DNA of 40,896 nucleotides from NCBI GenBank assembly GCA_016207925.1, contig JACQZB010000079.1, positions 1 to 40,896 on the forward strand, in the 5' to 3' direction. The position numbers and the translations under genes are program-made. The notes beneath the pieces were generated by a model, which saw only the letters and a list, made by a program, of their open reading frames with translations, was not told where the DNA came from and did not search any database. Within the stretch, counting starts at the first letter, position 1. The number at the start of each line of letters is the position of its first letter. This DNA is from Nitrospinota bacterium (lineage in GTDB: Bacteria; Nitrospinota_A; UBA7883). Shown one piece after another: positions 1 through 40,896 of the stretch.

Positions 1-1005
1 TCGCTCAAGCGCGAGCGCGGCGGCGCGTTGTCGCTGGGCGCGTTGGTGGATCTGGCCGAGGGTATCTCCAACAAGGGCGTGATATACGGCCCCGGATTCG
101 AGAACGACCTGGCGGCGCTGGCCCGCCTTACGCCGTTGGGCCGCGTGTTCGGTTGCGGCATGGAATCGGTCCGCAACGCGCGCAACCCCGTGGCGCTGGC
201 GCGCGCGGCGGGCACATGGAACCTGCGCTACCCGCCGGTGGCGTTCCGCCGGTCAGAATCAATGTCTCCGGGCCGGTGGCTGACCAAGCCGTACCACAGC
301 ATGGGCGGCGCGGGAGTGCTGGACCTCGCCGATCCCGCCGCCGCCTCGGCCACACAGGTGTTCTATCAAAAGTTCGTGCCGGGCATGGCTTCCTCCGCCG
401 CGGCGCTTTCCGACGGCGCCTCGGCCACCGTGGTGGCGGTGTCCACCCAGATCGTGGGCGACGCGGACTTTGGCGCCTCCGGTTTCCGCTTTGTGGGCAA
501 CGTGTATCCCCACCCGTTCGTGGATGAGATGGGCAAACGGGTCACGGACATGGCCGAAGCGCTGACGCTGGAATTTGACCTTAAGGGCCTGTGGGGTTTC
601 GACTTTATTTATGACGGCGAGGTGAACCTGATCGAGATCAACCCGCGCCCTTCGTCCAGCCTGGGCGTTCTGGGCGCCGCCACGCTTACCGACCTTGTGG
701 CGCTGCATGTGGGCGGCTCCACGGGCGACACCTCAAGGCTGTACCTCGACGCCGCCTCCGCCGGAACCTATACCGCGCAAGCGCGCGTGTTCGCCCGGTC
801 CGACGGCGTGTTCACCGGCGCGGAACGCTGGGCGCGGCGCGGCGCGCGCGACATCCCGGAGGACGGAGAAATCATCGCCGCCGGGGCGCCCATCCTCACC
901 CTTACGGCGGTGGATTCCACTTACGCGGGCGTGGTAGCCGCGCTCAAGGATCAGGCCGTCAAGGTGTACGCGGCCATGGAACGCTCCGCCGCTTCCGTGG
1001 CGTAG
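1..1005 (+). CDS. ATP-grasp domain protein (COG2232-like predicted carboligase), 5'-partial
   Basis: Frame is open from base 1. Contains WLTKP..SMGGAG, YQKFVPG and GFDF..LIEINPR ATP-grasp motifs. Confidence 0.75.
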   Translation, partial: SLKRERGGALSLGALVDLAEGISNKGVIYGPGFENDLAALARLTPLGRVFGCGMESVRNARNPVALARAAGTWNLRYPPVAFRRSESMSPGRWLTKPYHSMGGAGVLDLADPAAASATQVFYQKFVPGMASSAAALSDGASATVVAVSTQIVGDADFGASGFRFVGNVYPHPFVDEMGKRVTDMAEALTLEFDLKGLWGFDFIYDGEVNLIEINPRPSSSLGVLGAATLTDLVALHVGGSTGDTSRLYLDAASAGTYTAQARVFARSDGVFTGAERWARRGARDIPEDGEIIAAGAPILTLTAVDSTYAGVVAALKDQAVKVYAAMERSAASVA

Positions 1006-1012
1006 CCGCCGC

Positions 1013-2179
1013 ATGAACAATTTCATCTACTACAATCCCACCGCGATACTGTTTGGCCGCGGGCAAGCGGACGCCGTGGGCGAACGCATGGCCCCGCTTG
1101 GCAGAAACATCCTGCTGCTCTCCGGCGGCGCCAGCGCGGAGCGCTCCGGCCTGCTGGATCGCGTACGGGAAAAATTGCGAACGGCGGGCGTGGCGTACAC
1201 GGAACTGCCCGGCGTCAAGCCTAACCCGGTCATCGAAAAAGTCCGCGAAGGCGCGGCCCTGTGCAAGTCAAGGCGCCTGGACGCCGTGCTTTCGGTGGGC
1301 GGCGGCAGCGTGCTGGATTCGGCCAAGGTCATCGCATCCGCCGCGCGGCACGAGGGCGACCCGTGGGAACTGCTGGCGAAAAAAATCAAGCCGGCCAATC
1401 CGCTTCCCGTCGGTTGCGTGCTGACCCTGGCGGCCACAGGGTCGGAGGCCAACGGCAACGCCGTCATCTCCAACCCCGCCACGGCGCAAAAGCTGGCGTG
1501 GTACCATCCGCAAGCCTACCCGCGCTTTTCCATCCTCGACCCGGAGTTGACCTTCACCGTGCCGCGCGAGCATACCGCCTATGGCGCCGTGGACATCATG
1601 GCGCATGTGTTCGAGCAGTATTTCCACGACGTGCAGGCCACACCGTTGCAGGACGGCGTCGCGGAAACCGTCCTGCGGACGGTGGCCGCCACCGCGCCCA
1701 TCGCCATGGCCCGGCCGGATGATTACGCCTCGCGCGCCAACCTGATGTGGGCCTCCACATTGGCGCTCCATGGTGTTGTGGGGGCGGGCGTTGTGGGCGA
1801 CTGGACCTGCCACATGCTTGAACACGAATTGTCCGCCAAGTACGACATCGCCCACGGCGCGGGATTGGCCGTGGTGTATCCCGCCTGGATGGAGTTGATG
1901 GCGCCGCGCAAGCCGGCCCGGTTTCGCCAGTTCGCCGTGAACGCGTGGGGAATTGACCCGCGCGGACGCGATGACTTGGCCGTGGCGCGCGAGGGCGTGG
2001 CGGCTACACGTTCCTTTTTCCGCGATACGCTTGGCGTGGGCGTTCGCTTGTCCGATTACGGCATCGCCCCGGACCGGCTTAACGAAATGGCCCAGGCGGT
2101 GTATGACCTTAAAGGCCCCACCGGCCTTGGCGGCTTGACGCGGGAGGATTTGGAGCGGGTGTACCGGGGGGCGCTGTAG
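1013..2179 (+). CDS. Iron-containing alcohol dehydrogenase (butanol dehydrogenase/YqhD-like)
   Basis: Motifs NFIYYNPT, VKPNP, VGGGSVLDSAK, TLAATGSE, metal ligands D..AH, H.LEHELSA and HGAGLA. Confidence 0.92.
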   Translation: MNNFIYYNPTAILFGRGQADAVGERMAPLGRNILLLSGGASAERSGLLDRVREKLRTAGVAYTELPGVKPNPVIEKVREGAALCKSRRLDAVLSVGGGSVLDSAKVIASAARHEGDPWELLAKKIKPANPLPVGCVLTLAATGSEANGNAVISNPATAQKLAWYHPQAYPRFSILDPELTFTVPREHTAYGAVDIMAHVFEQYFHDVQATPLQDGVAETVLRTVAATAPIAMARPDDYASRANLMWASTLALHGVVGAGVVGDWTCHMLEHELSAKYDIAHGAGLAVVYPAWMELMAPRKPARFRQFAVNAWGIDPRGRDDLAVAREGVAATRSFFRDTLGVGVRLSDYGIAPDRLNEMAQAVYDLKGPTGLGGLTREDLERVYRGAL

Positions 2180-2213
2180 CGCGGTGTTTATCCCTGACCA
2201 CGTTTCGACACAA

Positions 2214-2238
2214 GCCCTCTCTCTCCGGGGGAGAGGGG
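2214..2238. repeat. Short palindromic REP-like element
   Basis: gccctctctctccgggggagagggg between convergent genes; resembles the element at 8721-8771. Confidence 0.4.
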
Positions 2239-2316
2239 CGCATGGATTACGCCGCTTGATCGAATTATGTAAAGTCTCCTGGCAAAGGGGCGGCAAAAGG
2301 AGAAAGCGCGCGGTGG

Positions 2317-3978
2317 TTACGGCGCCAAGGCGTTAAGGTGTTCCCCCTTGGGGATCCACCACTTTTCGAAGTTGTAGCCGATGCCCGCAAGGCCCGGTTC
2401 GATCCCGCGCACACGGGCGGAGACGATGGGCAGCGCCTCCGGCACGTACAGGAAGGTGTAGGGCTGATCCTCGGCGAGAATTTCCTGGAACCGGAAATAA
2501 TATTCGCGGCGCTTGTCCTGATCGAACACGCGCCTGCCTTTTTCCAGCAACTCGTCCACTTCGGCGTTTTTATAGGAGACGTGGTTGAGCTGATGCTCGC
2601 CGGTCATCGAGGAGTGCCAGATGATGTACTGGTCCGGGTCCAGGCCCAGCGTCCAGCCCAGGATCAATGCGTCGAAGTCGCGGGTGTTGACGAAGTTGTT
2701 GATGAACGCGCTCCACTCCAGCGGGCGGGCTTTCACCTCGATGCCCACCGCTTTAAGGCGCTGCTGGATGATCTCGGCGGTCTTGGCGCGTTCGGCGTTC
2801 CCCTGGTTGGTGAGAATCTCGAACTCGAACCGCTTGCCGTCCTTGTCGAGTACGCCGTCGTTGTCGCTGTCGCGCCAGCCCGCCTCGGCCAGCAGCTCTT
2901 TGGCGCGGGCGGGATTATATTCGTATTTTTTCACGTGGGGATTGTGCGCCCAATGCCCGGGTTTGAACGGCCCGGTGGCCTCTACCCCCAGCCCCAGCAG
3001 CACGCCGTCAATCACTTCCTTTTTATTGATGGCGTAGCTTATGGCCTGGCGCACGCGCTTATCGGCGAACAGCGGGCGCTTGAGGTTGTAGCCCAGGTAG
3101 GTGTAGGCGTTGGCCAGGTAGCGGTACTTGCGGTACTTCTCCTTGAAGTATTCCGAATCGGTCTGTTTGAGGTGTTGCAGCGGACGCAGGTCCATCATGT
3201 CTATCCCGCCGGACTTCAATTCCAGAAACTGCGTCGCCATGTCAGGGATCACCCTTGTCACGCTCCGTCCGATCCAGGGGCGCCCGTCGTAATAGTCCGG
3301 GTTGGCGCGCAGGGTGATCTGGGACTGCGTTTTCCAGTCCTCGAAAATCCACGGGCCGGTACCCACCGGATTTCGCGCCAGGGGGGATTTGATCAGGTCA
3401 ACGGGTTTTACGTCCTTGAGCAGGTGGCGCGGCAGGCCCGTCATGCCGGAAAGGCGCGCCAAGGCCGGGGCGAACGGCTCGCGGAACGTCACTACAAAGG
3501 TATGGTCATCGGGCGCGACGGCGGAAGCCATTTGCATGAACACGTCCTTGTAACCCGAAGGCACATCCGGGTGGATCATCATCTGGTACTGGTACACCAG
3601 GTCATGCGCGGTGAAGGGGACGCCGTCGTGCCATTTGATGGTGTCGTGCAGGTGGAAGGTAAGGGTCAGGCCGTCGGGCGACACCTCCCAGCGTTTCGCC
3701 GCGCCGGGGATGATGTTCATGTCCTTGTCCACGGTCAGCAGGCTGGCGAACACCGCGTCGCTGATGGCGCCGGAGGAAGCGTCGGACGAGAGGAACGGGA
3801 TCAGGTTGGACGCCTCGCCAATGGTGGCGCCGATAAATACGTCGCCAAAATCGTCCGCCGAAGGCGCGTTTTTGGATTGGCCCGGCGCGGCCGCATTAGG
3901 CGCGGGCGCTGGGGCGCGCTCGCAATTTGTCAGGATGAAAAGAAAGAGAACCGCCAGCGCCGTGCGCGGGCCGGCCAT
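2317..3978 (-). CDS. Peptide ABC transporter substrate-binding lipoprotein (family 5)
   Basis: Signal peptide ending in Cys (ILTNC); WHDGVPFTAHD, PVGTGPW and DKRVRQAI motifs. Confidence 0.92.
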   Translation of the reverse strand: MAGPRTALAVLFLFILTNCERAPAPAPNAAAPGQSKNAPSADDFGDVFIGATIGEASNLIPFLSSDASSGAISDAVFASLLTVDKDMNIIPGAAKRWEVSPDGLTLTFHLHDTIKWHDGVPFTAHDLVYQYQMMIHPDVPSGYKDVFMQMASAVAPDDHTFVVTFREPFAPALARLSGMTGLPRHLLKDVKPVDLIKSPLARNPVGTGPWIFEDWKTQSQITLRANPDYYDGRPWIGRSVTRVIPDMATQFLELKSGGIDMMDLRPLQHLKQTDSEYFKEKYRKYRYLANAYTYLGYNLKRPLFADKRVRQAISYAINKKEVIDGVLLGLGVEATGPFKPGHWAHNPHVKKYEYNPARAKELLAEAGWRDSDNDGVLDKDGKRFEFEILTNQGNAERAKTAEIIQQRLKAVGIEVKARPLEWSAFINNFVNTRDFDALILGWTLGLDPDQYIIWHSSMTGEHQLNHVSYKNAEVDELLEKGRRVFDQDKRREYYFRFQEILAEDQPYTFLYVPEALPIVSARVRGIEPGLAGIGYNFEKWWIPKGEHLNALAP

Positions 3979-4373
3979 TACTTCTGTTCCGGCTCGCCGC
4001 CGGGCGCGGTGGTTACGGGACCCAGCGGGCCTTCTTCGGGCGTTGGCGCCGCGGCGGGGCCGCCGGGGGCGGGCGCCTCGGCGGGCGGCAGCGCGGTCGG
4101 CAATTCCACGGACGTATCGGGCGTCACCGTGGCCGTGGGGGCGCCGCTGGAAAGGATCGAAAGCGCGATGGAGGTGATCATGAAAATCACCGCCGCGCCG
4201 GACGTGATCTTGGCCAGCGTGGTCGCCGGGCCGCGCGCGCCGAACAGTGTCTGGCTGGAACCGCCGAACGCGCTGCCCATGGCCGCGCCCTTGGAGCCGC
4301 CCTGCAGCAACACTATGACAATAAGCGCCAGCGCCACCAGTACGTGCAGCGTGATCACCAACGTTTCTACCAT
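3978..4373 (-). CDS. secG: Preprotein translocase subunit SecG
   Basis: VLLQ..KGAAMGSAFGGSSQTLFG signature, two TM segments, Pro/Ala-rich tail. Confidence 0.95.
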   Translation of the reverse strand: MVETLVITLHVLVALALIVIVLLQGGSKGAAMGSAFGGSSQTLFGARGPATTLAKITSGAAVIFMITSIALSILSSGAPTATVTPDTSVELPTALPPAEAPAPGGPAAAPTPEEGPLGPVTTAPGGEPEQK

Positions 4374-4446
4374 GATCCCTTTCGACCCATCACTTTTTGC
4401 GTAAGTGGGATACTATATACCAAAAATGAACATACGCGCAAGGGGC

Positions 4447-6234
4447 ATGGAACGGATCGCGCCGCTTATGGTGATGGCGCTGGCCGCCGCGCTGCGCCTG
4501 GGACACTTTGCCGGTTCCGGCCACAATCCGCTGCTCCACTACCACACGCTCGACGAAGGCTACTACCTGGGCCTGGCGCGCGCGGTGGTGTCCGGCTACC
4601 TTTTGGGCGAGCCGCGCGTGTTTTTCATGGACCCGCTGTACGGCTACCTGCTGGCGGGGCTGTTCGCGCTGTTCGGGGACGACCTGCTCGCCGTCCGCCT
4701 GTTCCAGATCGCGCTGGACACGGCCAGCGTGGGGTTTATCTATTCCCTTGGCGCGCGGCTGGCCGGCCCCATGGCGGGGTTGGCGGGCGCGTGTTTGTAC
4801 GCGATCCACGGCCCCGCGATTTTTTACACGCTGTTGGCGCTTAAAACCACCGCGACGGTGTTCACGGCGTTGCTCTTCACCCGCGTGGCGCTGTGGGCGG
4901 GAGCGCGCGAGGGCGCATGGCCATGGGCGGCGGCAGGCGTCTTGGGCGGGTTTGCCATGCTGTTGAGCGCCAATATGCTGCTGTTCGCGCCGCTCGGCTG
5001 GCTTGCGTATCTACATGCGGAACGGCCCGCGCTCCGGCGCGCGCTCATCGCGGCGGCGGGGGCGGCGGCGGGTTTGGCGCTGGTGACGGGGATAAGCGCC
5101 GCGCGCAACTATTACGTCAGCGGGCAGCCAGCGCCGCTTAACACCCAATCGGGCAGGCTGCTGTATGCCAGCAACAATCCCGAAAACCTGACGGGAAGGT
5201 ACAATGTCCCCTCGTTCTCCCGCCGCACGCCGGTGGATTCGGAAACCGATTTTCACGCCGAAGCGGAGCGGCGGCTGGGCCGCAAGCTCTCGCCGATGGA
5301 AGCGTCCGCCTACTGGCGGAACGAAACAGCCGCCTTTCTGATGAGCGATCCTGGCGCGGCGGCCACCCTGTTGTGGAGAAAGGTTTTAGGCACAGCGGGG
5401 AATTATGAGTTGCCGGACAACTATTCGGTAAGCCAAGGGCTTGCGTTCTCGGCGGTGGGCAGGGCGCCGCTGCCCGGATTCTGGCTGGCGCTGGCATTGG
5501 GCGCCCCTGGGCTAGTGATCGGGATATGGCGCAACCGGCGCGCGGCGTACCTGTTGATTCCGGTTCTCACGGTGATGGCGACGGTTATTATCTTCTATAC
5601 CTCGTCGCGGTTCCGTATGCCCATGGTTCCCCTGCTTTGCGTTGGCGCGGGGATATTCGCGGCGGCGGCGGTTGATTGGCTCCGCGCGCGAAACTGGCGC
5701 CCTTTGCCGGCATGGGGCGCGGCGGCGCTGGCGCTGGCGGCGGTGTCCCTGTCCGCGCCCGCCCCGCCGTATTCCGCCGACGAGGATTACCAACTGGGCA
5801 TGGCGTACTGGACAGTGGGCGCTTTTACGCAAGCGCGTTCCGTGGCGGACAAGGGAGCGCGTGACTATCCCGGCGATGAACGCTTCGCCGTCATCACAGG
5901 CTTGGCGGCCATGGCCGAATCGAAATGGGATGAGGCCCACGCGCGGTTTGAGGCCTTGGCGCGGCGCGATCCGGGGAACGCTGACGCATGGCACAACCTG
6001 GGGCTTGCGGCGTTGGCCTTGGGAAAGACCCGCGAGGCGATAGCGCCGTTGGAGCGCGCCTGGCGGTTGAACCCCCGTCCGCGTACCCTGTTGGCGTTGG
6101 GGCGCGCCCATGAACAGGCGGGGGACGCTTCACGGGCGGGGGAATACTACCGGCGTTACCTTGAAATGGCCGGGCCGGGCGCCCCGCGGGCCAATGAGGC
6201 GCGTGAAGGTTTAGAGCGCGTGGGGACGAAATAA
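4447..6234 (+). CDS. GT-C/PMT-like (family 39-type) membrane glycosyltransferase with C-terminal TPR repeats
   Basis: Multiple TM helices, N-terminal LDE..Y, PLYGYLLA, SRFRMP, TPR motif AWHNLGLA. ATG 4447 follows AAGGGG; alternative start 4426. Confidence 0.75.
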   Translation: MERIAPLMVMALAAALRLGHFAGSGHNPLLHYHTLDEGYYLGLARAVVSGYLLGEPRVFFMDPLYGYLLAGLFALFGDDLLAVRLFQIALDTASVGFIYSLGARLAGPMAGLAGACLYAIHGPAIFYTLLALKTTATVFTALLFTRVALWAGAREGAWPWAAAGVLGGFAMLLSANMLLFAPLGWLAYLHAERPALRRALIAAAGAAAGLALVTGISAARNYYVSGQPAPLNTQSGRLLYASNNPENLTGRYNVPSFSRRTPVDSETDFHAEAERRLGRKLSPMEASAYWRNETAAFLMSDPGAAATLLWRKVLGTAGNYELPDNYSVSQGLAFSAVGRAPLPGFWLALALGAPGLVIGIWRNRRAAYLLIPVLTVMATVIIFYTSSRFRMPMVPLLCVGAGIFAAAAVDWLRARNWRPLPAWGAAALALAAVSLSAPAPPYSADEDYQLGMAYWTVGAFTQARSVADKGARDYPGDERFAVITGLAAMAESKWDEAHARFEALARRDPGNADAWHNLGLAALALGKTREAIAPLERAWRLNPRPRTLLALGRAHEQAGDASRAGEYYRRYLEMAGPGAPRANEAREGLERVGTK

Positions 6235-6258
6235 GGCGGCGGCTGGCCCAAGGGGAGG

Positions 6259-6904
6259 TTATTCGCGCAGGGAAACCAATTGCGCGGCGGGGACGGAAAT
6301 CCCATCGCTCACCAGCGAGTAGCCGGTAGTTGAACATGGAGTTGCGGTGGTTGGCGATATTGAACTGCACCACGCCCACCGCCCTTTCCCCAAAGGCGCA
6401 GCGCCTGGCCCCGGCCAGCGGGGGAAGTTTCACCGAGGCGGGAAGCGGCGCGGCGGCGCCGAGTTGTTGGGTAAGCCAGCGCGAGGCTTCGGTGGGGTCG
6501 GGGGTCGCGAGTTCCGGTGTTTCATGCAGGCGGTGGTTCACCAAGGACATCGCCAGAACTTTTTCCACGGGTGTTTTTTCCGTTTGTCGCGAAAGGTAAA
6601 GGGAACCGCTGGTGGCCGCGACGCCCACCGTAAAAAAGGCCATGGCGGCGATGGCGGACAGTTTCATTATCCGGGCCGCGCGCCGGGCGGGGACACCCGC
6701 CAGCGCGAAGGTATCCAGCGTTTGCGGCGGTTCCACCGCAAGCAGCGCGCCGCGTATTTTTTCATCCAGATCCAGCCGCCGGGAAAGCCGGGCGGAGCAG
6801 GGGGGGCACAACCGCGCGTGGGCCAGCGCTTCGGTGAAGAGCGGATCGGCGCTGTCAGGCGAAGGGGCCAGGTCAAGCGCCGCTCTTAGCCGGTCACATT
6901 CCAT
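6259..6904 (-). CDS. Zinc-binding (ZAS) transmembrane anti-sigma factor, interrupted near 6330
   Basis: HxxxCxxC (HARLCPPC), one TM, periplasmic domain. After ..NSMF the typical C-terminus GYSLVSDG..LRE* lies in another frame (stop 6259-6261), so a segment appears to be missing. Confidence 0.75.
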
Positions 6905-7427
6905 ACCGGCCTCCCTTAAGCGCCCGCAGCGGCTGGGCGGGGGCGGAAAGCTCCTCGCGCAACGCCCGCTTGGCGCGGTGGATACGGCTCATCACCGTGC
7001 CCAGGGGCAGCCCCATGGTCTCGGCGATCTCCTGGTAGCTTTGGCCGGATAGATAGTGCGCCACCAACGGGGCGCGGTATTTGTCGTCAAGCCGCTCCAT
7101 GGCCTTGCGCGCCTGCTCCGGTGTGACGTCATGGGGCCAAAGCCTTTCATCGTCCTGGCCGGATGGGGTGTGCGCGTCGTCAACGTATTCAACGGTCTTG
7201 CGAGCGCGCCGCCATTCGTCCACGAATCCGCGGTACAGGATTGAAAACAGCCACGATTTGGCTTTTTCCGGGTTGCGCAGGGCAGGAAGGGAATCGGCGG
7301 CCTTGACCACCGTGTCCTGAACCATGTCCTCCGCCGCGTCGCGGTCGCCGCATAGATGGAAGGCCATCGCGTACAGGGCGTTGACGTGAGGCAGGATAAA
7401 GCGTTCGACAGGGTTCATGTCAATCAC
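6894..7427 (-). CDS. ECF RNA polymerase sigma-70 factor
   Basis: AEDMVQDT and KSWLFSI (region 2); SYQEIAETMGLPLGTVMSRIHRA (region 4). Overlaps the anti-sigma start. Start GTG 7427 or ATG 7418. Confidence 0.93.
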   Translation of the reverse strand: MIDMNPVERFILPHVNALYAMAFHLCGDRDAAEDMVQDTVVKAADSLPALRNPEKAKSWLFSILYRGFVDEWRRARKTVEYVDDAHTPSGQDDERLWPHDVTPEQARKAMERLDDKYRAPLVAHYLSGQSYQEIAETMGLPLGTVMSRIHRAKRALREELSAPAQPLRALKGGRYGM

Positions 7428-7444
7428 ACACCATCATACATACC

Positions 7445-7474
7445 ATAAGACGCTTCACCTTTCATTTTATTCCC
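7445..7474 (-). promoter_or_regulatory. ECF sigma-type promoter of the sigma/anti-sigma operon (likely autoregulatory)
   Basis: Minus strand reads GGGAATAAAA-N12-CGTCTTAT (GGAAT-N16-CGTC), a typical ECF -35/-10 layout, just upstream of the sigma start. Confidence 0.75.
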
Positions 7475-7529
7475 AATAATGCCTGGCTGGCGGAATTTTT
7501 AGCTTCATTTCCATTTTCTCCGCATTTGA

Positions 7530-7559
7530 GGGAATAAAACGGAAAGGCTTCCGTCTTAT
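7530..7559 (+). promoter_or_regulatory. Second, divergent copy of the ECF-type promoter
   Basis: Plus strand reads GGGAATAAAA-N12-CGTCTTAT; both boxes (18/18 nt) and the spacing are identical to the copy at 7445-7474. Confidence 0.75.
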
Positions 7560-7560
7560 A

Positions 7561-7700
7561 CATGACAAGGGCGTCGCATCCGTCCCCCTGGATGTGTCCT
7601 CCCAACGCGCCCTTGTCATGTAAGCGGTGACCGGAGTCCCCTTCTCCACCCCGCGGCCCGCGAAGGGCGCGGACGGCTCGCTGGAGCCTTCCGCGCCCGC
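7561..7700 (+). ncRNA. Candidate ECF-dependent small RNA with C-rich loops
   Basis: Begins right after the ECF promoter. Perfect 15-bp inverted repeat 7559-7573/7608-7622, inner hairpin with loop GTCCCCCT, unpaired GTCCTCCC, second hairpin with loop TCCCCTT, and a GC-rich hairpin 7665-7698. Confidence 0.6.
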
Positions 7701-7711
7701 GCGGCGCATCC

Positions 7712-8461
7712 TTATTCATTGCGCCAGTTTTTCTGGACAACGCTCCCGTTCATGGCGCGCAGGTCAGGATCCTTGTCAAGCAACGCCACGGCGGCGCGCG
7801 AATTGAAGTTTTGCCCCATCGCCGCCAGCTTGGCGTAAAGCGCGCGCATCAGCGCCAAATCCTCCCGCGTATCCACCGTCAGGCGGTACGCGGCGCGCCC
7901 CGCCAGCCAGTCCGGCGGCGTGACCATGCGGACCTTGAACCGCTCCGGTTGCGAGTGAATGAACGTTGTGACGTGTTCGCGGAAGCGTGGTTCGACCGCT
8001 TCGGCGTCCGCCAGCCGCAGGGCCGCGGCGCTGGCAACTTCCGCCACCGATCCCAAGGGAGCGCCGCCCGCGCCCACCCAATCGGCCTTTTCGCGGATCA
8101 GTTCGGTGGTCATCATCCCCAGCGTTTCGGGATCCAGCAGCGGATTGTCCGCCGTGGCGCGCACGGCGGCGGCGGCGGGGTACTCGTCGAGCGCGATGAC
8201 AAAACGCCGCAGCACGTCTTCCTCCGGGCCGGTGACGCAGGGTATCCCCAGTGCGCGGGCGTAGCTGACCACCCGCGCGTCCGCCGGATTGGTGGAAGTG
8301 GCGATAACGATACGTTCGATTCCCGGCGTCCGGCGCAGCCGTTCTATTACCCAGCCCAGCAGCGGTTTATCGCCGATAGGCTCGAAGATTTTCCCCGGCA
8401 GGCGGGTGGAAGCCACACGGGCCTGAAGGATGGCTTGCAGGGTGACAGTGGGCGCGCTCAT
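7712..8461 (-). CDS. SpsF-like cytidylyltransferase (glycosyltransferase family)
   Basis: AILQARVASTRLPGK, GPEEDVLRRF, RATADNPLLDP, REHVT and RLTVDTREDL motifs. Confidence 0.88.
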   Translation of the reverse strand: MSAPTVTLQAILQARVASTRLPGKIFEPIGDKPLLGWVIERLRRTPGIERIVIATSTNPADARVVSYARALGIPCVTGPEEDVLRRFVIALDEYPAAAAVRATADNPLLDPETLGMMTTELIREKADWVGAGGAPLGSVAEVASAAALRLADAEAVEPRFREHVTTFIHSQPERFKVRMVTPPDWLAGRAAYRLTVDTREDLALMRALYAKLAAMGQNFNSRAAVALLDKDPDLRAMNGSVVQKNWRNE

Positions 8462-8519
8462 GGTTGTTGGATTATAACCCGGTTAGGCGGCGCGCCCTCA
8501 ACCGGGGTCATACGGCATT

Positions 8520-8645
8520 CTCATGCCACCAGAATGAGCTTGGCAAAAGAGTGACGGTGACAGGTCATCTGTATCATGCCCATGCCGCAAGGCATAAAAC
8601 CAACGCGCTCATCAAACCTACCCAGATCAGGCTAGTGAAGCAGCC
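8520..8645 (+). pseudogene. Remnant resembling the C-terminus of a DUF4431-like protein
   Basis: Translates LGKRVTVTGHLYHAHAARHKTNALI, similar to the remembered GKxVxVTGxLFHAHTGHHxTxVL pattern; no credible 5' part. Confidence 0.4.
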
Positions 8646-8720
8646 GCTCTCTTTCACCGCCTGCCTATGGTACTGGCAGCACGGCACCGCCACGCTCCTA
8701 CAACCCCCTGGGCGCCCTTT

Positions 8721-8771
8721 GCCCCTCGCCCCTTTTGGAGAGGGTGGCGCGTTTCGCGCCGGGTGAGTGGG
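8721..8771. repeat. Palindromic REP-like element
   Basis: gcccctcgccccttttggagagggtggcgcgtttcgcgccgggtgagtggg resembles the widespread CCCTCTCCC..GGGAGAGGG..GGGTGAGGG intergenic repeat. Confidence 0.5.
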
Positions 8772-8849
8772 ATATGAAAACCGTGGTCAGACAGCCATGA
8801 GAAAAAAGTAAAGGGCCGACGCCCCGCCCTGGATTATGTGACCTTTGTT

Positions 8850-8878
8850 TTGACTCACCTGCGCGCCTGTGTTATAAA
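8850..8878 (+). promoter_or_regulatory. Sigma-70 promoter of the sucC operon
   Basis: TTGACT-N17-TATAAA with TGn extension, 50 nt before sucC. Confidence 0.6.
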
Positions 8879-8928
8879 ATGTCCCTTCCAAGGTCAGGGT
8901 CAGGTCGCCCGTTTTGTGAGCGGATGTA

Positions 8929-10101
8929 ATGAAGATACATGAGTATCAGGCCAAGGAGATTTTAAGCAAGTTCGGCGTCGCCGTCCCGCGCGGGCGTGTC
9001 GCCACGGACGCCCACAGTGTCGCCTCCATCGTGGAGGAGTTGGGGCTTCCCGTGGTGGTCAAGGCGCAGATCCACGCCGGGGGCCGCGGCAAGGGGGGCG
9101 GCGTCAAAGTCGCCAAAACGCTGGACGAGGCGCAGTCCGCCTACGCCGCCATTCTCGGCATGAATCTGGTCACCCATCAAACCGGCCCGGAGGGGCGCCT
9201 GGTGCGGACCGTGCTCGTCGAGGAAGGGCTGAACATCGCCAAGGAACTGTATGTGGGCATGGTGCTGGACCGCGAAAAGTCGCGGGTATGCGTCATGGTG
9301 TCGGAGGCGGGCGGCATGGAGATCGAGGAAGTCGCCGCCCACACGCCGGAGAAGATAAAGAAGGAATGGATAGACCCCGCGCTGGGCCTCATGCCCGCGC
9401 AGGCGCGCAAACTGGCCTATTTCCTCAACCTGCCGCCGGAGGCGGTGCGCGAGGCGGTGAAGTTCATCATCAACCTGTATAACGCCTTCGTCGCCAAGGA
9501 CTGTTCGCTGGCGGAGATCAACCCGCTGGCGCTCACCGCGGACAACCGCGTGCTGGCGCTTGACGGCAAAATGAACTTCGACGACAACGCCTTGTTCCGC
9601 CAGCCGGACGTGGTGGCCTGCCGCGACCTGAACGAGGAAGAGACGCTTGAGATCGAGGCCAGCAAGTACAGCCTCAACTACATCAAGCTCGACGGCAACA
9701 TCGGCTGCATGGTCAACGGCGCGGGGCTGGCCATGGCCACCATGGACATCATCAAGCTTTCTGGCGGCGAGCCGGCGAATTTTTTGGATGTCGGCGGCGG
9801 CGCCTCCGAGGAGCAGATCGAGAACGCCTTCCGCATCATCCTGGCGGACAACAACGTCAAGGGCATCTTCATCAATATCTTTGGCGGCATCCTGCGGTGC
9901 GACCGGCTGGCCAACGGCGTGGTGAACGCCGCGCGCAAGATCAACGTGGCCATCCCGGTGGTGATCCGCATGGAAGGCACCAACGTGGACGAGGGCAAGC
10001 GCATCCTGCGCGACAGCGGCTTTAACTTCATCGTGGCCAGCGCGATGCGCGACGGCGCCGAAAAGGCGGTGGCCGCCATCGCCGCGGGCGCGGCGCGGTA
10101 A
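8929..10101 (+). CDS. sucC: Succinyl-CoA synthetase beta subunit
   Basis: [50 protein letters not shown]. Confidence 0.97.
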
Positions 10102-10111
10102 GGGGGCGGCC

Positions 10112-10984
10112 ATGAGCATACTCGTCGGCAAGCATACCCGGCTGATCGTCCAGGGCATCACCGGCAAGGAGGGCGGTTTTCACGCCCGCGGCTGCAAGGA
10201 TTACGGTACCAACCTCGTCGGCGGCGTCACCCCCGGCAAAGAGGGGCAGACCGCCGAGGGCGCCCCGGTGTTCAACACCGTGGAAAAGGCGGTCAAGGAG
10301 ACAGGCGCCAACGCCACCATGATTTTCGTGCCGCCCCCCGCCGCGGCGGATGCCATTTTCGAGGCGTCCGACGCGGGCATTGAGCTTATCGTCTGCATCA
10401 CCGAGGGCATCCCGGTGTTGGATATGGTCAAGATCAAGCGCTACCTGATGGGCCATGGGCGCGGGCGGCTGATCGGCCCCAACTGCCCTGGCGTGATCAC
10501 CCCCGGCCAGGCCAAAATCGGCATCATGCCCGGCCATATCCACATCCCCGGCCCCGTGGGCGTGGTCAGCCGCTCCGGTACGCTGACCTACGAAGTGGTG
10601 GGCCAGCTCACCGCCTTGGGCGTGGGGCAAAGCACCTGCGTGGGCATCGGCGGCGATCCGGTGAACGGCACGGATTTCATTGACACCCTCAAGCTGTTCA
10701 ACGAGGACGCGCAGACCCGGGCGATCTGCATGATCGGTGAAATCGGCGGCGCCGCCGAGGAAGACGCCGCCCGGTTCATCAAGAAGCACGTTAAAAAGCC
10801 GGTCATCGGCTTTATCGCGGGGCAGACGGCCCCGCCCGGGCGGCGCATGGGTCATGCCGGCGCCATCATCTCCGGCGGCAAGGGAACCGCGGGGGAAAAA
10901 ATGAAGATCATGGCCGAATGCGGCGTGATCGTGTGCAAATCCCCGGCGGACCTGGGCGAGACCATCAAAAAGGCGCTTAACTAG
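10112..10984 (+). CDS. sucD: Succinyl-CoA synthetase alpha subunit
   Basis: [18 protein letters not shown] and RMGHAGAII (phospho-His). Confidence 0.97.
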
Positions 10985-11055
10985 CTCCGGTTTGACGGAC
11001 CCGCCCCGCTCGCGCCGGGGAGGCAGGTAAACCCCAACTGACGATGGAGAATGAC

Positions 11056-12786
11056 GTGGCGCAAAGTAACGATCTGATCATCCGCATCGGCGGCGAAGGT
11101 GGCGAAGGCGTCATCTCCTCCGGCGACATGATCGCGCAGGCGGCGGCGCGGTCGGGGCTGGAGGTGCTCACGTTCAAGACATTCCCCGCGGAAATACGCG
11201 GCGGGTACGCCATGTACCAGACGCGCTTCTCGCACGAGCCGATCCTGTCCGAGGGCACGGGGTTCGACGTGGCCTGCTGCTTCAACCAGGAAGCCCTCGA
11301 CATGAACCGCAAGGCGCTGCGCCAGGGCAACGTGCTGATCTACGATTTTCCCGGCGGCGACATCGCCGGGGAGCAGAACATTCCGGGGATACACTGCTAC
11401 CCCGTCCCCATGACCAAGATTTCCAAGGAAGAGTTGGCCACGCCGCGCTCCAAGAACATGGTGGCGCTCGGCGCCATCGCGGAGTTGTTCTCCATCTCCA
11501 TGACCTCGCTTAAGGAGACGGTGCAGGAGAAGTTCGGCAAGAAAGGCGCCGAGGTGGTGGAGGTCAACTACAAGGCCCTCGACGCGGGCGCCCAGCACGT
11601 CCGCACGAATATCAAAAAGGCCGATCCGTACCAGATGGATCCCGGCACGCCCAAGCAGGACGTGATCATCATCTCCGGCAACGAAGCGGTGGGCCTGGGC
11701 GCGCTGCTGGCCGGGGTGCGCTTCTTCTCCGCCTACCCCATCACTCCCGCCACCGAGGTGGCCATTTTCCTGGCCCGCCACTTGCCCAAGTTCGGCGGCA
11801 ACCTGGTGCAGGCGGAGGATGAAATCGCCTCGCTGGCCAACGTCATCGGCGCCTCCTACGGCGGCGTTAAGGCGATGACCTCCACCTCCGGCCCCGGCCT
11901 GTCGCTGATGCAGGAGCTTATCGGCATGGCCTCGATGATGGAAGTGCCGGTGGTGATCTGCGACGTACAGCGCGGCGGCCCCTCCACCGGCCTGCCCACC
12001 AAGCACGAGCAGAGCGACCTGTTCCTGGCCGCCCACGGCTGCCACGGCGACGCTTCCAAGGTGGTCGTTTCCCCCGAAGGGGTGGAGGACTGCGTGTACC
12101 TGACCGTGGAGGCGTTCAACATCGCCGAGCGGTATCAATTGCCGGTGCTGATCCTCTCCGACGGATCGCTGGGATTCCGCACCAGCTCGATGCGCAAGCC
12201 TGACCCGAAAAAAATCCGCGTGGAAAACCGCGCCACCGTCAGCGGGAACGGCGAAGGGTTCGAGCGTTACGCGCTCACCGCCTCCGGCGTCTCCCCCATG
12301 GCCATCCCCGGCACGCCCGGCTGCGCCTACATCTCCACGGGGCTGGAGCACGCGCCCTCCTCGGCGCCCCGCTACTCCGCGGAGAACCACACCGCCATGC
12401 TCGACAAACGCTTCGGCAAGCTCAAGGACTTGGAGGACTACTTCCCGGCCACGGAAGTTGACCATCAGGAAGGCGCGCAGTTGGGCGTCATCGCCTGGGG
12501 TTCCACCATCGGCACATTGCGCGAGGCGGTGAAAATCGCCCGCGCCGAGGGCGCCAAGGTTTCGGCGCTGTACCCAAAGCTGGTTTGGCCGCTGCCGGTC
12601 AAGGCGCTTAATGCCTTTGGCGCGAAGTATAAAAAGGTGCTTGTGCCGGAGATCAACAAGCAGGGCCAACTGGCCAAACTTATCCAGGGCGAGACGGAGA
12701 TCAGGCCCATCAGCTACACTATCTATGGCGGCCTGCCCTTCTCCCCGCGGCAGATTGCCGACAAAATCAAGGAGGTGTTGAAATGA
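11056..12786 (+). CDS. korA: 2-oxoacid:ferredoxin oxidoreductase alpha subunit (gamma-alpha fusion), probably 2-oxoglutarate-specific
   Basis: IGGEGGEG, AEIRGG, YPITPAT, QAEDEI, QRGGPSTGLPT. GTG 11056 follows GGAG (alternative ATG 11044). Substrate inferred from adjacency to sucCD. Confidence 0.88.
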   Translation: MAQSNDLIIRIGGEGGEGVISSGDMIAQAAARSGLEVLTFKTFPAEIRGGYAMYQTRFSHEPILSEGTGFDVACCFNQEALDMNRKALRQGNVLIYDFPGGDIAGEQNIPGIHCYPVPMTKISKEELATPRSKNMVALGAIAELFSISMTSLKETVQEKFGKKGAEVVEVNYKALDAGAQHVRTNIKKADPYQMDPGTPKQDVIIISGNEAVGLGALLAGVRFFSAYPITPATEVAIFLARHLPKFGGNLVQAEDEIASLANVIGASYGGVKAMTSTSGPGLSLMQELIGMASMMEVPVVICDVQRGGPSTGLPTKHEQSDLFLAAHGCHGDASKVVVSPEGVEDCVYLTVEAFNIAERYQLPVLILSDGSLGFRTSSMRKPDPKKIRVENRATVSGNGEGFERYALTASGVSPMAIPGTPGCAYISTGLEHAPSSAPRYSAENHTAMLDKRFGKLKDLEDYFPATEVDHQEGAQLGVIAWGSTIGTLREAVKIARAEGAKVSALYPKLVWPLPVKALNAFGAKYKKVLVPEINKQGQLAKLIQGETEIRPISYTIYGGLPFSPRQIADKIKEVLK

Positions 12787-13652
12787 CCACCGCCACCGAA
12801 CCGCTTAAGGCGAAAGACTTCAAAAGCACCGTCCCGCCCACCTGGTGCCCGGGCTGCGGCGACTACGGCGTGCTCAATGCGACACTCAAGGCGTTCGCCG
12901 ACATCAAGCTGGACATCAACAACACCGTGCTGGTCTCCGGCATCGGATGCTCGTCGCGCTTCCCCTATTTCGTGAAAACCTACGGGATGCACACCGCCCA
13001 CGGGCGCGTGCTGCCCGTGGCCGCGGGCGTGAAACTGGCCCGGCCCGACCTGCGCGTGGTGGCCTTCGGCGGCGACGGCGACGGGTTCTCCATCGGCGGC
13101 GGCCATGTGCCCCATGTCGTCCGCAAGAATACCGACCTGACCTATATTCTGATGGACAACTCCATCTACGGGCTTACCAAGGGGCAAGCCTCCCCCACTA
13201 GCCAAACGGGCATGGTCACCGTCACCACCCCCTACGGCTTGCCGGATAACCCGGTAAATCCGCTGGCGTATTGCCTTACCTATGGGGCCACCTTCGTGGC
13301 GCAGGCCTATTCCTCCAAGCCCAAGATCGTGGAAGACCTGGTCAAACAGGCGCTCAACCACAAGGGCTTTGCGTTTGTGAACATCATCAGCCCGTGCCCG
13401 ACGTTTAACAAGATCAATACCTTTGACTTCTACAAGGATATGATCGAGGAAATCCCCGCGGATCACGACCCCACCAACCTGCAAGCCGCGCTGGCCATCG
13501 CCCTGCGCGCCAAACAGGGCAAAGTTCCCGTGGGCTTGCTGTACAAAGTGGAGCAGCCCACGCTACTTGATCGCTTGGGTGAAATCCGCAAGAAGGCAAA
13601 AGCTTCGCCGGATTACGACATCAACGTAATTATTGACGATTACCGCCCGTAG
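12783..13652 (+). CDS. korB: 2-oxoacid:ferredoxin oxidoreductase beta subunit
   Basis: WCPGCGD, SGIGCS, TPP-binding GGDGD..N, YGLTKGQASPT, SPCPT. Confidence 0.9.
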   Translation: MTTATEPLKAKDFKSTVPPTWCPGCGDYGVLNATLKAFADIKLDINNTVLVSGIGCSSRFPYFVKTYGMHTAHGRVLPVAAGVKLARPDLRVVAFGGDGDGFSIGGGHVPHVVRKNTDLTYILMDNSIYGLTKGQASPTSQTGMVTVTTPYGLPDNPVNPLAYCLTYGATFVAQAYSSKPKIVEDLVKQALNHKGFAFVNIISPCPTFNKINTFDFYKDMIEEIPADHDPTNLQAALAIALRAKQGKVPVGLLYKVEQPTLLDRLGEIRKKAKASPDYDINVIIDDYRP

Positions 13653-13662
13653 AGCGTAAAAT
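13633..13662 (+). promoter_or_regulatory. Possible sigma-70 promoter for ndk
   Basis: TTGACG-N18-TAAAAT. Confidence 0.4.
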
Positions 13663-13725
13663 TACACACCTTGCGGCGCGTGGATGCGACAGCCCACGCG
13701 CCGCTTTTATTGAAAAGGAGACATC

Positions 13726-14139
13726 ATGTCGCGTACATTCGCCATCATCAAGCCGGACGCCGTGGAGCGCAAGCTGACCGGCATCATCATAGACCGCATG
13801 GAGCGCGAGGGGTTGCAAGTCGTGGCGCTCAAGCGCCTTCACATGACCAAAAAGCAGGCCGAAGGGTTTTACGCCGAGCATAAGGCGCGTCCGTTTTTCG
13901 CCTCGTTGACCGGGTACATGGCCAGCGGCCCGTGCTACGTGGCCGCGCTGGAAGGGGAAAACGCCCAGCCGCGCTGGCGCGACATCATGGGCGCCACCAA
14001 TCCCGAACAGGCCGCGCCGGGCACCATACGCAAGGAGTTGGCGGTGGATTTGGAAAAGAACTCCGTCCACGGCTCCGACTCGGAGACCAGCGCCGCGCGC
14101 GAAATCGCCTACTTCTTCAGCGAATTGGAGATTGTATAA
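13726..14139 (+). CDS. ndk: Nucleoside diphosphate kinase
   Basis: [29 protein letters not shown]; RBS AAGGAG. Confidence 0.97.
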
Positions 14140-15257
14140 GCGGTTGGGTACGGGGTCAGGTTTCCAAGCCTGACCAGCCCGCGTGAGCCGGTGATGGAGG
14201 ACAAGTCCAGCGCGTCGCCGCGGTGGGCGTGGAACGCAAGCAAGGCCATCAACGCGGATTCGATGACCTTGGCCGGCCAGCCAAGCGCGCCAGACGCCAC
14301 AAGCTCTACCCGCGGGCCGAGCAGGGCCGCAAGCCGTTCCATCAAATAACCATTTTTCGCTCCGCCGCCGCAGACCACCACGCGATCCGTGGATTCGCCG
14401 CGCCGCGCAAGTTTTATGATTTCACCCGCGATGGAGCGGGCGGTAAGTTCCGTGAGCGCCGCCAAGGTATCCGCGTTCCAGCGCCGGGGATTATCCATCC
14501 CCGCCCATTTGAAGAACACTTCGCCAAACATTTCGCGCCCCGTGGATTTTGGCGCCGCGCGGCGGAAGTAAGGATGCGCCAAACAACGGCGCAGCAGCCG
14601 CTCGTCCACTTGGCCCCGGCGCGCCAGGGCGCCGCCCTTGTCATACGCCTTTCCCGCGATGCGTTGTGTGGCAATGTCCATGAGCATGTTGCCCGGCCCC
14701 GTGTCGTATGCGGTGAGTTGGGACAAATACGTCGCGCCCGCGGGGATGTGGGTCAGGTTGGCGATGCCGCCGATGTTGACCACGGTGATGTCTATCTTGC
14801 GCGAGCCGAACATGGGTAGATGGACGATGGGGGCCAGCGGCGCGCCTTGCCCGCCCGCGGCCATGTCCGCGGAGCGAAAGCCGCTCCACACGGGAACGCC
14901 CGTCATCGCGGCGATCACGGCGCCGCTCCCCAGTTGCAACGTGGCGCCGCGCGCGGGGTCGTGCCATACCGTTTGCCCGTGGGAGCCGATGGCGGCGGTG
15001 CGAAGGCCCTTCATCGCCTTTAGCGCCGCGCGTCCAAAGGCGCGCCCGATGTCCACGTCGAGCGCGCACGACTCCGCCGTCCCCGCGCGGCCCTCCGCCG
15101 CCGCAAGGACCCGCGCGCGCAGGGCAGGGGAGTAGCGAAGGGACGCGAAGCGGATCAATTTCAATTCCGGCCCCAAGCGCCCCTGCCCGATGTCCACCAC
15201 CGCGGCGTCCACCGCGTCGGCGGAGGTGCCCGACATCAGCCCCAGGTATAAGGCCAC
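14109..15257 (-). CDS. anmK: Anhydro-N-acetylmuramic acid kinase
   Basis: [53 protein letters not shown]. Confidence 0.94.
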
Positions 15258-15260
15258 CGG

Positions 15261-16445
15261 TCAGCCCCGTTGCCGCTTGAAATCGTTTTTCACGCGCTCC
15301 ATCAAGGCGCGGTCAGTCAACAAGTCATAGGCGGTCAGCGCCACGGCTTTGGTGATCAGCAGCATACGTCCGATCCCCTCGCGGGAGACGACGGCCTTCA
15401 AAAAATTCGTCGAATGATTGATGTCCTCGCGCCCGCCCACGGCGTATTCGGGATGCAGGCAGGGGACTGCCTGGCTTACGTTGCCGATGTCGGAGGAACC
15501 AATTTCCTCTGTCTCGTTGAACCCCTCTTCAGCAAGCCCCAGCGCTTCCATATTGCGCCGGAACGCTTCGCCCATGGGGTAATTGGGATAGAAGGGATCG
15601 TAACTGTGGCCGCGCCGCTTTACCGCAACCGTACAGCCCGCCGAGCGCGCCGCGCCGCGCGCCGCCCGGATCACTTTTTCCGTCAAGTCCGCGAAGTATT
15701 CGCGGGTAAGCGCGCGGACGTAGAACTCCATCACCACCTTATCGGGGATGATGTTGGGCGCGTCGCCGCCGTGGCGAAAGATGCCGTGGACGCGCGCCTG
15801 GTCCTTCATCTGTTGGCGCAGGGCGGAGACGGCGTTGTAGAACGTCACACCCGCGTCCAGCGCGTTCACCCCCTGGTCGGGGAAGGCCGCCGCGTGGCTG
15901 GCCCTGCCGCTGAAGGTGAAAGTGAGCGACGTGACGGCGTACATGCGGTTGATGACCCGCGTTTTATTGCTGGGGTGGGCCATCAAGGCCGCGTCCACTC
16001 CCCGGAACACGCCGTTTTTGATCATCCTGATTTTACCGCCGCCGCCTTCCTCGGCGGGGGTTCCGATAACCATGATTTCGCCCGGCATATCCACGCCGGA
16101 CGCGGCCAGGGCCGCCGCCGCGCCATAGGCGGAGGCGGCGATAAGGTTATGCCCGCAGGCGTGGCCCATGGGCAAGGCGTCGTATTCGGCGATCAGCGCC
16201 ACGCGCGGACCCTTGCCCGCGCCGCGTTTGCGTGCGATGAACGCCGTGGCCAGCCCGCCCGCCGGCGAGGTGATCCGGTAGCCGCTGGCGGCCAGTTTTT
16301 CAACCAGCAGCGCCTTGGCGAAGGTCTCGCGGTAGCCAAGCTCCGGCTTGGCGAAAATCTCCTTGCCCACTTCGGCGACGCCGTCCGCCATGCGGTCCAC
16401 GGCGCGGATGATGACGCGTTTGGCTTCACGTTGGCTTTGGGCCAT
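15261..16445 (-). CDS. M20 family amidohydrolase (ACY1L2/AbgB-like)
   Basis: PELGYRE, AEYDALP, GHACGHN, GTPAEEGGGGK, GSSDIGNVS. ATG 16445 lies just after the upstream gene's stop. Confidence 0.9.
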   Translation of the reverse strand: MAQSQREAKRVIIRAVDRMADGVAEVGKEIFAKPELGYRETFAKALLVEKLAASGYRITSPAGGLATAFIARKRGAGKGPRVALIAEYDALPMGHACGHNLIAASAYGAAAALAASGVDMPGEIMVIGTPAEEGGGGKIRMIKNGVFRGVDAALMAHPSNKTRVINRMYAVTSLTFTFSGRASHAAAFPDQGVNALDAGVTFYNAVSALRQQMKDQARVHGIFRHGGDAPNIIPDKVVMEFYVRALTREYFADLTEKVIRAARGAARSAGCTVAVKRRGHSYDPFYPNYPMGEAFRRNMEALGLAEEGFNETEEIGSSDIGNVSQAVPCLHPEYAVGGREDINHSTNFLKAVVSREGIGRMLLITKAVALTAYDLLTDRALMERVKNDFKRQRG

Positions 16446-16447
16446 GA

Positions 16448-17767
16448 TCACATGTTCCTTAATATGCGCAGGTAGTTTAGGTCCTTGGGTATGTCCTGAT
16501 CCTCGCAATAGTTGTGGTCGGCGAGGATCTTCAGGTCGTCCAGCGTGCGCCGGTCGCCCTCGATTTTCACCGTGCGCGCGCCCTGGTCGGCCAAGGCGCC
16601 GCCCGCCTCCAGAAGCTCCAGCACGGAGCGGCAGTTGTACTTCTTGCCGTCTATCAGCAAAAAGGCGTCGGTGCCGTGCTCCTGCACGATCAGGCTTATA
16701 TAGGTGGCGGGGCGGGCGTGGAACCCCTGCGGCTGGGGCAGCGGCAGCTCGTAGATGATCGGCTCGACGTACATTGTCAGGATGCGTTCGGCCACCTCGT
16801 TGCCCTCCGCGAGGAACCGGCCGATGAAGCCCAAGCCAAAGTCGGTGATGCTGGCGATCAGGTTGATGTCGTCCACCAGATCGGAGACGCGCGATTTGAC
16901 GTCGCTTTTGCGGATCTGGTTTTCGTGACGCTCGTAAAAATGCACCAGCCAGCGCAGCATGTCAAACAGGTGCATGGGAATGGCCGTCAGCCCCCGCAGG
17001 GTGATCATCCAGCCGTTGTTTTTTTCCGTGGTCCCGCCGCGCACATGGGTGTCGTATTCGCTTTGGATGTTGTGCAACTGGCTTTCCAATTCGGCCAGTA
17101 GCGTTTCGTTGAGTTTGCTGGGGATGATTTCGCTTAGCGAGACGGCCTTGAGCTTGCGGTGGAACCGGTGGGTCTTGAAGGACTTGACCACGCGCCGGTA
17201 CGCCTGGGCGATGGCGACGATCCGCTCGGATTCATCCTCAGCTTCCTCCCCCGCGATGGTGTAGGGGAGCCTGGGAGTCACCTTTACCCCCCACTTTTCC
17301 ATGTCCGGCGCGGAGGGCTGGACGCGTATCGCAAGGCGGTCCGTCTCGGCCAAAAGCGCCGTATAGAAGCGAGTGATCGCTTCGGCGAAATAGGTCAAGG
17401 TGGCGGTGGCGCCTTTCTCGAAGTCACGCCGCTTGGTGTCCCGCTCGCCGCCCAGATAGTCGGAATAGCGGTCCAGGACATGGTACAACTGGAAGCCCGC
17501 CAACGAAAAATTCCGCACGCACGCCACCAGTTCGGCGAAAAACAAAAGCCGCAGGTTGGTCCGCGCGCCGTGGTCGTCCAGAAAGCTTTCCAGTTTCTCG
17601 GCCGCCTGCAGCAAGGTGAAGTAGTAGGCCCTGCCCAACAGAACGCCTTGCCCCCCCCGCAGCGCCGAAAGGACGCTGAAGAACTCCTGGCATTCGCGGT
17701 GGACGAGTGGCAGGAAATCATCCTCGTTGATGATGGGGGTAAGCGAACTGCTGCCGTTGGAGGTCAT
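16448..17767 (-). CDS. Large protein with C-terminal HPr (phosphocarrier) domain and unknown helical N-terminal region
   Basis: GFHARPA (His15 motif) and NCRSVLEL (Ser46-equivalent) in the last ~100 aa of 439. Confidence 0.75.
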   Translation of the reverse strand: MTSNGSSSLTPIINEDDFLPLVHRECQEFFSVLSALRGGQGVLLGRAYYFTLLQAAEKLESFLDDHGARTNLRLLFFAELVACVRNFSLAGFQLYHVLDRYSDYLGGERDTKRRDFEKGATATLTYFAEAITRFYTALLAETDRLAIRVQPSAPDMEKWGVKVTPRLPYTIAGEEAEDESERIVAIAQAYRRVVKSFKTHRFHRKLKAVSLSEIIPSKLNETLLAELESQLHNIQSEYDTHVRGGTTEKNNGWMITLRGLTAIPMHLFDMLRWLVHFYERHENQIRKSDVKSRVSDLVDDINLIASITDFGLGFIGRFLAEGNEVAERILTMYVEPIIYELPLPQPQGFHARPATYISLIVQEHGTDAFLLIDGKKYNCRSVLELLEAGGALADQGARTVKIEGDRRTLDDLKILADHNYCEDQDIPKDLNYLRILRNM

Positions 17768-17806
17768 AGGTGGTGTAGGGGGTGAAAAAACCTGCCCGGC
17801 GGGCGC

Positions 17807-17914
17807 TTATGCGCGGCCAGAGCGGGCTTGGGCATTGCGCCGCGCCGTGCGCCGTTTAAGCGCCACAGCGCGCTGATGCTGTTTACGCTCGTGTTTGCTT
17901 TTGGAACGCGCCAT
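17807..17914 (-). CDS. Unannotated 35-aa highly basic small protein
   Basis: MARSKSKHERKQHQRAVALKRRTARRNAQARSGRA*; AAGGG 7 nt upstream; co-oriented with both neighbours. Confidence 0.5.
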   Translation of the reverse strand: MARSKSKHERKQHQRAVALKRRTARRNAQARSGRA

Positions 17915-17955
17915 AAAAAAACCCTTGGTTACCAATGGTGTATGGTAACCAAGGG
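17915..17955 (-). terminator. Intrinsic terminator-like hairpin
   Basis: Perfect 13-bp stem CCCTTGGTTACCA/TGGTAACCAAGGG followed by T7 on the minus strand, 27 nt after the stop at 17983. Confidence 0.7.
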
Positions 17956-17982
17956 GTCAAAGGCAAGTCAATACGCCAAAGC

Positions 17983-18390
17983 CTACCAACTAAGGCCGAT
18001 CTTGCGCAGCCACTCCTTTTCGTCGAAGCGCTCGATAACCCATTCCTCGAACGCCGCCTCGGTGGCCGTGATCTCGCGTCCGTCGTAAATCGCCCGGCGG
18101 CCGGGAGCGGCCCCTTGGGAGCGGACCATTCCGTGTTCGGGCTGCGGCAGCGCGCGCGGCGTCTCTATCCGCGTATCCTGTCTCGCGAACATGGTGGCGG
18201 AAAGCTCCAGCAGGTCGTTGACCCGCAAGGCAAGCCCCAACAGCGTGGACGAGTCAATAATCCCGCGTTCTTTCAACTCGGCCAGATGGTTCATCACCGC
18301 CTCGTTGCGCGCCAAAGCGTCCACAATCATCTGCGACAGTTCCCGCAATTCCTTGTCCCTGTCTCTCTGGTCCATGGTCCACCTCTCCAT
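17983..18390 (-). CDS. Hypothetical protein
   Basis: Protein-like helical ORF ending in YDGREIT..E.AFEEW..ERFDEKEWLRKIGL; followed by a terminator. Alternative start 18375. Confidence 0.7.
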   Translation of the reverse strand: MERWTMDQRDRDKELRELSQMIVDALARNEAVMNHLAELKERGIIDSSTLLGLALRVNDLLELSATMFARQDTRIETPRALPQPEHGMVRSQGAAPGRRAIYDGREITATEAAFEEWVIERFDEKEWLRKIGLSW

Positions 18391-18667
18391 GTGAAGCCAT
18401 TTTATCTAAGTTATCGGTTCGTTGCACGAAACCAATAACTGCTGAATTTAGAAAGCAAGGCTCATGCCATGCCCGCCATTCTGGGTATCCTCCATAATGC
18501 CATGTGTTTCAGTTGGTTTTTACCCATACGGTGTGGCGCCGGAATGGAAAGAATTGTTCTGCATGGAAATTTCGTTCAAAATAAGCGCTCGCCACCGAAA
18601 AAATGTCACTTTTTTAATCATGACCCCGCCCGTGGCCCGCGGGACGGCTACCGCATGTCAATGAGAA

Positions 18668-18696
18668 TTGACGGACACCCCGCGCGGGAATACTAT
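18668..18696 (+). promoter_or_regulatory. Sigma-70 promoter
   Basis: TTGACG-N17-TACTAT; overlaps ATG 18695, which favours the downstream GTG 18725 as start. Confidence 0.55.
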
Positions 18697-18724
18697 GTCG
18701 GAATCGAAAGGGGGACGGGGTAAA

Positions 18725-19171
18725 GTGGTCAAAATCGTTGCGGGCGTTGTAACGGCGTTGATTCTCGCCGCGGGAGGTTTGGCCGTTTATCTGCTGCGGT
18801 GGACACCCGGACCGGACGCGGCCGTTGTGGAACGGCCCGCCGCGCCAGATACCGGCGATGAAACTCAAGCGGAAGGGAAGGTCGTGCAGGCTAAGCCAGG
18901 CGAGAAGGCCGCCCCCGCCCCGGAGGCGCCCCCCACGGACGAAAAAACCGGCGTCCAGCCCAAGGTGGGGGACACGGTCAAGGCCGAAAAGCCCTACCAC
19001 GAGCTTGATTACGCCGATCCCAAGCAACGGCAGTCGGCACGCGGGCGCGTGGAGAAGGACGAGCAGGCGCGCAAGCAGGAAACCATCGAATTTCTCGGCC
19101 TGCACGACAGAAAGCGCAAGGCCGCCGATGAGCGCCAGCGCGCCATTGACAAATGGCTGGAGAAGCAATGA
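18725..19171 (+). CDS. Hypothetical membrane-anchored protein
   Basis: N-terminal hydrophobic helix, Pro/Ala/Lys-rich linker, charged helical C-terminus. Confidence 0.65.
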   Translation: MVKIVAGVVTALILAAGGLAVYLLRWTPGPDAAVVERPAAPDTGDETQAEGKVVQAKPGEKAAPAPEAPPTDEKTGVQPKVGDTVKAEKPYHELDYADPKQRQSARGRVEKDEQARKQETIEFLGLHDRKRKAADERQRAIDKWLEKQ

Positions 19172-19179
19172 AGGCCGTT

Positions 19180-19188
19180 TGGTATAAT
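19180..19188 (+). promoter_or_regulatory. Extended -10 promoter for dnaB
   Basis: TGGTATAAT, 28 nt before the dnaB ATG. Confidence 0.55.
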
Positions 19189-19216
19189 CAAACTCCCTTG
19201 AACGGTTGATGAACTG

Positions 19217-20623
19217 ATGACCAGACCCGTGGAGACCCTCCGGCCCGCCGTGGCCGACGCCGGGCGCGTGCCCCCGCATAACGTGGAGGTGGAGCGCGCC
19301 GTGCTGGGCGCCATACTGCTGGACAACGAAGCGCTGCCCAAGGCCATGGAAGTCCTCGTGGGGGCCGACGATTTCTACAAGCCCGCCCACCGGATCATCT
19401 ACGAGGCCATGCTGGAGCTGTTCGAAAAGAACGAGCCGGTGGACCTGCTTACGCTCACCGAGGCGCTGCGCGCGCGCAAGACGCTCAACGAGGTGGGCGG
19501 AACGGACTATCTGGCGGAAATGATGGACCTGGTACCCACGGCGGCCAACGTGCGCGTCCACGGCAAGATCGTGCGGGAAAAGTCGGTGCTGCGCAAGCTC
19601 ATCAGCGTCTCCGGCGAGGCGGTGGCCATCGCCTACGAGCAGGCCGAGGACGTGGACACGGTGGTGGACAATATCGAGCGCATGGTGCTGGACATCAGCC
19701 AGCAACGCTCCCGCGGCACGTTCGTGCAGGTCAAGAACGTGCTTAAGAACACCATGAAAACGGTGGAACAACTGTACGACAACAAGCAGTTGATCACCGG
19801 CGTGGCCACCGGTTACCGCGACCTGGACGAAAAAACGGCGGGGCTGCAAAAATCGGATTTGATCATCGTCGCCGGGCGCCCCTCCATGGGCAAGACGGCG
19901 TTCGCCTTCAACGTCATCCAGAACTTCACCAAGCTGGAGGAGGAGGCGATCACGGCGGTGTTCAGCCTGGAAATGAGCGCCGAACAACTGGTGATGCGCA
20001 TGTTGTGCTCCGAGGCCAAGGTTTCCGCCTCCAAGCTGCGCACGGGGCACCTGGCCCACAGCGACTGGCCCAAGCTGACCATGGCCGCCGGCTCGTTGCA
20101 CAAGCGCAATATCTACATTGACGACAGCCCCGCCATGACCGTGCTGGACATCCGCGGCAAGGCGCGCCGCCTGCAGGCCGAACGCGGCAGGCTGGACCTG
20201 GTGGTCATTGACTACCTGCAACTGATAGACTCGCGCGGCAAGGTGGAGTCGCGCGTGCAGGAGGTTTCCGCCATTACCCGCTCGCTCAAGCAACTCGCAA
20301 AGGAACTACACGTGCCGGTGGTGGCGATCTCCCAGTTGTCCCGCCGGGTGGAGGAGCGCACCGGGGCGCATAAGCGTCCGCAGTTGTCCGACTTGCGCGA
20401 GTCCGGCTCCATCGAGCAGGACGCCGACGTGGTGCTGTTCGTGTACCGCGAGGAGTTCTACAACCCCGACAACGTGGATACCCAGGGTTTGGCGGAGATC
20501 ATCATCGGCAAGCAGCGCAACGGCCCTCTGGGCACGGTGCGCCTCACCTTCCTCAAGGACTTCACCCGGTTCGAGGATCACGCTACCCCAGGTGGCTACA
20601 GCGAAGGCGCGGGGGAGTATTGA
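19217..20623 (+). CDS. dnaB: Replicative DNA helicase
   Basis: PPHNVEVERAVLG, Walker A GRPSMGKT, FSLEM, IDYLQL, SQLSR, DLRESGSIEQDAD, KQRNGP; no intein. Confidence 0.98.
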   Translation: MTRPVETLRPAVADAGRVPPHNVEVERAVLGAILLDNEALPKAMEVLVGADDFYKPAHRIIYEAMLELFEKNEPVDLLTLTEALRARKTLNEVGGTDYLAEMMDLVPTAANVRVHGKIVREKSVLRKLISVSGEAVAIAYEQAEDVDTVVDNIERMVLDISQQRSRGTFVQVKNVLKNTMKTVEQLYDNKQLITGVATGYRDLDEKTAGLQKSDLIIVAGRPSMGKTAFAFNVIQNFTKLEEEAITAVFSLEMSAEQLVMRMLCSEAKVSASKLRTGHLAHSDWPKLTMAAGSLHKRNIYIDDSPAMTVLDIRGKARRLQAERGRLDLVVIDYLQLIDSRGKVESRVQEVSAITRSLKQLAKELHVPVVAISQLSRRVEERTGAHKRPQLSDLRESGSIEQDADVVLFVYREEFYNPDNVDTQGLAEIIIGKQRNGPLGTVRLTFLKDFTRFEDHATPGGYSEGAGEY

Positions 20624-20636
20624 TAGTGTTTGAATT

Positions 20637-21175
20637 TTGGAAGCATTTGCGAAAGTTCTTTCACCCATATTGGTGGTAGTTATTGCTGGAATCGCACGAA
20701 AGTATTTTGAAGAAAGACCAAAGTTAATTTCCTATTTAGTTCATGCCGCTACAGTCCCCTTAAAAAGTGATTCGGGTGGCTTCAATGTGAACAATCACAG
20801 TATTGTGGTTCGCAACGTGGGCAAGAAAGCAGCGCATAATCTTAGAATAGGGCATTTTTTCTCCCAGATTTCAATGTTTATCCCCCGGTTAACTACAAGA
20901 TTGAAATGAATCCACAAGGCTCCAGCGAGATTGTATTCACTGTGCTGGTTCCTAACGAGCAGGTAACAATTTCCTATTTGTATTACCCGCCGTTGCTTTT
21001 TACTGGTGTCAACGCATATACAAAGTCCGACGAAGGGATGGCGAAAATCGTCAACGCGATTCCAACACCTCAACCGCCATGGCCCACGATTTGGGTTGCG
21101 GGGACACTCATGTCCGTTGGCGCGTCAACAGTGTTATACTGAGCGATGTTGTTGCTCGTCCGTTTGGTAAAGTGA
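20637..21175 (+). pseudogene. Low-GC membrane protein gene with a frameshift and a premature stop
   Basis: ORFs 20637-20909 and 20906-21142 join if one T is added to the T6 run at 20855-20860 (GHFFLPDFNVYPP). TGA at 21140 interrupts the last hydrophobic segment, which continues to 21175. Confidence 0.65.
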
Positions 21176-21273
21176 AGCGCGTAACCTACACATTCTTACC
21201 TTTGGCAAGTTCGTTTCATGGCGTGCTATCATGGAGAGAACGAGGAATCGTGGATAATTGAACGGATCCGGAC

Positions 21274-21474
21274 ATGGCCAAAGTTGATGAAATCAAGGTG
21301 GCTATCGAGTCCTTGCGGGAAACCGAGTATGCCCAATTACGCCAATGGTTCACCGAACGGGATTGGCGCGCGTGGGACGCGCGGGTAGAGGCCGATTCAA
21401 ATTCCGGTAAGCTCGATTTTCTGCGGAAAGAGGCTGTGGCGGAAAAACGGGCCGGCAAGCTCACGGACATATAA
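21274..21474 (+). CDS. Putative antitoxin
   Basis: 66 aa with VDEIKVAIESL..LRQWF..DW..WD..EAD..GKLD pattern; directly precedes a RelE/ParE-like toxin gene. Confidence 0.7.
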   Translation: MAKVDEIKVAIESLRETEYAQLRQWFTERDWRAWDARVEADSNSGKLDFLRKEAVAEKRAGKLTDI

Positions 21475-21700
21475 ATGCACCGGGCGACGAGCCGTTTCTG
21501 GCGTTGCCTTGAAAAACTTCCCAATCCAGTCCGGCAAACCGCCACGCGCCTTTGAGACGCTTAAGGATAACCCGTATCACCTTTCCTTGAATTTCAAGAA
21601 AACGGGCAAGTTCTGGTCCGCCCGCGCCGGACTTCACTACCGCGCGTTGGCCGTTGAGGATGGGGCCGATTTTGTCTGGGTATGGATAGGAACCCACGAT
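21475..21700 (+). pseudogene. RelE/ParE-like toxin, frameshifted and 3'-truncated
   Basis: MHRATSRFWRCLEKLP.. stops at 21553; ..FETLKDNPYHLSLNFKK..WSAR.GLHYRALA..WVWIGTHD is in another frame (consistent with a 2-nt loss in CGCG near 21545). The sequence then runs straight into the TetR gene. Confidence 0.75.
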
Positions 21701-22237
21701 GGCGACCTTCGCCATCAACAGGGCGCCTTCCAGCAGGGCGAAGATCGCGCGCGCCTTGCGCGCGGTGTCGCCGGGGGGGATTTCGCCCAGTTGTTGCGCC
21801 CGGTCAAGGGCGGTTTTAAGATAGGCGCAATGCCCGTCGAAAATAGCGTTGAGCGCGGCGCGTAACCGCTCGTCCTGGTGGGCCATTTCCTGCCCCAGGT
21901 TCCCGAAGGGGCAGCCTAAAAACGCGCCGGAGCGTTTTAGCTGGCCGCGTTGTACGGCGGCGATTGTATCTATTATGCGCTGAATCGCCGCAAGCCCTTT
22001 TCCGGCGTCCTGGAGCGCGGGCTCGAATACGCCGGCCTTGGCGTGTTCCCACGAGACGCGGACGGCTTCCAGCGCCAGATCGGTTTTTGAAGGGAAGAAG
22101 TAATAGAAACTTCCCTTTTTAAGGCGAGCGCGGTCGCATAGATCCTCGACGCTGGCGGCTTGGTAGCTGCGCTCCCACAGTAATTCGATGGCGGCGCGCA
22201 CCAGGTTATCCCGCGAGCGGTTTTCGTCCTTGGCCAT
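21701..22237 (-). CDS. TetR/AcrR family regulator (NemR/LmrA-like), 3' end missing
   Basis: HTH KGSFYYFFPSKTDL, GCPFGNL, LLEGALLMAK; reading continues into toxin antisense after 21701. Confidence 0.85.
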
Positions 22238-22307
22238 GACGGTTCCTTTCAGGGGACGCTGCGTTGGGCGCGGCGTCCCGGATAAAGTTCATTTTCATTA
22301 TAAGGCA

Positions 22308-22356
22308 AGTTGACTGACCGGTAAAGGATGTGATAGTCTTTACCGAGCGGTCAACT
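22308..22356. promoter_or_regulatory. Pair of inverted putative TetR operators in the divergent promoter region
   Basis: AGTTGACTGACCGGTAAAG (22308-22326) and CTTTACCGAGCGGTCAACT (22338-22356) match 16/19 as an inverted repeat; each is itself a partial palindrome and overlaps a TTGAC box. Confidence 0.6.
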
Positions 22357-22448
22357 ACTTGCCGGGCCTCCCCCGTGGGGGGCGGCCAGGGCGGCGCCGT
22401 GGATGGCCGCGCATGGTGACACAACGTATTTGATAAGGGAAAAACATC

Positions 22449-22994
22449 ATGGGACTCTTCAAGCAGCACTCCGACTCCACCGCTCCTCAAGGTTCCGCCG
22501 AAGTCCTCGCTAAGGTCAAGGATCGCTACGGGTTCATCCCCAATCTCGCCGCGTTCGTCGCGGAGTCGCCGTTGGCGCTGGATGCCATCATGAATCTCTC
22601 CGGGTTTTTTGACCGATCCTCCCTCACGCCGCAAGAACAGCAAATCGTCCTGCTGACCGTCGCCACGCTCAACGGATGCGATTACTGCAAAACGGCCCAC
22701 ACGGGGCTTGGCCGCATGGCGGGGCTGGAGGCGGGGACGCTCAAGGCGGTCGCCGGGTTCGAGCCGCTGGCCGACGCGAAACTTTCCGCCCTACGCGATT
22801 TCACCCGCGCGCTGGTGGAGGATCGGGGGTGGGTGGGCGATGAAAAGGTGAGCAAATTTCTGAACGCGGGCTATACCAAGGCGCAGGTGTTCGAGGTGGT
22901 CATGGGAGTGGCCCTCAAGACCTTCACCAATTATTGCAACCATTTGGCCGGGGCCAGGCCGAATCCGGAGTTTGTCGCCATGGCCAACAGTTAA
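22449..22994 (+). CDS. AhpD/carboxymuconolactone decarboxylase family protein
   Basis: YGFIPNL, NGCDYCKTAH (CxxC-H), FLNAGYT..KTFTNY. Confidence 0.88.
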   Translation: MGLFKQHSDSTAPQGSAEVLAKVKDRYGFIPNLAAFVAESPLALDAIMNLSGFFDRSSLTPQEQQIVLLTVATLNGCDYCKTAHTGLGRMAGLEAGTLKAVAGFEPLADAKLSALRDFTRALVEDRGWVGDEKVSKFLNAGYTKAQVFEVVMGVALKTFTNYCNHLAGARPNPEFVAMANS

Positions 22995-23016
22995 GAATCC
23001 CGGCTGGAGCTGACCC

Positions 23017-23724
23017 ATGAAAAACAATGGCGCGTCGTTTAAGGGATTCCCGCCCGTGGCGTTTACGTTTTTGGCGGGGCTTGCCCGCCACAATGAAAAG
23101 CCCTGGTTCGAGGCGCAAAGGGAAGTGTATGAGCAGTCCATCGCCGCGCCCGCGCTGCTGTTCGCCGCGGAGTTGGCGGTGGCGTTGCGGCGGGTGGCGC
23201 CAGGGGTGGCGGCGGAGCCGCGGGTCGGCGGATCGGTGTTCCGCATCCACCGGGATACCCGGTTTTCACGGGATAAGTCCCCCTATAAGACGCATGTGGG
23301 CATCCGCCTGCGCGATCCCGCGTCCGCCGGGTCATCGGGGTGCGCGGGGCCGGTGTTTTACGTTGAGTTCGACGCCAAGCGGCTGCGGTTGGGCGTGGGC
23401 GTCAAGGACTTCGAGGCGGGCGCGTTGGCGGCTTTTCGTGAGGCCGTGGCGGTGGGCCGGGCGGATGACATCGAAGCTATGATGAAAAAGGCCGCGTCAT
23501 TGGGGCACGAGATCATTGGCGAAACGTTGGCCAAACCGCCGCGCGGATATTCCGCGGATCGGATTTCTCCCTTGCTTCTGCGAAAGGGGCTGTTCGCGCG
23601 CGAGGAAAAACCGCTGCCGGAACAAATCCATAAGCCGGAGTTCGTGAGGTATTGCGCGCGGTGGTTCACGCCCTACGCGCCGTTGTTCAATGCGCTACGC
23701 CGCATAACCACAAGGGCGCCCTGA
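23017..23724 (+). CDS. DUF2461 family protein
   Basis: FL..LA.HNEKPWFEA and FRIHRDTRFSRDKSPYKT. Confidence 0.85.
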   Translation: MKNNGASFKGFPPVAFTFLAGLARHNEKPWFEAQREVYEQSIAAPALLFAAELAVALRRVAPGVAAEPRVGGSVFRIHRDTRFSRDKSPYKTHVGIRLRDPASAGSSGCAGPVFYVEFDAKRLRLGVGVKDFEAGALAAFREAVAVGRADDIEAMMKKAASLGHEIIGETLAKPPRGYSADRISPLLLRKGLFAREEKPLPEQIHKPEFVRYCARWFTPYAPLFNALRRITTRAP

Positions 23725-23799
23725 CCTGCGCGCCGCCACGGCGGCGGGGGGGGGTGATATGGCGTTGTCCACGCGGGCGGGCAGGGGTATGATGAACTC

Positions 23800-25218
23800 A
23801 TGCGATCCGCTATCTATTACACGCTCGTTGTCCTGATCCTGTCGGTCTATGGGGGGCAGGTGTGCCCGTTCATCGCCTCCCTGCATTTCGCCGGGTGGCT
23901 GGCGACGCTGGCGCTGGTGTTCGGGGCCGCGTTCGCCGCGAGAGGCGCGGTGATACGCGTCGCCATGGCGGGGTTGGCGCCCTTCCAGTGGACCGCGCGG
24001 CAATTCACGGCGGACATGGCGCTGTTCATGGCCGCGGGGCTGGCGATCAGCCTGATTGACGCGCTGGTTCATGACTTTCCTTTCGCCTCCGCGTTTAAGG
24101 TGATGATGGGATGCGTGACGCTGGGGTTTTTCGCCTCGGTGGATCTGGCGCTGGAGCGCGAACGCGAGGTGTTCCGCCATTACGCCGCGTCGGGCGAGGA
24201 GCCGCCTGCGCGGGAGCGTGTATTCCCATTGACCACCAAGCTGGCGCTGTTCGCCACGTTCACCGTGATCTCCGTTTCAGGCGTATTCGCGCTGGTGCTC
24301 ACCAGGGACTTCGACCTTCTGTCGGAACTAGGCGCGGAAGGTGCGGGGGTGTACATGCGCGAGGTGCTGGTGGAGCTTATGTTCATCGGCGCGGTGGCGC
24401 TGGCCGCCGTGGTGAACCTGATCCTTTCATTCTCCGCCAACTTAAAGCTGGTCATCGCCAGCGAGAACGGAACGCTTTGGGCCGTGACCAACGGCGATCT
24501 GGCGGTCCGGGCCGTGTCCGCCACCAACGACGAGTTCGGGCAGATGGCCCGCTATACCAACACGATGCTCCGCCAGTTGGCCGCCCGCGCCGAGGAGGTG
24601 GAGAAGACCCAGGACGTGACCATCATGACGCTGGCGTCGCTGGCGGAAACGCGCGACAACGAAACCGGCGCCCATATCCTGCGGACGCAGCGGTATGTCC
24701 GCGCCCTGGCGGAGCATTTGAAGACGCATCCGGAGTTTTCCGGTTTTCTGAACGGCCGGACGGTTGACCTGCTGTATAAATCCGCGCCGCTGCACGACAT
24801 CGGCAAGGTGGGGGTGCCGGACCGCATCCTGCTCAAGCCGGGCAAATTGACGCCGGAAGAATTCGAGGAGATGAAGAAGCATCCGGTGTATGGCTACCAG
24901 TCGCTCCGGCTGGCGGCGGGCATCCTTGGCGGCAGTTCGTTTTTGACCTACGCGGAGGAGATCGCCTATACCCATCACGAAAAATGGGACGGCTCCGGCT
25001 ACCCGCGCGGCTTGGCGGGCGCGGCGATACCATTGTCCGGCAGGCTTATGGCGCTGGCGGACGTCTATGACGCGCTGATCAGCAAGCGGGTGTACAAGGA
25101 CGCCTTCAGCCACGAAAAGGCGCGGGCGATCATCCTGGAGGGACGCGGCGCGCATTTCGACCCGGCCGTGGTGGACGCTTTTATCGCCATCGAGGAGGAG
25201 TTCGTCCGTATCGCCGCC
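23800..25218 (+). CDS. Membrane HAMP + HD-GYP domain protein (cyclic-dinucleotide phosphodiesterase); native stop missing
   Basis: Multiple TM helices, HAMP (NDEFGQMA), RDNETGAH, LHDIGK, HHEKWDGSGYP, ADVYDAL, HFDP; then reads out of frame into alr. Confidence 0.88.
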
Positions 25219-26191
25219 GGACACGGCGCGCCGGACACAGGTGGCGGCGCTGGCGGTGGGGGTGGTGGAGGAGGCGGCGGAGTTGCGCGCGGCGGGGATC
25301 AAGGGGCGGATCATCGTCCTCGACGGCGTGTTCCCGGAACAGGCGGCGAGCGCCGCATCGCTTACGGTGGAAGCGGTGGCCAGCTCGCTGGAGGAGGTCA
25401 AACGGCTTGCCGCCCGCGCGGGCAAGGGGCGCGCCGCCGTCCATCTGAAAGTGAACACCGGCATGACGCGGCTGGGCGCCGCGCCGGACGAAGCCGTGGA
25501 ATTGTACGAGAGAACCGCGCGGCTCAAACGGGCACGAATCGCCGGAGTGATGACCCATTTCGCCGATTCCGGCAGCGCGGAAGGGCATTTCACCAACCGT
25601 CAGCTTGACCGGTTCGATGATATTCTCGGCGCCCTGCGCGCCCGCGGCCATAACCTGCCGCCCGTCCATGCCGCCAACACCGCCGCCCTGTTCCTGTCGC
25701 CCCGCGCCCGGTACGATCTGGTCCGGCCCGGCATCGGGCTGTTCGGGGTACAGGAGTTCGACGGGCGGGATGCGGGGTTGAAGCCGATCCTGTCGTGGAA
25801 GGCGCGCATCATCCTGACGCGGAAGGTCGGCAAGGGCGAAAGCGTCTCCTACGGGATGCGGTGGAAAAGCCCCGGCGCTCGCGAGGTGGCGGTGGTGATG
25901 GCGGGCTACGCCGACGGATATTCGCGCCAACTTTCCGGCAAGGCGCGCGCTATAATGGGGGGCAAACTCATCCGCCAGATCGGAACCATCTGCATGGACA
26001 ACTGCATGTTCGACGTCACGGGATGCGCCGCGCGCGCGGGGGATGTGGTGACGCTGATCGGCGAAGAAGGGCGCGCCCGCGTCACGGCGGTGGAGCTTGC
26101 CCGGGAATGCGGAACGATAGCCTACGAAGTGTTGTGCGGAATCGGGCGGAGGGTGGAACGGGTGTATGTGAGGGGTGAGCAGTTAAGTTAA
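25219..26191 (+). CDS. alr: Alanine racemase, N-terminus (including the catalytic Lys motif) absent
   Basis: VHLKVNTGMTRLG, MTHFA, AANTA, VRPGIGLFG, VSYG, GYADG, ICMD, TIAYEVLC; no VKA.AY motif and no proper start. Confidence 0.9.
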
Positions 26192-26223
26192 GCAATGGGG
26201 CTTTAGATTACGGACGCGTTGGC

Positions 26224-27165
26224 ATGAAACGACGAACAGCATCGGGGGGAAGCGGCAAAAGGAATCTGTCGCCGATTTTTTTGGACGGGGCCAATGCCGG
26301 ACTTGCCCAAAATTCTTCGCGCCGCCAAAGAAAATTAATAGCTTTCGGTTGGTATGGCGGGAAGTATAGCCACCTGGAATGGCTCCTGCCGCTTCTGCCT
26401 GAATGCCACCACTATTGTGAGCCTTTTGCAGGCTCCGCCGCCGTGCTTCTTAACCGGCACCCTTCACTGGTTGAGACCTACAATGACATTGATGGCGAGG
26501 TCGTAAACTTTTTCCGAGTGTTAAGAGATAACCCGCAGGAAATTATCAGGGCAATATCACTAACCCCGTTTTCGCGCGAGGAATACCATCAAGCGATTCA
26601 CGGTGGAGCGGAAAGCATAAGTGATGTTGAAAGGGCGAGAAGATTTTATGTCAGGGCCAGGCAAACCCGGACAGGCTTGGCGCAAACAGCGTCGTTAGGA
26701 CGATGGGCGAATTGTAAGAATACAAGCCGGGCGGGAATGTCCGGGGTCGTATCAAGATGGTTGGGAGGCATGGAATCGCTTCAAGCCATCGCCGAACGGT
26801 TAATACGAGTGCAGATAGAGAACAGACCGGCGGTTGATGTAATCAAACTTTACGATAGTCCAGGGACTTTGTTTTACTGCGACCCCCCATATATGCACGC
26901 GACCAGAGGGGATAGCAAAGCATACAAGTACGAATTGAGTGAACCCGAACATCAAGCGCTTGCCGAAGTGTTGAACTCTTGCAGCGGGAAAGTGGCGTTG
27001 TCCGGGTACGATTGCCCACTTATGGATAAGTTGTATCCCGCGAAAAAATGGAAAAAACTGATTAGCGCAGAAAAAACAATCCATTCAACCAAAGGTACGC
27101 GCCGCGAAGTTTTGTGGACTAACTACAGCGCTCAAGTTTTCAAACAGAAAAGCCTGTTCGCCTGA
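26224..27165 (+). CDS. DNA adenine methyltransferase (Dam/D12 class)
   Basis: WYGGK, EPFAGSA, YNDID, YCDPPY, EVLWTNY; visibly lower GC than the flanks. Confidence 0.92.
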   Translation: MKRRTASGGSGKRNLSPIFLDGANAGLAQNSSRRQRKLIAFGWYGGKYSHLEWLLPLLPECHHYCEPFAGSAAVLLNRHPSLVETYNDIDGEVVNFFRVLRDNPQEIIRAISLTPFSREEYHQAIHGGAESISDVERARRFYVRARQTRTGLAQTASLGRWANCKNTSRAGMSGVVSRWLGGMESLQAIAERLIRVQIENRPAVDVIKLYDSPGTLFYCDPPYMHATRGDSKAYKYELSEPEHQALAEVLNSCSGKVALSGYDCPLMDKLYPAKKWKKLISAEKTIHSTKGTRREVLWTNYSAQVFKQKSLFA

Positions 27166-28286
27166 TGAAACTAAAAGGTTTCCTTCAACGGATTTACCGC
27201 AAGGCCGAAGGCCACAAATCGAAATCGTTCCTATCCGATAAGACCATTCAATGGCGAGTTGAATACGTTTGCCGATGCTCAAGCAATCGCGCTGGCGTGA
27301 GGTTGCTCATGGCGTGCCTGCTTGGCCATCTGGACAACCCGAAGGTTGATCCGCGAAAACCGTACACCGAAATAGGTGGCAAAGACTGCTTTTCTGGCCG
27401 AACCTGCGACGAGCGCTATTTGACGCGATTCATTGCGGATCATAGGCTGCCCTGCAATCCGACAACAGCGTTTCTAACTCCTGGGTTGCGTAATATTGAC
27501 AGGCCGCTTACCACTAACATCCAAATTATCGGCAGGCCGCGCGAATTGTATGTTGAAACCCTGCGTTTGCTTGATGATGTGTTTCGAAAACGGGTTAATC
27601 CCGATACGTTGTTATCAGAAATAGTGCGAATTCTGATTCTGATGCGTAACGAGAAGTTGGCGCGCATCGAGTCGCTTCTGGATTCATTGGAACGCGGCAA
27701 GGGATCGTTACCGCTTTCTTCCGAAGCGATTGTCGCTCTGATTGAACAACATCTGGCATGCAAGAACTCGAGCAGATTACCGGCGCTCATAGTCGCTGCG
27801 GCATATCAGGTCGCTGGCGAAAAGCTTGGCGAAAGAGTTTTGCCGCTTAACGCGCATAATGCCGCCGACTTGCAGACCGGTTCATTGGGGGACATTGAGG
27901 TATGCTTGGCGGGCGACGATAATGTGGTTACCGCATATGAAATGAAGATGAAAAAAGTCACTCATGATGACATTGATACAGCTATAAACAAGATCACATC
28001 CGCGAAAACGCCCGTCAATAACTACATTTTCATAACCACGGACGGCATTGATACGGAAGTCGCCGAATACGCTACTAGCTTCTACGAAAGGAGCGGCGGT
28101 GTAGAGATAGCTATTCTTGATTGCGTGGGTTTTCTCCGGCATTTTCTCCATCTATTTCATCGTATCCGGACGGATTTTCTTGATACTTACCAAAAGCTGG
28201 TTCTGGCCGAACCTGATTCGGCGATAAGCCAAACCTTGAAAGAGGCGTTTCTTGTGCTGCGCCAGGCGGCGGAAACCGGCGAATAA
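27165..28286 (+). CDS. Type II restriction endonuclease, SacI-like PD-(D/E)xK family
   Basis: Coupled to the MTase (TGATG overlap); SRLP..AAAY, HNAAD..TGSLGDIE..YEMK catalytic-type motif; low GC. Family assignment is from motif memory. Confidence 0.7.
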   Translation: MKLKGFLQRIYRKAEGHKSKSFLSDKTIQWRVEYVCRCSSNRAGVRLLMACLLGHLDNPKVDPRKPYTEIGGKDCFSGRTCDERYLTRFIADHRLPCNPTTAFLTPGLRNIDRPLTTNIQIIGRPRELYVETLRLLDDVFRKRVNPDTLLSEIVRILILMRNEKLARIESLLDSLERGKGSLPLSSEAIVALIEQHLACKNSSRLPALIVAAAYQVAGEKLGERVLPLNAHNAADLQTGSLGDIEVCLAGDDNVVTAYEMKMKKVTHDDIDTAINKITSAKTPVNNYIFITTDGIDTEVAEYATSFYERSGGVEIAILDCVGFLRHFLHLFHRIRTDFLDTYQKLVLAEPDSAISQTLKEAFLVLRQAAETGE

Positions 28287-28366
28287 GATTCTTGAAAATC
28301 ATGAAGGCGCATATAGTAAAGTCGAATGGATCACTGAAACGGTTATTGCCAAATGAGTGATGAGTC

Positions 28367-29155
28367 ATGGGTGGAGTGATCGCACAACTGGGCGCGTGGG
28401 TCATCTGGCTGGCGGAGGCCACCGGCAAGGGGACGCTGTTCGCCTGGGACATCGGGCGCTGGTTGACGCGCCGGCCCTGGCGGCTGCGCGCCGTGTTCGA
28501 GCAGATGCAGGAGATCGGGTACTATTCCGTGCCGGTGGTGGCCATCACGGCCCTGTCCACCGGCGGCGTGTTGGCGCTGCAAAGCTTCATCGGCTTTAAA
28601 CGTTTCGGCGCGGAGAGCATGGTGGGCACCGTGGTGGCCCTGTCCATGACGCGCGAGCTTGGCCCCGTGCTCACCGGCATCATCGTGGCGGGCCGGGCCG
28701 GCTCGGCCATGGCCGCCGAGCTTGGCACCATGAAGGTGACCGAGCAGATTGACGCGCTCTATACGCTTTCCGCCAACCCTATCAAGTACCTTATCGTACC
28801 GCGCTTCATCGCGGCCACGTTGATGCTGCCGATACTCACCATCGTGTCCGACGGGGTGGGCATATTGGGCGGCGCGGGGATCGGCGTGGGCACACTGGGA
28901 GCCAACCCGGTGGTCTATATGAAAAAAACCTTCGAGTTTCTGGAACTCAACGACATATACTCCGGCCTGTTCAAAAGCATGATATTCGGCATGATCATCG
29001 CCGTGGTCTGCTGCTATCAGGGGTTCATGACGGAAGGGGGCGCGGAGGGGGTGGGCAAGGCCACCACGCGCAGCGTGGTCATCTCCTCGATCATGATCCT
29101 GGTCAGCGACTACGTGCTGACCGCCATTCTTTTCGGCGAAGGGCCGGGCGGGTGA
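28367..29155 (+). CDS. mlaE: Mla/Mce ABC transporter permease
   Basis: RELGPVLT, AGRAGSAMAAELGTMKVTEQIDAL, GAEGVGKATT. Confidence 0.95.
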   Translation: MGGVIAQLGAWVIWLAEATGKGTLFAWDIGRWLTRRPWRLRAVFEQMQEIGYYSVPVVAITALSTGGVLALQSFIGFKRFGAESMVGTVVALSMTRELGPVLTGIIVAGRAGSAMAAELGTMKVTEQIDALYTLSANPIKYLIVPRFIAATLMLPILTIVSDGVGILGGAGIGVGTLGANPVVYMKKTFEFLELNDIYSGLFKSMIFGMIIAVVCCYQGFMTEGGAEGVGKATTRSVVISSIMILVSDYVLTAILFGEGPGG

Positions 29156-29158
29156 CCC

Positions 29159-29947
29159 ATGGCCTCCGAGGTCATCATTGAGCTGGTGGACGTGCACAAG
29201 GCTTTTGGGCCGAAAAAGGTGCTCACCGGCGCCAGCCTTAAAATCCGCCGTGGCGAGAGTATGGTCATCATCGGCGGCAGCGGCACGGGCAAGTCCGTGA
29301 CCATCAAGCACATGATCGGGCTGCTCCGGCCCGACCACGGCCAGGTGTTCGTGGACGGGGTGGACGTGCCCACGCTGTCCGAGGAGGATCTCAACGAGTT
29401 CCGGCGCAAGTTCGGCATGTTGTTCCAGGGGGCGGCGCTGTTTGACTCCTTGACCATCGGCGAGAACGTGGGGTTCGCCCTGCGGGAGCACACCAGCCTT
29501 GCCCGGCGCGACATCGAGCGCATCGTCACCGAAAAGCTGAACCTGGTGGGCCTGTTCAACGTGGAGAACCTCAAGCCCGCGGAGCTTTCCGGCGGCATGA
29601 AAAAACGCGCCGGGCTGGCGCGGGCCATCGCCATGGACCCGGAGATCATCCTGTACGACGAGCCGACCACGGGACTGGACCCCATCATGTGCGACCAGAT
29701 CAACGAGCTGATCGTGGGCTTGCAGAAAAAGATCGGCGCCACGGCGGTGACCATCACCCACGATATGGTATCCACCAACCGCATCGCCGACCGGATCGCC
29801 ATGTTGTATGAGGGCAAGTTCGTGGCGGTGGGGACGCCGGAGGAAGTTTTCGCTTCCACAGTGCCGGAAGTGCGCGAATTCTGCTACATTGGAAAGGTTA
29901 TCCGGGAGACCGAGGGTATCCATAACCGAGACCATGGACAGGCATAG
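29159..29947 (+). CDS. mlaF: Mla/Mce ABC transporter ATPase
   Basis: GGSGTGKS, FQGAALFDS, LSGGMKKR, YDEPTTGLDP. Confidence 0.95.
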   Translation: MASEVIIELVDVHKAFGPKKVLTGASLKIRRGESMVIIGGSGTGKSVTIKHMIGLLRPDHGQVFVDGVDVPTLSEEDLNEFRRKFGMLFQGAALFDSLTIGENVGFALREHTSLARRDIERIVTEKLNLVGLFNVENLKPAELSGGMKKRAGLARAIAMDPEIILYDEPTTGLDPIMCDQINELIVGLQKKIGATAVTITHDMVSTNRIADRIAMLYEGKFVAVGTPEEVFASTVPEVREFCYIGKVIRETEGIHNRDHGQA

Positions 29948-29953
29948 GGAGCC

Positions 29954-31450
29954 ATGAAGGGACTGGCGCCGGAAGTTAAGGTAGGGTTGCTGACGCTGGC
30001 GGCGGGCATCGCCTTGCTGTACATGTCGCTTAAAACCGCCGGTATCGAGTGGTTCGGGACAGGCGAGCGCATGGTGTTCTCCATGAGCTTCAAGTCCGTG
30101 GCGGGGCTGGAACTGCGCTCCAAGGTCAAGCTGTCCGGCGTGGAAATCGGCTATGTGGACGACATCGTGCTGGAGGACAGCCGCGCCCGGCTGGTCATCA
30201 AGCTCACCCGTGAGGCGCCCATCCGCAAGAACGCCACCGGCACCATCCTTACCTCCGGTCTGCTGGGAGAAAAGTATATCGAAATCATCCAGGGCACGCC
30301 CGAACAGCCCTACCTGAAAAACGGCGAAATACTGCTGCGCACCGAGGAGGCCGCCGACATTTCCCAGATGCTCGCCAAGCTTGGCTCCGCGCTGGACGAC
30401 GTGAAGGCCGTCACCAATTCGTTGCGTAACGTGTTCGGCACCATGGAAGGCGAGCAGTCGCTCAAGAACATCCTCACCAACATAGACGTGGCTTCCGGCA
30501 ACATGAAGCTGATCCTGGAGGAGAACCGGGTGGCCCTGCGCGACACTCTGGACAACTTCTCCACCATCTCCTCCTCGTTCGCCAAAAACGCCCCGCAAAT
30601 GGCGGAAAACCTGGAACGCGTCGCCGCCGGGCTGCGCGAGGTCATAGACCAGAACAAGGACAACCTCGCCGCCGGTGTCGCCAACCTCAAGGATATGACC
30701 GGCGAGTTCAACCAGATACTCAAGGAGAACCGGGAAAACCTGCGCGTGACGCTGGCCAACGTGGCCGAGGCCTCCGGCAAGGTGGACGAAGCGTTGAAGT
30801 CCATCCGCAACATGAGTTCCTCGCTGGAGAAAGTCACCGGCAAGATCGAGCGCGGCGAAGGCACCATCGGCAAACTGGTCACCGACGAGCAAGTGTACGA
30901 AAGCCTGAACAAAACGCTGGTGGGCGCGGGCAAATTCCTGGACAAGGCCGGCGACGTGCGTATCGCGGTGGGCGCCCGGGGTGAGTACCGGCCCGAATCG
31001 AAAAATTCCCAAGGCTACTTCACGCTTAAAATCATCCCCCGCGAGGACAAATACTACATGGCGGAAGTCACGGAGGACAAACGCCGCGTGGATTTGACCA
31101 CCACGCGCAACACCTTGAATTCGCTGCTGTACACCATCCTTATCGCCAAGCGCTTTTCCGACGTCACCTTGCGCGGCGGCGTTATCGAGTCCAGCGCGGG
31201 CGTGGGGGCGGACCTTAACCTGTTCGGCGACCGGTTCATCGCCAGCGCGGATTTGTTCAATTGGGACGGGTATGATAAAAACGCGGAATCAGCCCAGCTT
31301 AAGGCTCAGTTACGATGGAACCTGTACCGGTACCTGTACGTGTACGTGGGCGGCGACGAGTTGCTTAATGAGTACTACCGCACCTTCCTGTTGGGCGGCG
31401 GCATCCTGTTCGACGAAGACGACCTGAAGCTGGCTATCGGCCTGATGTAG
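29954..31450 (+). CDS. mlaD: MCE/MlaD family protein with long helical region and beta-rich C-terminus
   Basis: EVKVG + TM, VAGL..VKLSGVEIGYV, GLLGEKYIEI, GEGTIGKL. Confidence 0.9.
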   Translation: MKGLAPEVKVGLLTLAAGIALLYMSLKTAGIEWFGTGERMVFSMSFKSVAGLELRSKVKLSGVEIGYVDDIVLEDSRARLVIKLTREAPIRKNATGTILTSGLLGEKYIEIIQGTPEQPYLKNGEILLRTEEAADISQMLAKLGSALDDVKAVTNSLRNVFGTMEGEQSLKNILTNIDVASGNMKLILEENRVALRDTLDNFSTISSSFAKNAPQMAENLERVAAGLREVIDQNKDNLAAGVANLKDMTGEFNQILKENRENLRVTLANVAEASGKVDEALKSIRNMSSSLEKVTGKIERGEGTIGKLVTDEQVYESLNKTLVGAGKFLDKAGDVRIAVGARGEYRPESKNSQGYFTLKIIPREDKYYMAEVTEDKRRVDLTTTRNTLNSLLYTILIAKRFSDVTLRGGVIESSAGVGADLNLFGDRFIASADLFNWDGYDKNAESAQLKAQLRWNLYRYLYVYVGGDELLNEYYRTFLLGGGILFDEDDLKLAIGLM

Positions 31451-31514
31451 CGGCCTTGTTGACTTTGTTGAAACAAAGGCTTAACCTTTACCTAGAGAGT
31501 AGAGAGGTGTGGTC

Positions 31515-31802
31515 ATGCCCGTAATCGTGGACGCCAGTATCCAGGGGAAATTGAAACACCCCATAATGGCCAATGTCCTGTCGGACAACCAGAAAGCTGA
31601 TTACGGCCGGCCCGCATCGGGAACTACGGAGGCCACGCAAAAAAACGTTAACCGGTTGAGCCGCGAAAAAGGCATCTTCCCTATTCCGCAACAAGGCAGC
31701 ACCGCCCTTGAGGGGACACAGGTGGCGCTTGAAATGGGGCAGGATATCACCGTTTCCGTCCAACAGCAGTTCAAAGGCCGGAACATTAACGCTTTCGCCT
31801 GA
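31515..31802 (+). CDS. Hypothetical small protein
   Basis: RBS GAGG; upstream TTGACT-N17-TAACCT (31459-31487); ends KGRNINAFA. Confidence 0.6.
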   Translation: MPVIVDASIQGKLKHPIMANVLSDNQKADYGRPASGTTEATQKNVNRLSREKGIFPIPQQGSTALEGTQVALEMGQDITVSVQQQFKGRNINAFA

Positions 31803-31860
31803 ACGCGCTTCGGATTACAATTCCCGCCTTATCGGTTTATCGTCCATTTTCGCCAAGACT

Positions 31861-32718
31861 TTAGCGCGGGCGGACGATTTTTATTTCCACCAGCAACGAC
31901 ACGTCCACCGCCGGGGGCGAATTGGTCAGCGATCCCACTGAGATGAAATCCACCCCCGTCCGCGCATAGGCCCGGATATTGTTCAGGTTCATATTGCCGG
32001 AGGCTTCCGTCTCTGCCTGTCCGGCCACTAAATTGACGCCGCGGCGGACTTGGGGTGGCGTCATGTTGTCGAACATGATCCGGTCCGCCCCGGCCATCAG
32101 CGCTTCCTTGATTTCCCGCTCGCAAGTGGTTTCCACCTCGATCATTATGCCCTTGGGGATCAGGGCGCGGGCGCGGGCCACGGCGGGGCCGATGCCGCCG
32201 GCCACGGCGATGTGGTTCTCCTTGATCAGCGCCATCCCTGACAGGTCGCGCCGGTGGTTCTGGCCGCCCCCCATGCGGACGGAGTACTTATCCAGATCGC
32301 GCCAGCCGGGGATGGTCTTGCGGGTATCCAGGATCACCGCCCCGGTCCCCGCCACGGCGTCCACGAAACGGCGCGTATGCGTGGCCACGGCGGACATGCG
32401 TTGCAGGTAATTGAGCGCCACCCGTTCGGCGGTAAGGATAGCCCGCGCTGGCCCGGTGACCGTGGCGACGACGGCGCCCTTGGGCACGCGCGCGCCGTCG
32501 CGGAACTTAAGGGTCACGCGGACGCGCGGGCTGGCGAGCTTGAAGGTTTGCGCGAATACGCCGCCGCCGCACAGGATAAAATCCTGTTTGGCTATCAGCC
32601 GCGCCCGGCAGACGGCGGAGGCGGGTATGGTGGCGCGGGAAGTGATGTCGCCCCTGGGGGCGTCCTCGCGCAGCGCCGCGCGGATCACGCCGGAGGTGAT
32701 GGGGGCCGTGTCTTTCAT
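31861..32718 (-). CDS. nadC: Nicotinate-nucleotide pyrophosphorylase (carboxylating)
   Basis: ED..GDITS, AERVALN, DTRKT, NHR, IKENH, EVE, DNM, EASG. Confidence 0.95.
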   Translation of the reverse strand: MKDTAPITSGVIRAALREDAPRGDITSRATIPASAVCRARLIAKQDFILCGGGVFAQTFKLASPRVRVTLKFRDGARVPKGAVVATVTGPARAILTAERVALNYLQRMSAVATHTRRFVDAVAGTGAVILDTRKTIPGWRDLDKYSVRMGGGQNHRRDLSGMALIKENHIAVAGGIGPAVARARALIPKGIMIEVETTCEREIKEALMAGADRIMFDNMTPPQVRRGVNLVAGQAETEASGNMNLNNIRAYARTGVDFISVGSLTNSPPAVDVSLLVEIKIVRPR

Positions 32719-32794
32719 TCCGGGTGTTCCGTGTTACGATACATGAGTTAACTTTAGCAAACACCGCGCGTATCGCGCCGCAAATCTTTGGATC

Positions 32795-34164
32795 ATGGCC
32801 GTCAACGTAACCTTATGCGTCCCGCCGCAAGGCTATTTCGCCGAGCGCTGGCAGGACTCCTCCATGCCCTCCCTGGGTGTGCTGTACATGGCGGCGGCGC
32901 TGGAGCGCGAGGGTTTTGGCGTCCGCACGATCCCCGCCCAGGTGTTGAAATGGGGCATCGGCGACATCGTGCGCCACGTGGAACGGGAGAAACCGGACAT
33001 CTTCGGCCTGACCATCACCACGGAGAACCGGCTGGAGGCGTTCGACGTGGCGCGCGCGGTCAAACGCGCCCGGCCCCAAACGCTGGTCACCGTGGGGGGG
33101 CCGCATTGCCCCATGTGGACGGCGGCATGGTCTCCGGCGGCCCGCGGTTCAAAATACCCGATCTGGACGCGATTCCGTTTCCCGCGCGGCACCTTGAGGA
33201 CATGGGCCTGTACAACTTTTTCGTGGACGTGCCCGGCAGGGGCCGTCTGCCCGCCGCCAACGTGATGACCAGCCGGGGCTGCCCCTTTGATTGCAACTTC
33301 TGCGCGACGCCGGTCAACTGGGGCCGCAAGGTACGCGGGGCCAGCCCGGAGCGGGTGATCGAGGAGATCGAATCGTTGATGGAACGCTACGGCGTCAAGG
33401 CGATATGGTTCTACGACGACACGCTCAACTACAACCCAAAGCGGCTTGAAACAATCCTCGACATGATGATCGAGCGGCGGCTGGACCTGTCGTGGTTCTG
33501 CGAAATCCGCGTGGACGCCATGGACCGGCCCCTGTTCGACAAGATGGTGGCGGCGGGCATGTTCCACTTCGGGTTCGGGGTGGAAAGCGCCAACGAGCGG
33601 GTCTGCCGCGACATCATCGGCAAGAAGGCCACGCTCCAGCAGGCGCGCGACGTGATCGGGTGGGCAAACGCGATGAACGTCATCGCCAATCCGTTTTTCA
33701 TTTTCAGCCACCCCACGGAAACCTGGGAGGAGGCGCTGGAGACACTGGAATTCGCCGAAAGCCTGAAGGGGCGCGCCATGTGTTCCATGGCGATTTTGCA
33801 TGTGTATCCGTCCACGCGGCTGTGGGACCGCGCTCTGGCGGAAGGCAAAATCCCGCATGATTTCAGTTGGACCACGAAGGACGATCCGCGCGTGGTTGAA
33901 CTGCCGGAGGCGCAGGGGCATATTCCGCTGTACATGGACAAGCTTACCTGGTTCGAATTGTCCACGATCATTTTCCGCTTTTCCCAAAGCGCGCTAAAGG
34001 TGAGCCTGTGGAGCAAGGTGAAGAAGGCGGCGCGCCGGATCACCTCCTGGCGCCGCTTCAAGCAGTACTTCATCATGGGCTTGGCGCTGATGAAGCTCAA
34101 GCTGGGCCATTTCCAGGGCACCAGCGGTTCACCGCCGCGGCATGGCAAAGTCAAGGGTGTATAA
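32795..34164 (+). CDS. B12-binding domain radical SAM protein, interrupted near 33114
   Basis: PSLGVLYMAA..VGGPH in one frame; DLDAIPFPARHL..TSRGCPFDCNFC..FYDD..GVESA in another. The usual GEGE-containing linker is absent. Confidence 0.85.
34032..34107 (+). repeat. Direct repeat copy 1 (3' part of the radical SAM gene)
   Basis: Core 34057-34107 matches 35406-35456 at 48/51 nt. Confidence 0.9.
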
Positions 34165-34191
34165 TACCGTTGTCAATTGGAGGCGATCCCG

Positions 34192-34407
34192 ATGCTTTTT
34201 CATGTGACGTTGACGCCTGCCGAGGATGGATGGGTGGTGGCCGAATGCCCCGCCCTTCCCGGCTGCGTCTCCCAGGGCCGCGACGAAAAGGAAGCGGTTG
34301 AGAACATCAAGGAGGCCATCACGGCATGGCTCTGGGCGGAAGATCAGAAAGCCATGAAGTCCTTACCGGAAAAACCCTGTTCTCCGCAAGTGGTGGTGGC
34401 GGTGTAG
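34192..34407 (+). CDS. hicB: HicB family antitoxin (short form)
   Basis: EDGWVVAECPALPGCVSQG..EA.ENIKEAI; RBS GGAGG; TATAAT at 34160-34165. Confidence 0.88.
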   Translation: MLFHVTLTPAEDGWVVAECPALPGCVSQGRDEKEAVENIKEAITAWLWAEDQKAMKSLPEKPCSPQVVVAV

Positions 34408-34410
34408 CCA

Positions 34411-34632
34411 GTGGGAAAGCTGGCCAATATTTCCGGCAAACAAGCCGCCAAGGCTTTCCGTAAGGCGGGGTGGCGGGAGATAGGCCAGGTGGGCAGCCAT
34501 CTGGTGATGGTGAAAGACGGCATTAGGGCAAACCTTTCCATTCCACAGCATAAAGAGCTTTCCACCGGAACGCTCCGGTCGCTTATCCGCGCCGCCGGAA
34601 TGACGGTGGATGAATTCTTGAAGCTGTTATAG
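34411..34632 (+). CDS. hicA: HicA family toxin
   Basis: KAGW...QVGSHLVM, IPQHKEL..GTLRSLIR.AG. Confidence 0.9.
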   Translation: MGKLANISGKQAAKAFRKAGWREIGQVGSHLVMVKDGIRANLSIPQHKELSTGTLRSLIRAAGMTVDEFLKLL

Positions 34633-34720
34633 GCGGAAACCTTGCCGGGTTCGCTTGTCGTATGCTCCCCGCGCGGCGTATAGTAGTGGTAATAATTCAC
34701 ACTGACAGGGAGGCGCGCGC

Positions 34721-34957
34721 ATGGCAATAGCGGTTAAAAGAACCATATCCTTGCCGCCGGACCTCGCCAGGGAGGCGGAGGAAATCGCCCGGATTGAGGG
34801 CAAAACCGTCAGCGGCGTGATTCAGGACGCGCTCCGGGTCTCCCGCGCGGCGCGGTTACGCAAGGAGTTAAAGGGCATCCAGGGGTTCTGGAGCCGCAAG
34901 GCGAAAGAGCGTGGCGTTCTCACCGAAAAGGACCTTGAACGGTACCTGCGCAAGTGA
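34721..34957 (+). CDS. Ribbon-helix-helix (CopG-like) antitoxin
   Basis: RTISLPPDLA..IA..EGKTVSGVIQDALR; overlaps the PIN gene start (GTGA). Confidence 0.8.
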   Translation: MAIAVKRTISLPPDLAREAEEIARIEGKTVSGVIQDALRVSRAARLRKELKGIQGFWSRKAKERGVLTEKDLERYLRK

Positions 34958-35349
34958 GAGTGGTTTTCGATACCAACATATTCGTTTCCGCCCTGACGTT
35001 TCCCGGCGGGCGCGCCAGCGAGGCATTGCTCAAAGTGGTGGCCGGCGATGTGGAGCTGTTGGTGTCCAAAGCGATTATTCATGAGACGCTCGATGTCCTG
35101 GCGCGCAAGTTCGCCCGCGAGACGGAAAAACTGGCGCGGGTCGCCGTGTATCTGGCGGAACTGGGCACGATGGTTCGCCCCATACGGAGGATAACTTTGC
35201 TAACCGACGAACAGGATAATCGCATTCTCGAATGCGCGGTATCCGGCGCGGCTGATGTCATCGTCAGCGGTGATAAGGCTATCTTGAAATTGGGGTCGTA
35301 TCACGGTGTCAGGATCGTGACGTTGAAGGAATTCCTGGAAACCATTTAG
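34954..35349 (+). CDS. PIN-domain toxin (VapC-like)
   Basis: MRVVFDTNIFVSA and DEQDNRILECAV...ADVIVSGDK. Confidence 0.9.
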   Translation: MRVVFDTNIFVSALTFPGGRASEALLKVVAGDVELLVSKAIIHETLDVLARKFARETEKLARVAVYLAELGTMVRPIRRITLLTDEQDNRILECAVSGAADVIVSGDKAILKLGSYHGVRIVTLKEFLETI

Positions 35350-35381
35350 CGGCATGGTCATGTGTTGGTTCCATAAAGCCT

Positions 35382-35456
35382 GCGGCGGATCAGCAATTGG
35401 GCCGGTTCAAGCAATACTTCATCATGGGTCTGGCGCTGATGAAGCTCAAGCTGGGC
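35382..35456 (+). repeat. Direct repeat copy 2 (diverged fragment of the radical SAM 3' end)
   Basis: Encodes FKQYFIMGLALMKLKLG identically to copy 1; the three core differences are synonymous. Confidence 0.9.
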
Positions 35457-35457
35457 G

Positions 35458-35486
35458 TTGATATTTTGTTCTAATTAGATTATAAT
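35458..35486 (+). promoter_or_regulatory. Strong sigma-70 promoter for tcmP-DUF5131
   Basis: TTGATA-N17-TATAAT, immediately after repeat copy 2. Confidence 0.7.
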
Positions 35487-35563
35487 TAAAGCTAATTTCG
35501 CTGTATTTTTGCCTCGGTATCTAACTCGTAGCTGAATTATCTACAATAAGAAGGGCGCTTGTG

Positions 35564-36409
35564 ATGAGCGAGGTTCGCCTAGATGAAATAGGCCCTTGGT
35601 CAGAAGTAAAAATAGAAATAATAAGGAAATACGCATCTGCCTATACACAAATTCTATCCAAGCAGCCAGCTATCAAAAAGTATATTTACATTGATGGTTT
35701 TGCCGGAGCAGGGAAGCATCTAGCGAAGGGCACTGGCGATGAAATCCTAGGAACGCCGCAAGAAGCGTTAAGAATCAACCCGCCTTTCCATGAATATCAC
35801 TTTGTGGATTTGGATAAGAACAAGGCTGAATTACTCGCATCGCTTAAGCACGGTCGTAGCGATGTGTTCGTCTATAAGGAAGACTGCAACAAGGTATTGC
35901 CGGATCAGATATTTCCGAGAGCCAGGTACGAAGATTTTCATCGTGCCTTATGTATTCTTGACCCCTACGGGATGCATCTAAATTGGGAGGTGATGTACAA
36001 GGCGGGTCTATTAAAGTCCATGGATATATTTATCAATTTTCCCATTATGGACATTAATAGGAATGTTCTTAGAAATGATATTAACAAGGTTGCGGATGAT
36101 GACAAGGTTCGGATGACCAGTTTTTGGGGCGATGAGTCTTGGATAGACATCGGGTATCACGCTGGTCAACAAAACCTGTTTGGAGACCCATCCTATTTTC
36201 CAAAGGAGAAAAAACATTTGGTTAATGCGTTTCAGGACCGATTGAAAACCATCGCCGGATTCTCTTATGTACCCGATCCCATGCCGATGCTAAATTCATC
36301 GAACGCGAAAGTGTACTGGCTCTTTTTCGCCTCACAGCAGCAAGTGGCCGGCCACATCATTAACGACATCTTTCGTAAATATCAAACGCCAGAGAATAAG
36401 AAAAGATAA
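35564..36409 (+). CDS. tcmP: Three-Cys-motif partner protein (TcmP family, methyltransferase-like fold)
   Basis: GPWSEVK..II.KY, YIDGFAGAG, DCN, LDPYG, FWGDESW, YWLFFAS; AT-rich; coupled to DUF5131. Confidence 0.85.
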   Translation: MSEVRLDEIGPWSEVKIEIIRKYASAYTQILSKQPAIKKYIYIDGFAGAGKHLAKGTGDEILGTPQEALRINPPFHEYHFVDLDKNKAELLASLKHGRSDVFVYKEDCNKVLPDQIFPRARYEDFHRALCILDPYGMHLNWEVMYKAGLLKSMDIFINFPIMDINRNVLRNDINKVADDDKVRMTSFWGDESWIDIGYHAGQQNLFGDPSYFPKEKKHLVNAFQDRLKTIAGFSYVPDPMPMLNSSNAKVYWLFFASQQQVAGHIINDIFRKYQTPENKKR

Positions 36410-37131
36410 TGCCCGCACGCACAGCGATAGAGTGGACCGAATCCACGTGGAATCCCGTTACTGGCTGCACGAAGATCAGCCCCGGTTGCAAGCATTGTTA
36501 TGCTGAGCGCATGGCGAAAAGACTGAAAGCCATGGGGCAGCATAATTATCGTAATGGTTTTGAGATCACGATCCATGAACATGCCTTGCATGCGCCCATC
36601 AAAATTAAAAAGCCCCAAACCATTTTTGTGAACTCAATGTCGGATTTGTTCCACAACAGGGTTCCCCTGGATTTCATAAAAAATGTTTTCGCTACGATGA
36701 ATCTGACCCCGCATCATTGCTATCAGGTGCTCACCAAGCGTTCGGGCCGCTTGCGGGAATTGAATGCTACCCTTGAATGGGCGCCAAATATTTGGATGGG
36801 GGTCAGCGTGGAAAACGGGGAGTATATTCATCGTATAGATGATTTACGGGAAACGGATGCCCACACTAAATTTCTTTCGATAGAACCTTTGCTAGGGCCG
36901 ATCCCCAACCTTGAATTATCCGGAATAGATTGGGTGATTGTGGGAGGCGAATCAGGGCCCAAGGCTAGGCTCATGGAAAAGTCGTGGGTAACGGGTATTC
37001 GAGATCAATGCGAGAGGGCCAACGTACCCTTCTTTTTCAAGCAATGGGGTGGTGTGAACAAGAAAAAAGCGGGCCGCACTCTTGATGGTAAAATATGGGA
37101 TGCGATGCCCGTGGCGGCATGTATAGCTTGA
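36409..37131 (+). CDS. DUF5131 / phage Gp37-Gp68 family protein (radical SAM-like Cx6Cx2C)
   Basis: IEWT..TWNPVTGCTKISPGCKHCYAE, FVNSMSDLFH, LTKR, SIEPLLG, WVIVGGESG, FFKQWGG. Confidence 0.93.
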   Translation: MPARTAIEWTESTWNPVTGCTKISPGCKHCYAERMAKRLKAMGQHNYRNGFEITIHEHALHAPIKIKKPQTIFVNSMSDLFHNRVPLDFIKNVFATMNLTPHHCYQVLTKRSGRLRELNATLEWAPNIWMGVSVENGEYIHRIDDLRETDAHTKFLSIEPLLGPIPNLELSGIDWVIVGGESGPKARLMEKSWVTGIRDQCERANVPFFFKQWGGVNKKKAGRTLDGKIWDAMPVAACIA

Positions 37132-38307
37132 ATGCGCCTTCTTCTAATCGCCCCTCAACCCTTCTTCGAGCCGCGCGGCACGCCGATCAACGTGCGCCTG
37201 ATGACCAAGGCGCTTGTCGAACTGGGCCATGACGTGGACCTGGCCGTGTTCCCCCATGGGCAGGAGGTGGACATCCCCGGCGTAACCATTATCCATGCGC
37301 CCAAAATCCCCGGCGTGGGCAAGGCGCCCATCGGCCCCTCGTGGCAAAAGCTGGTGTACGACATCGCGCTGGCCGAAAAAATCCTGCTCCGCCTGCTCAC
37401 GCGCCGCTACGACGTGATCCATGGCGTCGAGGAGGGCGCGTTCATGGCCTGGCTGTTCGCCAGGCTGATCCGCGCCAAGTTCGTGTTCGATATGGACTCG
37501 CACCTAACCGACCAGTTGCGTTACAGCCGGTTCCTTTCCAATCGCGTACTGCTGTGGCTGGCGGAGAAAATGGAGTCCGCCGCCCTGCGATCCGCTGATT
37601 CAGTCATCACCGTGTGCCCCTACTTAACAGACGTGGCGAAGCGATACGCCGATCCTTTGCGTGTGTTCCAGGTGGAGGACATTCCACAGGAGTTCCCGCC
37701 TCCGCCCGCGGGGCATACGCAGGAGTCGTTGCGCGCCGAGTTGGGTATCCCCCACGGCGCCTTGGTGGCGTTGTACACCGGCAACCTGGAAAAGTATCAG
37801 GGAATTGACTTGCTGATGGAGTCCATTCCGGAGGTGATCGCCGGATCGCCCCCGGCGACGGTGTTCGTGATCGTGGGCGGGCCGGCGGCGGCGGTGACGC
37901 ATTACCAGGCGCGGGCGGAGGCGCTGGGGATCGCGCCGCATGTACGCCTCGCCGGGCCGCGCCCCTTGTCCCACATGCCGCTGTATTACGAAATGGCGGA
38001 CATTCTGCTGTCCCCCCGCATGGAGGGGACGAACACGCCGCTTAAAATTTACACTTACCTGGCTACCGGCAAACCCATTGTAGCTACGGCGCTTGCCACC
38101 CATACGCAACTGCTGGCCAGTGACCTGGCCCAGCTTGCCACGCCTGAAAAGGTGGATTATGCCCGCGCCATTTTGTTACTATTAAATGATGCGGAGCGCC
38201 GCCGCGCGCTGGGCGAGGCGGGCAGGCGTTTCGTGGAATCCCGCTACAACTACGATACGTTCCGGCGGAAGATCGGTCAGGCATACGAGCCTTTGGGCCG
38301 CGAGTGA
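37132..38307 (+). CDS. Glycosyltransferase family 4 (GT-B)
   Basis: PQPFFEPRGTP, YTGNLEKYQGIDLL, SPR..GTNTPLKIY.YLA.GKPIVAT. Confidence 0.9.
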   Translation: MRLLLIAPQPFFEPRGTPINVRLMTKALVELGHDVDLAVFPHGQEVDIPGVTIIHAPKIPGVGKAPIGPSWQKLVYDIALAEKILLRLLTRRYDVIHGVEEGAFMAWLFARLIRAKFVFDMDSHLTDQLRYSRFLSNRVLLWLAEKMESAALRSADSVITVCPYLTDVAKRYADPLRVFQVEDIPQEFPPPPAGHTQESLRAELGIPHGALVALYTGNLEKYQGIDLLMESIPEVIAGSPPATVFVIVGGPAAAVTHYQARAEALGIAPHVRLAGPRPLSHMPLYYEMADILLSPRMEGTNTPLKIYTYLATGKPIVATALATHTQLLASDLAQLATPEKVDYARAILLLLNDAERRRALGEAGRRFVESRYNYDTFRRKIGQAYEPLGRE

Positions 38308-38327
38308 GCGGCAAGGAAAGCGTCAGG

Positions 38328-38353
38328 GGGGCTTGGGACAAGCCCCTTTTTTT
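38328..38353 (+). terminator. Intrinsic terminator-like hairpin abutting the next start codon
   Basis: GGGGCTTG-gga-CAAGCCCC-T7, followed directly by ATG 38354. Confidence 0.6.
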
Positions 38354-39238
38354 ATGAAACTCGGCAAACACCTAATCAACCTCGCGCTGTTCAAGCTGGG
38401 CGCCACGCGCCCATCTTGCGGCCCCTTGAAGGTTCAGTGGGAGATCACCTACCACTGCAACTTAAGGTGCCGCCATTGCCAGATATGGCAAATCCCCGCC
38501 GAGGAGATCAAAAAGAACACGCTCACGCTTGATCAGCAAAAACGCATCCTCGACGATTTGGCGGCGAATGACGTGGGGCATGTGTCGTTCTCCGGCGGCG
38601 AGATGTTTCTGCAGAAGACCGTGTATGAACTCATCGCCCACGCCAAGAGCCTGGGGCTTAAAGTGGGCGGCAACTCCAACGCTTTCCTCATCAACCCGGA
38701 GATCGCGGAGAAAATCGCCCGCAGCGGGCTGGACATGCTCTACGTTTCGCTGGATGGCGACAACGCCGTCACCCACGACGCCATCCGCGGCGTGCCCGGC
38801 GCGTTTGACCACGTATTCGAGGGCGTGGCCAACCTCAAGCGCGCCGCGCCGAATATCGGGACGTTTTTCAACATGACGGTGAACGCCACCAACGTAGGGC
38901 AGATCAACGGCGTGGCCCAGCGCGCCCGCGAGGCCGGCGTGGACGGGTTGACCGTGGAAATCACCAACACCTTTGACAAGTACAGCCCCAACCCGGAGTT
39001 GATCCTCGCGCGCGAGCGATACCCGATCCTGCGCGAGCAGATCCGCGCGTTGATGCGCGGCTACCCGGACCTGCTGCCGCACCAGGAGGACTACTTCGCC
39101 GAGTTCGAAACGTACCTCACCCAGCCGGAGCGCCTGTACGCCTACCGCTGCGCGGCGGGCTACATCACCGCGCAGATACATCCCAATGGCGATTTTTATT
39201 CTTCCGCAAATTATGAACGCGTCGAACCTGTTGGGTAA
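38354..39238 (+). CDS. Radical SAM protein with truncated SPASM/twitch domain
   Basis: CNLRCRHC, SGGE, VSLDG..HD.IRG. CAAG..IHPNGD is not followed by the expected PC; the sequence switches near 39199. Confidence 0.85.
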   Translation: MKLGKHLINLALFKLGATRPSCGPLKVQWEITYHCNLRCRHCQIWQIPAEEIKKNTLTLDQQKRILDDLAANDVGHVSFSGGEMFLQKTVYELIAHAKSLGLKVGGNSNAFLINPEIAEKIARSGLDMLYVSLDGDNAVTHDAIRGVPGAFDHVFEGVANLKRAAPNIGTFFNMTVNATNVGQINGVAQRAREAGVDGLTVEITNTFDKYSPNPELILARERYPILREQIRALMRGYPDLLPHQEDYFAEFETYLTQPERLYAYRCAAGYITAQIHPNGDFYSSANYERVEPVG

Positions 39239-40199
39239 ATATTTCGCCTATCTCAAGCGCGACCTGCGTGTTAATGGGCTTCCCGCGAGGTTATGGATCG
39301 AACCGACGCCTTCGTGCAACTTCAAGTGCGGCCATTGCCCCAACGGCATGGACATGAAGTATCCCACCGGCCTGATGAAGATGGACCTGTTCACTAGCCT
39401 GGTTGACCAACTTGCCGGCGCCGGCGCGGAAGTCAACCTGTTCCACCGGGGCGAGTCGTTGATCCATCCCAGGCTTGCGCTGATGGTGGAGCAATGCGCG
39501 GCGCGGGGATTGAAAACCCGCCTGCACACCAACGCGGGGCTGCTCACGCGCGAGAAATCGCGTGCGCTGATCGCGGCGGGGCTGAATTACATTTCGTTCT
39601 CCGTGGATGGCTATACGCGCGAAGTGTACAACCGCGTGCGCCTCGGCGGCGACTTTGACGAAACCGTGGCCAACATCCGCGACTTTTTGCATATCAAATC
39701 GGAGCATGGCGGCGGAAAACCGTTCAGCGTTGTCCAGGTGATGGAAATCGGCGAGGAGGCGCCCGGCAAGGCGGAGCGGCGGCGCGCGTTCCGCAAGCTG
39801 TTCGAGGGCTTGCCGCTGGACCGTTTTGTGACCCGTACGCCGCACAACTGGGCGGGTGAGGCGGAAAAATTCGGTCATGGCGTCGCGGCCACCGGCCAAC
39901 AGCGTTTTACCCCCTGCACCTTCCTGTGGTATTCGATGACCATATTCTTTGATGGAACCGTGGCGCCGTGCCCGCAGGATTTCTTCGGCAAGATCAACAT
40001 CGGCGACGTGTCCAAAAATACGCTGGCGGAGGTGTGGAACAACGAAGCCATGCGCGAAATGCGCCGCCGGATGAAAGCGCAGGATGTAAAGGGATTGCAT
40101 CCGTGCGCAACGTGCGACATGCTCACCCGCAAAACCTTCATGGGCGTACCGCGCAATTACCTCGTCACTTTTCTTAAGGACAACCTGCTGATACGGTGA
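39213..40199 (+). CDS. Radical SAM/SPASM domain protein
   Basis: IEPTPSCNFKCGHC, GES, HTNA, FSVDG, PC..LW..DGTVAPC..D, PCATC. Confidence 0.9.
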   Translation: MNASNLLGKYFAYLKRDLRVNGLPARLWIEPTPSCNFKCGHCPNGMDMKYPTGLMKMDLFTSLVDQLAGAGAEVNLFHRGESLIHPRLALMVEQCAARGLKTRLHTNAGLLTREKSRALIAAGLNYISFSVDGYTREVYNRVRLGGDFDETVANIRDFLHIKSEHGGGKPFSVVQVMEIGEEAPGKAERRRAFRKLFEGLPLDRFVTRTPHNWAGEAEKFGHGVAATGQQRFTPCTFLWYSMTIFFDGTVAPCPQDFFGKINIGDVSKNTLAEVWNNEAMREMRRRMKAQDVKGLHPCATCDMLTRKTFMGVPRNYLVTFLKDNLLIR

Positions 40200-40896
40200 G
40201 CGCGTCCGACGATTGCCCCGGCTGCAAAAATAATCGCTCCGCGGACAGCGGGGAGACCTTGGGAAAAATCCGCGCCTCGCAGGGCGAAAACCGCGTTCTG
40301 GTGACCGGCGCCGCCGGATTCACCGGCAAACGGCTGGTGACGGCGCTGGCCGCGCGCGGCTACCGTGCGCGCGCGCTTGTCCGCCATGACAATGACGACG
40401 CGGAACTTAAAGCCGCCCGCGCGCAGATTTACACGGGCGACATCCGCGATCCCAAGGTGGTGGATTGGGCCATGGACGGAGTCACCGGCGTGTACCACCT
40501 CGCCTCCATTGTGCAAAAGGCGGGAATATCAGATCAGGAATTTTGGGATACCCATGTGCGCGCCACGGAACTGCTGCTAGAGGCGGCGCGCAAGTACGGC
40601 GTCCGCAAGATCGTCCATTGTTCCACCATCGGCGTGTTGGGCCACATCGCCCATCCGCCCGCGGATGAAACCGCTCCCTATAACGTCGAGGACATTTACC
40701 AGATCACCAAGGCGGAGGGGGAGAAAAAGGCGCTGGCGTTTTTCCAAGCCACGGGGTTGCCGGTGACGGTGGTCCGCCCCGCGGCGGTGTACGGACCGGG
40801 CGACACGCGGCTGCTGAAGCTGTTCAGGCTGATCGCGCGCGGCAGGTTCTATATTATTGGCGACGGCGCCGCGCTCATCCATCCCGTGTACGTGGA
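40196..40896 (+). CDS. NAD-dependent epimerase/dehydratase, 3'-partial
   Basis: Not in the ORF track because it has no stop in the window. GTG 40196 opens MSASDDCPGCK..RVLVTGAAGFTG..YHLA..HCST..YQITK..RPAAVYGPGD. Confidence 0.9.
   Translation, partial: MSASDDCPGCKNNRSADSGETLGKIRASQGENRVLVTGAAGFTGKRLVTALAARGYRARALVRHDNDDAELKAARAQIYTGDIRDPKVVDWAMDGVTGVYHLASIVQKAGISDQEFWDTHVRATELLLEAARKYGVRKIVHCSTIGVLGHIAHPPADETAPYNVEDIYQITKAEGEKKALAFFQATGLPVTVVRPAAVYGPGDTRLLKLFRLIARGRFYIIGDGAALIHPVYV

What the first reader, a model, noticed from the sequence alone, without database searches (positions are those of the whole stretch)
7445..7700. ECF sigma / zinc anti-sigma / divergent small-RNA module
Seen: the gap upstream of the ECF sigma holds two back-to-back copies of GGGAATAAAA-N12-CGTCTTAT (7474 to 7445 on minus, 7530 to 7559 on plus). 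The minus copy faces the sigma/anti-sigma operon. The plus copy faces no annotated gene, but a ~140-nt structured stretch whose predicted 5' end closes a 13-15 bp stem. It displays three related C-rich motifs, GTCCCCCT (7582), GTCCTCCC (7596) and GTCCCCTT (7636), in loops or unpaired segments, and ends in a GC-rich hairpin (7665-7698). Known: ECF sigmas autoregulate through GGAA-N-CGTC type promoters, and sRNAs such as RsaE, GsrN and CcsR/cuckoo use exposed C-rich loops to pair with G-rich mRNA sites such as Shine-Dalgarno sequences. Inference: an unannotated sRNA serves as the post-transcriptional arm of this ECF response. I do not recognise it as a named family.
Basis: partly seen in the sequence, partly recalled or inferred. 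Interest (0 to 1): 0.85.

Follow-up and report, generated by a model that had tools for sequence, protein, structure and literature searches.

The report
Sigma-factor-driven C-rich small RNA candidate
Next to a stress sigma-factor gene of an uncultured bacterium lies a second, identical copy of that factor's promoter, aimed at a short, tightly folded, non-coding stretch with exposed C-rich loops, most likely a small regulatory RNA of a known general kind whose expression has not yet been shown.

Summary
Two identical GGGAATAAAA-N12-CGTCTTAT sites sit back to back at 7474-7445 (-) and 7530-7559 (+). They are the only two in the 2.67-Mb genome. One faces an ECF sigma / HxxxCxxC anti-sigma operon. 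The other faces about 150 nt with no conserved reading frame. That stretch folds far better than shuffles (z -8.2). It keeps three related C-rich motifs unpaired and ends in a GC hairpin with a U-rich tail.

New evidence:
- The motif occurs only in the 4 of 33 phylum genomes that carry the sigma ortholog.
- In a related strain seen in two other studies, 7489-7699 shows 4 changes in 211 nt. The flanks show 19 in 179 nt, mostly synonymous.
- In 3 of 4 orthologous lineages the same promoter is followed, on the sigma strand, by a hairpin with an exposed C-rich loop.

No Rfam family matches. No RNA data exist, so transcription, sigma dependence and targets remain inferred.

Verdict: a probable ECF-dependent small RNA. 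It works like GsrN or CcsR but is a member of neither. I rate it a new member of a known kind, of moderate interest.

The parts
7445..7474 (-). ECF-type promoter copy 1 (-35 GGGAATAAAA, 12-nt spacer, -10 CGTCTTAT), about 27 nt upstream of the sigma start codon
   Evidence: In the related strain only spacer positions 7456 and 7457 and flanking positions 7442 and 7443 differ.
7530..7559 (+). ECF-type promoter copy 2, with identical -35 and -10 blocks, facing the structured stretch
   Evidence: No difference is listed in the related strain.
7560..7621 (+). Hairpin 1. A 14-15 bp outer stem starts at the predicted transcript start. An inner 8-bp stem carries the apical loop UCCCCC (7583-7588). An unpaired bulge UCCUCCCAAC lies at 7597-7606.
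   Evidence: The G-U pairs 7582:7589 and 7576:7595 exist only on the + strand. The relative turns 7576:7595 into G-C and breaks 7571:7610.
7624..7654 (+). Hairpin 2, a small stem GGAG/CUCC with loop UCCCCUU (7637-7643)
   Evidence: No difference is listed in the related strain.
7656..7720 (+). Long GC-rich hairpin (7656-7707, core 7665-7698) followed by AUCCUUAUUCAUU. This is the probable 3' end and terminator of the + transcript. It may also end the convergent gene's transcript.
   Evidence: One search gives the structure. One search finds one terminator-like site on + at 7693-7707 with a T-rich tail (0.7 expected in shuffles, so weak on its own). After the hairpin the minus strand has no T-rich tail.
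6894..7418 (-). ECF sigma factor gene (174 aa from ATG 7418; the listed ORF starts at GTG 7427)
   Evidence: Pfam Sigma70_r2 and Sigma70_r4_2. TIGR02937 scores 70.7 bits against a cut-off of 42.9. The start is placed by alignment with orthologs.
5894..6904 (-). Anti-sigma gene with HARLCPPC (HxxxCxxC) and one membrane segment. In this assembly about 30 codons are missing and the frame shifts near 6316-6331, so the listed 336-aa ORF has a spurious tail.
   Evidence: H29, C33, C36 invariant in 4 orthologs; no contig of run X1 covers 6316-6330, and one carries other sequence left of 6331 that reads like the orthologs.
7712..8461 (-). Convergent cytidylyltransferase gene whose 3' end abuts the terminator hairpin
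   Evidence: Pfam CTP_transf_3, E 4.5e-28.

Best explanation
The + strand of 7560 to about 7716 is a gene for a non-coding RNA of about 150 nt. It is transcribed by the neighbouring ECF sigma factor from a second copy of that factor's own autoregulatory promoter.

When the anti-sigma releases the sigma, both promoters fire. One amplifies sigma and anti-sigma. The other makes an RNA whose 5' end is locked in a 14-bp stem and whose 3' end is a GC hairpin with a U-rich tail. The RNA presents three single-stranded C-rich motifs (UCCCCC, UCCUCCCAAC, UCCCCUU). I infer that these pair in trans with G-rich stretches of mRNAs, such as ribosome-binding sites or G-rich leaders, and so change their translation or stability.

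The module 'this promoter plus a C-rich-loop RNA' is older than this genome. In related genera it lies in tandem between the promoter and the sigma gene. In this lineage the promoter was duplicated and the RNA unit now points the other way.

Shown by computation: the twin promoter, its link to the sigma ortholog, the fold, the lack of a conserved frame, and strong sequence constraint.
Inferred: transcription, sigma dependence, trans action, and pairing with G-rich targets.
For: 1. Promoter. There are two perfect copies and no other within 3 mismatches in the genome. A weight-matrix scan gives both 32.1 bits, the next site 25.0, and the rest 21.2 or less (74 sites passed the filters). GGAATAA-N12-15-YGTCTTA gives 6 matches in 4 of 33 genomes of the phylum. 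All 4 are genomes with the 51-55% identical sigma ortholog, and 4 of the 6 matches lie directly upstream of that gene. The reversed control gives 4 matches in 4 other genomes.

2. Constraint. Contigs of a related strain in runs X5 and X9 (two studies other than the best holder) span 7275-7892 and 7511-7892.
- 7310-7488: 19 listed differences in 179 nt. Within the sigma coding part, 9 are synonymous and 2 are not.
- 7721-7769: 9 differences in 49 nt (6 synonymous, 3 not).
- 7489-7699: 3 substitutions and 1 inserted T in 211 nt.
The Fisher test gives p = 3e-4. The -35 and -10 blocks of both copies are untouched, while the spacer of the minus copy changed.

3. Fold. z is -8.2 on + and -4.0 on -. 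The C-rich cores are 0.99-1.0 unpaired. The natural variant keeps all helices, at -84.7 kcal/mol.

4. Not coding. The 22-codon frame from ATG 7562 takes a frameshift (+T after 7588) and two non-synonymous changes in the relative.

5. Analogues. In L006, L008/L115 and L009 the same promoter lies 203-263 nt upstream of sigma. The leader holds a hairpin of 7-16 bp whose loop has a run of 5-10 C, with unpaired probability 0.87-1.0. Such hairpins number 19 in 93,820 nt of 29 loci from relatives, and 3 of the 19 are these leaders. That is a background of about 0.02 per 250 nt, so 3 of 4 lineages is about 6e-5 by my arithmetic. Between L008 and L115 the stem keeps pairing through one two-sided change and three one-sided changes, and the loop stays C-rich. 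In that pair the hairpin is followed by a U run and then a conserved sigma-70-like promoter, so the ECF transcript there looks like a separate short RNA.

6. UCCCCCU occurs in the window loop and in the L006, L009 and L115 leaders. The genome-wide rate is 4-9e-5 per nt per strand.
Against: - No expression data of any kind exist, so the start, end and sigma dependence are unobserved.
- The window-type RNA shows no covariation. Of the 5 changes in the relative, 2 break a pair (7571:7610, 7662:7700), 1 improves a pair and 2 lie in a loop.
- The difference table is capped at 40 rows, and 20 of the 52 differences of the X5 contig are not shown. I argue that they lie beyond 7700, but I cannot prove it.
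- Homology between this RNA and the ortholog leaders is not demonstrable. A model of 7560-7655 finds only itself in 33 genomes. On the ortholog loci its best matches are the L009 leader (E 0.37) and the L008 hairpin (E 1.4), neither significant.
- In relatives the element is part of the sigma leader and could act in cis.
- G003 (L007) has the sigma but no such element.
- The 3' tail is only moderately U-rich.
- No target stands out.
- Hfq was not found in the 91%-complete genome.
Confidence: 0.5

Rival explanations
1. The + promoter exists to send ECF-dependent transcription towards the convergent cytidylyltransferase gene. It would act by transcriptional interference, or the RNA's 3' hairpin region would act as a cis-antisense partner of that mRNA's 3' end. 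The structured stretch would be spacer and terminator rather than a trans-acting regulator.
For: The only annotated feature downstream of the + promoter is the 3' end of the gene at 7712-8461 (-). The hairpin 7656-7707 would be shared by both transcripts. The U-rich tail is weak, so read-through is plausible.
Against: A spacer or terminator role does not explain why 7560-7655 is nearly invariant while neighbouring synonymous sites diverge. It also does not explain why three related C-rich motifs are kept unpaired. Orthologous loci have the promoter plus C-loop hairpin with quite different neighbours.
Confidence: 0.13
2. The RNA is real and ECF-dependent, but it works by binding a protein, as a decoy or scaffold for a factor that recognises C-rich loops, or in cis as a leader element. 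It does not pair with mRNAs.
For: - In 3 of 4 orthologous lineages the element is part of the sigma leader.
- Loop composition (C runs) is kept while loop sequence varies, for example C9 in L008 against UUCCCCCUCC in L115. This fits recognition of composition.
- No target stands out, and Hfq was not found.
Against: No candidate protein is known. CsrA is present, but it recognises GGA, and the GGA triplets here lie in stems. In this genome the RNA is attached to no gene, so a purely cis leader role is excluded here.
Confidence: 0.15
3. There is no functional RNA. The + promoter copy is a by-product of a local duplication or inversion, and the hairpins are simply the convergent gene's terminator and chance GC-rich structure.
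For: The genome has 63% G+C, so C runs and stable folds are common. There are 946 hairpins with a C5 loop genome-wide, or 0.035 per 200 nt per strand. The two spacers share GAAAGG, which hints at a duplication. No transcript has been observed.
Against: - About five-fold fewer differences fall in 7489-7699 than in the flanks in a related strain from two other studies.
- z is -8.2, with 0 of 200 shuffles as good.
- The triple motif is unique in the genome.
- Analogous elements occur in orthologous loci.
Confidence: 0.12
4. The transcript is a leaderless mRNA for a 22-residue peptide (ATG 7562 to TGA 7628-7630).
For: The ATG lies at the predicted start site and the frame is open for 22 codons.
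Against: The related strain carries an inserted T after 7588, which is a frameshift. It also carries changes at 7571 and 7583 that would both alter the residue. The frame lies entirely inside a 14-bp stem.
Confidence: 0.02

Closest known systems
GsrN of Caulobacter and GsrN-like RNAs of Alphaproteobacteria (PMC5869019, passages read)
   Same: It is an sRNA transcribed from the promoter of an ECF-family sigma factor. Its exposed C-rich loop is the best-conserved part. Its homologs are typically encoded next to the sigma and anti-sigma genes. It acts on G-rich mRNA sites.
   Different: GsrN depends on sigma-EcfG/SigT with NepR and PhyR. Here the sigma is another ECF type with an HxxxCxxC membrane anti-sigma, and the promoter is GGGAATAAA/CGTCTTA. 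There is no sequence or Rfam match. This RNA has three C-rich sites, not one. The lineage is unrelated and uncultured.
CcsR1-4 / cuckoo RNA family (PMC4615179, passages read; PMC8034643, listing only)
   Same: These are stress-sigma-dependent RNAs built of hairpins whose loops carry an anti-Shine-Dalgarno-like C-rich motif. The stems vary freely, so covariance models perform poorly.
   Different: The defining loop motif CCUCCUCCC is absent here; only UCCUCCC occurs, and in a bulge. The promoter type differs (the RpoHI/HII dependence of CcsR is recalled, not read). No upstream DUF1127 gene is present.
Sigma-E-dependent MicA, RybB and MicL of enterobacteria
   Same: They embody the same concept: an ECF sigma factor has a non-coding arm that represses mRNAs after transcription.
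   Different: Those RNAs are Hfq-dependent, pair through 5' seed regions rather than C-rich loops, and are encoded away from rpoE. The window shows no Rfam match at gathering scores.
Staphylococcal C-rich-loop sRNAs (RNAIII; the UCCC motif as described in PMC4615179; RsaE/RoxS recalled)
   Same: UCCC-type motifs in several loops are proposed to seed binding to ribosome-binding sites, without a strict need for Hfq.
   Different: They have no link to an ECF sigma, occur in a different phylum, and show no sequence or Rfam match.

Membership tests
ECF (group 4) sigma-70 factors | Only regions 2 and 4 of sigma-70, about 170-200 aa | tested here: met
   Pfam Sigma70_r2 (E 1.1e-12) and Sigma70_r4_2 (E 4.8e-17). 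TIGR02937 scores 70.7 bits against a cut-off of 42.9; no equivalog model reaches its cut-off.
ECF (group 4) sigma-70 factors | Autoregulation: the cognate promoter lies upstream of the factor's own operon and is conserved with the gene | tested here: met
   A GGAATAA...YGTCTTA site lies upstream of the ortholog in the window, G004, G009, G015 and L115, with a weaker -35 in G003. The motif is found only in the 4 of 33 phylum genomes that have the ortholog.
Zinc-binding (ZAS) anti-sigma factors | HxxxCxxC motif in the N-terminal anti-sigma domain | tested here: met
   HARLCPPC is in the window protein. H29, C33 and C36 are invariant in 4 orthologs. No Pfam model matches the window protein. Two of three orthologs give DUF3379 below its cut-off (22 bits against 33.2). 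Zinc binding itself is not testable here.
ECF26 group | Group-specific sigma sequence; promoter consensus -35 GGAATA / -10 GT (as quoted in PMC6180224) | not tested
   Only the -35 resemblance (GGGAATAAA) was seen. No ECF group models were available, so this is a lead, not an assignment.
Cuckoo / CcsR RNA family | 2-4 adjacent hairpins, each loop carrying CCUCCUCCC (PMC4615179) | tested here: not met
   7560-7716 holds no CCTCCTCCC. The nearest is TCCTCCC at 7597-7603, in a bulge. No Rfam match.
GsrN | Sequence homology to Caulobacteraceae GsrN; sigma-EcfG promoter; PhyR-NepR-EcfG locus | tested here: not met
   No Rfam hit at gathering, and only chance-level hits at E up to 10. The anti-sigma is a 250-aa membrane protein with HxxxCxxC, not NepR. 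Whether Rfam 15 holds a GsrN model was not checked.
Trans-acting base-pairing sRNA (general kind) | Own promoter, discrete terminator, no coding frame, conserved single-stranded seed | tested here: inconclusive
   Supported by computation: the promoter, the lack of a conserved frame, and unpaired conserved C-rich segments. The terminator is only weakly canonical. The transcript and its targets are unobserved.

The most novel reading that the evidence does not exclude
The conserved core output of this small ECF family is an RNA rather than proteins. The sigma gene travels with its own riboregulator cassette, made of the cognate promoter plus a C-rich-loop RNA. Selection has kept the cassette through a rearrangement from tandem (a leader or short terminated RNA in related genera) to divergent with a duplicated promoter (here). 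In this genome the RNA would be the only clear direct target besides the sigma operon itself. It would act without Hfq in an uncultured lineage for which no riboregulator is described.
Probability: 0.3. Interest if true: 0.65.

Novelty: new member of a known kind. Interest (0 to 1): 0.5.

Why it matters
ECF sigma factors are the largest class of bacterial signal-responsive sigma factors. For most groups the regulon is known only as a few neighbouring protein genes. A second, independent case would suggest that this design is a recurrent solution. It would lie outside the Alphaproteobacterial general stress response, and the sigma would carry a C-rich-loop RNA next to its own gene.

The case also gives a simple genomic rule for finding sRNAs in uncultured bacteria: look for a duplicated autoregulatory ECF promoter that faces no gene. 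The natural contrast between the tandem and the divergent arrangement could show whether such leader elements work in cis, in trans or both.

It does not open a new category of regulation.

Tried and rejected
- Rfam: no match at gathering scores in the whole window. At E up to 10 in 7380-7780 there were 6 weak hits, the best at 20.5 bits against a gathering score of 71. Nothing was found in the leaders of 7 related loci.
- DNA search of 7428-7711 in 60 relatives: no match outside the own genome. One 25-nt match on contig C170 lies inside a coding region and looks like chance.
Only ECFs of 36% identity or less came back, and none was an ortholog.
- Metagenome-contig scan with the anti-sigma alignment gave 3 loci. 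L117 repeats L009's leader over the part printed. L116 has no upstream DNA. Only L115 added information.
- RNA evidence: no RNA holder listed.
- One search used too narrow a gap (N11-13), which excludes the window's own spacing. It was repeated correctly.
- Single-sequence covariance model of 7560-7655: only itself was significant in 33 genomes (E 2.5e-24). The next hit (E 0.048) is the same place on the other strand. On ortholog loci the best hits (L009 leader E 0.37, L008 hairpin E 1.4) are not significant.
- Crude target scan: RNAduplex of the three C-rich segments against 7,368 G-rich candidate start regions, from 34,385 candidate starts without gene annotation. The energies form a continuum (mean -23.9, sd 4.9) with no outlier, so it is uninformative in a 63% G+C genome.
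- Idea that the RNA controls the cytochrome gene that is ECF-driven in relatives: in this genome the homologue (contig C40) sits behind a different sigma / anti-sigma pair, and no convincing pairing was seen.
- CsrA sponge idea: CsrA is present, but the GGA triplets are in stems.
- Small-peptide reading: rejected.
- The lineage's name was not determined.
- Supplementary files of the papers were not consulted.

Full report
**What is there**

The window (63% G+C overall) has an AT-rich gap between a minus-strand operon and a convergent minus-strand gene.
- The operon encodes an ECF sigma factor at 6894-7418. It matches Pfam regions 2 and 4, and TIGR02937 is the only NCBIfam model over its cut-off.
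- Overlapping its end is an anti-sigma gene with HARLCPPC and one membrane segment.
- The gap holds GGGAATAAAA-N12-CGTCTTAT twice, back to back, at 7474-7445 (-) and 7530-7559 (+).

**Is it more than chance?**

- With up to 3 mismatches the 18 specified letters match twice in the window, against 0.04 expected; 0 of 100 shuffles reach two.
- The same two sites are the only matches in the 2,668,105-base, 91%-complete genome.
- A weight matrix built from ten promoter instances gives both sites 32.1 bits. The next site scores 25.0 (contig C164, upstream of an SCO1/SenC gene). All others score 21.2 or less.
- 7560-7710 (+) folds at -91.8 kcal/mol, with z -8.2 and 0 of 200 shuffles as good. The other strand gives z -4.0. 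Two G-U pairs exist only on the + strand.
- The motif GTCC[CT]C[CT][CT] occurs 520 times in the genome, but three within 62 nt occur only here.
- The three C-rich cores are 0.99-1.0 unpaired in the ensemble.

**Is the motif the sigma's promoter?**

The sigma has only four orthologs (51-55% identity) among 40 relatives; all other hits are 36% or less. It has 9 relatives at E <= 1e-30 in the large protein collection.
- A GGAATAA...YGTCTTA site lies upstream of the ortholog in G009, G015, G004 and the metagenome locus L115. G003 has a weaker -35.
- Across the 33 genomes of the phylum the pattern matches 6 times, in exactly the 4 genomes that have the ortholog. The reversed control matches 4 times, in 4 other genomes.
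- In relatives the same motif also precedes a SoxA/TsdA-like cytochrome c gene with NPC repeats plus a multihaem cytochrome (G015; the same pair sits upstream of sigma in G003). It also precedes a small exported protein in G004.

Autoregulation from this motif is therefore well supported. I read the quoted ECF26 consensus (-35 GGAATA, PMC6180224, passages), but I treat it as a resemblance only.

**Constraint in a related strain**

No RNA run holds the locus, but DNA runs do. I laid four of them. Contigs from X5 and X9, two studies other than the best holder, cover 7275-7892 and 7511-7892. They carry 52 and 28 differences, so the whole arrangement is conserved in a relative about 8% different.

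| Region | Listed differences | Detail |
|---|---|---|
| 7310-7488 | 19 in 179 nt | in sigma codons 5-37, 9 synonymous and 2 not |
| 7489-7699 | 3 substitutions + 1 inserted T in 211 nt | includes the + promoter and the RNA |
| 7700 | 1 | breaks a pair |
| 7721-7769 | 9 in 49 nt | 6 synonymous, 3 not |

- Fisher's test of 19/179 against 4/211 gives p = 3e-4.
- In the minus promoter only the spacer (7456, 7457) and the flank (7442, 7443) changed. The + promoter is unchanged.
- Caveat: the table is capped at 40 rows, and 20 of the X5 contig's 52 differences are not shown. The single-run rows stop at 7700, and the local rate beyond 7720 is 18%. I therefore think the hidden rows lie beyond 7700. 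Even if the hidden rows were a random half, the depletion would remain about five-fold.
- Of the five changes in the RNA, 7595 turns a G-U pair into G-C. Changes at 7571 and 7700 each break one pair. The change at 7583 and the inserted T lie in the apical loop, which becomes C6. The variant keeps all helices, at -84.7 kcal/mol.

So there is strong constraint but no covariation.

**Coding?**

The only frame that begins at the predicted start (ATG 7562, 22 codons) is frameshifted by the inserted T and takes two residue changes in the relative. The 59-codon frame from 7627 overlaps the convergent gene. I reject coding.

**Orthologous loci**

In L006, L008, L115 and L009 the promoter lies 203-263 nt upstream of the sigma start. 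The leader, on the sigma strand, carries a strong hairpin whose loop holds a C run:

| Locus | C run in the loop | Unpaired probability |
|---|---|---|
| L006 | C10 and C5 | 1.0 and 0.99 |
| L008 | C9 | 0.94 |
| L115 | UUCCCCCUCC | 1.0 |
| L009 | AUCCCCCUCG | 0.87 |

- With one fixed descriptor (an uninterrupted stem of 7 bp or more, with C5 in the loop), 29 loci of relatives (93,820 nt, both strands) hold 19 such hairpins. Three of them are these leaders.
- The background is about 0.02 per 250 nt. Three of four independent lineages is therefore about 6e-5 by my arithmetic. The descriptor was chosen after seeing the data.
- L008 and L115 (90% identical anti-sigma) differ in the stem by one two-sided change (U-A to C-G) and three one-sided changes that keep pairing. 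One mismatch sits at the base of the stem.
- In that pair the 5' part of the leader is only 55-68% identical. After the hairpin come a U run and a 90%-conserved sigma-70-like promoter (TTGACA-N17/18-TATATG). The ECF transcript there looks like a short terminated RNA upstream of a separately promoted sigma gene.
- G003 (L007) lacks the element.
- L117 duplicates L009, and L116 has no upstream DNA.
- UCCCCCU is shared by the window loop and the L006, L009 and L115 leaders. The genome-wide rate is 4-9e-5 per nt per strand.

Sequence or structure homology between the window RNA and these leaders could not be shown. I therefore claim a conserved kind of module, not a demonstrated RNA family.

**Mechanism**

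The most economical reading is an ECF-dependent small RNA.
- The 5' stem starts at the transcript start, which suggests protection from 5' decay.
- The 3' end is a long GC hairpin (7656-7707) followed by AUCCUUAUUCAUU. One search lists one terminator-like site on +, which is weak alone.
- On the minus strand the same hairpin has no U-rich tail.
- In this genome the RNA is attached to no gene. If it is functional it must act in trans, or as an antisense partner of the convergent gene's 3' end.
- Exposed C-rich loops are a recognised signature of RNAs that pair with G-rich or Shine-Dalgarno sites (PMC4615179, passages). GsrN is an ECF-dependent example that uses a C-rich loop and is usually encoded beside its sigma (PMC5869019, passages).
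- Pairing with G-rich targets here is inference only. My target scan was uninformative, Hfq was not found, and CsrA is present but its GGA sites are not exposed.

**Comparison and novelty**

- It works like GsrN and like the CcsR/cuckoo RNAs, but it fails their defining features. There is no CCUCCUCCC loop motif, no EcfG/NepR/PhyR context and no Rfam match.
- The idea of an ECF sigma with a non-coding arm is established. The enterobacterial sigma-E RNAs are recalled, not read.
- This is therefore a new member of a known kind.
- Its particular interest lies in three points. The natural tandem-versus-divergent contrast bears on cis versus trans action. The direct regulon in this genome looks very small. 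The promoter-duplication signature could be used to find such RNAs in uncultured bacteria.

**Confidence**

| Claim | Confidence |
|---|---|
| A functional, ECF-driven non-coding RNA is encoded here | about 0.65 |
| The full statement, including trans pairing with G-rich sites | about 0.5 |
| Pairing with G-rich sites specifically | about 0.35-0.4 |

Noticed in passing
window 6259-6400 (-), anti-sigma gene: Compared with four orthologs, the window's anti-sigma lacks about 30 codons after ...RNSMFNY and changes frame. The ortholog-like end GYSLVSD...* is in another frame and stops at 6259. In run X1 no contig covers 6316-6330, and one contig carries other sequence left of 6331 that reads FDAGEFGVS in frame, like the orthologs (F-D-x-x-x-F-G-V). 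Runs X5 and X11 show a 2-letter skip at 6329-6330. This is probably an assembly collapse or a strain variant, not a dead gene.
   Followed up: partly
own genome, contig C164:26809-26849 (+); locus L127: This is the third-best promoter-like site in the genome (GGGAATTTAA-N13-CGTCTTAT, 25.0 bits). It lies about 150 nt upstream of an SCO1/SenC gene (Pfam E 1.1e-20), a possible further regulon member that hints at a copper or cytochrome theme.
   Followed up: partly
L119 (G015 C176), L007 (G003): In relatives the same ECF promoter precedes a SoxA/TsdA-like cytochrome c. This protein has N- and C-terminal NPCNPCA repeats and is followed by a multihaem cytochrome.
   Followed up: partly
own genome, contig C40:2786-3550 (-): The own genome's homologue of that cytochrome c (42% identical) sits directly behind a different, small sigma / HxxxCxxC anti-sigma pair.
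   Followed up: partly
L008 about 1400-1440 (+) and L115 about 2402-2440 (+): A sigma-70-like promoter (TTGACA, 17-18 nt, TATATG/TATGAT) lies between the C-loop hairpin and the sigma start. It is 90% conserved between the two loci, so that sigma gene probably has a housekeeping promoter of its own. The same stretch holds a 26-codon frame with 3 synonymous and 6 non-synonymous differences, which does not look coding.
   Followed up: partly
L007 473-516 (-): An Rfam match to a plant-virus xrRNA class 3 model scores 33.9 bits against a gathering score of 31 (E 0.0011), in a bacterial genome. It is probably a false positive and was not examined.
   Followed up: no
window 7453-7464 and 7540-7551: The two promoter spacers share the hexamer GAAAGG, offset by one base. 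In the related strain the minus-copy spacer changes at the two bases after it. This is compatible with origin by duplication.
   Followed up: no
own genome, contig C170:4301-4325 (-): A 25-nt stretch, 96% identical to window 7485-7509 (between the two promoters), lies inside an apparent coding region. It looks like chance.
   Followed up: partly
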